In this document: positions 1 to 64,000 of the stretch, piece after piece
Layout: each line of letters starts with the position of its first letter
Numbering within the stretch: position 1 is the first letter of the stretch
Assembly: GCA_963705105.1 (NCBI GenBank)
Contig: CAVPIW010000005.1
Coordinates: 588,987-652,986 of the forward strand
Direction: 5' to 3'
From: an uncultured Nitrospiraceae bacterium
GTDB lineage: Bacteria > Nitrospirota > Thermodesulfovibrionia > Thermodesulfovibrionales > Dissulfurispiraceae
DNA length: 64,000 nt
Translations under genes and position numbers: made by a program
The notes under the pieces: model-generated
What the model saw: only the letters and a program-made list of their open reading frames with translations
Told to the model about the DNA's origin: nothing
Databases searched by the model: none

Positions 1-522
1 ACCCTCCCGCCGTCCCGGCACGCCATCGACGACGGCGAGGTACCGTTTTTCCACTGATTTCCATTGATTGCGGAGCCGTTGCTGGACATTTTCCGACTTC
101 GCGAAGATCAGCAGCCCCGATGTGTCGCGGTCGAGACGGTGGACGATGAAGACGCGCTCTCCCTTGTCCGGGCTTTTCGCCTTCAGGTACTCGTTCAGCA
201 GAAAGTAGAGCGTGTTACGCCTTTCCGACTCCGTCGCCATTGTCAGCAGACCGGCCGGTTTTTCGACGACCATGATGGCATCGTCCTCGTAACGGATTGC
301 GATGCCCGAACGGCGGATGACATCGGTTGCGACGCCGGCGGACGATGTCCTGACGGTGATCCTGTCGCCCGGCGAAAGGGGCATTTCGGGATGGCGGACC
401 GCCTCGCCGTTGACCGAGAGTGCCTTGTATTTAAGGAGTTGCCTGATCCTGTTCCTGCTGTAGCCGTGGCGCAGGAGCAGGCCCGAAAGAGTGTCATTGT
501 CGCGGACGGTGTAGGTGATCAC
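1..522 (-). CDS. RluA-family pseudouridine synthase (partial, runs off window start)
   Basis: Manual translation of minus frame from GTG 522: ...IRYEDDAIMVVEKPAGLLT...RVFIVHRLDRDTSGLLIFAK...VEKRYLAVVDG; not in ORF track because it lacks a stop in the window. Confidence 0.9.
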   Translation of the reverse strand, partial: MITYTVRDNDTLSGLLLRHGYSRNRIRQLLKYKALSVNGEAVRHPEMPLSPGDRITVRTSSAGVATDVIRRSGIAIRYEDDAIMVVEKPAGLLTMATESERRNTLYFLLNEYLKAKSPDKGERVFIVHRLDRDTSGLLIFAKSENVQQRLRNQWKSVEKRYLAVVDGVPGRREG

Positions 523-568
523 GTGCAATTATACCCGAAGGACCGGCCCGGATAAAAGTGCCCTGTGA

Positions 569-690
569 ATCTTGCAGCTGCATGAAAAGGCGGGGAAATG
601 ATGCCACGAAATATTGGACAATAGACTTAGTCGGAACAAGGCCAAAAACACAATGACGGGAGCACTGCTCACAGCAATGTTTTCGATGTT
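569..690. repeat. Degenerate copy of modular palindromic repeat family
   Basis: TGCATGAAAAGGCGGGG terminus plus TCGGAACAAGGCCAAAAACAC, the reverse complement of the module seen near 3790. Confidence 0.6.
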
Positions 691-773
691 TGGTGAACTG
701 CCGGCGCAGCGTTCCCTTTTCACCGGAACCATGATATCATGTCACTGGGATCTGATAATTTCAAGGAGGCTCT

Positions 774-2237
774 ATGAAACAGGACGGCGGAGAGATCCTT
801 ATCGCAAAGGGAAAGCATGATATGTCTCTGCTCCTCGGTATGGCGAACCGTCACGGGCTTATCGCCGGCGCAACCGGCACCGGCAAGACCGTCTCGCTGC
901 GTGTCATGGCAGAGCAGTTCAGCACGAACGGTGTGCCTGTCTTTATGGCTGACGTCAAGGGTGACCTTTCAGGTATGGTCCATCCGGGCGGTGACAACCC
1001 GAAAGTGGCGGAACGGGCGGAGAAACTCGGCCTCGAGGGCTTCGGCTACGAGGGATACCCGGTCGTGTTCTGGGATGTTTTCGGGGAGCAGGGACACCCC
1101 GTGCGCACCACCATATCGGAGATGGGGCCGCTTCTTCTCGGCAGGCTGCTCAATCTGAACGATATTCAGAGTGGCGTCCTGACGATCATCTTCAAAATCG
1201 CCGACGACAACGGCTTCCTTCTCCTCGATCTCAAGGACCTGAGGACAATGGTCGAGTTTGTCGGAGACAACGCCGCCCAATTCAAGACGTCCTACGGGAA
1301 CATATCCGCTGCCAGCATCGGCGCGATTCAGCGGAATCTCCTGGCGATCGAAGAGCAGGGCGGCAATCAGTTCTTCGGCGAGCCGGCCCTGAATCTCGAA
1401 GACCTCATGCAGACCGGTGCAGACGGCAAGGGGATCATCAACATCCTCGCCTCAGACAGACTCATAAGCGCCCCGAAACTCTATGACACCTTCCTGCTCT
1501 GGATGCTCGCAGAGCTTTTCGAACAGCTTCCCGAGGTCGGAGACCCGGAAAAGCCGAAACTCGTCTTCTTTTTCGACGAGGCCCATCTCCTCTTCGACGA
1601 CGCGTCGAAAGCGCTCAAGGAGAAGGTGGAGCAGGTGGTCCGCCTCATCCGGTCGAAGGGCGTGGGGGTGTATTTCGTGACCCAAAATCCCCTCGATCTT
1701 CCTGATGAAGTACTCGGGCAGCTCGGCAACAGAGTGCAGCACGCCCTCAGGGCCTTCACACCGAGGGACCAGAAGGCCGTCAAGGCGGCTGCCCAGACCT
1801 TCCGGTCGAACCCGAAGCTCAATGTGGAAACGGCCATCACGGAACTTGCCACCGGCGAGGCCCTTGTGTCCTTCCTCGACGGGAAAGGGTCCCCGGGCGT
1901 CGTGGAGCGCGCCCTCGTCTGCCCGCCCCGGAGCCGCCTCACGCCTCTGGCGGCAGAGGAGAGGTCGGAGGTGATCAGGTCTTCGGTCCTCTTCGGGCAT
2001 TACGAAGAGGCGGTGGACAGGGAATCGGCCTATGAGAAACTGAAGGAGAAGGCCTCGCAGGCGCAGCCGGATCAGGCTGAGACGCCCCGGGAGAGCGGGC
2101 GGGCCTCAGAGGTGACGAGCCAGGCGGGGGTGCTCGTGAAGGCCCTTGCAAAGAGCGCCGCTCATGCCATCGGGAGCCAGATAGGGCGTCAGATCATCCG
2201 CGGCGTGCTCGGGTCCATATTCGGCGGCAAGCGGTAA
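774..2237 (+). CDS. DUF853/YjgR HerA-like P-loop ATPase
   Basis: [15 protein letters not shown]alker [11 protein letters not shown]alker [42 protein letters not shown]. Confidence 0.9.
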
Positions 2238-2248
2238 ACATTCCGTCT

Positions 2249-2484
2249 CCCTTTCTGTTTCATGAAAAGGCGGGGCGAAGCGCTCTGAAAAACAGTGACA
2301 GTGTGAGTGACAGTGTCACTGTCGGTGTCACTGCCGCTGCCTGCGGGAAGGCAGATATGGTTCAGAGCCTTTCCGTCCGAGTGTTCGTGGCCTGGTTATG
2401 ACCGTCGAATGTTTTAATGACTCAATGACTTTATGGTGGCGCATACGCCCCGCCTTTCCAGGGAGTGTATTGCAACGATGAGGT
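2249..2484. repeat. Modular palindromic repeat element (internally collapsed form)
   Basis: Same as 34201-34574 but lacking 138 bp between GCCTTTCC and GCCTTCCC; hexamer tail also at 2537-2557. Confidence 0.92.
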
Positions 2485-2573
2485 AACATTGCCATCGGGA
2501 AGGCGAATGACACCGGTAAGGTTAAGGATTTTTCCCGACACTGACACTCACACTGTTTGCAGAATGATAAGAT

Positions 2574-3620
2574 TTACGGGATGAGATACTCGTTGACGCG
2601 GCCCACGTCGAACCGGTCGGCAAGGAGCACCTTCCGGACGAATGTGAAGAGCTTCCGGCGTACGTCCGGTGACAGGTCGGGATAGAAGACCGGGTTGGCA
2701 ACGACGACGCCCCGGAAGGCGAAGAAGGGGGCGACGACCGCAAGGATTTCCTCGTCACCCGTCATCGAGACGTAGTCGTCGAAGAACAGGCGCAGGCCCT
2801 CGATGAACGGCCCCCGCACGTCACCGAAATAACGCAAGGAGAAAAAGATGTAATTGATCGTGAGGGCCGTCACGTCGTCGGCGGCATCGCCCCAGGGTCC
2901 CCGGGAACGGTCGAGGAGCGTGAAGTCCCCGCCGTTGCGGAACCAGATGTTGCCGGGGTGGAAATCGCCGTGAATCATGCAGAGCCGGTCCGTTTTCCTC
3001 TTGAGCCTTGCCCTCCAGTCAATGCAGAGCTTCTCGATCTCCGCCATTTCCTCATACCTGAGGGTCCCGTCGGGATAGGTGTCGAAGACTCCCATGAGAC
3101 ACTCGCCGTGGCCGACGGTATCCCGGATCTTCCGCCAGTAAAGCTGCCGGGATATCTTTTTTACGGCATGGATGCCGGCGAGGTATGAAACCATGGCCCG
3201 GATCTTCGCGCGGTCTTGCTCGTCGAGACAGCTTTTGTCCGTGAAAGACCGTAGGTCCTCGAAGTAGTCCGTTCCTTCGGCCCGCTCCATGAGGAGGTAG
3301 TATTCCCTGCCTCCCCCGATCGATTTTATCGAACCATCTTCCATCTCGGCGAGGACGTCGACGGCGCGCACATGCCCAGGCAGATTGGCGAACTCGTCGA
3401 GGTCGAGGAGAAAGACGGAGGCACGGTCGGCGGGATAGTCGTGGCCGAGTCCCTCGGGGATGAGGGCCTTGACGACGTATGACTGCGTTCCCCCTGGCCC
3501 CTGCATTTCGATAAGGAACCCCGCTCCCTGCACGCCCGCCCCGAGCTTGCGGATCGTCACCCCTTTTGTATCAGGGAATTCCTGCAGGATGTATCGTGTG
3601 ATCGCTTCTTCGTTGATCAT
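2574..3620 (-). CDS. APH/choline-kinase-like phosphotransferase
   Basis: LGAGVQGAG glycine loop, YVVK lysine, HGDFHPGNI catalytic loop, LLD. Confidence 0.8.
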   Translation of the reverse strand: MINEEAITRYILQEFPDTKGVTIRKLGAGVQGAGFLIEMQGPGGTQSYVVKALIPEGLGHDYPADRASVFLLDLDEFANLPGHVRAVDVLAEMEDGSIKSIGGGREYYLLMERAEGTDYFEDLRSFTDKSCLDEQDRAKIRAMVSYLAGIHAVKKISRQLYWRKIRDTVGHGECLMGVFDTYPDGTLRYEEMAEIEKLCIDWRARLKRKTDRLCMIHGDFHPGNIWFRNGGDFTLLDRSRGPWGDAADDVTALTINYIFFSLRYFGDVRGPFIEGLRLFFDDYVSMTGDEEILAVVAPFFAFRGVVVANPVFYPDLSPDVRRKLFTFVRKVLLADRFDVGRVNEYLIP

Positions 3621-3627
3621 CAGTCTT

Positions 3628-3887
3628 ACCTCAGCGTTCTATACGCCCTCCGGGAAGGCCGATATGGTTCAAAGCCTTTCCAATGCGATGAAGAGACATC
3701 TTCAGGTGTTCGGCGTCTGGTGCCTGACGGGCTTTTGTCATCGAATAACACGGCAAAGGGTAGTTTTCACCACATCAGCCTTCCCGTCCCGGTGTTCGTG
3801 GCCTTGTTCCGAATGACGTCTGACGACTGCCGATCGACGACGACAACTGATGTGTTGACGCATTTCTATCCCGCCTTTGCCGAAGTG
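3628..3887. repeat. Modular palindromic repeat element
   Basis: Terminus joined directly to GGGAAGGCCGATATGGTTCAAAGCCTTTCCAATGCGATGA ... CACCACATCAGCCTTCCCGTC ... CCCGCCTTT. Confidence 0.9.
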
Positions 3888-4817
3888 TCATTCCCCGAAG
3901 TTTTCACGGTAACGCGTGATGAACTCGGCGTATGTGTAGGAATGCTCCTGGGTCCCGTAATGCTCCACAGCATAGGTTGCAGCAACGGCCCCCATCTTCG
4001 CCGAGTTGATGATGTCCTTTCCCATGGATATCCCCTTGAGAATGCCTGCCCTGTATGCGTCGCCGGCGCCGGTGGGGTCGACGACGGCGGACACAGAGGC
4101 TGCTGGAATGGAGAATTCGCCGTCCCTCGTGCTGATGAGGGAACCCTTCTCTCCGAGGGTGGTGACGATCATGCCCGTCATTGCGAGGAGGCCCCTCTTG
4201 TCCTCTCCCGTCATCGTCATGATGAGTTCAAGCTCATAGTCGTTCGAGATGAGCAGCTCCGATCCGTTAATCCACTCCCGGAAGGCCCCCTTCTCCCACG
4301 CCGTAAGGGACTGCCCGGGATCGCAGATGTAGGGAATGCGTCGTTTCCTGCAAATCCGCGCGTATTCCTCCATGTCGCCGAGGTTGCCCGGCGCAATCAG
4401 GAGGAGCGTGTCTTCGGGCCCGTCGCCTTCGAAAGTGCATCCCGACGGGAATTTCATCGCGCCGGGATTGAACCCTGTTATCTGGTTGTCCGATCGGTCC
4501 GTCGTGATGTACGCACCGGCGGTGAACTCTTCGGGGATGACCCTGATCCCTTCCACTGGTATTCTATGTTCGCGGAGCCATTCGAAGTACCGCTCATAAT
4601 CCTTCCCGATCGTGGCGAGGATATGGGCTTTCTCGCCGAGGAGGCTCAGGGAATAGGCGATATTGCCCGCCGTGCCGCCGAACTTCTCGACCATGCCGTT
4701 GACGGTGAAGCAGACGTTCAGGATGTGGATCTTGTCCGGGAGAATATGGTCCGAGAACTTTCCCGGGAAGTCCATGATCCTGTCATAGGCAAGGGATCCC
4801 GAAACGTAGATTTTCAT
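3888..4817 (-). CDS. PfkB-family carbohydrate/adenosine kinase
   Basis: GSLAYD, GGTAGNIAYSL, DPTGAGDAY signature. Confidence 0.92.
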   Translation of the reverse strand: MKIYVSGSLAYDRIMDFPGKFSDHILPDKIHILNVCFTVNGMVEKFGGTAGNIAYSLSLLGEKAHILATIGKDYERYFEWLREHRIPVEGIRVIPEEFTAGAYITTDRSDNQITGFNPGAMKFPSGCTFEGDGPEDTLLLIAPGNLGDMEEYARICRKRRIPYICDPGQSLTAWEKGAFREWINGSELLISNDYELELIMTMTGEDKRGLLAMTGMIVTTLGEKGSLISTRDGEFSIPAASVSAVVDPTGAGDAYRAGILKGISMGKDIINSAKMGAVAATYAVEHYGTQEHSYTYAEFITRYRENFGE

Positions 4818-6586
4818 ATGGTCTCCTTTTTTCTTAGTGCGTCGAGAAGCTTCTCGGCGAGGGGCCTGCTGAATCCTTTCACCCCGGCGATATCGTCCAC
4901 CCCGGAGGACCGTATCCGCTCGATGCTGCCGAAGGCGCGCAGGAGCGCCAGCCTTCGTTGTTTGCCGATCCCCGGCACCTGCTCCAGGGGCGATTCCATG
5001 AGACGCTTGTCCCGCAGCTTTCTGTGGAACCCGATGGCGAAGCGGTGGACCTCGTCCCGTATTTTTCTAAGCAGGAGCGACGACCTGCTCCTGTCCCCGA
5101 GCTCCACGACCGTCCCGTCCAACAGGAACGCCCTGTCGGGCTTCTTCGCAACGGCGATCAGGCCGCTCCTGACTCCCAGGTCCTCCATGGCCTTCCGGGC
5201 GATTTCGAGCTGCCCCTTCCCGCCGTCGATGACGACGAGGTCCGGCACGACGTCGCCGCCCTTTTCGAGCACCCGCGTCACGATCTCTCCGATCATGGAA
5301 TAGTCGTCGACGCCTTCGACGGTTTTGATCCTCAGTCGCCGGTAGAGCTCTTTCCTGAATTCCCCCCTTTCCCAGAACACAAAGGCCCCGACGGACTCGC
5401 CCCCCTGGATCGTCGAGGCATCGAAGGCTCCGATCCGCAGGGGGACATTGTAGAGGCCGAGCCGCTCCTGCAGCTCCCTCGGGGTTTCGTCTTCCCTTCG
5501 CTTTTTTGCAACAAGGGCGAGCCCCGCGTTCTCATTCGCCATGCCGAGGAGTTCCCGCTCCTTTCCTTCCTGCGAGACCCTGATCCGCACCCCTTCTCCC
5601 CGTCTTTTTGAGAGAAAAGCGCTGAGATCGTCCGCCAGGTCCGGCAGGACATGCACGATTATGTCGCCGGGCGGGATGATCTCCTTTGTGTAGAAAAGCT
5701 CGATGAAGCTGTGCAGGATCTCCGGGTCGTCCGCTCCCAGGAGGTTGTCCGTCACGAAGGACTTCGTTCCGATGAGCATGCCGTTTCTGACGAACAGGAT
5801 CTGCAGGGCGCTCCGGTCCCCGTCGTGGGCGCTGCCGATGATGTCGAGGTCCTCCAGCTCCGGCGCGATGATCTTCTGCGACTCGAAGGCCTTCCGGATG
5901 AGGGTGACGCGGTCGCGTATCTTCGCCGCCTCCTCGAATCTCAGCTCATCTGCGAGGCGCTGCATCTTCTCTTCAAGGCTATCGATGAGGGCGCCCTTTT
6001 CCCCCCTCAGGAAGAGCTCCACGTCCCTGACGATCCTGAGGTATTCATCCCTGCCGATGCCCCCTGCGCAGGGCGCGGGGCAGCGCTTCATCTGGTGCTG
6101 CACGCAGGGTCTCCTCCGCCTTTCCATATTGTAGCCGCACCGCCTGATGAAGAAGTTCCTCCTGATGAACGAGAGGACCTCCCACATCCCCTGTGCCGGC
6201 ACATAGGGACCGAAGTAGAGGTTGCCGTCTCTCCTGATTCTCCGCACCACTTCGATTCTCGGCCATTCCTCGGTCACGGTGAGACAGATGTAAGGATAAT
6301 TCTTGTCGTCCCTGAGGATGATATTGAACCGCGGCTTGTATTGCTTGATGAGGTTCGCCTCGAGGATGAGGGCCTCCAGTTCGGTGTCCGTGACGACGGT
6401 CGAGAAGTCCCTCACCTGCCTGACCATCGCGAGCTTCCTCTGATCGAGGGCCGCTGATTCCTGGAAATAGCTCCTCAGGCGGTTCCGCAGGTTCTTCGCC
6501 TTGCCGACATAGAGGACCTTCTCGCCCCGGCCCTTGAAAATGTAAACACCCGGCCGCTGCGGGACATCGGAAAGATCGGGAATCAT
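4814..6586 (-). CDS. uvrC: Excinuclease ABC subunit C
   Basis: GIY-YIG (PGVY..LYVGKAKNLRNR), IDGGKGQL, RDEVHRFAI, C-terminal HhH. Confidence 0.97.
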   Translation of the reverse strand: MIPDLSDVPQRPGVYIFKGRGEKVLYVGKAKNLRNRLRSYFQESAALDQRKLAMVRQVRDFSTVVTDTELEALILEANLIKQYKPRFNIILRDDKNYPYICLTVTEEWPRIEVVRRIRRDGNLYFGPYVPAQGMWEVLSFIRRNFFIRRCGYNMERRRRPCVQHQMKRCPAPCAGGIGRDEYLRIVRDVELFLRGEKGALIDSLEEKMQRLADELRFEEAAKIRDRVTLIRKAFESQKIIAPELEDLDIIGSAHDGDRSALQILFVRNGMLIGTKSFVTDNLLGADDPEILHSFIELFYTKEIIPPGDIIVHVLPDLADDLSAFLSKRRGEGVRIRVSQEGKERELLGMANENAGLALVAKKRREDETPRELQERLGLYNVPLRIGAFDASTIQGGESVGAFVFWERGEFRKELYRRLRIKTVEGVDDYSMIGEIVTRVLEKGGDVVPDLVVIDGGKGQLEIARKAMEDLGVRSGLIAVAKKPDRAFLLDGTVVELGDRSRSSLLLRKIRDEVHRFAIGFHRKLRDKRLMESPLEQVPGIGKQRRLALLRAFGSIERIRSSGVDDIAGVKGFSRPLAEKLLDALRKKETI

Positions 6587-6684
6587 AGACTAATATAGCA
6601 TATCATCCTTGTCCAAAATATCTTGCAGCCGGACTTTGAAAACGAGGATGGGGTGTGGTTTCTGAAGCATAATTCACGGTTGCC

Positions 6685-7096
6685 TTGCACGAAAAGACGG
6701 TGCAAAACGCTCCGAAAAACAGTGTCAGTGTCAGTGTCAGTAAAAGGTTCACTTTTCTTCAGACGTCTGCCTGAAATGGTCTGTACGGGAAGGCAGAGGT
6801 TTCGCAGCGCCGATGCTTTTCGGCTCATACGCCCCGTTTTTCCTGAGATCTCATTGCAGTGATACGGGTTTACCTTATCGTTGCAATGCGCGCCCGGGAA
6901 AGGCGGGGCGTATGCGCCGAAAACCTTGCTGCGGCGACACCTGTATCAAAACGAAAGATGAACTATACGCTAATGGTCGATGACACAAAGAGTGAAATCC
7001 TGAAACACGAAGATGACGAGGCGTATCGTCGCCTTCAGCAAGGCTTTGAGGCGTTTCGCCCCGCCTTTCCTGATATCTCATGGCGGTGATAAGGGT
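6685..7096. repeat. Two tandem modular palindromic repeat elements (6685-6870, 6872-7096)
   Basis: Second unit is nearly identical to 24462-24667; first combines the hexamer module with the GGGAAGGCAGAGGTTTCGCAGC module. Confidence 0.92.
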
Positions 7097-7222
7097 TTAT
7101 TATGCGAAGAAATCATGCCCCATCCTCGTGTCACATTATTTTTGAATTTCAATGATAGCGTCTGAACGAAACGCAGGAATGCAGAGATGAGACTCCCCTG
7201 ATGCCCTTTGGTATAATAAGAC

Positions 7223-9001
7223 ATGTCGTTTCGTCGCAGCCTCCGTGTCTCCCTCATCATCGTCATGTCCGTGATCGTCGGCGCAGTCGGCGGTTTCATC
7301 GTCTGGGTCCTCAACGACCTCCCCGAAATCAGGAGCCTCGAGGATTACAAACCCCTGGAATCGTCCTTCGTCTATTCCTCCGACGGGAAGGTGCTTGCCG
7401 AATTTTACCTGGAGCGCAGGAATTTCGTCCCTCACCACAAGATCCCGGAGCGGGTCAAGAAAGCATTCATCGCCATAGAAGACCAGCGTTTCTACTCCCA
7501 TCCCGGCGTGGACGTCATCGGCATTCTCCGGGCCCTCTACAAGGACATCCTCTCCCAGAGGATTGTCGAAGGGGGCAGCACGATCACGCAGCAGCTCACG
7601 AAGATGCTGTTTCTCAAGCCCGAGAAGAGTTTCGCCCGCAAGTTCAAGGAGGCGATCATCGCCGCGCAGATCGAGAAGCGGTATACAAAGGACGAAATTC
7701 TCGGCATGTACCTCAACAAGTCCTATTTCGGCACAAGGGCATATGGTATAGAGGCGGCGGCCCAGACCTATTTCGGCAAGCCCGTCGCGGACATCTCCCT
7801 GTCCGAGACGGCCCTTCTTGCCGCCCTCCAGAAGGCGCCCTCGGCATTCTCGCCCTTCAAGAACCCTGATCAGGCCAGGACGAGGAGAAACATTGTACTC
7901 AGGAAGCTGCTCGAAAACGACGACATTTCGCAGGAAGAGTACGACAGGGCGGTCAGGGACCCCCTTCCCCAGAAGCCCTTCTACCGGAAATACGAGGCGC
8001 CCTACTTCGTCGAATTCCTCAGGCAACAGCTCGAGGCGCGATACGGGGAGAGGATCTATACTTCGGGATTCCGTATCTACTCGACCATTGACTACTCCAT
8101 GCAGAAGATCGCCGAAGAAGCCCTCCGGCAGGGCATCGCCGCCATAGGACAGCGCTCGTCCCCGGGGGTGCAGGCCGCACTGATCGCCATCGACCAGAGG
8201 AATGGAGAGATCAGGGCGATGGTGGGAGGAACGGACTTCTGGGAGACCCAGTTCAACAGGGTGACGATGGCCCTGAGGCAGCCGGGATCGGCTTTCAAAC
8301 CCTTCGTCTACGTCACGGCTCTCGAAAAGGGCATGACCTCGGACTCACAGGTCCTCGACTCGCCGATTTCCTTCCCCGGGGCGAAGGCGAACAGCGTGTG
8401 GTCGCCAAGAAACTACGACAACGAGTACCACGGCCCCGTCTCCCTGAAGACGGCCCTTGCCCTCTCCCTGAACACCGCAACAGTGAGGCTTTCCCATTCC
8501 GTCGGCATTCGGGATGTCATAGAAACGGCGAAGAAATGCGGGATCAGGAGCAACCTTGAGCCCTACCTCCCCGTCGCCCTCGGCGCCTCCGACGTCACCC
8601 TCCTGGAGCTCACATCGGCCTATGTCTCCCTCGCCACGGGAAGGCGGATCGAGCCGATGGCGTACGAAAAGATCCTGAACAGGGAAGGCATTGTCCTTGA
8701 GGAAACCTCGCCCTATTCCTCGGATATCCTCGATCCCGAGGTCGTCAGTGACATGAGGGTGCTCCTGCGGGCCGTCGTCGAGATGGGGACGGCACAGAAA
8801 GCCAAAGAACTCCAGAGGACCGTCTACGGAAAAACGGGGACGACGAACGATTTTTCCGATGCCTGGTTCGTCGGCTTCGACGACCGCCTCGTCCTGGGCG
8901 TCTGGGTCGGGAGGGACAACCACCGGCCGATCGGCGTCAAGGAGACGGGGGCGAAGGCCGCCCTGCCGATCTGGATGGAGTTCATGAGGAATATGCCCTG
9001 A
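7223..9001 (+). CDS. Penicillin-binding protein 1A (class A PBP)
   Basis: N-terminal TM, EDQRFYSHPG, GGSTITQQL, RQPGSAFKP, SLN, KTGTT. Confidence 0.95.
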   Translation: MSFRRSLRVSLIIVMSVIVGAVGGFIVWVLNDLPEIRSLEDYKPLESSFVYSSDGKVLAEFYLERRNFVPHHKIPERVKKAFIAIEDQRFYSHPGVDVIGILRALYKDILSQRIVEGGSTITQQLTKMLFLKPEKSFARKFKEAIIAAQIEKRYTKDEILGMYLNKSYFGTRAYGIEAAAQTYFGKPVADISLSETALLAALQKAPSAFSPFKNPDQARTRRNIVLRKLLENDDISQEEYDRAVRDPLPQKPFYRKYEAPYFVEFLRQQLEARYGERIYTSGFRIYSTIDYSMQKIAEEALRQGIAAIGQRSSPGVQAALIAIDQRNGEIRAMVGGTDFWETQFNRVTMALRQPGSAFKPFVYVTALEKGMTSDSQVLDSPISFPGAKANSVWSPRNYDNEYHGPVSLKTALALSLNTATVRLSHSVGIRDVIETAKKCGIRSNLEPYLPVALGASDVTLLELTSAYVSLATGRRIEPMAYEKILNREGIVLEETSPYSSDILDPEVVSDMRVLLRAVVEMGTAQKAKELQRTVYGKTGTTNDFSDAWFVGFDDRLVLGVWVGRDNHRPIGVKETGAKAALPIWMEFMRNMP

Positions 9002-9046
9002 TCCTGTCCCGTGTTTGGTTGCAGCAGGGCGTTCCTGGTACTGTAA

Positions 9047-9253
9047 ACCTTATCGCTGCAATACACTTCCGGGAAAGGCGGGGCGTATGCGCTCTGAAAA
9101 AAGTGTCAGTGACAGTGTGAGTGTCAGGAAGAGGCGCGCATTTCAAACATCGCTTTGAACCGTTGTCTCTTGTGATGGTGCAGGTGTCGCCGCACCAAGG
9201 TTTTCGGCGCATACGTCCCGCCTTTCGGTCGGGCGTTATTACAACGGCAAGGC
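9047..9253. repeat. Modular palindromic repeat element
   Basis: ACCTTATCGCTGCA terminus; roughly 90% identical by eye to the reverse complement of 12920-13078. Confidence 0.92.
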
Positions 9254-9256
9254 AGA

Positions 9257-10933
9257 TCAGAGCCTGAAGGTGTCCTTGTCCGTCCCGGTCTTCCGTTCCC
9301 GCTCCATCCGCTTGAGCACGGCCCGCTTGATCTTGCCGCTTATCGTCTTGGGGAGCTCCTCGATGAACTCGATCTCCCGCGGGCATTTGTAGGAAGCGGT
9401 CTTCTGCCTGACGAATTTCTGGATGCTCTGGGCGAGCTTCTGCGTCGCCGTATAGCCCGGCGCGAGGACGACGAAGGCCTTGATCATCTCTCCTCTCAGC
9501 GAATCGGGACTGCCGACGACGGCGCTTTCCGCAACGGCCGGATGTTCCTGGAGCACGCTCTCGACTTCGAAGGGACCCACCCTGTATCCCGATGACTTGA
9601 TGACGTCGTCGGCCCTGCCGAAGAAGTAGAAATATCCGTCCGCATCCTTGTACGCCTTGTCGCCCGTGAAATACCAATCACCCCGGAAGGCCACGCGGTT
9701 TTCGTCCTCATCGTCGAGGTACTCGTCAAACATCCCGACGGGCTTGTCCGGCTTCACCCTGACGCAGATATGGCCGATCTCTCCCGGCGGTAACGGATTG
9801 CGGTCGTCGTCGAGGACCTCGATCGCCATATCCGGCACAGGCTTTCCCGTGGACCCCGGCTTCACATGCTGGCAGGGATAATCGGCCAGGAGGACCGAAG
9901 ACTCCGTCTGACCGTACCCTTGGTGGATCGTCAGGTTCGTCGCTCGTTGCCATGTGTAGATAACCTCGGGATTGAGGGGCTCCCCCGCCGAGGTGCATCG
10001 TCTCAGCCCGGAGAAGTCATAGGATGAGAGGTCCTCGAGAATCAGCATCCGGTAGACCGTCGGTGGGGCGCAGAACATGGTTATACCCTGTGACGTCAGC
10101 AGTTTCATCGTCAGGCGGGGCAGGAACTTGCCTTCGGCATTATGGACGAAAATGGCGGCCCCTGCAATCCATTGCCCGTACATCCCCCAGGCCGCCTTCG
10201 CCCACCCTGTGTCGGAGAGGACCCATATGAGGTCATGGGGCTTGATATCGTGCCAGAGCAGGGCCGTCCGCAGATGGCCGAGGGGATAGGAACAGCGGTG
10301 GAGCACCATTTTGGGGTATTTCGTGGTGCCCGACGTGAAATAGATCATGAAGGGGTCCTCCGCGGACGTCGTTTCGTGCGACCCCGGCGCCAGGCGGAGG
10401 GGGGCATCGGCGGTCATCTCCCCGAGATCGGTCCACCCGGCGGCGCCCCCGTCGATGAGCACTTTGTGTTTCAGAGCGGGGAATGCCGTTGCGGCACAGG
10501 CGGCGTCCACCTTCGGGGCGTTCGCCAGGTTTGTGATCACCGCTGCGGCCTGTCCCCTCATGATGCGGTATTCAATGTCCGAGGGCGTCAACATAACCGG
10601 GGCGGGCATGACGACGGCGCCGATCTTGTGGCATGCGACCATGACGAAGTACCACTCAGGGAGCCTCGGTAGCATGATGAAGACCCGGTCACCCTTCCCG
10701 ATGCCGAGAGAGAGAAGGGCATAAGCTATCTTGTTGGAGTGGCTGGAGACATCCCAGTAGGTAAACTTTCTGATCTCCCTTCCCAGCGGGTCCGTCCAGG
10801 CGAGGGCAAGCTTCGTCCTGTCCGCGGCGTGGCGGTCGATGACGTCGAAGCCGAAGTTGAAGCGGTCAGGGACGGGGATCGTGAACGTCTCCTTCGCCTT
10901 TTCATAATCCGTCATGTCATAGGAAAAGAGCAT
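9257..10933 (-). CDS. AMP-forming acyl-CoA synthetase
   Basis: YFTSGTTKYPK, GYGQTES, TGD, GRADDVIKSSGYRVGP, PKTISGKI; start moved to ATG 10933 by AGGAGG spacing. Confidence 0.92.
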   Translation of the reverse strand: MLFSYDMTDYEKAKETFTIPVPDRFNFGFDVIDRHAADRTKLALAWTDPLGREIRKFTYWDVSSHSNKIAYALLSLGIGKGDRVFIMLPRLPEWYFVMVACHKIGAVVMPAPVMLTPSDIEYRIMRGQAAAVITNLANAPKVDAACAATAFPALKHKVLIDGGAAGWTDLGEMTADAPLRLAPGSHETTSAEDPFMIYFTSGTTKYPKMVLHRCSYPLGHLRTALLWHDIKPHDLIWVLSDTGWAKAAWGMYGQWIAGAAIFVHNAEGKFLPRLTMKLLTSQGITMFCAPPTVYRMLILEDLSSYDFSGLRRCTSAGEPLNPEVIYTWQRATNLTIHQGYGQTESSVLLADYPCQHVKPGSTGKPVPDMAIEVLDDDRNPLPPGEIGHICVRVKPDKPVGMFDEYLDDEDENRVAFRGDWYFTGDKAYKDADGYFYFFGRADDVIKSSGYRVGPFEVESVLQEHPAVAESAVVGSPDSLRGEMIKAFVVLAPGYTATQKLAQSIQKFVRQKTASYKCPREIEFIEELPKTISGKIKRAVLKRMERERKTGTDKDTFRL

Positions 10934-11059
10934 CGTATTCATCCTCCTGAATGCAGAAGTTGTGATAGAAGATAGCACTTCGCGGAAGGGAAGGTCAATG
11001 GAAACAGCATGATCCGTCCCGAAACGGGGCGATCTCTGATACAATAGGGGGAAGCACTC

Positions 11060-11596
11060 ATGAATGCCCTCGACATATCCATCGCCGCGGTCCTCTGCAT
11101 CGCTGCCGTTCACGGCATGTGGAAAGGCCTTGTCAGGCAGCTTGCCTCAGTCGCCGGCATCGTTGCCGGGTTTTTCATCGCCTCAGGATACTATGAGCGG
11201 TTCGCGTATCTCGTTCCCCATGACGATCCCGGGGTACGGAAGCTGCTCTGCTTCATCGTCCTCTTCCTGGGTTGCCTCATTATCGCAGCCTTTGCCGGGT
11301 GGCTGATCGCAGGGATTACAAAGAAGTCAGGCCTGGGGTGGCTGAACAGGCTCACCGGCGGCATCGTCGGGTTTCTGAAGGGCTTTCTTATCATCCTCGT
11401 CATGACTATCCCTGTCATTCTGCTGCTGCCTGCGGACAGCCGACTGGTCCGGAACTCCCTAGCGGTCCCCTACGTCCTTTCCGGTGCCCGGTTCCTGTAC
11501 GGCGCCGTCCCCGGTGAGTTCAGGGATGCCTATGCTGAGAAGGTCAGAGCCCTGACGGGAGGCCAGGGGAAGTCAGACCGGAAAAAGAAGAATTGA
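11060..11596 (+). CDS. cvpA: CvpA family membrane protein
   Basis: MNALDI..., GMWKGLVRQL, LNRLTGGIVGFLKG, four TM segments. Confidence 0.88.
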   Translation: MNALDISIAAVLCIAAVHGMWKGLVRQLASVAGIVAGFFIASGYYERFAYLVPHDDPGVRKLLCFIVLFLGCLIIAAFAGWLIAGITKKSGLGWLNRLTGGIVGFLKGFLIILVMTIPVILLLPADSRLVRNSLAVPYVLSGARFLYGAVPGEFRDAYAEKVRALTGGQGKSDRKKKN

Positions 11597-11609
11597 AGGC
11601 GCGTCTCCC

Positions 11610-12897
11610 GTGAGTGATCTGATCGCATATGGCGGACTCGTTCTTGCCGTCGCCGTCTTGATCCTGCTGATGCTGAACATGCGTCGACGTCCGCTCGGAG
11701 GAACAGTCCAGTCTCGAAGGGAGGATCGCATCCGTTGAGCGGATGCTCGGGGCGATGGAGCTGCGCATGATGGAGGAGCACGCCCGGAATCGCGAAGAAG
11801 GGACCCTGAACGCCCAGAGGCTCAGGGATGAAGTGAGCGGCACTCTCCACTCACTCAACAATTCTCTCCTGTCGCGGCTTTCGGAGTCATCGGGACAGCA
11901 GAGAAGCCAGATCGAGACCCTGGCAGACAATGTGCAGCGCAGGCTCGAACGGATGCGCGATACCCTTGACGAACGGCTGAACATGGTCCGGGAAGAAAAC
12001 GCGAAAAAGCTTGACGAGATGAGGGCAGTCGTGGACGAGAAACTCCATGCGACACTTGAACGCAGACTCGGCGAGTCCTTCAGGCTTGTGAGCGAGAGAC
12101 TCGATCTCGTTCACAGGGGGCTCGGGGAGATGCAGTCCCTGGCATCGAGCGTGGGAGACCTCAAGAGGGTTTTCGCAAACGTGAAGACAAGGGGGATCTG
12201 GGGCGAGGTGCAGCTCGGAAGCCTCCTTGAGCAAGTGCTGACAAAGGACCAGTTCGAGTGCAATGTGGCCACGAAAAGGGGAAGCGCCGAGCGGGTGGAA
12301 TTTGCGATACGGCTGCCGGGCAGGGACGACACGGGAGAAATCATCCGGCTCCCCGTGGACGCGAAATTTCCCCACGATGATTATGAAAGGCTCGTCGAGG
12401 CGCAGGAGCGCGGCGACGTCCCCGGTGCAGAGGACGCCGCCCGGAGCCTTGAGGTGAGGATAAAGACCTGCGCACGGGAGATCCGGGACAAGTACCTTGA
12501 TCCCCCCTTCACGACGGATTTCGCGGTCCTGTTCCTGCCCATCGAGGGGCTCTACGCCGAGGTCCTGCGGAGGCCGGGCATCTGTGAACTGCTTCAGAGG
12601 GAGTACCGGGTGACCGTGACGGGACCAACGACACTCGCCGCATTTCTCAACAGCCTCCAGATGGGATTCAGGACGCTGGCCATCGAACGCCGTACCGGAG
12701 AGGTATGGCGACTCCTCGGCGCCGTCAAGACGGAGTTCGGCAAGTTCGGCGATATCCTCGACAAGACGCACCGGAAGCTCCAGGAAGCGAGTTCTTCCAT
12801 AGAGACGGCGACACGGAAGAGCCGCACGATCGAGAGGAAATTGCAGGAAGTGCAGGAGATGCCGCCGGAGGAGTCACTGCCCGGCGTTGATCAATAA
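11610..12897 (+). CDS. rmuC: DNA recombination protein RmuC (N-terminal TM appears frameshifted; main ORF 11743-12897)
   Basis: KTRGIWGEVQL, LPVDAKFP, TTDFAVLFLPIEGLYAE, GPTTL, LNSLQMGFRTLAI. Confidence 0.9.
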
Positions 12898-13200
12898 ACC
12901 TGATCGTTGCATATGATCTCCGGAAAGGCGGGGTGTATGCGCCGAAAACCTTGCTGCGGCGACACCTGTACCATCACAAAAGACACCGGTTTAAAGCGAT
13001 GTTTGAAATGCGCGCCTCTTCCTCACACTCACACTGTCACTGGCACTTTTTTCAGAGCGCTTTGCCCCGCCTTTCGGCGCATCTGCCAAAATGGTCCTCA
13101 TCATCGCATTGGAAAGGCTTTGAACCATATCTGCCTTTCCGGAGGCAACGTCGCTATCAATAAGGCTTCGAGGCATTTCGTCCCGCCTTCTCATGTAACC
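12898..13200. repeat. Composite modular palindromic repeat element
   Basis: Begins immediately after the rmuC TAA; inverted 9047-type unit fused to the reversed conserved module and a CCCGCCTTCTCATGTAAC end. Confidence 0.92.
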
Positions 13201-13211
13201 GCCAATTAAAG

Positions 13212-13243
13212 AGGGCGGCTCAGTCAGATTGAAGAGCCGCCCT
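13212..13243. terminator. Stem-loop between convergent rmuC and hisS
   Basis: AGGGCGGCTC...GAGCCGCCCT perfect 10-bp stem. Confidence 0.6.
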
Positions 13244-13494
13244 GTCGACTATGGCAGCGAGTCCTCCGGGGGGTCGTATGCACGCAAGAAATACCCTTCA
13301 ATGAGGGGAAGATGATCGTGTGTCCTTCCCGAGCCCTCCCAGCACTGCGACAGACTACCACAGGTTTCTTTCAGTCATAACGGCGTCCCCGCCCCGTGAT
13401 GATCCCGACCGCACCTCGTCCCATTCACCGGGATCCGGACTGCGGGGCCGCGCTTACCTATGTTATCGTCACTGCCCCCGGAAACTTGATTTTA

Positions 13495-13932
13495 ACTCCT
13501 CGTTGCATACTCGTTCGGGAAAGGTGGGAAAAGGCGCCACTCACTCCGGCGGGAAGGCTGATGTGGTGAAAAGCCTATCCGCGAAGATACCTTGTTCATC
13601 CCCAGATCACCTTTTTCCGTAGTCCATTGATAGGAAGAGCCCGTAAGGCAACAGGCGCTGAACACCCCGATATGCACACCCATAGGCCCGACCGAATGGC
13701 GCGGTGAAGCGCCGAAAAGCATCGGTGCTGCGAAACCGCTGCCGTCCCGCTGAGTGTATGTAAGCAAAACTGTTGATGATACAGAGGATGAACTCTTCAA
13801 CAAACAATAATAAATAATCATGCTCGCTATCAGCGAGGCGTTGAGGCGCTTTGCCCCGCCTTTCGGCGCATCTGCCAAAATGGTCCTCATCATCGCATTG
13901 GAAAGGCTTTGAACCATATCTGCCTTCCCGTC
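13495..13932. repeat. Composite modular palindromic repeat element
   Basis: Shares modules with 43564-43792, 16925-17162 and 13057-13140. Confidence 0.92.
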
Positions 13933-13945
13933 AGAACATGGTTCG

Positions 13946-15202
13946 TCAGCGCATTCCCTCTCCGATGAGGGACAACAGGGACGAGAAAGGGATCTCGCCC
14001 TGCTCACCCTTTTTCAGATGCTTCCATTTGATCATGCCCGCCTTGAGCTCTTCGTCTCCGATGATCAGGGCATAGGCGGCGCCGAGACGGTCCGCCTTTC
14101 GCAGTTGGCTCTTGAGGGACGCGCCGCCATAGTTCGGCTCGACGCGGTGGCCCGCTTTTCTGAGCGTTTCGGCGATCCGCAGGCCCTCGATGCCGGCATC
14201 CTCCCCGAGGGTCGCAACAAATACTGCCGGGCCCGGTCCGTCGATACACGTTTTCTCCTTCAGCAGCGCCGTGATCCTTTCCATGCCCATGGCAAAACCG
14301 ATGGCCGGCGTGGGTGACCCGCCGAATTCCCCGACGAGACCGTCGTAGCGTCCGCCGGCAGAGACGGCCTTCTGGGCGCCGAGATGTTCGCTCGTCACCT
14401 CGAAGGTCGTTCTCGTGTAGTAGTCAAGACCCCTGACGAGGTTGGGATTGACGACGTGGGTGATCCCCAGGAGTCTCAACCGCCTCAGGACATCGTCGAA
14501 GTGGCATCGGCAGTCCGGGCAGAGGTGGTCCTGGATGGACGGCGCCCCTTTCCTGAGTTCGACGCACCTGTCGACCTTGCAGTCGAGGATCCTCAGGGGA
14601 TTGGTCCCGTACCGGCGCTGGCAGTCGGGGCAGAGCTGGGGCAACAGGTCCCGGAAATGGCCGAGAAGGGCCTGCTTGAAGGCGGGCCTGCACTCTTCGC
14701 AGCCGATCGAGTTGATCTCGAAGGAAATCCCCTCGATCCCGATCCGTTCGAGCAGGCTCTGCAGCATCGTAATCATCTCGGCATCGAGAGACGCCTCGGC
14801 AACGCCGAACGCCTCAGCCCCGATCTGGTAGAACTGCCTGAACCGTCCCTTTTGAGGGCGTTCGTACCGGAACATCGGTCCGGTGTAATAAAACTTCTGG
14901 GGAGAGGGGAGGGTGTGGAGGTGATGTTCGATATAGCAGCGCACGGCCGGCGCCGTGCCCTCAGGCCGCAGGGTGATGCTCCTGCCCGCCCTGTCGAGGA
15001 AGGTGTACATCTCCTTTTCGACGATATCCGTCGTCTCGCCGATGCTGCGCGTGAAGAGATCCGTCGATTCCACGACGGGAAGACGGATCTCCTGATATCC
15101 ATAGAGGGAGAAGACCTCGCGGGCCGCCGACTCGACGTGCTGCCAGATCGCAATCTCCGGGGGCAGGATGTCCTGCATCCCCTTCGGGGCGCTAAACTTC
15201 AC
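13946..15202 (-). CDS. hisS: Histidine--tRNA ligase
   Basis: LRPEGTA, FRYERPQKGRFRQFYQ, LVRGLDYYT, GGRYD, GMERI. Confidence 0.98.
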   Translation of the reverse strand: MKFSAPKGMQDILPPEIAIWQHVESAAREVFSLYGYQEIRLPVVESTDLFTRSIGETTDIVEKEMYTFLDRAGRSITLRPEGTAPAVRCYIEHHLHTLPSPQKFYYTGPMFRYERPQKGRFRQFYQIGAEAFGVAEASLDAEMITMLQSLLERIGIEGISFEINSIGCEECRPAFKQALLGHFRDLLPQLCPDCQRRYGTNPLRILDCKVDRCVELRKGAPSIQDHLCPDCRCHFDDVLRRLRLLGITHVVNPNLVRGLDYYTRTTFEVTSEHLGAQKAVSAGGRYDGLVGEFGGSPTPAIGFAMGMERITALLKEKTCIDGPGPAVFVATLGEDAGIEGLRIAETLRKAGHRVEPNYGGASLKSQLRKADRLGAAYALIIGDEELKAGMIKWKHLKKGEQGEIPFSSLLSLIGEGMR

Positions 15203-15668
15203 CGGAGTCTTCCCCTTCTCTCACCTTGTCGAACTCGAGCATCCTCATGTGGCCCTCGATCAGCCTCTTCAGCTCTTCCTTGAAATGCTGCCTGATCCCC
15301 TTCAGGTCGACGATATCCTCATGGATTTTCACGACCTTCTCCTGGGCGCCCTTGATCAGGGTGTCGGCGTTCAACTCCGCCTCTCTTATGATGAGCTCGG
15401 CTTCCTTCTTTGCATTCCCCTTGTACTCCTCGACCATCTGCTGCGCCGTCAGGAGCGTCTCGCGGAGAGTACTCTCCATCTGCCTGTATTCTTTGAGCTG
15501 TTCGTCGGTCCTGCTGATCTGCTCCTTCAGCGTGGCGTTTTCCCTGAGGATCTCTTCCATTTCCTCCCTGACGAGTTCAAGGAACGAGTAAACCTCTTCG
15601 ACGTCAAAGCCGCGGAAAAGCCTCACGGGAAACTGCTTCTGCTGGATGTCGAGCGGCGTGATCCTCAT
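15192..15668 (-). CDS. divIVA: DivIVA domain protein
   Basis: ITPLDIQQKQF..FRGFDVEEVYSFL followed by coiled coil; conserved gene context. Confidence 0.92.
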   Translation of the reverse strand: MRITPLDIQQKQFPVRLFRGFDVEEVYSFLELVREEMEEILRENATLKEQISRTDEQLKEYRQMESTLRETLLTAQQMVEEYKGNAKKEAELIIREAELNADTLIKGAQEKVVKIHEDIVDLKGIRQHFKEELKRLIEGHMRMLEFDKVREGEDSGEV

Positions 15669-15979
15669 ATGATCCCACCTCCTTTCATTTTGTACCCTAG
15701 TTCGACAAGGGAATGAATGATGAATTTTTGAACAAATATAATAGCAAGAATGACGACGAGAGGTGAAATATCGATGGGACCGAGACGGTGGCCGATCACT
15801 CGCCTGATGGGACGGAAAACGGGCTCCGTCACGGCATGCAGAAAGCGGACGATCGGGTTGTAAGGATCAGGGCTCACCCAGCTGATGATAGCCGAGATGA
15901 TGACGATCCACGTGTATATGTCGAGCCCGATGTCGAGAACCCTGGCGACGGCGATAATGAAATTAGCAAAAATGAACAC
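15665..15979 (-). CDS. yggT: YggT family membrane protein
   Basis: ISWVSPDPYNPIVRFL..TEP..PIR..IDISP. Confidence 0.93.
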   Translation of the reverse strand: MFIFANFIIAVARVLDIGLDIYTWIVIISAIISWVSPDPYNPIVRFLHAVTEPVFRPIRRVIGHRLGPIDISPLVVILAIIFVQKFIIHSLVELGYKMKGGGII

Positions 15980-16768
15980 CTAATCCCTCCTTCCCAATTC
16001 CTCTGCCCGTCTGAGTGCAGCGCCGAGGGCGCTCTTCACACATTCACGGAACCCCAGCTCCCCGAAGACGCGGAGGCCCGCCGCCGTCGTTCCCCCCGGC
16101 GAGGTGACCATCTCCCGGAGCCGCGCCGGGGGCATCCCGTTGTCGAGGAGTCTTGCCGTCCCGAGAGTGGTCTGTACGGCCAGTTCGCGCGCCGCGTCTT
16201 CATCGAGTCCCATGGAGACGCCGCTTTCGATGAGGGCTTCGACAAAGAGAGCGATAAAGGCGGGCCCGCTTCCCGAGAGGGCCGTGACGGCGTTCTGATA
16301 TTTCTCGGGCAACGTGAGGACCTTACCGACAGACATGAATATGTCGCGGACAATGGCAATATCCCTGTCCGAAAAACACTCGCAGAGTGACAGGACAGAC
16401 ATCCCCTCCTGGACGATGGCGGGCGTGTTCGGCATGACCCGCACGAGTTTCCTGGTCCTGACCCTGGAGGAGAGATACGAGAGGGGCACTCCGGCCGCTA
16501 TGGAGACGACGGTCTGATCCTCCCTGACGGCGCCGCCGATCTCGTCAAGGACGGCAGGGAGCATCTGGGGTTTGACGGCAAGGATGATCACCTGCGAGGT
16601 GTCGACGACCTCCCTGTTCGACGATGTGACCGTGATGCCGTATGCCGACCGGAGGCGTTCCCTCTTATCCGTTTCGGGTTCCGAGACGATGATCGCGCGG
16701 GAACCGCGTGATGTCATGCCCCGGATGAGCGCCTCCGCCATGTTGCCGCCGCCGATAAAACCGATCAT
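15980..16768 (-). CDS. proC: Pyrroline-5-carboxylate reductase
   Basis: IGFIGGGNM, LAVKP, RVMPNTP, SGSGPA, VTSPGGTT; AAAGGAG RBS before 16768. Confidence 0.96.
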   Translation of the reverse strand: MIGFIGGGNMAEALIRGMTSRGSRAIIVSEPETDKRERLRSAYGITVTSSNREVVDTSQVIILAVKPQMLPAVLDEIGGAVREDQTVVSIAAGVPLSYLSSRVRTRKLVRVMPNTPAIVQEGMSVLSLCECFSDRDIAIVRDIFMSVGKVLTLPEKYQNAVTALSGSGPAFIALFVEALIESGVSMGLDEDAARELAVQTTLGTARLLDNGMPPARLREMVTSPGGTTAAGLRVFGELGFRECVKSALGAALRRAEELGRRD

Positions 16769-16795
16769 ACCATCTCCTTTCGTTATCATAAGTCT

Positions 16796-17234
16796 ACCCT
16801 ACTGCTGGAACACGCCCTCCGGAAAAGCGGGACGTAGATGCCACAGAAACAGCGGATAATAGACAGTAGTCAGTAGTCACAGGCACTGACCACCCTGATA
16901 TGTACATATCGCTTCATACACTCTCCGGAAAGGCTGGGTGAACGCGCCGAAAAGCATCGGTGCTGCGACACCGCTGCCGTCCCATGCAGAGCATGCAAGG
17001 GTGACTGTTGATGATACAAAGGATGAAAACTTTAAAATCCAATAATAAACAATCATTCTCGCTATCAGCGAGGCTTTGAGGCGCTTCGCCCTGCCTTTCC
17101 ACATATCTGCCGAAATGTCTCATCATCGCATTGGAAAGGCTTTGAACCATATCTGCCTTCCCGCAGGCATCGGCAGTGACACTGACACTGTCACTGTTTT
17201 TCAGAGCGCTTCGCCCTGCCTTTCCATGCAGGGT
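16796..17234. repeat. Composite modular palindromic repeat element between yggS and proC
   Basis: Multiple family modules, ends CGCCCTGCCTTTCCATGCA. Confidence 0.92.
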
Positions 17235-17240
17235 ATAGCC

Positions 17241-17936
17241 TCACGCCCTCTCGCCGAATATGGCTGTGCCGATCCGGACGAGAGTCGCTCCTTCCTCGAC
17301 GGCGACGGTGAAGTCATGAGACATGCCCATGGACAGCTCGGGGAGCGGGAATCCCCGTTTTTCTGCATCGTCCCTCAGCTCCCTGAGTTTCCGGAAATAG
17401 GGCCTCGTCTCCTCGGCCTCCAGATACGGGGGCATGGTCATGAGGCCGAGAGGATGGAGATTCCGCAGGGACGATATCCCTTCAAGAAGCGGAATGAGTC
17501 CCTCCACGGGGACGCCGTGCTTCGTCTCCTCTTCGGAGAGCTTCACCTGGACGAGGACCTTCTGCACCTTGCCGAGCCTTTCGGCGTGATGATCGAGCAC
17601 GGTTGCGAGCTCAAGGGAGTCAACGGTATGGATCATGTCGAAGAGAGAAACGGCGTGCTTCGCCTTGTTTTTCTGAAGATGGCCGATCAGGTGCCACTCG
17701 ATCGTGCTCCTCAGGGGACCGAGCTCTGCCGATGTCACCTTGTCCTGTGCCTCCTGCACCCTGTTTTCCCCGAACACCCTGAGACCGGCATGATGGGCCT
17801 CCAGAACACGAGGGGCCTGTATGGTTTTCGTGACTGCCACGAGCCGGACTTCCGCCGGGTCTCTTCCGGCACGCATGGCGGCATGGCTCATCTGTCTGTA
17901 TATCCCGGATGCCCTCTCCAGGATCGTATCTGCCAT
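17241..17936 (-). CDS. yggS: PLP homeostasis protein YggS
   Basis: LVAVTK, FGENRVQE, WHLIGHLQKNK, LSMGMSHD, VRIGTAIFG. Confidence 0.96.
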   Translation of the reverse strand: MADTILERASGIYRQMSHAAMRAGRDPAEVRLVAVTKTIQAPRVLEAHHAGLRVFGENRVQEAQDKVTSAELGPLRSTIEWHLIGHLQKNKAKHAVSLFDMIHTVDSLELATVLDHHAERLGKVQKVLVQVKLSEEETKHGVPVEGLIPLLEGISSLRNLHPLGLMTMPPYLEAEETRPYFRKLRELRDDAEKRGFPLPELSMGMSHDFTVAVEEGATLVRIGTAIFGERA

Positions 17937-17983
17937 ACAAAACCTCTTATGTCCTGCTCATCGTATTGTCAAGACGATGGTAT

Positions 17984-18260
17984 ACCTCTCGGTTGCGTGA
18001 AGAGGCGGGGCGAATGCGCTCTGAAATACAGTGTCAGTGACAGTGTGTGTGTCAGCAAAAAGTTCACCTTTTTCAGCCGTCGGCCTGAAATAGCTTCATC
18101 GATGTCGGGCCGTTCGGGGAACGGCTCCTACAGTAATCCACTCTTTGTGTCAAAGACCACCGGTGTATAGTTCGTCTGCCCTTTTGATACAGGTGTCGGC
18201 GCAGCAAGGTTTTCGGCGCATACACCCCGCCTTTCCGGAACGCGTATGCAACGATACCGT
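17984..18260. repeat. Modular palindromic repeat element
   Basis: Reverse-complement homolog of the outer element at 49672-50132. Confidence 0.92.
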
Positions 18261-18445
18261 GAAAAGGCTAATTTGTCATGACGGTTAAGGTTAGCCTCTC
18301 AGCCCCTGCAACTCGTAACTCGCAACCCGTAACCCGTATAGTAAGTATCTCCGGTGATTTTATGCAAGAGAAGGCCATGCAAAGGGGAGGAGGAAAAGCC
18401 CGCGGCGACGCTGACGGCCGCAGGATGAGTGTGCTAATATAGACC

Positions 18446-19891
18446 ATGTTGAACCGGCTGACCTTCTCGCTCAACATGAAACTCATCCTCATGATGCTTT
18501 TCCTGAGTTTCGTCCTCATCTCCATGATCCTTGTCCTTTATTCGCAGTCTGAAAAAACGCTCTTCCGCGAAATCGAGCGTCAGACGGCGGAGCTCGCAAA
18601 GGCGATCCAGATCGGTGTCGAGGAAATCACCGCCTCGGGTACCACCGATGAGGCCCGTCTCGAGCACTACCTGAAGAACCTCAATGCGAAGGGTGTCAAC
18701 GAGATATCGATCATCAGCAATTCCGAAGAGATCGTCGCCAGCAGCAATCCCTCGAAGGTCGGCCAGCCGATCACGCACAAAAGGAAGGAACTGATCATCA
18801 GGGCCGAGCTCGGCGAGCCCGTGTCGGAGGAAGGAATGGCGTATAACATGATCCTGCCCGTCATCGCCGGGGGAACCCAATATGGATACATCCACCTCAA
18901 GATCAACAAGGACGACTTCTCCGACGTTCTGCGCCAGAACGCCATCAGCAGGATCCTGGCGACCCTTGCCGTTTTCGGACTGGGGATCATCATGACCCTC
19001 GTGCTGTCGAAACGCTATACCCGTCCGATCCAGGACGTCGTCGACGGGGCCGTGCGGGTGGCGGCGGGGGACCTGAACCAGAACATACCCGTCAAGGCGC
19101 GCGACGAGATCGGCCAGTTGGCGGAGGCGTTCAATTATATGGTCGAGAAACTGAAGGAAACGAGGAAGATCGAAGAGCGGCTCCGTGAAGCGGAGCATCT
19201 CTCCGGCCTCGGCCAGCTCTCCCGGAATATGGCTCATGAGATCAGAAACCCCCTCAATTTCATCAACCTCAGCATCGACCACATCGGCGGCAAGTACCGG
19301 CCCGAAGACCCCGGCGATCAGGAGAAATTCCTGAACCTCATCGGCGGCATAAAGCAGGAGATCCAGCGCCTGAACAAACTCGTCAACGACTTCCTCGATT
19401 ACAGCAGACAGATCAAGCTCAACCTGCAGACCGTGCGTATCGACAGTCTCCTCGAGGACGTTATGGACCTTGTCTGGGCCAAAGCGGAAGCCGACGGGAT
19501 CAGGATCGAAAAGGCGTACCTGGCGGCGGTGGAGCTGAAGGTCGACCCGGACCTGTTCAAGTCATGCATATTCAACATCGTGACAAACGCCTTTCATGCC
19601 ATGGCCGACCTGGACCGCGAGAAAGTGCTGAAGGTGAAAACGGATATTGAAGGGGCCGATTACGTACTGACGATCTCCGACAGCGGCGAAGGAGTGTCCC
19701 CCGAGAACCTGCCGAGGATATTCGAGCCCTTCTTTTCGACGAAACAGAACGGTCTCGGACTCGGTCTTCCCATGACGAAGAGAGTGATGGAGGAACACCA
19801 CGGGAGAGTGGAATTCTCGAGTGTCAAAGGCGCCGGGAGCGAAGTGAGGCTGGTCCTTCCCGTCGAGGCCCAGGGACCGGGTCCGGAATAA
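18446..19891 (+). CDS. HAMP-domain sensor histidine kinase
   Basis: Two TMs, HAMP (DEIGQLAEAFNYM), AHEIRNPL, IFEPFFSTK, GLGLGL. Confidence 0.95.
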   Translation: MLNRLTFSLNMKLILMMLFLSFVLISMILVLYSQSEKTLFREIERQTAELAKAIQIGVEEITASGTTDEARLEHYLKNLNAKGVNEISIISNSEEIVASSNPSKVGQPITHKRKELIIRAELGEPVSEEGMAYNMILPVIAGGTQYGYIHLKINKDDFSDVLRQNAISRILATLAVFGLGIIMTLVLSKRYTRPIQDVVDGAVRVAAGDLNQNIPVKARDEIGQLAEAFNYMVEKLKETRKIEERLREAEHLSGLGQLSRNMAHEIRNPLNFINLSIDHIGGKYRPEDPGDQEKFLNLIGGIKQEIQRLNKLVNDFLDYSRQIKLNLQTVRIDSLLEDVMDLVWAKAEADGIRIEKAYLAAVELKVDPDLFKSCIFNIVTNAFHAMADLDREKVLKVKTDIEGADYVLTISDSGEGVSPENLPRIFEPFFSTKQNGLGLGLPMTKRVMEEHHGRVEFSSVKGAGSEVRLVLPVEAQGPGPE

Positions 19892-21285
19892 TGGCTGTGA
19901 TCGTTGTTATCGATGATGAGCGCCGCCAGCGGGAAATCCTGAAGACCATCCTCGATGAGGAAGGGTACGAGGTCCACACGGCTTCATCCGCCGAGGAGGG
20001 CCTGGACTTCATCACGACCCTGAGGCCCGATGTCGTCATCACCGATCTGAAAATGGGAGGCATGAGCGGCCTCCAGCTCCTGGAACATATCCCCGATGAA
20101 GCGGTGAAGCCCTCGGTGATCATCATGACCGCCTACGGGACGATCTCTTCCGCTGTCGACGCCATGAAGAAGGGCGCCTTCGACTATGTCACGAAACCTC
20201 TCGAAAAAGACGCCATCATCCTGACCATCGGCAAGGCGGTGGAGCGTATCGAGCTGCTGAAAGAGAATATCCGCCTTCAGGACGCCCTCTTTGACAGGTT
20301 CAAGATCGAAGGGATCGTGGGGAACTCCGGAAAGATGAAGGAAGCGATGGAGGTTGTCCGCAAGGTGACTCCCACGTCAGCGACAGTTCTCATTCTTGGC
20401 GAGAGCGGCACGGGAAAGGAGCTCATCGCCCGGGCGATTCATTACAACAGTCCGCGCAGGACCGGACCCTTTACGGCGATCAACTGCGCCGCCATCCCTG
20501 AGAATCTGATCGAGAGCGAACTCTTCGGGTATGAACCGGGATCGTTCACCGGGGCGACGCATAGGAAGCTCGGTCTCTTCGAATCAACCGATGCCGGCAC
20601 GCTCTTCCTCGATGAAGTGGGAGACCTGCCGCCCCTGACGCAGACAAAGATCCTGAGGGTGATGCAGGACAAGGAAGTCAGGAGACTGGGCGGCAAGAAC
20701 TCCATCAAGGTCGACGTAAGGATCATCGCCGCGACGAACAAGGACCTCGACCGGGAAGTGAAACAGGGGAGGTTCCGCGAGGACCTCTACTACCGGTTCA
20801 AGGTTGTTACCGTTGAACTCCCCCCTCTCCGGGAGAGAAAGGAGGATATCCCGACCCTTGTCACGTATTTCGTCGACAAGTACAACAAGGAGTTCGGCAA
20901 GCGGATCAGGGAGGTGAGCGACAGTGCGATGAAGGCGCTCGTCAGCTACCACTGGCCGGGAAACATCAGGCATCTCGAATCGGTCGTCGAGCGTGCCGTC
21001 ATCCTCTGTGACAGCGATTCCATCAACCTTCACGACATCAGGAGCGAACTTCGGGTGTCCCAGGACAAGAGCGCCCTCGATCTCGAAATCCCCGATGAAG
21101 GGATCAATTTCGAGGAACTCGAGAAAGAGCTGATCAAGAAGGCGATGATCAAGGCGAATAACGTGGCCGCAAAGGCTGCGCGATACCTCGGCATGAGCTA
21201 TAAGACTTTCTGGTACCGTCTCGAAAAATTCGGCCTGTCGTCCGTATCCCCAAAAGAGGATGTCATTCCCGAAAAGAGAACTTGA
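19891..21285 (+). CDS. Sigma54-dependent NtrC-family response regulator
   Basis: Receiver, GESGTGKE, ESELFG..GSFTGA, WPGNIR, Fis-type HTH. Confidence 0.96.
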   Translation: MAVIVVIDDERRQREILKTILDEEGYEVHTASSAEEGLDFITTLRPDVVITDLKMGGMSGLQLLEHIPDEAVKPSVIIMTAYGTISSAVDAMKKGAFDYVTKPLEKDAIILTIGKAVERIELLKENIRLQDALFDRFKIEGIVGNSGKMKEAMEVVRKVTPTSATVLILGESGTGKELIARAIHYNSPRRTGPFTAINCAAIPENLIESELFGYEPGSFTGATHRKLGLFESTDAGTLFLDEVGDLPPLTQTKILRVMQDKEVRRLGGKNSIKVDVRIIAATNKDLDREVKQGRFREDLYYRFKVVTVELPPLRERKEDIPTLVTYFVDKYNKEFGKRIREVSDSAMKALVSYHWPGNIRHLESVVERAVILCDSDSINLHDIRSELRVSQDKSALDLEIPDEGINFEELEKELIKKAMIKANNVAAKAARYLGMSYKTFWYRLEKFGLSSVSPKEDVIPEKRT

Positions 21286-21348
21286 ATTCAGCCGTCATTC
21301 TTCGGTATGCTCTTGTCTGTATTATGATTCATGTGCAGGCCCCGGTCC

Positions 21349-21364
21349 TGGCATCGAGCTTGCT
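21349..21364 (+). promoter_or_regulatory. Sigma54 -24/-12 promoter
   Basis: TGGCATCGAGCTTGCT = GG-N10-GC, upstream of the 21423 gene. Confidence 0.8.
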
Positions 21365-21422
21365 TTAAGTCATGTGGCCAAAATTGGGGATTGATACAGA
21401 AACGAAAGGAGGTGATTCAAGA

Positions 21423-21935
21423 GTGAAGAAAGGTTTCGCATTGATCGTTGCTATTCTTTTTGCATTCTCAATGACTGCAGTGTCATTCGCAGCCGAGAAG
21501 CCCGCGGCAGCGCCGGCTCCTGCTCCTGCTGAGAAGAAGGCGGCAGCCCCTGCTGAGAAGAAGGCGGCAGCCCCTGCCGAGAAGAAAGCCCCTGCGAAGA
21601 AGCATCAGGTGACCGGTGAAGTTGCAGCAGTCGACGCAGCAGCTAACTCCATCACCATCAAGGGGAAGAAGGGTGACGTCGTTATCTCCGCAGACGCGAA
21701 GATGCTCGCAGACGTGAAGGTTGGTGACAAGGTCGTCGCCAAGTACGAGGAGAAGGACGGAAAGAACGTTGCCAAGAGCGTAAAGAAGTCCGCCGCGAAG
21801 GCAGAGAAGAAGGCCGAGCCGAAGAAGGCCGAGCCTGCAAAGGCTGAGCCGAAGAAGGCCGAGCCCGCAAAGGCTGAGCCGAAGAAGGCCGAGCCCGCAC
21901 CTGCTGCCAAGCCGGCTGAACCTGCCAAGAAATAG
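21423..21935 (+). CDS. Secreted Ala/Lys/Pro-rich repeat protein with central OB-fold-like domain
   Basis: AAAGGAGGTG RBS, GTG start, signal peptide, APAEKKA and AEPKKAEPAK tandem repeats. Confidence 0.85.
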   Translation: MKKGFALIVAILFAFSMTAVSFAAEKPAAAPAPAPAEKKAAAPAEKKAAAPAEKKAPAKKHQVTGEVAAVDAAANSITIKGKKGDVVISADAKMLADVKVGDKVVAKYEEKDGKNVAKSVKKSAAKAEKKAEPKKAEPAKAEPKKAEPAKAEPKKAEPAPAAKPAEPAKK

Positions 21936-21948
21936 TTCTTGCAACAGG

Positions 21949-21991
21949 AAAAAAGGGGACGGCCTCATGACGGGTCGTCCCTCTTTTTTTT
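21949..21991 (+). terminator. Intrinsic terminator
   Basis: A-run, GGGGACGGCC...GGTCGTCCC stem, T-run. Confidence 0.85.
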
Positions 21992-22118
21992 CCCTTATCC
22001 GGAATGCTGTTTTTTTTACGTTTGATGCACAGCAGAATTATGCGAAAACGGGGACGTTGACGGCTCATATGCCCCGTGCCTTTTGATGCAGTAATCCAGC
22101 AAGCAAGGAGGCCGCAGC

Positions 22119-23285
22119 ATGATCACGATTCAGATGGCGGACCGTGTCCGGAACCTGCCGCCCTATCTCTTCGCGTCCATCGATAAGATGAAACAGGACG
22201 CCCTCGCCCAGGGGATGGACCTCATCGATCTGAGCATCGGAGATCCCGACATCCCGACGCCGGACCCTATCGTTGAGGCCATGAAGAGGGCCGTCGACAA
22301 ACCTGAACATCACCGCTATCCCTCCTATGAGGGGATGCTCTCATACAGAGAAGCCGTGAGCGCCTGGTATCGAAGGAGATTTGGCGTGGATCTCGACGCG
22401 AAGACGGAGGTGCTGTCTCTCATCGGGTCGAAGGAAGGCATCGGGCACGTGCCCCTTGCCTTCGTCAATCCCGGTGATGTCGTTCTTGTCCCCTCGCCCG
22501 GATACCCTGTCTATCCCGTTGGAACGCTCTTTGCGGGTGGAGAATCCCACATCATGCCGTTGACGGAAGAGAACGATTTCCTTCCTTCCTTCGACGCAAT
22601 CCCGGCGTCGGTCCTGGGAAGGGCGAAGATGATGTTTTTGAACTATCCCAACAACCCGACGTCTGCCGTCGCCCCCCCATCGTTCTACCGGCAGGCTATA
22701 GAAATAGCGGCCAGGCACAATATCATCATCTGCCATGACGCTGCCTACTCGGAGATGTACTTCGACGAAGAACGGCCCATGAGTTTCCTCGAAATCGAAG
22801 GAGCCAGGGATGTAGGTATAGAATTCCATTCCCTCTCCAAGACCTATAACATGACCGGGTGGAGGATCGGGTTCGCCGTCGGCAACAGGGAGATCCTCGC
22901 AGGACTGGGAAAGATCAAGACCAACCTCGATTCGGGTGTTTTCCAGGCCATCCAGGAAGCGGCCATTGTCGCGATGGAAACCGACGACACCGTTCTTGCC
23001 GCCATCAGGAGGACATACGAAGAGAGGAGGGACGTGCTCTGCTCAGGCCTCGAGCATCTCGGCCTGAAGGTCAGGAGGCCGAAAGCCACTTTTTACTGCT
23101 GGGTGAAGGTCCCGGAGGGGTTCGACTCGTCGTCTTTCGTCGCCCACCTGCTGAAAAATACGGGCGTGCTCGGGACGCCTGGTGTCGGCTTCGGCAGTCC
23201 CGGCGAGGGGTACATCCGGTTTGCCCTGACCCAGCCTGTCGGCCGGATCAGCGAGGCCGTCGGGCGGATCGGGAAGGTCCTGTAA
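22119..23285 (+). CDS. dapL: LL-diaminopimelate aminotransferase (class I/II PLP)
   Basis: LPPYLFA, IGSKEGI, NYPNNPT, HDAAY, SLSKTYNMTGWRIG. Confidence 0.85.
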   Translation: MITIQMADRVRNLPPYLFASIDKMKQDALAQGMDLIDLSIGDPDIPTPDPIVEAMKRAVDKPEHHRYPSYEGMLSYREAVSAWYRRRFGVDLDAKTEVLSLIGSKEGIGHVPLAFVNPGDVVLVPSPGYPVYPVGTLFAGGESHIMPLTEENDFLPSFDAIPASVLGRAKMMFLNYPNNPTSAVAPPSFYRQAIEIAARHNIIICHDAAYSEMYFDEERPMSFLEIEGARDVGIEFHSLSKTYNMTGWRIGFAVGNREILAGLGKIKTNLDSGVFQAIQEAAIVAMETDDTVLAAIRRTYEERRDVLCSGLEHLGLKVRRPKATFYCWVKVPEGFDSSSFVAHLLKNTGVLGTPGVGFGSPGEGYIRFALTQPVGRISEAVGRIGKVL

Positions 23286-23499
23286 ACCTCTTAGTTGCAT
23301 GGAAAGGCGGGACAAATTGCCTCAAAGCCTTGCTGATAGCGAGCATGATCATTTGAAATGGGACATTGAGGATTCCACCCTTTGGTTCATCAACCGTGAG
23401 GCTGAAATGATCCGTATGGGAAGGCAAAGGTTTCGCAGCACCAAGGCTTTTCGGCATCTTCGCCCCGCCTTTCCTGATAACCTATTGCAACGATAAGGT
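23286..23499. mobile_element. 214-bp MITE-like unit of the modular repeat family
   Basis: Imperfect TIR ACCTCTTAGTTGCA / TGCAACGATAAGGT; near-identical copies at 47797 and 49750; no coding capacity. Confidence 0.85.
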
Positions 23500-23512
23500 A
23501 ACCATTCTGTAC

Positions 23513-24007
23513 ATGTCTCGCGTATTCATCGGGATAGGGTCCAACCTCGGCGACAGGAGGGCGAACTGCCGGGCTGCCGTGAGAATGCTGGAAGAGAGAG
23601 GCATCAGGGTGGTGAAAACATCCGCCCTTATCGAAACTGAGCCCTGGGGGGTGAAAGAACAGCCCCCGTTCATCAATATGGCGCTCGAGGCCGAAACGGA
23701 ACTCGATCCGCAGATGCTCCTCGGCGCACTCAAGGATATCGAGCGCGCACTGGGCAGACAGGAGACCCTCCGATGGGGACCCCGGACGGTGGATCTCGAC
23801 ATCCTGTTCTATGACGATCTCGTCATGAACGGCGAAACGCTCCGGATCCCCCATCCCCTTCTCCATGCGAGGGATTTCGTCCTGATCCCTCTCGCCGGGA
23901 TCGCGCCGGACAAGGTCCATCCCATACTCAAGAAAACAATTGCGGAGCTCAGGAGGGAATTAGAACATGACGCATACACTGACGATCAAGAGCAGGGCGA
24001 AAACTGA
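23513..24007 (+). CDS. folK: HPPK (dihydropteridine pyrophosphokinase)
   Basis: IGIGSNLGDR, RWGPRTVDLDIL, IPHP..RDFVL. Confidence 0.96.
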   Translation: MSRVFIGIGSNLGDRRANCRAAVRMLEERGIRVVKTSALIETEPWGVKEQPPFINMALEAETELDPQMLLGALKDIERALGRQETLRWGPRTVDLDILFYDDLVMNGETLRIPHPLLHARDFVLIPLAGIAPDKVHPILKKTIAELRRELEHDAYTDDQEQGEN

Positions 24008-24359
24008 GTTCATCGACATCACCGACGACGTGCAGAGGCTGGTCAGGGAGTCAGGAGTGAACAGCGGTGTCTGTTTCCTCTATGTGCCGCATACGACGGC
24101 GGGGATAACGATCAACGAAGGCGCCGATCCGTCGGTGAAGCGGGACATTCTGGCGACGGTGAACCGTCTCATCCCCTTCGACGGCGACTACCATCACAGG
24201 GAGGGCAACTCGGCTGCCCATATCAAGTCGACCATCGTCGGCGTGTCTCTCTTCCTGCTCATCGAGGACGGCCACCCCATGCTCGGCACGTGGCAGTCCG
24301 TCTATTTCTGCGAATTCGACGGGCCGCGCCACCGGAGGGTGCTCGTCAGGATCACGTAA
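23967..24359 (+). CDS. yjbQ: YjbQ/UPF0047 family protein
   Basis: PHTTAGITINE, EGNSAAHIK, LGTWQ..EFDGPR. Confidence 0.93.
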   Translation: MTHTLTIKSRAKTEFIDITDDVQRLVRESGVNSGVCFLYVPHTTAGITINEGADPSVKRDILATVNRLIPFDGDYHHREGNSAAHIKSTIVGVSLFLLIEDGHPMLGTWQSVYFCEFDGPRHRRVLVRIT

Positions 24360-24362
24360 CTA

Positions 24363-24705
24363 TACAGTGTCAGTGACAGTGTGAGTGTGAGTGAAAGGAT
24401 TACAGAGGCGTCGAGCACCAGGAACTTTTCGGCATCCTGGCGCCGCCCTTCCGGATGTCCTGTTGCAATGCACTTCCGGGAAAGGCGGGGCGTATGCGCC
24501 GAAAACCTTGCTGCGGCGACACCTGTATCAAAACGAGAGATGAACTATACGCCAATGGTCGATGACACAAAGAGTGGAATCCTGAAACACGAGGCTGACG
24601 AGGCGTATAGTCGCCTTCAGCAAGGCTTTGAGGCGCTTCGCCCCGCCTTTTCATGCAACAGAAAGGTTTACAGTGTCAGTGAGAGTGTGAGTGTGAGTGA
24701 AAGGA
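24363..24705. repeat. Modular repeat element bracketed by 37-bp hexamer-rich direct repeats
   Basis: TACAGTGTCAGTGA(C/G)AGTGTGAGTGTGAGTGAAAGGA at 24363-24399 and 24669-24705; core matches 6872-7096. Confidence 0.92.
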
Positions 24706-24804
24706 ATATATTCTCAGGCATAGCGCACCCAAAGGGCACAAAATGAAACAGGGGTAGCGGCAGGAAAGGGAGTCTCTCCCTATGGGTGTATGCGAGCGTG
24801 AGCA

Positions 24805-26526
24805 TTAATAATATTCCAGGGGTATCTTTGCGAGCAGCTCCTCGAATGTCGTCATGCCGGCCTTCACCTTGTTCCATCCGTCCTCGAAGAGAAACACCAC
24901 CCCTTCCCCCTTCGCCGCTTTGAACAGTTCGTCCTCGCCGGCATTCCGCGAAATGAGCCTGCGGAGGTTCGGTGTGATCGGGAGAAACTCATAGACGGCC
25001 AGCCTGCCTGAATAGCCGGTATGAAAGCATTGGGGGCACCCTTTGCCGGCATAGCACGTTGCGATCTCCGGCAACCGGTGTTGCTCGCAAATTAAAGCGA
25101 CCTCGTCGGGCAAGGGGATCTCCTGCTTGCAGTTCATGCAGATTTTTTTAACGAGCCGCTGGGCGAGAAGACCGCTCAGGGCGGAACTGAGGAGATAGGA
25201 GGGGATGCCGATGTTGATAAGTCTGGTGATTGTGGCCACGGTATTGTTCGTGTGAAGGGTGGACATGACGAAATGACCGGTGAGTGCCCCCTTGATGGCG
25301 ATTTCGGCGGTCTTGAAATCGCGGATCTCACCCACCTTGATGACATCGGGGTCCTGGCGCAGCACGGACCGGAGGACCGCAGGGAAGGTGCGGTTGACAG
25401 ACTCATCGACCTGCACCTGTGTCACACCGTCGAGCTTGTATTCGACGGGATCTTCTATGGTGATGATATTTCTCTTCTCGGAACGGATCAGGTTGAGGCA
25501 GGAATAGAGGGTTGTCGTTTTTCCGCTGCCCGTCGGCCCGGTGACGATGAACATCCCCTGGGGGCGGTTCAGCATCTCCAGGAGAGGTTCCTTGATGTAA
25601 TCGGGCATGTGGAGTTCGTCGAGGGAGACGATGCCCGTGCTCTGGTTCAGCAGGCGGATGACGATCTTTTCGCCATATATGGAGGGGAGCGTCGATATTC
25701 TCAGGTCGACGAGATTTCCCTGAAACGACACATGGGTGCCGCCGTCCTGCGAGAGGCGCCTGTTCGTGATGTCGAGGCCCGAAATGATCTTGATTCTCGA
25801 CACGACGGAATCATGGATGTTCTTGTCATATTTGTAAATGTTGCGGAGGTCTCCGTCGACCCTCAGTCTCACCTGAACAAACCGTTCCCGCGGTTCGATA
25901 TGGATGTCGCTCGCCCTCGCCTGGACAGCCTCCGCGATGACCATTGCCACGAGTTTCACGATAGGCGGCGATTTGCTCTTTGAATAGAGCGACTCCAGGT
26001 TGACATCGCCCTCCGCGGACCTGTCCTCGACGAACTGCACTTCCTCGTCGACGGCCATATTCAGGCTGAACAGGTCGGGCGCCTTTGCGCCGCTCGGCTG
26101 TCCGTTCCCGTAATTCCTGTCGATCGCGTCGATGAGGTTCTGCTCATAGGCGATGACGGGAGACACCTTCAGTTTCGTCTTGAACGTTATCTCGTCGATC
26201 ACCTTATAATCGAGGGGATTCGCCATGGCGAGGATGAGAACGTCATTTTTCCTTTCAATGGGGAGCACAATCTCTCTCTTTGCCAGCAGCCTGCCGACAT
26301 AGTCCTTCAGATCATTGGGCACAACGAGATCGGTACAGTTGATGATCGGTATCCTGAGTTTTTTTGACAGGGCCTCGGTGATCTGGTCTCTCGTCACATA
26401 GCCCAGTCCGACAAGGATCCTGCCGATTTTTTGTCTCTTTATCTTTTGAATTTCCAGCGCCTGCTCGATCTGCGCCTCCGTCAGCAGGCCCAATTCCACA
26501 AGTATCTCGCCCAGCTTTTTATTCAT
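24805..26526 (-). CDS. GspE/PilB-family secretion ATPase with MshEN domain
   Basis: KLGEILVELG, ASDIHIEP, GPTGSGKTT, EDPVE, LRQDPD, STLHTN, CxxC zinc pairs. Confidence 0.93.
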   Translation of the reverse strand: MNKKLGEILVELGLLTEAQIEQALEIQKIKRQKIGRILVGLGYVTRDQITEALSKKLRIPIINCTDLVVPNDLKDYVGRLLAKREIVLPIERKNDVLILAMANPLDYKVIDEITFKTKLKVSPVIAYEQNLIDAIDRNYGNGQPSGAKAPDLFSLNMAVDEEVQFVEDRSAEGDVNLESLYSKSKSPPIVKLVAMVIAEAVQARASDIHIEPRERFVQVRLRVDGDLRNIYKYDKNIHDSVVSRIKIISGLDITNRRLSQDGGTHVSFQGNLVDLRISTLPSIYGEKIVIRLLNQSTGIVSLDELHMPDYIKEPLLEMLNRPQGMFIVTGPTGSGKTTTLYSCLNLIRSEKRNIITIEDPVEYKLDGVTQVQVDESVNRTFPAVLRSVLRQDPDVIKVGEIRDFKTAEIAIKGALTGHFVMSTLHTNNTVATITRLINIGIPSYLLSSALSGLLAQRLVKKICMNCKQEIPLPDEVALICEQHRLPEIATCYAGKGCPQCFHTGYSGRLAVYEFLPITPNLRRLISRNAGEDELFKAAKGEGVVFLFEDGWNKVKAGMTTFEELLAKIPLEYY

Positions 26527-26670
26527 CCCTGTTTTCCCCTCGATGGAGACTGGTTTTCAGAAAGTGCTACTTATTATTTCGGGCAAAGGGGGAAAAACTT
26601 TACGCGGAGAGGCACTTACGGAAACCTGCGCCAGGACGGGACCGGTCCGGTCGTCGCCCCCGCGGAGCGG

Positions 26671-26700
26671 TTGCCCTTGCGATGATCCCTTTGTTATAAT
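26671..26700 (+). promoter_or_regulatory. Sigma70 promoter of tRNA-Met
   Basis: TTGCCC-N18-TATAAT with extended TG. Confidence 0.65.
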
Positions 26701-26717
26701 GAAAATCTTCATACGGC

Positions 26718-26791
26718 GGCGGCGTAGCTCAGTTGGTCAGAGCATGCGGCTCATATCCGCAGTGTCCGGGGTTCAAATCCCTGCGCCGCCA
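26718..26791 (+). tRNA. tRNA-Met (CAT), probably elongator; CCA not encoded
   Basis: GGCGGCG/CGCCGCC acceptor, TAGCTCAGTTGG D-arm, TGCGG-CTCATAT-CCGCA anticodon arm, GTTCAAATC T-loop. Confidence 0.96.
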
Positions 26792-26939
26792 CTTTTTCTC
26801 TTCCGCCTTTTCAAATGCAAGGTATATTCAACGGTGGAACAGCTGAAATCGGATCGGATGATGTCATTACCATTTTTCCACGCCCATCAAGTATAATACG
26901 GGACTGTTTTCTTGCACCGAGGTCATCAGGGAACAAGGT

Positions 26940-27782
26940 ATGGTCACTTTCGCACAGAGCCGTGATATTGCTTTTCTCGAGGAACAGGCCCGGCGGGTAC
27001 GGATCGAGATCCTGAAGATGCTCGCCAAGTCCGGCTCCGGACACACGGGCGGGTCCCTCTCTGCGGCGGACATCGTGACGGCCCTGTATTTCTATAAAAT
27101 GAGACACCGCCCCGAGGAGCCTTCCTGGCCCCTGCGGGACCGGTTCATCCTCTCGAAGGGACACGCGGCGCCTCTCCTTTATGCCATGCTCGCCCTGACC
27201 GGGTATTTCGACCCTGCCCTGCTTTCAACCCTGAGAAAAATCGGGAGTCCTCTCCAGGGACATCCTTCGTCGAAGCTGCTTAAGGGCGTCGAGGTCTCGA
27301 CGGGATCTCTCGGGCAGGGCCTTTCCATCGCAAACGGCATCGCTCTCGGACTGAAGATGGACGGGTCGCCGGCCCGCGTCTACTGTCTCACGGGAGACGG
27401 GGAGATCCAGGAGGGCCAGGTCTGGGAAGCCGCCATGTCAGCAAACCATTACCTGCTTGACAACGTCTGCGCTATCGTCGACCTCAACGAGCTCCAGATC
27501 GACGGCAGGTGCTCCGATGTCATGAAAATAGAACCGGTGGCAAAAAAATGGACCGCTTTCGGGTGGCACGTCTTCGAAATCGACGGACATGACATGAAGC
27601 AGATCACCGATGCCCTCGATGCGGCGGAGAGGATCAAAATGAAGCCCTCCGTCATCCTTGCCAGGACGGTCAAAGGCAAAGGAGTTTCGATCTTCGAAGG
27701 GAAGGTCGAATACCACGGCATGGCTCCCACGGCGGAGGAACTCGAAAAGGCACTGCAGGAGCTGGGCGGCAATGGGAAGTAG
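26940..27782 (+). CDS. Transketolase N-terminal subunit
   Basis: GHTGGSLS, DRFILSKGHA, LQGHP, TGSLGQG, GDGEIQEG. Confidence 0.95.
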   Translation: MVTFAQSRDIAFLEEQARRVRIEILKMLAKSGSGHTGGSLSAADIVTALYFYKMRHRPEEPSWPLRDRFILSKGHAAPLLYAMLALTGYFDPALLSTLRKIGSPLQGHPSSKLLKGVEVSTGSLGQGLSIANGIALGLKMDGSPARVYCLTGDGEIQEGQVWEAAMSANHYLLDNVCAIVDLNELQIDGRCSDVMKIEPVAKKWTAFGWHVFEIDGHDMKQITDALDAAERIKMKPSVILARTVKGKGVSIFEGKVEYHGMAPTAEELEKALQELGGNGK

Positions 27783-28749
27783 AGGAGAGCAGACGGAACA
27801 GACCTCCGGCTTCTGCCGGATCGCCGTGGCGACGCGTGATGCCTACGGGACGGCCCTCGTGGAACTCGGCAGGAGGAACGAGCATGTCGTCGTCCTCGAT
27901 GCCGACCTCTCCTGTTCCACAAAGACCGCCAAATTCGCCTGCACCTTCCCCAAGCGGTTCTTCAACATGGGCATCTCGGAACAGGACCTCATCGGCACGG
28001 CCGCCGGACTTTCGCTGGTCGGGAAAATACCCTTCGCGTCCACGTTTGCCGTTTTCGAAACGGGAAGGGCCTGGGACCAGATCCGTCAGACCATCTGCTA
28101 CTCGAACCTGAACGTGAAGCTCGCTGCGACGCACAGCGGCGTCACCGTCGGCGAGGACGGCGCCTCCCATCAGGCCCTGGAGGACATTGCCCTCATGAGG
28201 GTGCTTCCGAATATGACCGTCATCGTGCCGACGGACGGGTTCGAAACGGCACAGGTTATCGATACCGTTGCGGAATACGTCGGTCCTGTCTATGTCAGGC
28301 TCGGCAGATCGAAGACCCCCGGCGTCATGCCCGAGGACTACCGCTTCAGGATCGGAAAGGCCCACACCTTCAGGAAAGGCCGTGACGTGAACATAATCGC
28401 CGCCGGAACGATGGTCGCCCCTGCCCTGGAGGCTGCTGAACTGCTCGTCAGGGAAGGTGTCGACACGGGGGTGACGGCGATGCCGACGATCAAACCTCTC
28501 GATGAAGATGCCGTGCTCGAACTTGCGGAGACATCACGGCTCATCGTGACCGCCGAGGAGCATTCGATCATCGGCGGGCTCGGCAGCGCCGTATCCGAGG
28601 TGGTCTCGGAGAAGCACCCCGTCCTGGTCAGGCGTGTGGGTACCCGCGACACTTTCGGCTGTTCCGGCACCCCCCAGGAGTTGCTCAACCTCTTCGGACT
28701 TACCGCTGCCGGGATCGTCGAAACGGCAAAGCAAGCAGTCAAATGGTAA
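27772..28749 (+). CDS. Transketolase C-terminal subunit
   Basis: TRDAYG, LDADLS, NMGISEQ, GEDGASHQ, EEHSIIGGLG. Confidence 0.95.
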   Translation: MGSRGEQTEQTSGFCRIAVATRDAYGTALVELGRRNEHVVVLDADLSCSTKTAKFACTFPKRFFNMGISEQDLIGTAAGLSLVGKIPFASTFAVFETGRAWDQIRQTICYSNLNVKLAATHSGVTVGEDGASHQALEDIALMRVLPNMTVIVPTDGFETAQVIDTVAEYVGPVYVRLGRSKTPGVMPEDYRFRIGKAHTFRKGRDVNIIAAGTMVAPALEAAELLVREGVDTGVTAMPTIKPLDEDAVLELAETSRLIVTAEEHSIIGGLGSAVSEVVSEKHPVLVRRVGTRDTFGCSGTPQELLNLFGLTAAGIVETAKQAVKW

Positions 28750-29405
28750 CATTCGAAAATGTTACGAAATACTTTGACAAACAGGTCATCTTAAGGAACA
28801 TCACCTTTTCCGTCGAAAAGGGTGAGATGGCCTTCCTGACAGGGCCGACAGGAGCGGGAAAGTCGACGCTCCTCAAGCTGATGTACCGTGCCGAACGTCC
28901 CGACGAGGGAGATATCACCGTCGGCAACTTCCATCTCGCATCGATGAAGATGTCGGAGGTCCCCCGTCTCCGGCGGACCATCGGCGTCGTCTTCCAGGAT
29001 TTCAAGCTTATCGACAATCTCACCATCTTCGACAATGTCGCCCTCGCCCTCAGGATAAGAGGCATGAATGAGGTTGAAATTAAGACGACCGTTTTCGATA
29101 CCCTCAAGCGTGTCTATCTGCGCCATCTCGCAGACGGTTATCCTCCCAGGGTGTCGGGAGGGGAGCAGCAGAGGACCGTCATCGCCCGTGCCATCGTGGC
29201 GAGGCCCCAGTATCTCTTCGCTGACGAACCGACGGGAAACCTCGACCCCAATACCGCACTCGATATCATGAAACTTTTCCAGGAGATCAACATCCAGGGA
29301 ACAACGGTCATCATCGCGACGCACAACCGTGAGCTTTACCGGTATTCCGGGAAGCGGGTCATCAGGCTCGACGGCGGCGCCATCGCAGGCGAGGAGATCG
29401 GCTGA
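28743..29405 (+). CDS. ftsE: Cell division ATP-binding protein FtsE
   Basis: GPTGAGKST, GVVFQDFKL, SGGEQQR, ADEPTGNLD; precedes ftsX. Confidence 0.92.
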   Translation: MVTFENVTKYFDKQVILRNITFSVEKGEMAFLTGPTGAGKSTLLKLMYRAERPDEGDITVGNFHLASMKMSEVPRLRRTIGVVFQDFKLIDNLTIFDNVALALRIRGMNEVEIKTTVFDTLKRVYLRHLADGYPPRVSGGEQQRTVIARAIVARPQYLFADEPTGNLDPNTALDIMKLFQEINIQGTTVIIATHNRELYRYSGKRVIRLDGGAIAGEEIG

Positions 29406-30280
29406 TGGGGGTTCCGTACCCCTTCATATCGGCGGCGAAGAGCCTCTGGAAGGACCGGTGGATCAACCTACTCTCCATCCTTACCGTCGCGACAAGCCTT
29501 CTCATTGTGACGCTCGCCTTTATTTCTCTTTATAACTTCGACCTCTTTGCAAAACAGGTGTCCGCGAAGTTCTCAATGGTCGTCTACCTCAAAGATACGG
29601 TGAGCACTCAGGAGAGGCAGGCCGTCGTTGCAGCTCTCAAGCAGAGGCGGGAAATCGCCATGTTCAAATACATATCGAAGGACGAAGCCCTCAAGGAACT
29701 GAAGACCGCCCTGAAAGACACGGCGGCCATCATCGAAGGGCTCGGAGAAAATCCCCTCCTGCCATCTATAGAGGTGACGCTCAGGCAGGAGTTCGTCGCC
29801 GCCCAAACGGCCCGCGAGCTTGCGGAGATCATCGGGAAGATGCAGGGAGTGGACGCCGTCTCGTACGGCGAGAAGGCTGCCGAGACGATCTCACTCCTGA
29901 AACGTTCCGTCGAGGGCGCAGGCATCATTCTCCTCGTGCTCATCTCGACGGGCATCGTCTTCGTCATTTACAGCGCCGTCAAGATTCTCTTTTATCGGAG
30001 GACCGACGAGATCGAGATTCTGAAGCTCCTCGGGGCGACGTCGGGGTTCATCAGGGGGCCCTTTGTCATCGAGGGCGGGATCATCGGGATCCTTGCGGGG
30101 GTCCTCGGTGCGCTGGGGTCTTTCCTGTTTCACCTCCTCGTGACGGAACGCCTCAGCGCAGCCGCGCCCGTGCTGAAGGCCGTCGTCTTCCCGCAGGAAG
30201 TAATTCTTGCCCTGCCCGTCATTGGTCTTCTGCTCGGCATCATCGGCGCCTTCATCGCTCTCGGCAGACTCAGGCTTTGA
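29405..30280 (+). CDS. ftsX: Cell division permease FtsX
   Basis: YISKDEAL, NPLLPS, EIEILKLLGAT..FIRGPF..EG. Confidence 0.92.
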   Translation: MGVPYPFISAAKSLWKDRWINLLSILTVATSLLIVTLAFISLYNFDLFAKQVSAKFSMVVYLKDTVSTQERQAVVAALKQRREIAMFKYISKDEALKELKTALKDTAAIIEGLGENPLLPSIEVTLRQEFVAAQTARELAEIIGKMQGVDAVSYGEKAAETISLLKRSVEGAGIILLVLISTGIVFVIYSAVKILFYRRTDEIEILKLLGATSGFIRGPFVIEGGIIGILAGVLGALGSFLFHLLVTERLSAAAPVLKAVVFPQEVILALPVIGLLLGIIGAFIALGRLRL

Positions 30281-31503
30281 TGAAAGGGCGGTACGACGGA
30301 TCGGCAAAGGTGACCGGACAAGCCATTCTCCTCATCAGCCTCGTTTTTCTCCTGTCTCTGCCGGCGCCGCCCGCCTGGGCTGAAAGCCCCCGGGATGAGT
30401 ATCGCCAGATCCAGAGGGATCTCCGGAAAGAAAAGAAGAAGCTCGAATCGGTCAAGCGCGAGGAGCGTTCTGCCGTTGATGCGCTGAAGAAGGCCGAGGA
30501 GGAGCATCAGAAAATACAGGAGCAACTGAACGCGAAACGGGGAAGCATCGCCCAGATTCAGAAAAATATGAATTCGCTCCAGTCCGAGATCAACGCCCTG
30601 AAGGATGCCCTCCGTGAACAGGGGGACCTGCTGAGGAAACGTCTGCGGACACTCCAGCGGACGAGCAGGGAGACGGACCCCCTTCTCATCGTGCTCAGCG
30701 GTGAAGACATTTCCCGGTCCCTGAGGATTGTCCGGTATCTGAGGGATATCTCAGCCCGCGACTATGCGCTGATGAACAGATACGCCCAGTCGGTGCGGAA
30801 CCTCCAGGAAAGACAGGACCGCCTCGCAAAACTCCACGGCGATCTGAAGAAAGAGGAGCGGGAGCTCGGGAAACTGGAAGACTCTCTGGAGCAGAAGAAA
30901 AAGGAGAAGCAGCTTCTGCTGGTGGCCGTAAAGAAGGAAAAATCCGCCCATGAAAACATGATCAGGGAGCTCCGTGAATCTTCATCGAGACTCCAGAGGA
31001 TCATTCAGGAGTCCGAACGGAAGGAGCAGGAACAGAAACGGAAGAAAAAGGGAGAAAAGCCGAAACCGGGCGTAAAGGAGGAGCCCGAGGAGGAGAGCGC
31101 CTTCAGCCGCATGAAAGGAAGACTCCCCTGGCCGGCGAGCGGGTCCGTCACCATGCGGTACGGCTCACAGGTCGATCCCCTCTTCAATCTGCCCCTCTTC
31201 AGGAGCGGCATCCACATCTCGACCCCCAAAGGTTCGCAGGTGAAGGCGGTGTTCGAGGGCAAGGTCGTCTATGCGGAGGAATTCAAGGGATACGGTCAGC
31301 TCGTCATTGTGAGCCACGGAGGCGGGTATCACACGCTCTATGGAAACCTGTCGAGGATTTTTTTAAGAAACGGCGCTATAATAAAGAATAGTCAGACCAT
31401 AGGGGAATCCGGAGATTCCGGTGCTGCGGGCACGCCGGGGCTCTACTTCGAGGTCCGGTACCGTGGAAAGCCCCTCGATCCCCAGCAGTGGCTGAAGAGA
31501 TAG
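30277..31503 (+). CDS. envC: EnvC-like murein hydrolase activator (coiled coil + M23)
   Basis: Signal peptide, long coiled coil, KGRLPWP, degenerate M23 (YGNLS), LYFEVR..DP. Confidence 0.85.
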   Translation: MMKGRYDGSAKVTGQAILLISLVFLLSLPAPPAWAESPRDEYRQIQRDLRKEKKKLESVKREERSAVDALKKAEEEHQKIQEQLNAKRGSIAQIQKNMNSLQSEINALKDALREQGDLLRKRLRTLQRTSRETDPLLIVLSGEDISRSLRIVRYLRDISARDYALMNRYAQSVRNLQERQDRLAKLHGDLKKEERELGKLEDSLEQKKKEKQLLLVAVKKEKSAHENMIRELRESSSRLQRIIQESERKEQEQKRKKKGEKPKPGVKEEPEEESAFSRMKGRLPWPASGSVTMRYGSQVDPLFNLPLFRSGIHISTPKGSQVKAVFEGKVVYAEEFKGYGQLVIVSHGGGYHTLYGNLSRIFLRNGAIIKNSQTIGESGDSGAAGTPGLYFEVRYRGKPLDPQQWLKR

Positions 31504-31513
31504 ACGGAGGAGG

Positions 31514-32815
31514 ATGATGTTTCCAAAAAAGAGCTGGCTGATCGTTCCCGTAACCATATTGATCGCGGTCATGGGGGTTTTTGTGGGGCGTTGGTCCACA
31601 GAGATCGTGAGTGCCGACAACAGTTATGAGGATCTCAGGACTTTCACCGAGGTGCTGACGATCATCAAGAAGAGCTATGTCGATGAGGTGAAGACAAAGG
31701 ATCTCATCAACGGCGCCGTCAAGGGGATGATCAATTCTCTTGACCCTCACTCGGGGTACCTGTCGCAGGAGGCATTCAAAGACTTTCAGGTCGAAACGAA
31801 GGGTGAATTCGGCGGCGTCGGCATACAGCTCGGGATCAAGGACGGCATCCTGACCGTCATCGCCCCCATCGAAGACACTCCGGCATACAAGGCCGGCATC
31901 AAGGCCGGCGACAAGATCGTAAAGATTTCAGCACAGCTGACCAAAGATATGGCGATTCACGATGCCGTCACGAAGATGAGAGGACCGAAGGGGACATCCG
32001 TCACGATAACGATTGTCCGTGAAGGGTGGAAGGAGCCGAAGGACTTCACCCTGGTGCGGGATATAATCAAGATCAAGAGCGTCAAGGCGAAGATGATCGA
32101 CGAGGGGGTCGGGTATATCAAACTGACTCAGTTCCAGGAGATGACGGCTTCAGAGCTCACGGCGGCGCTCGAAAAGCTGAAGAAAGAGGGGATGAGCTCT
32201 CTCATCCTCGATCTCAGGAATGACCCGGGTGGTCTTCTCAACAGCGCCGTCGAGGTGACGGAGCAGTTCCTGCCTCCCAAGAAGCTCGTCGTATCGATCA
32301 AGGGAAGGGACGGAGAGAAAAACGAGTATTATACCGACGGCGAGAAGCCTTACACGGAAACGCCGATGGTCGTGCTCGTCAATCAGGGTAGTGCAAGCGC
32401 GTCGGAAATCGTCGCCGGGGCTCTCAAGGACTGGAACAGGGCGATCATCATCGGTGTGCAGACCTTCGGCAAGGGCTCCGTCCAAAGCCTCATTCCCCTC
32501 AGTGACGGATCGGGGCTGCGCCTGACAACGGCGAAATATTACACGCCCAAGGGCACGAGCATCCAGAGCGTCGGGATAACACCCGATATCATCGTCAAGA
32601 TCGAACCGAAGGACGGCAAAGACCACACGGTCATACGGGAGAAAAACCTTGATCGTCACCTGAAGAACGAGCAGCAGCGCGACCAGGCGCCGGAGGAAGA
32701 GCTCGAAAGGATGCCCTTTGAGGTCGAAGAGAAAGACGATACCCAGCTTCAGCGCGGCATTGAGACCCTGAAAACCTGGAAGATCTTCGAGAAGATGCTC
32801 AAGAAAGCGGCGTGA
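31514..32815 (+). CDS. ctpA: S41 carboxy-terminal processing protease
   Basis: LDPHS, PDZ, DLRNDPGG, SASASEI, FGKGSVQ. Confidence 0.94.
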   Translation: MMFPKKSWLIVPVTILIAVMGVFVGRWSTEIVSADNSYEDLRTFTEVLTIIKKSYVDEVKTKDLINGAVKGMINSLDPHSGYLSQEAFKDFQVETKGEFGGVGIQLGIKDGILTVIAPIEDTPAYKAGIKAGDKIVKISAQLTKDMAIHDAVTKMRGPKGTSVTITIVREGWKEPKDFTLVRDIIKIKSVKAKMIDEGVGYIKLTQFQEMTASELTAALEKLKKEGMSSLILDLRNDPGGLLNSAVEVTEQFLPPKKLVVSIKGRDGEKNEYYTDGEKPYTETPMVVLVNQGSASASEIVAGALKDWNRAIIIGVQTFGKGSVQSLIPLSDGSGLRLTTAKYYTPKGTSIQSVGITPDIIVKIEPKDGKDHTVIREKNLDRHLKNEQQRDQAPEEELERMPFEVEEKDDTQLQRGIETLKTWKIFEKMLKKAA

Positions 32816-33501
32816 GTCGCATCATTTTCGATATAGAGACGGCCGGGACGGACTTCGAAGCGCTGGACCCGGCAACACAGGAATACCTGCTGAAGTGGGC
32901 CGACAGCGAGGAAGACAAGGGTCGGGTCCGCGAGAGTCTCTCCTTCCATCCCGTCACGGCGGAGATCATCACTATCGGGATGCTCAACCCCGACACGAAC
33001 AGGGGGGTCGTCTGGTTTCAGTCACCGAACGGGCCTGTTCCTCCCTTCGAGGAGAACGGGATCAAATATGAATGCGGTGATGAGAGGGAGCTGATCGGGA
33101 AGTTCTGGACGACCGTCAAGGCCTATGACCAGTTTGTCACCTTCAACGGCAGGACCTTTGACTGTCCCTTCATCATGGTCCGTTCGGCAGTGCACGGGAT
33201 CGCCCCGACGCGTAACCTCATGCCCAACCGGTACAGCGGTCCCCACATCGATCTTCTCGACCAGCTCACTTTCTTCGGCGCCACGAGGAGATTCAACCTC
33301 GACATGTGGTGCAGGACCTTTTCGATCAGGAGCCCGAAGGAGAGCGGGATCACCGGCTACCAGGTGAAGGACCTCTTCAGGTCGGGACGAAGCGCCGACA
33401 TCGCCCGCTACTGCGCGGGAGACCTCGAGGCGACAAAGGAACTGCTTCTCGTGTGGGAAAAGTACATCCGGTTTCCCCCGCAGGGCCCGGTCGGTGACTG
33501 A
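32812..33501 (+). CDS. Stand-alone DEDD 3'-5' exonuclease (PolB-exonuclease/RNase H-like)
   Basis: IIFDIET, VTFNGRTFD, HIDLLD, YCAGD. Confidence 0.85.
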   Translation: MSRIIFDIETAGTDFEALDPATQEYLLKWADSEEDKGRVRESLSFHPVTAEIITIGMLNPDTNRGVVWFQSPNGPVPPFEENGIKYECGDERELIGKFWTTVKAYDQFVTFNGRTFDCPFIMVRSAVHGIAPTRNLMPNRYSGPHIDLLDQLTFFGATRRFNLDMWCRTFSIRSPKESGITGYQVKDLFRSGRSADIARYCAGDLEATKELLLVWEKYIRFPPQGPVGD

Positions 33502-33895
33502 CGACCCCGAGCCCGGTCCGGAGGCTTCGGCGGAAAGCCTTGACGACCTTCCGATCCCTGCAGAGGAGAAGCAGAGGATCGTTGCCGCACTCCTCCGCAT
33601 GATGGAGATGGGTATGAGCGGGGTCTACGGCATCGAAGACGAGGGGATACCCGATGCCGCGCCGCCTTGCTCGTCGCTGATGCAGGAGTGCAATGCCGAG
33701 TGCTGCTCCCTGTCCTTCGCTCTGACAAAGGAGGAAGTGCAGCGGGGGATCGTCGCGTATGACCCGAAAAGGCCCTTCTTCATAGCCCGCGGCGAGGACG
33801 GTTACTGCGCGCAGATAGACAGGAAAACGTTGCGGTGCACCGTTTATGAAGACCGTCCGCTCCGCTGCAGGAGGTATGACTGCAGGCATTCTTAG
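33494..33895 (+). CDS. YkgJ-family cysteine cluster protein
   Basis: C..ECNAECC, C..CTVYEDRPLRCRRYDC. Confidence 0.8.
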   Translation: MTDDPEPGPEASAESLDDLPIPAEEKQRIVAALLRMMEMGMSGVYGIEDEGIPDAAPPCSSLMQECNAECCSLSFALTKEEVQRGIVAYDPKRPFFIARGEDGYCAQIDRKTLRCTVYEDRPLRCRRYDCRHS

Positions 33896-33924
33896 ACCTG
33901 CCCGGCGCCCGACATAAAAAAAGC

Positions 33925-33953
33925 TTGACAAACGCTGTAAAAAGCTGTATAAA
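33925..33953 (+). promoter_or_regulatory. Near-consensus sigma70 promoter
   Basis: TTGACA-N17-TATAAA preceded by an A-tract. Confidence 0.85.
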
Positions 33954-33959
33954 TTAATC

Positions 33960-34120
33960 AAGAAGCGGGCTTACCAAAGTGGTGGTCCTGCTCTTCTTAG
34001 AACCGGCAGCCCGATTGTGAAGTCTCAGGACGTAGGTTTCAGACGGAAGAGTCTCAGGCTGTATGTCTCAGGATGTACAATCTGCCGGGTGACGAGAGGA
34101 AGCAGGCACCACTTTTTTTT
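33960..34120 (+). ncRNA. Candidate structured small RNA, family unassigned
   Basis: Strong promoter, 5'/3' pairing AAAGTGGTGGTCCTGCT / AGCAGGCACCACTTT, ACCGGCAG/CTGCCGGGT, GATTGT/ACAATC, three GTCTCAGG, terminal T-run. Confidence 0.65.
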
Positions 34121-34200
34121 GTTGACTGCCTTCTCTGAGCCCGATTGTCACGCTACCTGCCGTCGGAATCAGCGTCTTTTCCTTCCTACCCGGAGTCTTT

Positions 34201-34574
34201 ACCTTTCTGTTGCATGAAAAGGCGAGGCGAAGCGCTCTGAAAAACAGTGACAGTGTGAGTGACAGTGTCAGTGTCGGTGTCACTGCCGCTGTCTGCGGAA
34301 AGGCAGATATGGTTCAGAGCCTTTCCAATGCGATGATGAGACATCTCAAGGTGTTCAGCGCCTGTTGCCTGACGGGCATTTGGTATCAATAGACACGGCA
34401 AGGGGTGGTCTGGGGATGAACAAGGTATCTTAGCGGAAAGGCTTTTCACCACATCAGCCTTCCCGTCCGAGTGTTCGTGGCCTGGTTATGACCGTCGAAT
34501 GTTTTAATGACTCAATGACTTTATGGTGGCGCATACGCCCCGCCTTTCCCGGGAGTGTATTGCAACGATAAGGT
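34201..34574. repeat. Full-length nested-palindromic modular repeat element
   Basis: Three nested inverted-repeat pairs: 34201-14/34561-74, 34216-35/34529-49, 34296-326/34435-65. Confidence 0.95.
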
Positions 34575-35048
34575 TTATTGAATGATAATCTGTTGTTGCT
34601 CTCAGCAAGACTTTTTGCGCCTTCCCCCCTTTTTTCACGCAGTTGTAAGGTTTATGAAATCCCCCGGGAGAGCCCGTTGCGGACAGTGGCCGCGTTGAGG
34701 ATCGTAACAATCTTTTCATCCTGATGTAACGTCCTCTTCATCTGAACTGAGTATCATATACAAAGAGACAGGATTCCCGTGATGCCGGCGCGGAATTGAA
34801 AAAAAAAACATTCTTCGGTTATACTAAAGTAATACATATCACTTACCGCCAAGAGCAGCTCTCTTTCGCACCGACCGTCACGGCACCCTGTCAACCACGA
34901 AAAATAATACAGAGCATTGGTTGTTTCCATCCGCGACGGCCGGTCCGTGCGGAGAGATGTATGCGGGCCTTTGAGCGGATGAGTGCCGGCAAGGCGCTCA
35001 TATCCCATTTTCGGGGTTATCCGCTCCGGGAGGCCAGGGAGGACAATA

Positions 35049-36710
35049 ATGAAAACAGAACAGAACAAGATCGTCTATGTTATAGGGCACAGGAATCCGG
35101 ATACGGATTCGGTCTGTTCGGCCATCGGCTACGCCTATTTTAAGAACATCACGGACAAGAGGTTTCTTTTTACTCCCGCAAGGGCGGGCCGGCTCAATGA
35201 GGAGACGCTGTTCGTGCTGAAAAAGTTCGGCGTGGACTCGCCGCAGGAAATGGAGAGTCTCATTCCCACCGTGAGCGACCTCGAGCTCAGGCGTCCGATC
35301 TCGATCCACACGCGGGATTCCGTGCAGTCCCTTGCGCTCCTCATACAGGAAAAGGGCCTGCAGGTCGTTCCTGCAGTGGACGACGGCGACCGGCTCGCCG
35401 GCATCGTCGGGCTCAAGGACATTGCGCGGCACTACATGAACAGCGTCGGATTTGGCGAGAGAGACAAAGCCCCTCTGTCCCTCGACATGCTCATCGGGAC
35501 CCTCAACTGCCTGGTCATCAGCAATCCGCGGAAGATCGAGGCCCTGTCGGGACGGATCCATCTGGCATCACTGCAGAGGGGCACGATCATCAACAGGGTG
35601 CAGGAAGGAGACGTTGTGATCATCGGAGACCAGCACGACATCCAGATCGACCTCATCCACGCGGGGTGTTCGGCCCTTATCGTCACCGACGGGATCCCGA
35701 TAAGCAGCGACGTCGTCTCTGCGGCCGAGGAAAAGGGAACGCTCCTGCTCTTGTCGCCTCATGATGCCTTTGCGACGTTCCAGCTCATGACCATGTCCGT
35801 GCCTGTTGAGACGATCATGCATCACGGCTGCCCGACGGTATCCCTCCATTCGACGATCTCCGATCTCAGGAAGCGTATCGTCGAATCGGACTATCATTCC
35901 GCCGTCGTTGTTGACAATGATGAGCGTCTTGTCGGCTTCGTCACGCGGACCGATCTCCTGAATCCCGTTGAGAAACGGGCGGTCCTCGTCGATCACAATG
36001 AGATATCCCAGGCCGTCGACGGGATAGAGGAGGCGGAGATACTCGAAATCATCGATCACCACCGCGTCGGCGACATTTCCACGGTCGCGCCGATCTATGT
36101 GTATAACGACCCGGTGGGGAGCACCTGCACCCTCGTGGCGGGGACCATGTTCCTTCATCAGGTGCGCATTCCCGCCGACATCGCCGGGCTTCTCCTGGCG
36201 GGCATCCTTTCCGACACGCTCCTGCTCACCCTCTCGACGACGACGGACCGGGACCGTCAGACGGCGGAGAAGCTCGCGGAGCTTGCCGGTCTCTCCTTGA
36301 GGGAGTTCGGCAAGGAACTGCTTCACGCAAGCATCAACACCACGGGCAAGACCGCGGCTGAACTCATTGAGGCGGACTTCAAGGAGTTCCAGATCGGGGG
36401 TAAGAGCCTCGGTGTCAGCCAGATGATGGTGCTCGACTGCGAGGAGATCGACCTGATGGAGGAGGACCTCCTGTCGGAGCTCGACCGGATACGGGAGTCG
36501 AAGGGGTATGATCTCACCGCCCTGCTCGTGACGAATCCGCTCAGCTCGGGGCATGAGAGGATCCTGTTGAAGGGAGAGACGTGGCTGGTCGAGAAGGCCT
36601 TTGGCGTTGAAGTGGAAGGAGATACCTGCGTGCTTCCGGCGGTGCTTTCGAGGAAGAAGGACTTCATCCCTGCCATCGGCAGGGCGCTCAGGATGGCCGG
36701 CAGCAACTGA
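35049..36710 (+). CDS. ppaC: Mn-dependent inorganic pyrophosphatase with CBS and DRTGG domains
   Basis: GHRNPDTDS, LVDHNE, IIDHH, GILSDT, SRKK. Confidence 0.92.
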   Translation: MKTEQNKIVYVIGHRNPDTDSVCSAIGYAYFKNITDKRFLFTPARAGRLNEETLFVLKKFGVDSPQEMESLIPTVSDLELRRPISIHTRDSVQSLALLIQEKGLQVVPAVDDGDRLAGIVGLKDIARHYMNSVGFGERDKAPLSLDMLIGTLNCLVISNPRKIEALSGRIHLASLQRGTIINRVQEGDVVIIGDQHDIQIDLIHAGCSALIVTDGIPISSDVVSAAEEKGTLLLLSPHDAFATFQLMTMSVPVETIMHHGCPTVSLHSTISDLRKRIVESDYHSAVVVDNDERLVGFVTRTDLLNPVEKRAVLVDHNEISQAVDGIEEAEILEIIDHHRVGDISTVAPIYVYNDPVGSTCTLVAGTMFLHQVRIPADIAGLLLAGILSDTLLLTLSTTTDRDRQTAEKLAELAGLSLREFGKELLHASINTTGKTAAELIEADFKEFQIGGKSLGVSQMMVLDCEEIDLMEEDLLSELDRIRESKGYDLTALLVTNPLSSGHERILLKGETWLVEKAFGVEVEGDTCVLPAVLSRKKDFIPAIGRALRMAGSN

Positions 36711-36769
36711 CCGATCCGGCTGGACTTCGCTCTGGTCATCGGGGGGCCTGTGATATAAAGCAGGAAAGT

Positions 36770-36795
36770 CAGGGAGGGGTGGAGACCCCTCCCTG
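36770..36795. terminator. Stem-loop between convergent genes
   Basis: CAGGGAGGGGT-GGAG-ACCCCTCCCTG perfect 11-bp stem. Confidence 0.75.
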
Positions 36796-36801
36796 GTTGT
36801 T

Positions 36802-38514
36802 TTAGAAGCGCACGTCGAAGGAGAAGTAGAGGTCCCAGGCGTGCTTGAGCGGGGCGAAGAGCTGCGTCTTCGTCACGTCGTTGGCGCTCAGATCGCCGAT
36901 CTTGAAGGACTGGCCGACCCAGTTGCCGCTGCCCGTGTAGTCGAAGTCGTAGTACTGCCACCCCAGCCTGAAGAAGGCGAGACCCCTCTTCGAGATGGGA
37001 ATGTTGAAGAGTTCCTGGATGGCATAGATCTCATAGACCTTGCCTCTCGCGCCGAGCTTGGACGTCCAGATGTCGTCTCCCGCCGGAACGAAACCGATCC
37101 AGTTGCCCGATCCGTAGTTGAATTCGAGGCCGATCTTCGTCCTCGTCGGCTTGATGTCATACCTGCCGCCGACATAGAACATATGGCCCGTATGGCTCTC
37201 CTCGTCCACTCCCGGCGTGGTCGGGTCGTCGTTGAAGCCGAGTCCGAAACCGCCGTTGAGCACCTGGTCCGGAATGCCGTCACCGTTGATATCGACGAGG
37301 GCAAAAGGCAACGAGAAGAGGTTGCCGTTCGGGTGGGTCTTGCTCAGGGCGGCAGCACCGAAGAGATGGAGATCTCCCGGGCCGAGGTCCTTGATCTTGC
37401 CCATGACGAGACCGCCGAGCCAGTCGATGTCGCCCAGGTTCGTCGTCACCGGCGTGGTCACGTTGATGAAGCTGCCCGTGGTTTGGGGCGGATTCTGGAG
37501 GAATCCCGGATCGACCTTCGTGACGAACCCGTCCGGCGGGTTTGTAAAGATTTCAAATCCGCGCTGCCATTGAAGGGTTACGAAAAGATTCTCCGTTTCG
37601 TACGGAGTAATATTAATACCGAAGAAATTCACGTCTTCAAGGTTCGAACTGAACCCGTTATCGAATCCCCGGCCCGCTCAAAGCTTCGCATAGGCGCCGG
37701 GAAGACCCGGAATCTCGGGCTGAACCCCGAAAGACGCCCCGTCAAAGGCGTAATCCACGAGGAAGCAGGGAATGCCTGCCGTGCCCTCCTTCTCCTCGTT
37801 CATCCGCAGGTGTGAAGGCGGGCCGTTCGTCGAAGGCCTCCTTCCGACGGAGAGCCAGATGGGCTGATCGGCGATGTTGGCCCAGGTGACAATGGCCCTG
37901 TCCACCCTGACCTCGCCGTCCGTCGGCACATGTCCTATCGTGCCGTCAAAGGGCCCGAAGGCCCTGTCGGCAAAGAACTGGCCGTCCGTGGGCTGTGACG
38001 TCTGGTGGCCCCAGATTTTGTACATCAGGAGCCTTCCCTTGAAGTTGATGTCCTCCGTCGGCTTCGCCTTGATGTCGAGCCTCAGGCGGTTGGTGAGCAG
38101 TGAGTCGTTCTCGGCGTCGAAGGCCTGCTGAGGCCTGGCCAGGAATGTCGTCACTGCGCCCGGAACGGGGAAGTTGGGGGCGCGGATCGCCGTCCCGAGG
38201 GCCGGAGCGAACTGGTCATACTGAACGTAGTCCACAGTCCTGCCCTGGAGAATGTCGTGACGCGACCTGAAGTCACCGCCGATCTCGAGCCAGGACGGCC
38301 AGCCTTTCGGCTCGTCGGCCTTTTTCTCGACCTTGGTGATCCTCTCTTCCTTGACCGTCTCCTGCTTCTGCATCTCCTGCATCTGCTGTTTGAGTTTCTC
38401 CAATTCCCTGGAGAGATCATCGATCTTCTTCATCAGATCTGCCTGATCGACAGCGAGCGCAGGGAGCGGCAGCAGCAGGGAGAAGGCAAGGAGCACCGCT
38501 GCAAGAGTGCGCAT
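36802..38514 (-). CDS. DUF3373-like outer-membrane beta-barrel protein with in-frame UGA (candidate selenoprotein)
   Basis: ORFs 37678-38514 and 36802-37632 are one frame separated only by TGA 37680-37678; signal peptide, coiled coil, C-terminal YFSFDVRF. Confidence 0.8.
37639..37670 (-). promoter_or_regulatory. Candidate bacterial SECIS element
   Basis: GGGGAUUCGAUAAC-GGGUUCA-GUUCGAACCUU hairpin starting 7 nt after UGA; G-initiated apical loop 21 nt from UGA. Confidence 0.65.
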
Positions 38515-38624
38515 ACAAACCTCCTTTCTCTATTCAGGGATGATCAGCGGTCATCCCCAAAAAAATTTGGTCACCGCCAATGGCGGTGGTTCGAAACGTC
38601 TTATGTACAGAAAAATGTAAAGTT

Positions 38625-38640
38625 TGCAAATGCCGTGCCC
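38625..38640 (-). promoter_or_regulatory. Sigma54 -24/-12 promoter
   Basis: Minus strand GGGCACGGCATTTGCA = GG-N10-GC. Confidence 0.75.
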
Positions 38641-38795
38641 CCGTCAAACCGGGGGTCGATCAGTACACCGATTAAGAATTACTATTGAAAAAACAATGTT
38701 TTCCCCGGCGCCGCTCCGGACTGCGCGAAGCGCTGCTGTTTATCCCTCTTAACGATCCTGTAAAGTTAACAGAGTCATACCATATAATACCAGCA

Positions 38796-40670
38796 TCAGA
38801 CTGGCAAGCCGAGCCCTTTCCTCTTCTCGTTGATGTGGTTGATCATGAGGTCGGCCGCCTTGTCCGGATCCGGCTCCACGGCGAAGCAGGCCCCGAAGAT
38901 GTCGCTGAGTCCCTTCGTCGCAAGCTCCGTCACCTTGCTGCTGCCCAGGATAGGCGGCATGACGCCGAGAATGGTGAAAATGCCGCTCGCCATGGCATAG
39001 AAGGCGATCGTCGCCGCCTTTTCCGAATACCACTCCGGCGCCGCGCCGGCAAGGGGAAGCTTGTCGATGTCGACGCCGATCGCGTTTGCGAGGGCGCAGG
39101 CGATGACGATGATCCTCGAGTTGTCGACGCAGGACCCCACATGGAGACTCGGGGGGATACCGAGAAGAGAACAGACCTCTTTCAGTCCCGGGCCGGCCAG
39201 ATCCTTCGCCTCCGGCACCTGGAGGCCCGCCTTGCCCGCTGCGACGTTCGCGCATCCCGTCGTCAGCACGAGGACGTCGTTGGCGATCAGTTTCCTGATG
39301 AGATTGACGTGGCCGTAATCCTGCCTGATCTTCGGGTTGTTGCACCCGACGACGCCGGCGGCGCCCCTGATTTTCCCTGCCTTGATAGCGTCGATGAGAG
39401 GAGTGAGACTGCCGCCGAGGGCGCCGACGATGGCCTCGACGGAGAAGCCTGTCATGCTTTTTACCGGCTTCACGGGGATGTTCACCCGAGCCGGGTTTCT
39501 CCGGCTGAAGTTCTCCACGGCCTCCCTGACGATGCGGGATGCCTGTTCCTTTGCGTTGTCGGGAGTGAACTCGACGTGCTCCATGAAGGGGAATTGGGCC
39601 TTGTCGGAGGTCGAATAGAGTTTCGTGTGGTAACATTGGGCGACGTGGCCGAGGGACGGCATGATGCATTGGTAATCGACGATGATCGCCTCCGCCGCAC
39701 CCGTCACCAGGACGAGCTCCGTCATGAGATGGTTTCCCGCCATGGGCACCTGTTTGCGCATCATCAGCTCGTTGCCGGTGCAGCACAACCCTGTAAGGTT
39801 GATCCCCGAGGCGCCCTTCGACCGGGCGAACTCCTTCAGCTCCTTGTCTTCCACGGCGAGGTATATCATCTCTGAAACGAGGGGGTTGTGACCGTGGACG
39901 AGGATATTGACCGCATCTTCCCTGAGCACCCCCAGGTTCATCTCGGAGAAGCCCGGTGACGGCGTCCCGAAGATGATATCCGACACCTCCGTGCCGATCA
40001 TGGAGCCGCCGTATCCGTCGGCAAGGCTCGTGCGCACGGCATGGAGCAGAAGTGAGGCATAGTTGTTGTCGACGCCCATGTGTGTCCGGTGCATCGCCTC
40101 CGACGTCTCACGGTCGATGCCGCGCGGCATGACCCGCAGTTTTTCCCAGAGCGCCCTTCTCTGCTGCGGAGCCCGGTTGACGAAGGTGATCTGCTTCTTC
40201 TTCGTCCCGAAATCTTCCATCATCGTTTCGGCCAGTTCTTTCGCGATCTCCCCAACGGGGCGTCCGTCCGTGGCGACGCCGTATTCCCCGGCGATGCTCT
40301 TCAGTTTGTCCGGGTCCCTGATCTCGTAGCCCGGGGCTTCTCCCATGCCGACCCTGTGCATCACCTCGACGAGGTCTCTCCCGTGGTCCGAATGAGAGGC
40401 TGAGCCTGCGGCGATCATCCGCGTCAGGTTCCGGGCGACGATGATATGGGCGTCAGCCCCGCAGATCCCCATCTGCGGTCCTTCGCCGAAGGGGTCGATC
40501 CGGCAGGGTCCCATGACGCAGTTGCGGCAGGAGACGCCGAGTTCACAGTAGCCGCAGTGAGGCTGCTGCTTCTCCAAACGGTCCCAGACGGTCTCGACGC
40601 CGTCCGCTTCAGCCTTTCTGATCATCTGTATCGCGTCGTCACATATGGAGTATTTCCTGAAATCCCGCAT
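38796..40670 (-). CDS. cooS: Anaerobic Ni-Fe carbon monoxide dehydrogenase
   Basis: CRNCVMGPC, HSDHGR, VHGHNP, GLCCTGNE, DYQCI, GCNN, GSCVDN, SEKA. Confidence 0.97.
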   Translation of the reverse strand: MRDFRKYSICDDAIQMIRKAEADGVETVWDRLEKQQPHCGYCELGVSCRNCVMGPCRIDPFGEGPQMGICGADAHIIVARNLTRMIAAGSASHSDHGRDLVEVMHRVGMGEAPGYEIRDPDKLKSIAGEYGVATDGRPVGEIAKELAETMMEDFGTKKKQITFVNRAPQQRRALWEKLRVMPRGIDRETSEAMHRTHMGVDNNYASLLLHAVRTSLADGYGGSMIGTEVSDIIFGTPSPGFSEMNLGVLREDAVNILVHGHNPLVSEMIYLAVEDKELKEFARSKGASGINLTGLCCTGNELMMRKQVPMAGNHLMTELVLVTGAAEAIIVDYQCIMPSLGHVAQCYHTKLYSTSDKAQFPFMEHVEFTPDNAKEQASRIVREAVENFSRRNPARVNIPVKPVKSMTGFSVEAIVGALGGSLTPLIDAIKAGKIRGAAGVVGCNNPKIRQDYGHVNLIRKLIANDVLVLTTGCANVAAGKAGLQVPEAKDLAGPGLKEVCSLLGIPPSLHVGSCVDNSRIIVIACALANAIGVDIDKLPLAGAAPEWYSEKAATIAFYAMASGIFTILGVMPPILGSSKVTELATKGLSDIFGACFAVEPDPDKAADLMINHINEKRKGLGLPV

Positions 40671-40772
40671 CCCTATCTCCTCCTGAGCTCTTCCATGTGT
40701 GCCTGATAGGCCCTGAGCGCTGAAAAACCGGTCACGGGCGCCTCTTTCTCCCGGATCCCCAGGTAGACTATG

Positions 40773-41270
40773 TCAGCCATCCGGTCCGTTTCCCTCTTCA
40801 TAAAGACATTCGACATCCTCGAACAGGAGGGCGCCGGCCTTGCAGACCTCCACACAGGCGGGAATATGCCCCGTCTTCTGTCTCAGGATGCATTGGTCGC
40901 ACTTATGGGCGGCCGGCCGTTTGACGGCAGGTGAAAGATGGAACCGCACAACCCCGAAGGGACAGGCCATGGCGCACATGCCGCAGTTGATGCACCGTTC
41001 GGGATTGATGAGGACCGCTTCAGTCACGTCTTCCCGGTAGATGGCTGCAGACGGGCAGGACATCTCGCAGGGCGCCGGCTTGCAGTGCCTGCATTTGTTC
41101 GGAAAGGATTCCCCCCTGCTGCTCAGGCCGATGTGGATCCGGGGTTTCGACAGGACCGGCTCATAGATTGCGGTATAGGGCGAGCGCGAGGACGAGTGCG
41201 CCACAGCGCAGGCGAACCTGCACTGGAGGCAACCGACGCAGCGCTCAGGTCTGACAATGACCGTTTTCAT
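40773..41270 (-). CDS. cooF: CooF-like 4Fe-4S electron transfer protein (C-terminus probably frameshifted to 40673)
   Basis: CVGCLQC..AC, CRHC..APC..CP, CINCGMCAMACP, KCDQC..PACVEVC. Confidence 0.9.
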   Translation of the reverse strand: MKTVIVRPERCVGCLQCRFACAVAHSSSRSPYTAIYEPVLSKPRIHIGLSSRGESFPNKCRHCKPAPCEMSCPSAAIYREDVTEAVLINPERCINCGMCAMACPFGVVRFHLSPAVKRPAAHKCDQCILRQKTGHIPACVEVCKAGALLFEDVECLYEEGNGPDG

Positions 41271-41289
41271 CAGTTCCTCCTTCGGTGGA

Positions 41290-41415
41290 ACGAGGATTGG
41301 GCATGATTTCTTCGCAAAATAAACTACCTCTTCTCTTATGTCTATCAGCCTCATAAACCAATAATAAACAATCATACTCGCAATCAGCGAGGCTCTGAGG
41401 CGTTTTGCCCCGCCT
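41290..41415. repeat. Truncated modular repeat between FNOR and cooF
   Basis: CAATAATAAACAATCATACTCGCAATCAGCGAGGCTCTGAGGCGTTTTGCCCCGCC matches 17040-17097. Confidence 0.85.
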
Positions 41416-42637
41416 ATTCATCCAACGACGGGGTAAACAGATCTGCCGGCGTTACATCGCCGTCCACGATCGCCCGGGGAGACACTCGAAGGGGCCGGCC
41501 TTTTCTGATAAGGTTCAGATACGGGCCCGCTTCTTCCGTGTTGTTGTAAAAGGCCAGTCCCACGGGAATACCGTCCCGCAGGGCAAGCTTCCTGAGCTGG
41601 TTTCGCCCCCGGATATACCGTTCGACCGTCGTGACCCCCTTGCCCCGGAGGATTCCCCCTGTCACGAGGTGGAGACCCGGCAGTTTCAGGCTGTTCACGG
41701 CCATGCTTCCCCGGTAGGGAGAAGGGATGCCCGCCATGTTCAGCGCGGCATAATATCCCTGTTCCGTCGCCACCGGCCAGATTGCATTGACCCACGGAAC
41801 GCCACGGACGAAATCGATGTTCTCACAGCAATCGCCTGCAGCGTAATGATCTTTGATCGACGTTTCAAGATGCTCGTTCGTTCTGATCCCGAGATCGATG
41901 TCCACGCCGGCCCGTCGCGCCAGTCCTGCCCGCGGTCGCACCCCCTTGCCGACGACGATGACATCGGCATCCAGAACGGTTCCCGATTTCAGGGCGACCC
42001 TTGTGCAGTCCCGTCCCGCCTTCACGGAGGCGACGTCCTCGCCGGTGCATATGTCGACGCCCATGCCCCGCAGGTCCCGCTCCACGAGACGGGCGACCTG
42101 TTCGTCCACGTTGAGGGAAAGGATGTGCCCCGACGAAACGACGAGGGTCGGCCTGATTCCCCGTTGGACGAAACCGCAGGCGGTCTTGATGCCCACGAAG
42201 CCCCCACCCACGACGACAGCGCTCCTGTCAAGAAACCGGTCTATCATGCTGGCGTCATGAAGATATCTCAAATTGAAACAGCGGTTTTCCTCCGTCACAT
42301 AATCGGGCTTGATGGGGGAGGCGCCGGTGGCGAATAGGAGTTTGTCGTATGAAAGGCGCTCCCCGCCTGAAAGCACGAGGGTCGTATCCTTCACATGCAC
42401 TTCCTCGACACGTTTGCCGAGCAGAAAAGTGATGCACGAGGCATATGACGAGGGGTCCTTCAGGATCATCGTCTCCCTGCGAAATTCCCGCGCAAAGGCA
42501 TATGTCAGCATGATCCTGCTGTAGGGGAGGCAGTCTTCCTCGGAGATGACGGTGACCTTCAGGTCAGGGGAAAGGGCGACGAGGGTGTCGAGGCAGGACA
42601 GACCGGCGGCGCTTGCACCGATTATGGCAATGTGCAT
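41414..42637 (-). CDS. FAD-dependent NAD(P) oxidoreductase (FNOR)
   Basis: IIGASAAG, PYSR, LFATGA, VGGGFVG, YAAGDC; typical cooF-cooS partner. Confidence 0.9.
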   Translation of the reverse strand: MHIAIIGASAAGLSCLDTLVALSPDLKVTVISEEDCLPYSRIMLTYAFAREFRRETMILKDPSSYASCITFLLGKRVEEVHVKDTTLVLSGGERLSYDKLLFATGASPIKPDYVTEENRCFNLRYLHDASMIDRFLDRSAVVVGGGFVGIKTACGFVQRGIRPTLVVSSGHILSLNVDEQVARLVERDLRGMGVDICTGEDVASVKAGRDCTRVALKSGTVLDADVIVVGKGVRPRAGLARRAGVDIDLGIRTNEHLETSIKDHYAAGDCCENIDFVRGVPWVNAIWPVATEQGYYAALNMAGIPSPYRGSMAVNSLKLPGLHLVTGGILRGKGVTTVERYIRGRNQLRKLALRDGIPVGLAFYNNTEEAGPYLNLIRKGRPLRVSPRAIVDGDVTPADLFTPSLDE

Positions 42638-42689
42638 ACCCTTCTCCTCCTTCAGGATTACAGTATACCATCTTATGGACGCAATTCAA

Positions 42690-42724
42690 GAAAAAGACCG
42701 TGTCAGTGTCAGTGTGAGTGTCAG
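42690..42724. repeat. Isolated AGTG(T/A)(C/G) hexamer module
   Basis: GAAAAAGACCGTGTCAGTGTCAGTGTGAGTGTCAG. Confidence 0.7.
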
Positions 42725-42826
42725 CCCGGGGCTCTATGAGCGTTTTGACGTCCGGTAGGTTCTATGGCAAAAACGGCCCTGTCCTGCTAAACTATCGGAA
42801 GATTTCAATCCCATCAAGGAGGTTGC

Positions 42827-43417
42827 ATGAAGGCCAAACTGTCATGGACGTTGTTTTTCCTTCTGGCACTTTCTCTCGTCGCCTATGGAGAGGTAAAAAC
42901 AAAGACATTCACGAAAGGGGAGATCAAAAAGATGGCTGAAACAAAGGCAGTGATCGAGACGAAGTTCGGGAACATGGAGCTGAAGTTCTTTCCCGATGTG
43001 GCGCCGAATCATGTGAGCAATTTCATCGACCTTGCAAAGAAGGGCTTTTATGACGGCACGACCTTTCACCGCGTCATCCCGGGCTTCATGATCCAGGGTG
43101 GTGACCCCAATTCGAAGGACCCCGACAAGTCGAAGCACGGTATGGGCGGCCCGGGGCACACGATAAAGGCGGAGTTCAACGAGAAACCTCACAAGAAGGG
43201 GATCCTCTCGATGGCAAGGTCGGCCAGTCCCGACAGCGCCGGGTCGCAGTTCTTCATCTGCGTCGCCGACGCCCCCTTCCTGGACAGGAAGTACACGGTC
43301 TTCGGCGAGGTCGTCTCGGGCATCGAGGTTGCCGACAAGATCGTGAGCCAGCCCAGGGACGCCAGGGACAACCCGAACGAGCGGATCGAGATGAAGGTCA
43401 AAATAATCGAAAAATAG
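42827..43417 (+). CDS. Cyclophilin-type peptidyl-prolyl isomerase with signal peptide
   Basis: FHRVIPGFMIQGGDP, LSMAR, SAGSQFFI, YTVFG. Confidence 0.96.
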   Translation: MKAKLSWTLFFLLALSLVAYGEVKTKTFTKGEIKKMAETKAVIETKFGNMELKFFPDVAPNHVSNFIDLAKKGFYDGTTFHRVIPGFMIQGGDPNSKDPDKSKHGMGGPGHTIKAEFNEKPHKKGILSMARSASPDSAGSQFFICVADAPFLDRKYTVFGEVVSGIEVADKIVSQPRDARDNPNERIEMKVKIIEK

Positions 43418-43430
43418 CGATCGACTTATC

Positions 43431-43462
43431 GACCGGGGTCCTCGTTCCCTCGGGCCCCGGTC
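43431..43462 (+). terminator. Stem-loop after PPIase gene
   Basis: GACCGGGGTCC...GGGCCCCGGTC. Confidence 0.6.
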
Positions 43463-43563
43463 ATGTTTCAGCGGACTTTCCCCACCGGTGCTATTATTTA
43501 AAAAACAGTAGACAATAGACAATGGACACCAGGCAAAGACAGGAAGGGGACGAGAAAGGCACC

Positions 43564-43792
43564 GACGGGAAGGCTGATGTGGTGAAAAGCCTTTCCGCTA
43601 AGATACCGTATTCGTCCCCGGACCACACTTTGCCGTGTCTACCGATACCAGATGCCCGTCAGGCAACAGGCGCTGAACACCTCGATATGTCTCATCATCG
43701 CATTGGAAAGGCTTTGAACCATATCTGCCTTCCCGGAGGCAGTGTCGCCTTCAGCAATGCTTTGAGGGGCTTCCCCACGCCTTTCCATGCAA
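43564..43792. repeat. Modular palindromic repeat element
   Basis: Inverted inner cassette of 34296-34465 joined to a different arm (GTCGCCTTCAGCAATGCTTTGAGG). Confidence 0.92.
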
Positions 43793-43806
43793 TTGAAATG
43801 TGAGCG

Positions 43807-45804
43807 ATGGTATTCGAATTTCTCAAGGACCTCGTCATCATTTTCGGCATCTCCGCCGTTGTCGTGTATACGCTGGGGAGGCTGAGGGTCCCTTCCATCG
43901 TCGGCTTCCTCCTTGCCGGCGTCATCATGGGGCCTCACGGCTTCGGTCTTATCGGGTCCGTCCACGAGGTCGAGGTCTTTGCCGAGATCGGCGTCATCCT
44001 CCTCATGTTCACCATCGGGCTCGAATTTTCTCTCAAGCACCTCCTGATGCTCAGGACCGCCGTGCTCGGAGGAGGTTTTCTCCAGGTGGCGGCATCGGTC
44101 GCCCTGATCGTTGCTCTCGCCGTCTTCGTCTTCCAGGACACTCTCCGGATCGCGCTCTTCGACGGGGCCCTTGTCGCTCTGAGCAGCACGGCGATCGTCA
44201 TCAAGCTCCTGATGGACCGGGCCGAGATCAACTCACCCCACGGCAGGTCGATCGTCGGCATCCTCATCTTCCAGGACCTCTGCGTCGTCCCCTTCATGCT
44301 CCTCATACCCATCCTGGCAGGGACGGGCGGCAGCGCGCAGGACATACTCATCACCATGATCAAGGCCGCCATGGTCATCGGCGCCGTCATCGCCTCGTCC
44401 CGGTGGGGAGTCCCGCACCTCCTGCACCAGGTCGTCCGCACCAAGAGCAGGGAACTCTTCGTGATCACCATCATCCTGCTCTGTATCGGGACGGCGCTCC
44501 TCACCTGGGAACTGGGCCTATCCCTCGCCCTCGGCGCCTTTCTCGCGGGCATCGTCATTTCCGAATCCGATTATGCCGCACAGGCCATTTCCGATGTCGT
44601 CCCTTTCAAGGAGAGCTTCACGGGGCTCTTTTTCATCTCCATCGGGATGTTGATGGACCTGCGGTTTCTCGGGCACAACCTGCATCTCATTCTGCCCGTT
44701 GTCATTACCATCCTTGCTCTTAAAATACTGAGCGGGACCCTTGCCGCTTATGCCATAGGGCAGACGGTGCGACACTCCGTCATGACGGGATTCTATCTCT
44801 CCCAGATCGGTGAGTTCTCTTTCATCCTCGCCCAGTCCGGCAAGGCGCAGGGCCTCATGACGGAAGACCTCTATCAGGTGTTCCTCTCCTCATCGGTGCT
44901 GACCATGCTGACGACTCCCCTGATGGTCGCCCTGTCGTCTCCCGTGTCGTCATGGCTCGTTTCACGAAAACTCCTCGGCCGTTTCGACCGGTCTCAGCGG
45001 GGGGTGGCGAAGGACAGCTATCCGAAGAAGAAATCAGGCCATGTCATCATCGTCGGCTTCGGCATCAACGGGAGGAATCTCGCGAGGGTCCTCAGGGAGT
45101 CGGAAATCCCCTACGTCATTCTTGAACTCAACAGCAACACCGTCAAGGCGATGAAAAAAAAGAGCGAGCCCATTTACTTCGGTGATGGCACAAGCCCGGA
45201 GATTCTTCAAAAATTGCGCATTCATGCCGCGCGCATGCTCGTTATCGCCATTTCCGATGCTGCGGCGACGCGGAGGATCGTCCAGGTCGCCCGCCGGGAG
45301 CATCCGGGGATCCAGATACTGGTGAGAACGCGCTATGTCGCCGAGGTTGATGACCTGAAGGAGCTTGGGGCGAATGAAGTCATCCCGGAGGAATTCGAGA
45401 CCTCCGTCGAGATATTTTCGAGGGTCCTGAGCCAGTACGGCCTTTCCGGAAATGCCATCAACGATCACGTGGAGAAGGTCAGGAAGGACAGTTACCGCAT
45501 GCTGAGGGGGCTCGATCTGCCCCGGAAGGAACTGGCTGACCACTACGAATTTCTGAAGGGCCTGTCGACCGAAACATACCGGATACCGGAAAATTGTGCG
45601 GCTGACGGCCGTTCGCTCCAGGAGATCCAGCTCCGGTCGCGGACCGGGGCGACGATCATCGCCGTCCAGCGCGCGCTGATGATCTATCAGAACCCTTCTC
45701 CCGATTTCGTCTTCAGGGCCGGGGACATCATCCTGCTCATCGGCGACCGGGAGAGCATTAACGGGGCTATCGACTACATAGGAACCACAGGGAGGAAATC
45801 ATGA
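43807..45804 (+). CDS. CPA2/Kef-type cation:proton antiporter with TrkA-N and TrkA-C
   Basis: LMFTIGLE, LSSTAIV, LIFQD, QIGEFSF, VGFGING, RCK_C. Confidence 0.93.
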   Translation: MVFEFLKDLVIIFGISAVVVYTLGRLRVPSIVGFLLAGVIMGPHGFGLIGSVHEVEVFAEIGVILLMFTIGLEFSLKHLLMLRTAVLGGGFLQVAASVALIVALAVFVFQDTLRIALFDGALVALSSTAIVIKLLMDRAEINSPHGRSIVGILIFQDLCVVPFMLLIPILAGTGGSAQDILITMIKAAMVIGAVIASSRWGVPHLLHQVVRTKSRELFVITIILLCIGTALLTWELGLSLALGAFLAGIVISESDYAAQAISDVVPFKESFTGLFFISIGMLMDLRFLGHNLHLILPVVITILALKILSGTLAAYAIGQTVRHSVMTGFYLSQIGEFSFILAQSGKAQGLMTEDLYQVFLSSSVLTMLTTPLMVALSSPVSSWLVSRKLLGRFDRSQRGVAKDSYPKKKSGHVIIVGFGINGRNLARVLRESEIPYVILELNSNTVKAMKKKSEPIYFGDGTSPEILQKLRIHAARMLVIAISDAAATRRIVQVARREHPGIQILVRTRYVAEVDDLKELGANEVIPEEFETSVEIFSRVLSQYGLSGNAINDHVEKVRKDSYRMLRGLDLPRKELADHYEFLKGLSTETYRIPENCAADGRSLQEIQLRSRTGATIIAVQRALMIYQNPSPDFVFRAGDIILLIGDRESINGAIDYIGTTGRKS

Positions 45805-46310
45805 GAATCGAGAATGGACGCATGCGGTTTATTGTCCCCGTTGTCTTTGTCTTATCGGTGATGACCTTTTTGACGGAACGCATCTGCGCTGCATCGGAAC
45901 CGGAGATGTCGAAGGGTCAGGTCGTCTATGTGCCGGCTTATTCACATATCTATGTGGGCGACAAACCCCTTCAATTCAATCTTGCCGTTACTCTCTGCAT
46001 CAGAAATACCGATATGAGCAGGGACATACGGATCCTGTCGATCGAATACCGCGATTCGAAGGGGAAACTCATCAGGACCTATCTCAAGGATCCCCTGAAG
46101 ATCGGTCCATTGGCATCGGCTGATTTCTTCGTGAAGGAAAGCGACGTGGCCGGAGGAGTAAATGCCCACTTTCTCGTGCAGTGGGCGGCGGGCCAGGAGG
46201 TCAACGAGCCGATCATAGAAACGATCATGATCGGCGCCCGGTCAGGCCAGGGCATATCCTTCATCGGCAGGGGGAAGGTGATCGGCCCGTCGAAGCCCCT
46301 CAAGCCCTGA
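45801..46310 (+). CDS. DUF3124 domain protein
   Basis: GQVVYVPAYSHIY, IRNTD, EPIIETIMI, QGISF. Confidence 0.85.
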   Translation: MRIENGRMRFIVPVVFVLSVMTFLTERICAASEPEMSKGQVVYVPAYSHIYVGDKPLQFNLAVTLCIRNTDMSRDIRILSIEYRDSKGKLIRTYLKDPLKIGPLASADFFVKESDVAGGVNAHFLVQWAAGQEVNEPIIETIMIGARSGQGISFIGRGKVIGPSKPLKP

Positions 46311-46315
46311 GCTGA

Positions 46316-46474
46316 AGTTATACGAAAATGCGGGGCAAGACGCCTCAACGCCTCCTGAAAGCGGCGCTGTCTCCGGGAAGGCAGATATGGGTCAAAGCCT
46401 TCCCGTCTGAATGTTCTCAATGTGGTTGTGGCCCTTGATTGCGACGAATGACTCAATGACTTGGTAACGTGGCA
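46316..46474. repeat. Degenerate collapsed modular repeat element
   Basis: CCGGGAAGGCAGATATGGGTCAAAGCCTTCCCGTC followed by AATGACTCAATGACTT. Confidence 0.8.
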
Positions 46475-46502
46475 ACCAAACAGATGAACCATCCTACGCT
46501 TT

Positions 46503-46595
46503 GTCATTCCGGCTTGTCCGGAATCCTTCTCATTTTCAGAAGGATTGCCGACGCGCGGAGCCTGTCCCGGCTTGACCGGGGCTTGCGGCAATGAC
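46503..46595. repeat. REP-like GTCATTCC...AATGAC palindromic element (separate family)
   Basis: GTCATTCCGGCTTGTCCGG AATCCTTCT..AGAAGGATT ... GCGGCAATGAC with an inner CCCGGCTTGACCGGG hairpin. Confidence 0.7.
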
Positions 46596-46640
46596 GGCTT
46601 TACAAGTATTCAATAGCCGGGTTAATAATGACTGATGTCG

Positions 46641-47768
46641 TCAGATCAGGAGGGCGCCCTTTTCTATAAGGGTGATGGTTTCGCCGTTCTTTGTGGAAAG
46701 GCGGACGGTGGGCTTGAAGAAGACGAAGTCGAGATGAAAGGGTGTCTTGACCTTTCCCCCGAATGAGCTGTTGTCGCCGAGGGCGACGTGAATGGTGCCG
46801 AGAATCTTCTCCGATTCGAGGATGTTGTCGGGCCGCCTGGCCCTCTCGTTCGTCCCGATGCCGAACTCGGCGATGTTCCGGTTTTCCTCCCGTTCAGCGA
46901 GCTTCGATTTCAGGTATGATGCGAAGGGACCGTCCCCGATGATCTCCCTCGCTGTGCCGTCCTTCACGGACAGCTTTATCGGTGCGGCGAGCTTTTTCGT
47001 GGGGGACCATTCGAGCACAAGCTTCCCGTTCGCCGTGCCCTCGAGGGGCGCGAGGAAGACCTCGCCGGCGGGGAGGTTGCCGAAGGCGCCCGATGCGCTC
47101 AGGATGCCCGTATCGGACAGGGCCTTCCGCTTCTCCTTTGAGAGGGTGAGGCGTGTCCCGTTCGGTGTGCTGATGTCGACGAGGACGGCCTTGTTGACCA
47201 CTGCCGCGACAGCCTTCGTCAATTTCTCGAGCTTCCTCCAGTTGACGTTCATGACGCCTTCGAACATCGAGACATCAAATAGGGGCATGCTGGCGTAGCG
47301 GCAGCCGCAGATCCTTGTCAGAAAGTCCCTGAAGCGCGTATGGCTCGTCGAATAGTTGGAGAGGGCGATGACGACATTCGCGGCATCCTTCCGGTGCCGA
47401 CCGATGAGGGCCTCAGCAGCCGCCGTCTCCTCTTCGGAGCTTTCCTTCTGCAGGAGGGCGGGCAGGAGCCCTCCCCTTATCAGCTTGTCCACCAGTCTCT
47501 CGCCGAAGGCCCTCCGCCAAAGCTCCTCCGGCGGCTCAACGCCGTGATTGCCCGTCGACGGGTACTCAAGGTAGACGACCTTTTTCGCAAAGGACTTGCC
47601 GATCTCGGCGGTCAGCAGGGCCACGTCCCGCAGCCGCTCCCTGCGGCAGAAGTCGTGTTCCGGGACGATCTCACGGGGTGAAATGGTGTCCGTAAAGACG
47701 AGGACCTTCTCATCCCGTCGCACCCTGAGGTTGGTCGTATAGATGGCCTGAATCGTTTTTGTCATCAT
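46641..47768 (-). CDS. Aminopeptidase (M29/leucyl aminopeptidase-like)
   Basis: GNLPAGEVF.AP, NIAEFGIGTN, ESEK.LGTIHVALG, FHLD. Confidence 0.88.
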   Translation of the reverse strand: MMTKTIQAIYTTNLRVRRDEKVLVFTDTISPREIVPEHDFCRRERLRDVALLTAEIGKSFAKKVVYLEYPSTGNHGVEPPEELWRRAFGERLVDKLIRGGLLPALLQKESSEEETAAAEALIGRHRKDAANVVIALSNYSTSHTRFRDFLTRICGCRYASMPLFDVSMFEGVMNVNWRKLEKLTKAVAAVVNKAVLVDISTPNGTRLTLSKEKRKALSDTGILSASGAFGNLPAGEVFLAPLEGTANGKLVLEWSPTKKLAAPIKLSVKDGTAREIIGDGPFASYLKSKLAEREENRNIAEFGIGTNERARRPDNILESEKILGTIHVALGDNSSFGGKVKTPFHLDFVFFKPTVRLSTKNGETITLIEKGALLI

Positions 47769-47796
47769 GATGCGGATCTCCCGTTGAGATGTATTG

Positions 47797-48010
47797 ACCT
47801 TCCAGTTGCATGAAAAGGCGGGACAAAGTGCCTCAAAGCCTTGCTGATAGCGAGCATGATCATTTGAAATGGGACATTGGGGATTCCACCCGACCTGTCA
47901 TCAACCGTCAGCCTGACATAATCCGTATGGGAAGGCAAAGGTTTCTCAGCACCAAGGCTTTTCGGCATCTTCGCCCCGCCTTTCCGGATGTCCTGTTGCA
48001 GCGATAAAGT
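47797..48010. mobile_element. 214-bp MITE-like unit
   Basis: Near-identical to 23286-23499 and 49750-49963. Confidence 0.85.
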
Positions 48011-48033
48011 TGATAGGCTGCGGCCCGGCGCCG

Positions 48034-49476
48034 TCATGAGAAGACAAGCTCCATCTGCTGCACTTCTCCCTCTTCCTCCTCGGGGAAGAGGATGGGATAG
48101 TTGTTGTCGAAGCAGGCGAAGCAGTAATCCTCCGGATGAGGGATCGTCTGCCTGACTCCCTCCAGGCTCAGGTAGGCGAGGCTGTCGGCGGTGATGTATT
48201 TCCTGATCTCCTCCGTCTTGTGGCTCGATGCGATCAGTTCCTGCCTCGTCGGCGTGTCTATGCCGTAAAAACAGGGGCCGATGGTGGGAGGCGACGATAT
48301 CCTCATATGCACCTCCCGGGCGCCGCCCACTTCACGGATCATCTTCACGATCTTCTTGCTCGTCGTTCCCCTGACGATGGAATCATCGACGACGACCACT
48401 CTTTTGCCTTTCAGGAGGTCCCGTATGGGGTTCAGCTTGATCTTGACGCCGAAATGGCGTATGGTCTGCTTCGGTTCTATAAAAGTCCTGCCGATATAGT
48501 GGTTTCTGATCAGCCCGAAATCGAAGGGAATCCTGCTCTCCTCGGAGAAGCCGATCGCCGCGGGAACACCGGAATCAGGCACGGGGATAATAATATCTGC
48601 GTCGATGAAAGACTCCCGCGCAAGTTGTCTGCCGAAATTCTTCCGTACCGTGTTCACACAGTTGTGGCCGAAAATGTAGCTGTCCGGCCTCGCGAAGTAG
48701 ATGAACTCGAACACGCAGTGGGCTTTCCGCAGGCTCGGGATCACCCTGACGGAGTGGAGGCCCTGTTCATTGATGATGACCATCTCTCCCGGCTCGACAT
48801 CCCTGATATACTCGGCCCCGATGAGATCGAAGGCGCATGTCTCCGATGCGACGACATAGGCGCCGTCGAGGGTGCCTATCGAGAGGGGCCGCACGCCGTA
48901 GGCATCCCTGACCGCGATCAGCTCCGATTCACGGAGGAAGAGGAGGCTGAAGGCGCCGCTCAGTTGCTCGAGCACCTCCGTTATCCGCCCGTGCGGGTCG
49001 TCACGTCTCGACCGGGCGATCATGTGCAGGATGACCTCGCTGTCCGATGTGGACTGGAAGATGGCGCCCTCCCTCTCGAGCCGTCTCCTGAGATGGTCGG
49101 CGTTGGTGAGATTGCCGTTGTGGCAGAGTGCGATCGTACCGAGGGCGTAAGTTGCGATGAAGGGCTGTACGTTTCTCAGGACACTGCTGCCCGCCGTCGA
49201 GTACCTGTTGTGCCCGATGGCCGAGCTTCCCACAAGCCGTTTCAGCCTCTTCTCGCTGAAGATATCGGCGACGAGCCCCATGGACCGTTCGACAGAGAAG
49301 GACCGCCCGTCGGAGGAACAGATCCCCGCCCCCTCCTGTCCGCGGTGCTGGAGCGCGTAAAGGCCGAGGTAGGTAAGGTTCGCCGCTTCGGGATGGCCGT
49401 AAACACCGAAGACGCCGCACTCCTCGTGGATGTCGTGAAAAAGGCGGTTAATCGTGAAAGGGCAGGATGAATTCAC
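48034..49476 (-). CDS. purF: Amidophosphoribosyltransferase
   Basis: [36 protein letters not shown]. Confidence 0.98.
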
Positions 49477-49671
49477 GGGAACATGCTCTCTCTCGGCATG
49501 TGCCAGCAGGGGGAATCGTGGATATGTCCGCTCATATGCGAATCATGTTTCAATAATGATGAATGGAAACGCGCCATCTTGCCAGATGTTCTGAAGTATT
49601 TTACCATAATACATAAGTGGCGTCCAAAATAATCTGACACGAGGATAGGGCATGATTTCTTTGCACAACAA

Positions 49672-50132
49672 GCCTTATCACTGAATGGACACACGGGAAA
49701 GGCGGGGCCGGGGTGAATGCGCCGAAAACCTTGCTGCGGCGACACCTGTACCTTCCAGTTGCATGAAAAGGCGGGACAAAGTGCCTCAAAGCCTTGCTGA
49801 TAGCGAGCATGATCATTTGAAATGGGACGTTGGGGATTCCACCCGACCTGTCATCAGCCGTGAGCCTGACATGATCCGTATGGGAAGGCAAAGGTTTCGC
49901 AGCACCAAGGCTTTTCGGCATCTTCGCCCCGCCTTTCCGGATGTCCTATTGCAACGATAAGGTAAACTATACGCCAATGGTCGATGACACAAAGAGTGGA
50001 ATCCTGTAGGGGCCGTTCCCCGAACGGCCCGACATCGATGAAGCTATTTCAGGCCGACGGCTGAAAAAGGTGAACTTTTTGCTGACACTCACACTGTCAC
50101 TGACACTGTATTGCAGAGCGTTTCGCCCCGCC
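49672..50132. mobile_element. Nested repeat: 214-bp unit (49750-49963) inside a 17984-type element
   Basis: Outer halves ...GACACCTGT and AACTATACGCC... are joined by a short linker in uninterrupted copies (e.g. 24519-24552). Confidence 0.88.
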
Positions 50133-50157
50133 ATAGACCACCCTGAAGAGGAATAAT

Positions 50158-52161
50158 ATGGAATTTGTGCTCCGCTCCGATTTTGAACCGAAAGGGGACC
50201 AGCCGAAGGCGATCGGGGAGCTGACGGAGGCCCTCCGAAAGGGGAGCCCCCATCAGGTGCTCCTCGGGGTGACAGGCTCGGGGAAGACATTCACGATCGC
50301 CAATGTGATACGGAACCTCGGCAAGCCGGCCCTCGTCATCGCCCATAACAAGGCCCTGGCGGCTCAGCTCTACGGCGAGTTCAGGGACCTCTTCCCCGAA
50401 AACGCCGTCGAGTTCTTCGTCAGCTACTATGATTACTACCAGCCCGAAGCGTACATCCCGACGACGGACACTTACATAGAAAAGGACTCCCTCATCAATG
50501 ACGACATCGACCGACTGCGCCATTCGGCAACCATGTCGATCCTCGAACGGACCGACGTCATCGTTGTCGCTTCCGTCTCGTGCATTTACGGCATCGGCGC
50601 CCCCGAGGACTATCTCTCCATGCACCTCTTCATCGAGGAGGGGATGAGGACCCGCCGTGACGACATCCTGAGGCGGCTCGTCGAGATGCTCTATGTGCGG
50701 TCCGAGGGGGAATTCAAGCGCGGCGTTTTCAGGGTGAGGGGAGATGTCGTCGAGGTCTACCCCGCCTTCTCTCTGGACAAGGCCGTCAGGATCGAGTTTT
50801 TCGGCGATGACATCGACGCCCTCACGGAATTTCATCCCCTGTCGGGTGAGCGGATCCGGAAGCTGAACAGGGTCGCCCTCTACCCGAACAGCCACTGGAT
50901 CACGCCGGCGCCGAAACTCGAGAGGGCCTTCGGGACCATCGAGGACGAACTGGAGGAGAGGATACGGTACTTCCGTCAAAGGGGCGACGAAGTCTTCCGC
51001 CAGAGAATCGAACAGCGGACGCGGTTCGACATGGAAATGCTCCGGGAGTTCGGATACTGCCACGGCATCGAAAACTACTCCCGTCACCTGAGCGGCAGGC
51101 TCCCCGGCGAGCCGCCCTACACGCTCATAGATTATCTCATCAGCGGTCCGTCAAAGGGCGACTATCTTACCATCATTGATGAATCCCATGCGACGATCCC
51201 CCAGATCGGCGGCATGTACGAGGGCGACCGCTCGAGGAAGCGGACCCTCGTCGACTACGGGTTCAGGCTGCCCTCGGCCCTCGACAACAGGCCCCTGAAA
51301 TTCAGTGAATTCGAGAGCCGCATGCACCAGGTCGTCTACGTCTCTGCCACGCCCGCCGTTTACGAGATCGGGAAGGCGGCCGGGCGGGTCGTCGAGCAGG
51401 TCATCAGGCCTACGGGATTGATGGACCCGGCGATGGAGGTGAGGCCGGTGCGGGGCCAGGTGGAGGACCTCCTCGAAGAGATACGGTCCCGTGCCGAAAG
51501 GGCCGAGAGGGTGCTCGTGACGACATTGACAAAGAAGATGGCCGAGGACATCACCGATTACTATACCGACCTCGGCGTCCGGGCGCGGTATCTCCACTCC
51601 GACATCGACACCCTCGAACGCGTAAAGATCCTGAGAGACCTGCGGCTCGGCGAGTTCGACGTCCTCATCGGTGTAAACCTGCTGAGGGAGGGGCTCGATC
51701 TGCCCGAGGTCTCCCTCGTTGCGATCTTCGACGCCGACAAGGAGGGGTTCCTGCGTTCTGAGCGGTCCCTCATCCAGACGGCGGGCCGGGCCGCCCGGAA
51801 CGTCAACGGAAAGGTTATCCTCTATGCCGACACCATTACCCGCTCCATGAAGAAAGCCATGGACGAGACGGAGCGGCGGAGGAGCATACAGGCGGAATAC
51901 AACGAGATCATGCACATCTCTCCCGAAACGGTGAGGAGCCAGATCAAGGACATCCTGAGCTCCATCTATGAGGCCGACTACTTCACCGTGCCCCTGGCTG
52001 CCGAGGAGGCCGCCCCCTATGACCTGAGCGAGGATAAGCTAAGGGGCCTCGAGGAGGAGATGAGGGATGCAGCGAAGCGCCTCGACTTCGAGCGGGCTGC
52101 AGAGATCAGGGACAGGATCAAGGAGCTCAGGAACCGCATGCTGACCATGGGGATCAAATGA
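50158..52161 (+). CDS. uvrB: Excinuclease ABC subunit B
   Basis: [41 protein letters not shown] domain. Confidence 0.98.
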
Positions 52162-52243
52162 TGCAGCCGTCCCCGCCTTTGCCCCTGATCTCCCGTGGCT
52201 GCCTCAACTGCAGCGGCATCAGCGCAACGATGCCCCGCGGGAA

Positions 52244-54391
52244 TCATGCGGTTGCCGGGAACTTCGCTTTCAGCGCGCTGATCATTGCGGGACTCAGCTG
52301 CTTGAACAGCTTGGCATTGTACGACGCATTGTACGGAACGCCCTTTGCCGGCGCCGGGAGCTTCGAAAGATCCACAAACCTGATCGTCGGGTCGGTGAAG
52401 GTCAGCGGCGGGTTGGCTGTGGGATCCGGGGTGCCCTGCGGCCGACTCGGGTCCATAGTTGGGAGAGGCAGCGGGGGATCGACACCCGGCTGGAAAGCAT
52501 AATTGGCATTGTTCTGGGTCAGATTGGTCTGTATTATCTGCTGTGCGGCGACCGCATACTTCCGTGATGTGGCCGCCGGCGTACCCTCTGCAACTGCCGG
52601 GTCAACATTGACCGTGACGATTGAAACGGAATAGTCGCTGTTGAGGTAGATCTCGAAGGTCCGGAACTGCTGCGGGAAATCACGGAGCGATGAGCTTTCA
52701 ACCTGCCAGAAGCCCTTTTCGGGGGCGCTGGGATGGGGGAAGGCCTTGACGACATTGACGTGCCGATGCCCGGCGATCCACATCAGAAGATTCGGCGCGT
52801 TCCAGAGGGCCTCAACCAGCCCCTTGATGTCCACGGCATTCTTCGTCGTCGCAGTCGGATCGCCGAGCCACCATTCGGTCTCGGTCGCGATATTCGAAAC
52901 ACAGATAGGGATATGGGCCGCGATGATCATGAGCTGATCGGCAGCCTGACCAGCGGCAAGCTCCTTTTGAAGCCAGGCCCACCGTGTTTCATCGAGAAAC
53001 CCGTGGCCGTGAATATCCACAGAGCCGTCATCCTCCCGCTGCGTATCGTCAAGCACGATAATCTTGAGCGGCACGCCCGGCTTCGGCACAAAACTGTAAC
53101 AGGCAAAACCGGCAGGCATGGAGGGATCGACCAGACCAAAACCATGGCCGGCAGGACTGCTGGTCGAATTGAAGAACTCCTGGATCCATTCCGTTCTCAA
53201 GAGCGAACGGCGATCGGGATCGGCAACCACCTTTGGAGTGCTGTAATCCGCGACAGACCCTGAGTTGATGATGGTGCCGAATGGAGTTGCGCCGTCGATT
53301 ACTCCCCCGTAATACCGGACCAGGTTGGGATTTATGAGGTTTTGTTTGTTGAACATGCCCGGGTAGTTCTTGGTGGCGGGGGTGAGCAGCTCTTTCGGCA
53401 CCGACCAGACGGTATCGCTGATGTATGTATCGCCGAGCTTAACCTTCGGGTCGGCATAGACGGGAAACGATCCGATCATGAAGTGGTCATGGTTGCCGAG
53501 CGTCTGATACCAGAGGATCGATTTGTCGAGTCCCGCTGCCTTGAAAGGCCTCTGATAGTCGATGGTATCGGCGCCGCGATGAGCGCCGGAACTCGGCGTA
53601 ATGACCTTGCCGTCAATGATATCGATATACCACCTGAGTTCGTTGTACATACTGCTGTTGCAGACATCGCCCAGGGAGATGCCGAAGTCAAAAGGATCTT
53701 TCTTGTGAAGGGCGTTTACCGTCTGAATGGCGGCGTCAAAGACAAAGGGTGTGTACATCATGACCGGCGAGTAGATCGAGGTATTTTGTCCTGCGAACCC
53801 TGGATTCCCCTGCTGGAGGTAAATCAACTGGTTCGGCGCTTCCTTGTCGGTAAGATGGATATCGGTCATGGCAAAAAAATGCAGGAGCCTGGTTTGGGGG
53901 GTAACCTGTTTGGCATTTACTTTGGCAAGATAGCCGACCGGATCGGCCATGATATCCGTCCGAGGCACTATCGGGAGCGGTGCTCCGAACTGCCAGGCGC
54001 CATACCCCAATCTGTCATAATACAAAACCTCGTTGAGTTTGTCCCAGGTAAGCGCAGGCCCGCCATTGGGGCTGTTAGGCGGGGCAGCCGGGTCTGGCAT
54101 CATACCGGGAGCGGGAGGTTTAGAAGCCGGAGTATACGGGAATGAGATCATCCTCTCGGTCGTCGTAACAACCGTTGCAGAGATCGGGTATCCCTGCACC
54201 CCCGAGCCTCCGCCGCCGCAGGCGGAGAGCAGCGAACCCAGGGGAACACCTACGATTGCGCCGCCGGTGCATTTCAGGAAATCCCGACGTGTTATGCCGC
54301 GCATAAGATTGAGGTCATCGTGCGTGCGGACCATCTGTAGATCATCCTTCGGGAGAATTGTGCCGCCCTTTCTTGCTTCGTCCTTCGACAT
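52244..54391 (-). CDS. Tat-exported metallophosphoesterase (TIGR03768-like), probable lipoprotein
   Basis: TRRDFLK, LLSAC lipobox, TDIH, LGD, GNHDH, AHIP, GHRH; AAAGGAG RBS before 54391. Confidence 0.85.
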   Translation of the reverse strand: MSKDEARKGGTILPKDDLQMVRTHDDLNLMRGITRRDFLKCTGGAIVGVPLGSLLSACGGGGSGVQGYPISATVVTTTERMISFPYTPASKPPAPGMMPDPAAPPNSPNGGPALTWDKLNEVLYYDRLGYGAWQFGAPLPIVPRTDIMADPVGYLAKVNAKQVTPQTRLLHFFAMTDIHLTDKEAPNQLIYLQQGNPGFAGQNTSIYSPVMMYTPFVFDAAIQTVNALHKKDPFDFGISLGDVCNSSMYNELRWYIDIIDGKVITPSSGAHRGADTIDYQRPFKAAGLDKSILWYQTLGNHDHFMIGSFPVYADPKVKLGDTYISDTVWSVPKELLTPATKNYPGMFNKQNLINPNLVRYYGGVIDGATPFGTIINSGSVADYSTPKVVADPDRRSLLRTEWIQEFFNSTSSPAGHGFGLVDPSMPAGFACYSFVPKPGVPLKIIVLDDTQREDDGSVDIHGHGFLDETRWAWLQKELAAGQAADQLMIIAAHIPICVSNIATETEWWLGDPTATTKNAVDIKGLVEALWNAPNLLMWIAGHRHVNVVKAFPHPSAPEKGFWQVESSSLRDFPQQFRTFEIYLNSDYSVSIVTVNVDPAVAEGTPAATSRKYAVAAQQIIQTNLTQNNANYAFQPGVDPPLPLPTMDPSRPQGTPDPTANPPLTFTDPTIRFVDLSKLPAPAKGVPYNASYNAKLFKQLSPAMISALKAKFPATA

Positions 54392-54405
54392 ACCAGTCTC
54401 CTTTG

Positions 54406-55632
54406 CTATTTCGTGAACGTCCTTGTATAGGTCGTGACTCCCGCATCGTTCACCAGTTCCGCTGTGATGGTGTTGCCGCTGACCGTCCATACGGTATACT
54501 GATTGGGTTTCCCGCCAACAACAGAGCCGCTGTTGCCGTTCAACCACTGCACAACTCCATTAACGGTAATCGAGTCATCAAAGAGGTGCTGGTGTCCGCA
54601 GACGTAAATATCCGCCTTATATTTGGTGAGTACAGCCCAGAACTTGTCTCTCTGCTTCGGGTCAGTATTGTCCAGGTCGGCGAGAGGAGGATCGGATTTG
54701 TGCCATGACGGGCTCGTGTAGGCATTGGAGTGGCCAAAAACGATTATGAATTGTGCGCCATTGCTCTTGGCGTTCTGCAGGTCGGCGTCAAGCCAATCAA
54801 GTTGAGCGTCGCTTATGTAGTACATGCCGTAGTGGGGGAGTAGCGATTTCGAGTCGAAGCGGTTTGTGGCGATGGAGACAAAGTGTACCTTACCCCGGTC
54901 CCATGAAAACACGAATCCTTCATAGCCTGGAAGCGGTCCAGGCTGGTGGAATTCCTCGTTGAAGAGCGCCACCGGGTCGAACCCTATGGGATCTTTTGAT
55001 GATTTAAAGGGAGACATCTCGTGGTTGCCCGGAGAGATGAGGTAGGATGTTCTTGATGCGAGAGGATAGATGGCCGTCTTGAAGGACTTGTAGAGCTGTT
55101 TAAATGTGTTGATGTCCGGGTTTTTCCCGTAGAAGAGGTCGCCGACATTCACTGCAAATACCGGGTTTCTTTTGGCGGCATCATTGATGATGTTAATGAA
55201 TGGCTGGGGCAGCCCTTTGATATCATCCTGGTCGGATTGTCCGCGGTTGTCCCCCATAGTAACAAAAACGAACTGCGTATCATCAGCCGTTGCAGTTCTG
55301 AATGACCCTGTCGGCGGATGGCCTTCAACCTGAAATTCATGCACCGTGTCGGGCTTAAGGTTGGCGATGGTGACACTGTGGCGCGTCGTTTCCTCGCTTG
55401 ACAGGACCTTGCCCGTGAATTCCTGTTCCCCTGCAACCCTGTAGCTTATGGAACTAGGAGAAGGCGAATTTAAGTCCCAGGAGACGACCGCCTCGGTTGC
55501 AGTGACCATTCCAACCCGCGGACCGCTTTCGACGGTGACCGTCTGGGTTCCATCACCACTGCAGCCGACCGTCAAGAGTGCGAGGACAAGAAAGAATACG
55601 TTCACAATGGTCACTGCGTGTCTTTTGTTCAT
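54406..55632 (-). CDS. Purple-acid-phosphatase-like metallophosphoesterase lipoprotein with FN3-like domain
   Basis: LTVGC lipobox, GDNR, VGDL, PGNHE, GHQH. Confidence 0.85.
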   Translation of the reverse strand: MNKRHAVTIVNVFFLVLALLTVGCSGDGTQTVTVESGPRVGMVTATEAVVSWDLNSPSPSSISYRVAGEQEFTGKVLSSEETTRHSVTIANLKPDTVHEFQVEGHPPTGSFRTATADDTQFVFVTMGDNRGQSDQDDIKGLPQPFINIINDAAKRNPVFAVNVGDLFYGKNPDINTFKQLYKSFKTAIYPLASRTSYLISPGNHEMSPFKSSKDPIGFDPVALFNEEFHQPGPLPGYEGFVFSWDRGKVHFVSIATNRFDSKSLLPHYGMYYISDAQLDWLDADLQNAKSNGAQFIIVFGHSNAYTSPSWHKSDPPLADLDNTDPKQRDKFWAVLTKYKADIYVCGHQHLFDDSITVNGVVQWLNGNSGSVVGGKPNQYTVWTVSGNTITAELVNDAGVTTYTRTFTK

Positions 55633-55937
55633 ATGGTACCTCCCATAAAGTTTTTGGATTTTAGCGACTTTTTCTCTTCTTCTTTTTGTCGAGTCAACTC
55701 TTCACGAACTTCTCAGACATATACTATGAAACGCGATTTGCCGGACGCCCCAGCCCGGCGGCAGGGAACGGTGCACTGTTAGTCGTATTACTCATATCGG
55801 CATTTATCAAGGATACCTTTAGTTTCTGTGAACAGGGGGTTGGGCTGTGTCACGCCACCGGCCAGACACCGGGTTAAGGACCCTGCCTGGCATCTTCGGG
55901 GGTTGCTTTTTCAACAAGTCGAATATATACTTTAAAT

Positions 55938-57170
55938 ATGCAAGGTAAATATAAAGTATATGTACGAAATGTGGATCAGTCGATTCAGGAGATCGTGAGG
56001 AAAGGACAATCCTGCCTGATCCTCGGACCCCGGCAGACGGGCAAGACGACCCTCGTCAGGAAGTGCCTGGCGGATGTCAGGTACCGCATGGAATATCCCC
56101 TCCAGATTCCCGAAATCCGCATCGAGATGGAGAGGGACCCCTCGGCGATCATCCGGCAGGTGAAGGCTCGATCCGGCAGGCCCCTGATTTTCATGGACGA
56201 GGCGCAGAAAGTCCCCGAGGTTTTCGACAGTATCCAGCATCTCATTGATGAGGAGCTTGCATCGTTCATCATCACCGGCTCATCGGCCCGCAAGCTGCGG
56301 AAAAGAGGTGTGAACCTGCTGCCGGGCCGCGTCAGGGTATTCAGGCTCGATCCCATGCTATGGAACGAATTCGGCTGGCTTGAGGACACCGATGACGCGC
56401 TCTTCCGGCTGCCCAATATCAATGCCGTGACGGATTATAGCTTTGAGAAGCATCTGGTCTTCGGGTCTCTGCCGGGCATTGTGAGTCTGCCTGACGATCA
56501 GGAGCGCGCCGACCTGTTAAAGGCATATACCATGACATATCTGGAGGAGGAAATCCGCGCGGAAGCTCTGGCCAGGAAGATCGGGCCCTTCAACCGGTTT
56601 CTGGAGTTGGCAGCGAGGGAGTCCGGGACGAACCCGAATCTGACGAAGCTGTCTCTTGAAACCGGCATCAGCGTGCCGACGGTCAAGGAGTATTTCAACA
56701 TCCTTGAAGACACCCTTGTCGCGGAAAAAGTGGAACCCTATCTCAAAAATGCACGGAAGCGGATTCTTGCCAGTCCCAGGTATTATTTCTTCGATCCGGG
56801 AGTGAGAAACGCGCTTGCAAGGCTGCCGCTGACCGATGAGCTGCTCAATCTTGATATGGGAACTCTTTTTGAGCACGCGGTCATACTCGAGATCATCCGG
56901 AGGATACGGGTGCTGAAGCTCGATTACAGGGTCTGTTACTGGCGGACGGCCGGAGGAGCTGAGGTCGACTGCGTCATAGACACGGGTTCCGCCGTCATCC
57001 CCATCGAGATCAAGTCCGGATCGAAAGTGGCGTTGTCGTCCCTCCGTGGGCTGTCGAGTTTCATGGAGACATACAAGGACCTGGTGAAGCAGGCCTATGT
57101 GATCACCACTGGCAGGTTGCCGGAAAAATTGACGGAAAAAATCACCGTGCTTCCCTGGAGATACCTGTAA
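55938..57170 (+). CDS. AAA_14 ATPase with DUF4143 domain
   Basis: GPRQTGKTT, FMDEAQ, TGSS, YFFDPG, EVD..PIEIKSG. Confidence 0.9.
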   Translation: MQGKYKVYVRNVDQSIQEIVRKGQSCLILGPRQTGKTTLVRKCLADVRYRMEYPLQIPEIRIEMERDPSAIIRQVKARSGRPLIFMDEAQKVPEVFDSIQHLIDEELASFIITGSSARKLRKRGVNLLPGRVRVFRLDPMLWNEFGWLEDTDDALFRLPNINAVTDYSFEKHLVFGSLPGIVSLPDDQERADLLKAYTMTYLEEEIRAEALARKIGPFNRFLELAARESGTNPNLTKLSLETGISVPTVKEYFNILEDTLVAEKVEPYLKNARKRILASPRYYFFDPGVRNALARLPLTDELLNLDMGTLFEHAVILEIIRRIRVLKLDYRVCYWRTAGGAEVDCVIDTGSAVIPIEIKSGSKVALSSLRGLSSFMETYKDLVKQAYVITTGRLPEKLTEKITVLPWRYL

Positions 57171-57216
57171 GAGGCTTGTTGTTGCAAGAGCTTCGCAACC
57201 CCTCTTTCCCGGCGGT

Positions 57217-57292
57217 AGTTCCATAAAAAGGCGGGGCGAAGCGCCTCAAAACCCTGCTGAAGGCGACGATGCCGCCGGGAAGACAGATATGG
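57217..57292. repeat. Truncated modular repeat element
   Basis: AAAAGGCGGGGCGAAGCGCCTCAAAACCCTGCTGAAGGCGAC...CCGGGAAGACAGATATGG. Confidence 0.85.
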
Positions 57293-57311
57293 AAAGTGAA
57301 GCGGGACCACA

Positions 57312-57815
57312 ATGCCGTACCCCGATCCCTCCCTTCCACCTTATTTCAGGAACTACGGCAAAAGGATAATCAAGACGCCGAAGTTCTATTTCCTGGACAC
57401 GGCGCTGGTCTGCACCCTCACCCGGCAGTCCGACCCTGCGGCTGCACTTTCCAGAGCCATGGCCGGCGCCCTTTTCGAGGGAATGCTCGTCAGTGAGGCC
57501 GTCAAGGTCTCTGCGATGCTGGGCATGAGGCCCGATCTCTATTTCTGGCGGTCCCATGACCGCCTGGAAGTGGACCTGATCGTGCCGGCAAAGGGGAAAC
57601 TCCACGCCGTCGAGATCAAGCTGACGTCAACACCCACTTCGAAGCATGTCAATCCACTCACCAAGTTCAGGAAACTTGCAGGAGGAGATGCGGCCGACAC
57701 GGGGCTGGTTGTGTGCAGAACAGAATCAAAGACACCCCTGCCGTTCGATAGCCAGGCCATTCCCTGGCACGACTTCCCTGCATGGCTTTATTCAGAACTC
57801 GGGGGAAAGAGATAA
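57312..57815 (+). pseudogene. 5'-truncated AAA_14/DUF4143 gene (C-terminal part only)
   Basis: LPPYFRNYGKRIIKTPKFYFLDT, FEG, EVD..AVEIK; no Walker motifs. Confidence 0.8.
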
Positions 57816-58112
57816 ACAAACCTCGGTTTGCTGACGGCGACGATGGGCATTGTCAGCTCGTCTTGCAGGAAACCATTCTTCGCGTTGGACGAGCGGGTCT
57901 TCAGCGATGTCCGTCCTGACACCGATGACGGAAGATCTGCTCAAGCTGGATAGGGAACACCTCTTAGGAGCACCGGCAGTTGACGGCTTGACGAAAGCTG
58001 ACCCAAGCGCCCTTCCACGCGTGGGGCCTGTCTTCAAACCCACGGGAAAACTCTACATTTTGCCAATAGAACTTGCATATTGCAACATCATTAGGTATAT
58101 CATGTACTTATA

Positions 58113-59285
58113 ATGATACCGCGCACTATAGAGACTATTGCTGTTGCCCTTGCGGCTCAGTACCCGGTCCTGACAGTCACGGGTCCCAGACAGAGCGGCA
58201 AGACCACGTTGTGCCGCAAGGTCTTTGCGAAAAAAACCTATGTCAATCTTGAGGCCCCCGACATGCGCCGGTTTGCCGAGGACGATCCGAGAGGTTTCCT
58301 GGCACAGTACACCGATGGGGCGGTGCTTGACGAGATACAGAGGGTTCCCTCTTTAATCTCATATATACAAACCATCGTCGACGAGCAAAGGACTCCCGGC
58401 CTGTTTGTTCTGACGGGCAGTCAGCAGTTCGAAATCATGTCGGGCATCAGCCAGTCTCTCGCCGGCCGGACTGCCCTCCTGAAACTGCTGCCTCTCAGTA
58501 TTCACGAACTGAATGGTGTTTACAACATCTCATCCGTCGACCACTTGCTTCTCTCCGGTTTCTATCCAAGGATTTACGATATGAGCCTGAATCCCACACA
58601 GGCGCTGGGTGACTACATCGAGACCTATGTGGAGCGCGATCTTCGTCTCCTGGTCAACGTCAGGGAGCTCAGCCGCTTCAGGAAATTCGTGAGACTCTGC
58701 GCGGGCAGGGTCGGACAGCTCCTGAACCTGAACAGCCTCGCCGATGACGTGGGCATCTCGCACACCACGGCGCGGGGATGGATCACCCTGTTGGAGGCAA
58801 GTTTCATAGTCTTTCTGCTGCCACCCTTTCATCGGAACATCTCAAAGAGACTCATCAAATCGCCCAAACTTTATTTCTACGACGTGGGCCTGGCAAGCTA
58901 CCTGTTAGGCCTTGAGACGGAGCTGCAGGTTGGCAGAGATCCCTTAAGGGGGAACCTCTTCGAGAATCTGGTGGTGATGGAGTTTCTCAAGTATCGGCTC
59001 AATCAGGGAAAGCGAAGCAACCTGACCTTCTACCGTGATAGCAGCGGCAACGAGGTGGATCTTGTGCTTGAGTTCGGCGCCGATCTTTTCCCTGTGGAGA
59101 TCAAAGCCGGCGCCACCGTCGTGCCGGATTTCTTCAGGGGGCTGAAGCGATTCTCACGGGTCTTTCCTCAGTTGCCTTTGGGAGGAGCAGTCGTATACGG
59201 CGGCAGCGAGGTGCAACTCCGGACGGATGTGAAAGTATACCCCTCGGTCAAGATCAATGAGCTTATAGACTCAATCGACTTGTGA
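58113..59285 (+). CDS. AAA_14 ATPase with DUF4143 domain (copy 1)
   Basis: GPRQSGKTT, LDEIQ, TGSQ, KSPKLYFYD, EVD..PVEIK. Confidence 0.92.
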   Translation: MIPRTIETIAVALAAQYPVLTVTGPRQSGKTTLCRKVFAKKTYVNLEAPDMRRFAEDDPRGFLAQYTDGAVLDEIQRVPSLISYIQTIVDEQRTPGLFVLTGSQQFEIMSGISQSLAGRTALLKLLPLSIHELNGVYNISSVDHLLLSGFYPRIYDMSLNPTQALGDYIETYVERDLRLLVNVRELSRFRKFVRLCAGRVGQLLNLNSLADDVGISHTTARGWITLLEASFIVFLLPPFHRNISKRLIKSPKLYFYDVGLASYLLGLETELQVGRDPLRGNLFENLVVMEFLKYRLNQGKRSNLTFYRDSSGNEVDLVLEFGADLFPVEIKAGATVVPDFFRGLKRFSRVFPQLPLGGAVVYGGSEVQLRTDVKVYPSVKINELIDSIDL

Positions 59286-59384
59286 CGCCACGCAAGGAGG
59301 GGGGAAAGAGGCAAGAATAAAAGGCCGGCATATTCTGATTTGTAAGAACTGTGGATAGCGGCTATGGAGCCCCCGATCTGCGGT

Positions 59385-59822
59385 TCAGACTTTCGCTATG
59401 ACGGAGAGAAATTCTGAAGGAGCGATAAGGGATACGGAATGTTGGAATAAATACGATCTGACCTTGTCGTCCTCGACAATATCTTTATCCCCGGTGATCA
59501 GATACGTTGCTTTTCCGCGCACAGCCGATTCGATGATCACGTTATCATCAGGATCTCGGCATAGTTTGACGCTGCCCCGCAGTGTTATCCGCTCAGCTCT
59601 CCTTGAAATCAGCAATGCGAGGTCTTCGATTTCTTGTTTCCTGATCTGATATCCGGCAAGGAACTTTGGACGCGTGAAGACGTCATAAATCTCAAAAAGT
59701 TGCTGCTCGGAAATGATGACTGAAAACCTGCCGGCGCGCCATTCATCGACGATCGCGGCGGCGGTTCTTGACGATGCGATGAGCGAGGAAACCCAGATGT
59801 TCGTATCAAGCACGACTTTCAC
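59385..59822 (-). CDS. PIN-domain toxin
   Basis: VVLDTNI, CRDPDD, LITGDKD. Confidence 0.88.
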   Translation of the reverse strand: MKVVLDTNIWVSSLIASSRTAAAIVDEWRAGRFSVIISEQQLFEIYDVFTRPKFLAGYQIRKQEIEDLALLISRRAERITLRGSVKLCRDPDDNVIIESAVRGKATYLITGDKDIVEDDKVRSYLFQHSVSLIAPSEFLSVIAKV

Positions 59823-60057
59823 GAGCTCGCTTTTCCCTGCGCACTTCCCGGATCGCTTCGGCTATGTCTGCTTCAATTTCTTCAGGAGAAAAGCGGGCAG
59901 CCTTGCCACGGATGGATGTGAGAACTTTCCCAAACCTCTCCTGCCAATCCTCATCGTTGAGTATCTGTATCCTTACCTGTTGTTTGTCTTTGAGACGAAG
60001 CTTTTTCATCGGTTTTAAAACGCCATTCTCATAAACGGCATCAATCACTTTTGACAT
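59806..60057 (-). CDS. DUF104/AF2212-like antitoxin
   Basis: IDAVYENGVLKP; overlaps the PIN gene. Confidence 0.85.
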   Translation of the reverse strand: MSKVIDAVYENGVLKPMKKLRLKDKQQVRIQILNDEDWQERFGKVLTSIRGKAARFSPEEIEADIAEAIREVRREKRARESRA

Positions 60058-60385
60058 AATTTTTCACCTGCCTCTCGTTGTGCTGAGCTTATACTATAAT
60101 GCGAAGGCATTGTTTGTTAACCGTAAGCATGCAATAGGACCTCCGGAAAGGCCAGTTTCCCGCTCTTTCTCCTGGAGTTCTTTCTGCCCCTGCGAATCTC
60201 CGCGATGGCTCTTCCTTTCATCGCAAGTCTCTACTTTAAGGTTACAACGATGCTGAAAGACTGTCAAATGGTTTTTTCATTGATGGCACCGCTGTGCGCC
60301 GCATCCCTGATCCCCGGAATGGCTTTATTCAGAACTCGGGGGGAAAAGGTAAGAAAGAGACGACACGAACTCATTGGCGGCGAAA

Positions 60386-60805
60386 TCAAGCTGTCTTCTG
60401 CCAGGGATCGATCACCTCAAGTCCGGGATAATCGAAGTCCCGGGCATTCCGCGTCACAAGCCGCAATTCGTGGTGCAACGCCGTTGCAGCAAGAAGACTG
60501 TCGATTGAGGGAACAGGGCGGCCGACCTCGGCAAGCAGTCTCCCCCAGCGGTCGGCCACGGCGAGATTGACGGGCAGCACCCGTCCTTCGAACCACAAAG
60601 GAAGATCATGCTCCAGCCAGAGGCGAAGCTTCTCCCGTTTCCCTCTGTCGGCAAGTCTCTCAACACCTTTCCGGATTTCGCCGAGTGTCAGCACGCTCAC
60701 ATACAGCGCTTCAACCGGGATATTTTCGAGCCACCGGACAACCAGTTTATTCTGCTGTTTTCGTATCGTCTCGGAGACGACGTTCGTGTCGAGCAGATAG
60801 CTCAT
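60386..60805 (-). CDS. vapC: VapC PIN toxin
   Basis: YLLDTNVVSE, D.LLAATA, LVTRN..DF. Confidence 0.92.
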   Translation of the reverse strand: MSYLLDTNVVSETIRKQQNKLVVRWLENIPVEALYVSVLTLGEIRKGVERLADRGKREKLRLWLEHDLPLWFEGRVLPVNLAVADRWGRLLAEVGRPVPSIDSLLAATALHHELRLVTRNARDFDYPGLEVIDPWQKTA

Positions 60806-61059
60806 GAGATTTCGGCTTCACGGGTGAGGGTCTGCTCCCGCTTCAGGTCGAGATCCACACCGTAAAGAGGCGATTTCCGCATAAAATCGACGAAGCTCTC
60901 CCGCGGGTGTCTGAGCCGTTCATAGTCATCTCTCGAAATAATCACGGCAGTCGGCTCTCCGCGCATCGTGATAGTCTGCGGGCCTTCCTTTTGGGCCTGT
61001 TTGATCACTTCACTCAAGCGCGCTTTTGCTTCCTGAAGTTGCCATGTCTTCACGGGCAT
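60802..61059 (-). CDS. Phd/YefM-family antitoxin
   Basis: WQLQEAKARLSEV, GPQTIT.RG..AVI; ATGA overlap with vapC. Confidence 0.9.
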   Translation of the reverse strand: MPVKTWQLQEAKARLSEVIKQAQKEGPQTITMRGEPTAVIISRDDYERLRHPRESFVDFMRKSPLYGVDLDLKREQTLTREAEIS

Positions 61060-61065
61060 CTCCTT

Positions 61066-61080
61066 ACTAGTCAGACTAGT
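61066..61080. promoter_or_regulatory. Palindromic TA operator
   Basis: ACTAGTC-A-GACTAGT between the minus-strand TATAAT (61083-88) and the antitoxin RBS. Confidence 0.65.
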
Positions 61081-61523
61081 CTATTATACCCTTTCCGCCG
61101 TCGGGGGAGCAAGATGCTCCGCAGGCTGGGTACCCAACCGTTTCAGAATGAACCCTGATCCGCTCGGCGGCCTTGAGCGCTTCTTCAGCCCGCGATCGGG
61201 CCTTCACATATTGTAAATTGAATTGACAGGTTGTACCGAAGTGGGGATAGGTGACTGCAGAAATGGTCCGCCCTCGCAGGCACGGCGGATCGCCCTGCCC
61301 TGCTCGTGTACGGCGGAGAACGGGAGCTGAGCAGAGGGAACGTGACGATTATGCCTTGGAGCAAACTCCCGTAGGCACCTCTTGCCTCATCAGGCCGGCA
61401 TCATAGCGCTACTGGCTCACGAGTGGCGTTGTCGTCTCTCCGGATTCCATCCTTTGCAAGAGTGCTGCATTTTGCCAATAGAACTTGCATATTGCAACAT
61501 CTTAGGTGTATCATGTACTTATA

Positions 61524-62708
61524 ATGATACCGCGCACTATAGAGACTATTGCTGTTGCCCTTGCGGCTCAGTACCCGGTCCTGACAGTCACGGGTCCCAG
61601 ACAGAGCGGCAAGACCACGTTGTGCCGCAAGGTCTTTGCGAAAAAAACCTATGTCAATCTTGAGGCCCCCGACATGCGCCGGTTTGCCGAGGACGATCCG
61701 AGAGGTTTCCTGGCACAGTACACCGATGGGGCGGTGCTTGACGAGATACAGAGGGTTCCCTCTTTAATCTCATATATACAAACCATCGTCGACGAGCAAA
61801 GGACTCCCGGCCTGTTTGTTCTGACGGGCAGTCAGCAGTTCGAAATCATGTCGGGCATCAGCCAGTCTCTCGCCGGCCGGACTGCCCTCCTGAAACTGCT
61901 GCCTCTCAGTATTCACGAACTGAATGGTGTTTACAACATCTCATCCGTCGACCACTTGCTTCTCTCCGGTTTCTATCCAAGGATTTACGATATGAGCCTG
62001 AATCCCACACAGGCGCTGGGTGACTACATCGAGACCTATGTGGAGCGCGATCTTCGTCTCCTGGTCAACGTCAGGGAGCTCAGCCGCTTCAGGAAATTCG
62101 TGAGACTCTGCGCGGGCAGGGTCGGACAGCTCCTGAACCTGAACAGCCTCGCCGATGACGTGGGCATCTCGCACACCACGGCGCGGGGATGGATCACCCT
62201 GTTGGAGGCAAGTTTCATAGTCTTTCTGCTGCCACCCTTTCATCGGAACATCTCAAAGAGACTCATCAAATCGCCCAAACTTTATTTCTACGACGTGGGC
62301 CTGGCAAGCTACCTGTTAGGCCTTGAGACGGAGCTGCAGGTTGGCAGAGATCCCTTAAGGGGGAACCTCTTCGAGAATCTGGTGGTGATGGAGTTTCTCA
62401 AGTATCGGCTCAATCAGGGAAAGCGAAGCAACCTGACCTTCTACCGTGATAGCAGCGGCAACGAGGTGGATCTTGTGCTTGAGTTCGGCGCCGATCTTTT
62501 CCCTGTGGAGATCAAAGCCGGCGCCACCGTCGTGCCGGATTTCTTCAGGGGGCTGAAGCGATTCTCACGGGTCTTTCCTCAGTTGCCTTCCGGAGAAGCC
62601 GTCGTATACGGCGGCAGCGAGGTGCAACTCCGGACGGATGTGAAAGTATACCCCTCAGTTAAGGTCCACGAGCTTCTGGAATCAATCGATCAAGCCGATT
62701 CCTCGTGA
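61524..62708 (+). CDS. AAA_14 ATPase with DUF4143 domain (copy 2)
   Basis: Near-identical to 58113-59285 except the 3' end. Confidence 0.92.
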   Translation: MIPRTIETIAVALAAQYPVLTVTGPRQSGKTTLCRKVFAKKTYVNLEAPDMRRFAEDDPRGFLAQYTDGAVLDEIQRVPSLISYIQTIVDEQRTPGLFVLTGSQQFEIMSGISQSLAGRTALLKLLPLSIHELNGVYNISSVDHLLLSGFYPRIYDMSLNPTQALGDYIETYVERDLRLLVNVRELSRFRKFVRLCAGRVGQLLNLNSLADDVGISHTTARGWITLLEASFIVFLLPPFHRNISKRLIKSPKLYFYDVGLASYLLGLETELQVGRDPLRGNLFENLVVMEFLKYRLNQGKRSNLTFYRDSSGNEVDLVLEFGADLFPVEIKAGATVVPDFFRGLKRFSRVFPQLPSGEAVVYGGSEVQLRTDVKVYPSVKVHELLESIDQADSS

Positions 62709-62967
62709 TGTAAAGATTCCTGACACAAATTCACACGTGTCTCCATTTCGAACCCGGTTTTTTCTATGTACTTAAGTGGACAGGGAAGCGGCTCGTCCAG
62801 CACCGTCTTGGAAAGAAAAATTTGACGGGATCGAAATGTCGTCGTCGGATCAGACTGTTTTGCCCGTCAATGATTGACACTGCCACGCTCTATACTTACA
62901 ATTAAGTAAGAACTCTCGGATATAAGCACGATGCCCGCTGAAAAAGTCGTTCACGCGGGACTTATGA

Positions 62968-63231
<264 letters not shown>

Positions 63232-63234
63232 AGG

Positions 63235-63603
63235 ATGCTTTTCAAAACGGACGAGAACCTGCCTGTGGAAATAGCGATACTGCTGGCCGATGCCGGACAT
63301 GACGCGAAGACTGTAACCAATCAGGGGCTGACAGGTGCGAGTGACGATGTTCTTTTCTCGACGTGTGTTAAGGAACGTCGGGTCCTCGTCACCCTCGACA
63401 ATGACTTCGGCGATATCAGGGTCTATCCGTATGACAATAACCCGGGCATCATTGTGCTGCGGCTGCGCAATCACGGAAAGCTTCATGTGATGGATGTTTT
63501 TCGTCGTCTTCTCCCTTTGATCGGCAGGGAGCCATTACAGGCGCACCTTTGGATCGTTGAGGAGTCAAGGGTTCGGATTCGAGGAAGAAACACAATCTCC
63601 TAA
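63235..63603 (+). CDS. DUF5615 PIN-like toxin
   Basis: DENLP, GHD, SDD, LVTLDNDFG, PGIIVLR. Confidence 0.88.
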   Translation: MLFKTDENLPVEIAILLADAGHDAKTVTNQGLTGASDDVLFSTCVKERRVLVTLDNDFGDIRVYPYDNNPGIIVLRLRNHGKLHVMDVFRRLLPLIGREPLQAHLWIVEESRVRIRGRNTIS

Positions 63604-63834
63604 CTCCTGGGGAACGACCGCGACGAGTCCCCCTGCCCCCCCCTTGCTGGCAATAGGAATGCGCCTCTGATTTCTCGTCTTGCGGTATGGCCAGATAGTG
63701 TCAAATTGATATGAAAATGTCAATTTGACATGTCATTTTGAACGTCCCCATTTTTCCTGCTGACTGGCACATTTGCAACTCGTTGTTTTTTCCTATAGTC
63801 TTCACCCCTCTTTGACTGGCACGCATCTTGTACA

Positions 63835-63894
63835 ATTTTGATGTTTGAAGAAGACGATGATCTCAAGCCTGTTGAGATCAAATCGGGACAGACC
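63835..63894 (+). pseudogene. Short DUF4143 relic
   Basis: Translates ILMFEEDDDLKPVEIKSGQT, matching the P(I/V)EIK(S/A)G motif of neighbouring genes. Confidence 0.5.
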
Positions 63895-64000
63895 GGGCAT
63901 CGTGTAAGGAAACCCGACATTATGACACTCAAACTGCTGTCCACAAACCCGATATCGGAGCATCACTGCATCCGCATGTGCCCCGTTCATGCTCTAAAAT

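Follow-up and report, generated by a model that had tools for sequence, protein, structure and literature searches.

The UGA codon within an outer-membrane porin gene of an uncultured Nitrospiraceae bacterium is very probably read as selenocysteine (Sec). The gene, encoding a DUF3373 / OMP50-like porin of 570 codons with one UGA read through, lies on the minus strand at 36802..38514 of the analysed stretch of 64,000 nucleotides (the window). Translating 38514..36802 with TGA as U yields 570 residues, the single TGA being codon 279 (37678..37680, minus strand) in the context GAYAKL-U-AGRGFDNG. This confirms an earlier note on this DNA, which had joined two ORFs into one protein at this point and proposed a candidate selenoprotein. 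The proposal is supported by the Cys found at the same column in homologues, the Sec machinery of the genome, the recurrence of the UGA and selection downstream of it, and we consider it highly likely that the locus is a single intact gene encoding an exported DUF3373 / OMP50-type porin, with UGA 279 decoded as Sec. Gene callers split the gene into two "hypothetical" halves, so that a conserved outer-membrane protein is mis-annotated; the protein is conserved in sulfate- and sulfur-cycling Nitrospirota, and the mis-annotation includes the single DUF3373 copy that this query detected in the genome.

The Pfam model PF11853 (DUF3373) matches the read-through protein with an E-value of 7.4e-130 and 434 bits (gathering cut-off 26.1), and the alignment, from residues 134-570 and model positions 2-409 of 409, spans the TGA. 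A Shine-Dalgarno motif, AAGGAGG (38520..38526, minus strand), can be read 5 nt before the ATG. As the earlier note had it, the protein has a signal-like N-terminus and a C-terminal Phe: by eye, a signal peptide is predicted at residues 1-21, MRTLAAVLLAFSLLLPLPALA/VD, with cleavage at ALA/VD (38452..38514, minus strand), and the C-terminus reads ...FSFDVRF. The AlphaFold2 model (pLDDT 86.3, pTM 0.81) comprises a long N-terminal helix at residues 24-66 (38317..38445, minus strand) and a barrel, and its best fold matches are porins. The helix is probably a periplasmic trimeric coiled coil. An NCBIfam scan of the porin returned no match except a weak one to the FapF coiled coil.

According to PMC4827864, the TCDB entry for DUF3373 is 1.B.62. 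A profile of the family also matches OMP50 (CjTK) of Campylobacter jejuni (PDB 10aw / 10dn) with an E-value of 8.2e-14 over profile positions 37-475. OMP50 is only distantly related to the window porin, but both join a long N-terminal helix to a porin barrel. According to PMC13759207, OMP50 has a 44-residue helix, comparable to helix 24-66, that forms a three-helix periplasmic bundle, together with a 16-strand barrel and three pores per trimer; the window porin may likewise form a trimer. OMP50 carries Ala at the aligned column, neither Cys nor Sec, and its long L4 loop enters the neighbouring pore, whereas the counterpart in the window porin is a short loop at residues 285-294.

The column occupied by the UGA is Cys in 119 of 120 full-length homologues, the remaining one having Phe, and in all 28 Cys-form loci of relatives. 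The coincidence of UGA and Cys clearly exceeds chance. The suggestion in the earlier note that DUF3373 homologues have Cys in a K.C.GRG context was thus borne out, the wider context being LPGAYAK-x-C/U-x-G-R/K-G. In 93 of the 120 homologues this is the sole Cys of the protein, and in the literature searched we found this lone, almost invariant Cys discussed nowhere. Cys-form DUF3373 proteins of Thermodesulfovibrionales / Nitrospirota (for example P0002 and P0003; 62-61% identity) share length, domain and motifs with the window protein. P0002, which has both Cys250 and Cys279, sits next to the window protein on the tree (SH-aLRT 83, under the starred level). The Cys forms have Tyr280 and Ser286 where the Sec forms of the window and of a second genome (G013) have Ala280 and Asn286, and their post-strand loop is 2-3 residues longer.

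The same TGA stands at the same column in G013, a genome of a different genus whose protein is 61% identical. The analysis covered the DNA of these two Sec forms (n=2), the window gene and G013. Of the 19 N-terminal fragments among 52 short database hits, 7 stop exactly at residue 278 (identities 99, 66, 63, 65, 60, 58 and 53%; range 52-99%), while the other 12 stop at 12 different places. The 99% identical fragment comes from another contig; in the six foreign fragments the terminating codon is presumably a TGA. Five C-terminal fragments (P0128, P0138, P0148, P0149 and P0152) begin at residues 292-312. The Sec forms are dispersed over a tree built from the N-terminal parts and require 6 changes, which is not the pattern of random decay. 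A match in G149 that begins at residue 278 was rejected as a Sec form, as it is cut by the contig end and has Cys.

Environmental contigs from four studies, 92-100% identical, also cover the UGA codon; one is identical over 151 nt, and no difference at the codon appears among those listed (40 of 107 contig differences). In the contigs of 92-93% identity, 22 of the 24 differences listed 3′ of the UGA fall in third codon positions of the read-through frame (P 4e-9 against an expectation of one third), and a check on selection across the downstream part therefore indicates purifying, in-frame selection. Positions 37616-37707, around the UGA, are free of listed differences, but one gap between listed rows is longer still; uncovered parts and the depth of cover were given no weight. 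Some of the covering contigs come from RNA libraries, which is not proof of transcription. These data bear on an error in one base of a Cys codon, introduced by sequencing or assembly, which is the first suspicion to arise with any lone in-frame stop and was raised in the earlier note. We found nothing in its favour, and the 99% identical fragment ending at the same residue, the contigs from four studies and the TGA of G013 all speak against it; recurrence in independent assemblies and a second species makes such an error extremely improbable.

Could the gene instead be a pseudogene, in which a TGC or TGT codon mutated to TGA and left two halves as decaying remnants? The G013 copy carries an additional stop, a TAG, in its N-terminal coiled-coil helix, and may be decaying or wrongly assembled at that codon. 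The Sec form is also rare: within the phylum sample it occurs in 2 of the 90 matching genomes, and a search of genome contigs from 185,579 species for a TGA in the conserved protein context gave one locus besides that of the window's genome, which was G013's own (L043; ORF layout as in L014, shifted by 210 nt); the folding energy of the candidate hairpin discussed below is unexceptional as well. Decay leaves unexplained, however, why at least 8 sequences of 52-99% identity, scattered on the tree, are interrupted at this very codon, why the 291 codons after the UGA are open in the window gene and the frame is likewise open in G013, and why substitutions there are concentrated in third positions. 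The Pfam match, moreover, crosses the TGA over the whole model, and the gene is the sole copy that this query found in the genome. Taken together, we judge a pseudogene very unlikely and retain decoding of UGA 279 as Sec. The same pattern scan of metagenome contigs yielded 0 loci with a TGA in the conserved context. A metagenome match to the pattern PCFxx[DN]YAFDG (L044), probably the same as G052/L028, was rejected as a Sec form, having Cys250 and Cys279 without a TGA.

All four components of the Sec machinery for which the earlier note had suggested looking are present in the genome of the window. selB scores 362.6 bits (NCBIfam cut-off 242), selA 594 bits and selD 317 bits, the latter two also above their NCBIfam cut-offs, and ARAGORN finds a tRNA-SeC with anticodon tca at C6:789406-789503. 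selD itself carries one TGA, and in-frame TGA codons occur in two Fdh-alpha genes. The G013 genome has selA and selB.

Alternatively, the UGA might be read by a near-cognate tRNA as a standard residue (Cys, Trp or Arg), or might mostly terminate translation, giving scant full-length porin without selenium. Selenium incorporation is a prediction from sequence, the spacing of the candidate SECIS element is atypical for the genome, and a terminator-like hairpin lies within the gene ~70 nt downstream, all of which leave some room for this. Against it stand the complete Sec machinery and the other Sec genes of the genome, the conserved Cys position, which makes a classical Sec/Cys pair, and the hairpin, identical in G013 although the two proteins share only 61% identity, in a region (codons 274-293) where the gene is best conserved at nucleotide level. 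Leaky decoding would also leave unexplained why the TGA recurs solely at codon 279. Read-through without selenium is thus very improbable, and we continue with the Sec reading.

The candidate SECIS element is a hairpin, GGGUUC-AGUUC-GAACCU (37640..37656, minus strand), that starts 21 nt after the UGA in MFE folds and is identical in G013. It belongs to a nucleotide block, GGGGAUUCGAUAACGGGUUCAGUUCGAACCU (37640..37670, minus strand), common to both genes apart from one C/U difference, and of all 20-codon windows along the gene, codons 274-293 show the greatest nucleotide identity between the two (0.87). SelB with Sec-tRNA(Sec) would bind this hairpin and deliver Sec at the UGA, a role that is plausible from the sequence. 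By itself, the folding energy is not above chance: the 86-nt fold after the UGA has z = -0.09 against shuffles, and 5 of 28 Cys-form genes equal or surpass the window's hairpin in a comparison over the same 33 nt. The Cys forms are without a clean hairpin. The lower stem of a 60-nt fold was discarded, since inspection by eye shows several of its pairs to be disrupted in G013. A different hairpin that could not form together with the first, GG(A)UUCGA / UCGAACC, identified by eye with a spacer of 9 nt and a loop of 13 nt, is also kept in G013.

The earlier note had described a bulged hairpin with a G-initiated loop 21 nt after the UGA. Its position holds, but the loop, AGUUC, begins with A and has G second, and the bulge (U39) appears only when the stem is extended by C21-G40. 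Intragenic SECIS elements are exemplified in bacteria by E. coli fdhF, and bSECISearch applies a spacing rule of 16-37 nt. The hairpin would fit the bacterial SECIS geometry claimed in the earlier note, yet its 21-nt spacer is the longest of six measured in the genome, the five other SECIS elements or candidates lying 11-16 nt from their UGA. Like the porin hairpin, the SECIS elements of selD, fdhA and yeeE in this genome are stem-loops just 3′ of the UGA whose loops contain G-U. The selD element, GGGUCC-GUC-GGACCU, has a stem that differs from that of the porin (GGGUUC/GAACCU) by one compensated pair. Loops elsewhere in the genome are GUC, GGUCU, GGACU, GGUA and CGGGA, compared with AGUUC in the porin.

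The AT-richer stretch reported after the UGA is real. Codons 281-315 (37570..37674, minus strand) form an island with a GC content of 0.37-0.52 and a GC3 of 0.45-0.60. Measured along the gene, GC3 falls to 0.45-0.65 about codons 261-320, with a minimum of 0.45 at 291-310, compared with 0.75-1.0 for most other codons. If the TGA/SECIS region had been transferred as a cassette, this could account both for the island and for the 87% identity with the gene of G013, which has 45% GC. Against such a transfer, segment 240-278 of P0127, P0129 and P0130 resembles their own clades.

In the protein, Sec279 would stand in for the single, almost invariant Cys of the family. From residue alternation in strand 275-284 we infer that Y275, K277, U279, G281 and G283 face the pore and that A276, L278, A/Y280, R/K282 and F284 face lipid, which would place Sec279 beside the invariant Lys277 in the lumen. 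There it might serve as a reactive redox or nucleophilic centre within the channel, and the use of Sec at a lone-Cys column argues that the lone Cys/Sec residue of DUF3373 porins does chemistry.

A second cysteine, Cys250 (PCF motif; codon at 37765..37767, minus strand), goes with the Sec form, being present in 8 of 9 Sec-form rows compared with 3 of 119 Cys-form rows. It is scattered on the tree, with 6 changes, and arose inside otherwise Cys250-free clades, where N/S/A-I/L at positions 250-251 changed to C-F. After control for kinship, the association with Sec is not significant (4 independent pairs, median p 0.5), and G013 has Asn at residue 250. Many Cys forms have a different potential partner: a TlpA-like redoxin with a WCGPC motif adjoins the porin in 11 of 28 Cys-form loci. 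Such a redoxin is absent beside the porin at the window and G013 loci, and the homologue in the window's genome (49% identity) lies on another contig, C14, unlinked to the porin. Cys250 and the TlpA-like neighbour hint at redox chemistry at residue 279, which could cycle with a thiol partner, namely Cys250 in Sec forms or the periplasmic redoxin in many Cys forms.

Tentatively, and with considerable doubt, Sec279 and Cys250 might form a selenenylsulfide redox pair in the pore of a trimeric porin. If so, the protein would be a redox-active or redox-gated outer-membrane channel. It might take up or pass on sulfur, selenium or solutes that react with thiols, or gate by redox state. Cys forms would then obtain the same chemistry in trans from the adjacent TlpA-like redoxin, and the scattered occurrence of Sec and of Cys250, with 6 changes each, would reflect repeated co-evolution.

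DUF3373 was not found in the selenoprotein catalogues searched, in agreement with the earlier note, which did not know it as an established selenoprotein family. PMC13188914 catalogues two other outer-membrane selenoproteins, the GSU2204 family CXXCH barrel (NF041027) and the FCYXU-type TonB-dependent receptor (NF049945). Like the window porin, these are outer-membrane beta-barrels predicted to carry Sec, and they provide a sequence-based precedent for export and barrel assembly of Sec proteins. Both are families other than DUF3373, and neither model matched the window porin in the NCBIfam scan. The translation of the porin has no CXXCH heme motif and no CxxU motif; its proposed Sec lies in a strand of the barrel of a general-porin-like channel, where it would replace a lone Cys. 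With this porin the bacterial selenoproteome would gain a family that is a diffusion channel and not an enzyme. The finding draws attention to the lone, almost invariant Cys of DUF3373 porins, and the Sec/Cys site opens a way to test what this uncharacterised porin family and its recurrent redoxin neighbour do.

Immediately upstream of the porin gene and in the same orientation lies cooS (TIGR01702, 693 bits, cut-off 478), a neighbour that for the earlier note would suggest redox or metal handling. This idea is unsupported, the link to cooS not being conserved: none of the 88 neighbouring ORFs scanned around homologues in other genomes (G013 as the second Sec form, plus the 28 loci with Cys) matched the CO-dehydrogenase family. 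Counts from the terminator/promoter scan were at chance level, and the terminator scan did not report an inverted repeat, CAGGGAGGGG-N6-CCCCTCCCTG (36770..36795, no strand assigned), that can be read between the convergent porin and pyrophosphatase genes and is possibly a terminator common to both.

The porin gene occupies 38514..36802 on the minus strand of the window and encodes 570 residues when its sole in-frame TGA, codon 279 (37680..37678, minus strand), is read as selenocysteine (U), in the context GAYAKL-U-AGRGFDNG. Standard ORF calling breaks the gene into pieces of 278 and 276 amino acids, and the earlier note's joining of two ORFs into one gene through the UGA was confirmed. The Pfam model DUF3373 (PF11853) aligns at positions 2–409 of 409 with residues 134–570 (E 7.4e-130), so that the match crosses the TGA uninterrupted. 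Inspection by eye shows a strong Shine-Dalgarno motif, AAGGAGG, 5 nt ahead of the ATG, a signal-peptide-like N-terminus that ends in ALA/VD, and the C-terminal residues ...FDVRF. An NCBIfam scan gave no specific model for the porin, the sole match being a weak coiled-coil similarity to FapF.

The query was aligned with its best 120 full-length BLASTP homologs (46–62% identity). Column 279 holds Cys in 119 of them and Phe in one (P0039), and 93 of the 120 have no second cysteine anywhere. The flanks of the column are highly conserved, with P272, K277, G281 and G283 invariant, which verifies the motif K-x-C-x-G-R-G that the earlier note gave for homologs. Cys is likewise found in 28 of 28 Cys-form genes from relatives' genomes. 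One of the Cys forms, L036 (G040:C16), reads C-A-G-R-G, with Ala280 as in the Sec forms where Tyr is usual, and may be a Sec to Cys reversion.

The host assembly (99.4% complete, 19 contigs) was checked for Sec machinery, and all components sought were found: selA (594 bits), selB (362.6 bits, cut-off 242), selD (317 bits), which itself carries one in-frame TGA, and a tRNA-SeC at C6:789406-789503. Two Fdh-alpha-type genes also contain an in-frame TGA. Further candidates are two yeeE-type matches with two TGAs reported each (C6:152455-153429, minus strand; C6:641462-641968, plus strand) and a nuoB with TGA at TFGLA-U-CAIEM (C5:32616-33180, minus strand). The genome is clearly rich in Sec genes, and the names of the homologs put the organism among Thermodesulfovibrionales-like Nitrospirota. 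The yeeE and nuoB TGAs lie at conserved Gly/Ala-rich sites and are followed by hairpins.

The query matched 39 of 61 related genomes, its own included, and 90 of 401 genomes in a phylum sample (E ≤ 1e-20); in both sets a TGA within the match occurred only in its own genome and in G013, a member of a different genus that possesses selA and selB. The G013 protein is 61% identical and has its TGA at the same column, LPGAYVKL-*-AGRGFDNGFSSNL. In a scan of genomes from 185,579 species, which may not have included that of the window, the pattern of a TGA in conserved protein context returned the G013 locus only, and in the JGI metagenome set it returned nothing. G013 also carries a second DUF3373 paralog, on its contig C5, with 42–44% identity.

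Because gene callers stop at TGA, short proteins were searched. N-terminal fragments starting at residue 1 made up 19 of the 52 matches, and seven of these stop exactly at residue 278, ...LPGAY[A/V]KL: P0123 (99% identity), P0124 (66%), P0125 (63%), P0126 (65%), P0127 (60%), P0129 (58%) and P0130 (53%). The remaining 12 have 12 different end positions. In the six foreign clusters, the stop codon after residue 278 would, from these protein ends, be TGA. Five C-terminal DUF3373 fragments (P0128, P0138, P0148, P0149 and P0152) have a Met start at residues 292–312, just past the Sec column; some are only 45–51% identical to the query, and they may be downstream halves of further, more distant Sec-form genes. 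In a tree of the N-terminal 278 residues (128 rows, two with short N-terminal parts left out; quick IQ-TREE, SH-aLRT support only), the nine Sec-form rows are spread over several starred clades among Cys forms and require six state changes.

Contigs from four studies (three DNA runs and one RNA library) were aligned to window 37300-38100 and cover codon 279 at 92–100% identity; one is identical over 151 nt and another spans the full 795 nt with 59 differences. None of the 40 rows listed, out of 107, differs at 37678-37680, which disfavours a sequencing error at codon 279 but is not proof. In the read-through frame, the listed differences occupy third codon positions in 22 of 24 cases downstream of the UGA (P 4e-9, with one third expected) and in 11 of 16 cases upstream of it. 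The downstream excess indicates purifying selection in frame on that half of the gene, which argues against random decay, as does the fact that the query detected no other DUF3373 copy in its own genome. The repeated changes at one codon only likewise fit Sec/Cys interchange and not random decay. Decay would agree with an extra TAG in the N-terminal helix of the G013 copy (L014 / L043, G013:C10), where the window has Gln43 (LDRLK*QMQ); this TAG could stem from decay or from faulty assembly. The conserved Cys column, the Sec machinery, the recurrence of the UGA and the downstream selection together support the earlier proposal of a selenoprotein: we strongly infer that UGA279 is decoded as Sec, and the porin is very probably a selenoprotein.

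A candidate SECIS hairpin, GGGUUC-AGUUC-GAACCU (window 37656..37640, minus strand), lies 21 nt after the UGA. The SECIS-like hairpin of the earlier note stands as to its position and, if the stem is extended by a C21-G40 pair with U39 bulged, its bulge; the G is second in the loop, not first. An 86-nt fold has z = -0.09, so its energy does not stand out, and 5 of 28 Cys forms fold equally well over the hairpin's 33-nt span. The hairpin would fit the geometry of the bSECISearch model, with 16–37 nt to the loop and G in the first two loop bases. Its sequence is identical in G013, within a common block GGGGAUUYGAUAACGGGUUCAGUUCGAACCU that has one C/U difference, and nucleotide identity to G013 peaks at codons 274–293 (0.87 versus about 0.6 elsewhere). 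Cys forms encode G-F-R/K there, giving the 5′ arm only, without a clean stem-loop. The stem differs by one compensated pair from the selD SECIS of the same genome (GGGUCC-GUC-GGACCU). The 21-nt spacer exceeds those of selD (11), the two fdhA genes (14 and 11), yeeE (14) and the nuoB candidate (16), and a rival hairpin (spacer 9 nt, loop 13 nt) is kept just as well in G013 (by eye, in two Sec-form sequences). Assignment of the +21 hairpin as a putative SECIS is plausible, and its use by SelB is inferred with moderate confidence.

GC3 drops from 0.75–1.0 to 0.45–0.60 across codons 281–315, confirming the AT-richer stretch noticed after the UGA. This island could reflect RNA-structure constraints, or it could be a patch acquired from a low-GC relative, conceivable because the G013 gene has 45.6% GC. 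It contains a terminator-like hairpin, CUCCGU-ACGAA-ACGGAG followed by AAUCUUUUCG (window 37607-37591, minus strand), inside the gene about 70 nt past the UGA. G013 does not keep this hairpin, and the number of terminators that the scan reported is what chance would give.

We found no prior description of DUF3373 as a selenoprotein in the open-access literature searched, which yielded neither DUF3373 in a selenium context nor any mention of PF11853. Entries for DUF3373, PF11853 or porins are missing from the consulted part of the prokaryotic selenoprotein table in a 2026 review (PMC13188914), which includes two different outer-membrane barrels: an FCYXU TonB receptor (NF049945) and the GSU2204 family (NF041027). 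The family is not mentioned in the accessible portion of the BSepDB supplement (PMC13326102) under the terms searched, and outer-membrane porins are not named as selenoproteins in the searched passages of Haft's preprint or of the deep-Sep paper. Given this absence from the literature and catalogues searched, we regard DUF3373 as a new family of selenoproteins, the phenomenon itself being well known.

The region just upstream of the porin gene (window 38796-42637, minus strand) holds cooS (TIGR01702, 693 bits, over the cut-off) and genes for a CooF-like 4Fe-4S ferredoxin and an FAD/NAD oxidoreductase. The 281-nt gap between cooS and the porin gene holds, by eye, an inverted repeat (CACCGCC-ATT-GGCGGTG) and a T-run. 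A CBS-DHH pyrophosphatase gene lies downstream and is convergent; between the two, at 36770-36795, is a 10-bp GC-rich inverted repeat absent from the terminator scan output. Redox or metal handling had been suggested from the cooS neighbour. That suggestion is not supported, and the link is not conserved: none of 88 scanned neighbour ORFs of other genomes matched the CO-dehydrogenase family. These were drawn from 140 ORFs listed for L043, the second Sec-form locus, and for 28 Cys-form loci, omitting porin ORFs, the duplicate loci L014/L044 and some dozen ORFs that overlapped others or were cut at an end.

Next to the porin gene, 11 of the 28 Cys-form loci (L013, L020, L022, L024, L030-L033, L037, L039 and L040) encode a TlpA-like redoxin (AhpC/TSA-Redoxin, WCGPC motif), mostly directly downstream on the same strand. 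No redoxin was found beside the porin among 16 ORFs scanned in the window, or adjacent to it in G013 (relatives' flanks of 1.5–2.5 kb). Multiheme cytochromes c (Cytochrome_cB, MtrC/MtrF-like and cytochrome c7) occur within 1.5 kb of the Cys-form porin at six loci (L017, L027, L033, L034, L035 and L037). At L030-L033 the redoxin is followed by a 120–124-aa ORF without Pfam match, and six loci (L024, L025, L031, L032, L039 and L040) have a divergent upstream 160-aa ORF, also without Pfam match.

An AlphaFold2 model from the 121-row alignment (pLDDT 86.3, pTM 0.81) has a helix at residues 24–66 followed by a beta-barrel, with residue 279 within strand 275–284. Foldseek matched general porins, AlgE, OmpM1 and DcaP, with modest TM-scores (0.3–0.4 on the query) that indicate fold class only. 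The family profile matched PDB entries 10aw/10dn ("50 kDa outer membrane protein") with E 8.2e-14; these have Ala at the column that is Cys or Sec in DUF3373 relatives. For C. jejuni OMP50, PMC13759207 describes a homotrimer in which each subunit has a 16-stranded barrel and contributes an N-terminal helix of 44 residues to a three-helix bundle in the periplasm; it also describes a loop L4 extending into the neighbour's pore, and cites cation-selective conductance. Two further papers place DUF3373 under putative porin family 1.B.62 in TCDB (PMC4827864) and a DUF3373 protein among the abundant proteins in sulfur disproportionator proteomics (PMC13490349).

From residue periodicity in strand 275–284, Y275, K277, U279, G281 and G283 would face the lumen; the lipid-facing set would be the basic R/K282 plus A276, L278, A/Y280 and F284, which are hydrophobic or aromatic. 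With U279 turned to the lumen, the channel would carry a reactive selenol next to the invariant Lys277. Speculatively, and with considerable doubt, Sec279 might cycle with Cys250, or the cysteine of Cys forms with the redoxin encoded next door, and act as a redox/chalcogen-relay site or gate; this gives porin function a specific, testable redox hypothesis. Cys250, in a P-C-F motif, is present in 8 of 9 Sec-form rows; of the 119 Cys-form rows, three have it (P0002, P0065 and L044). G013 has Asn250. A kinship-controlled test of Cys250 against Sec yielded four independent pairs, about two concordant and none opposite (median p 0.5). Over residues 240–278, P0127, P0129 and P0130 each look like the Cys-form clade to which they belong, except for N/S/A-I/L to C-F at 250–251; this change within clades suggests that the co-occurrence arose repeatedly and was not inherited as a single block.
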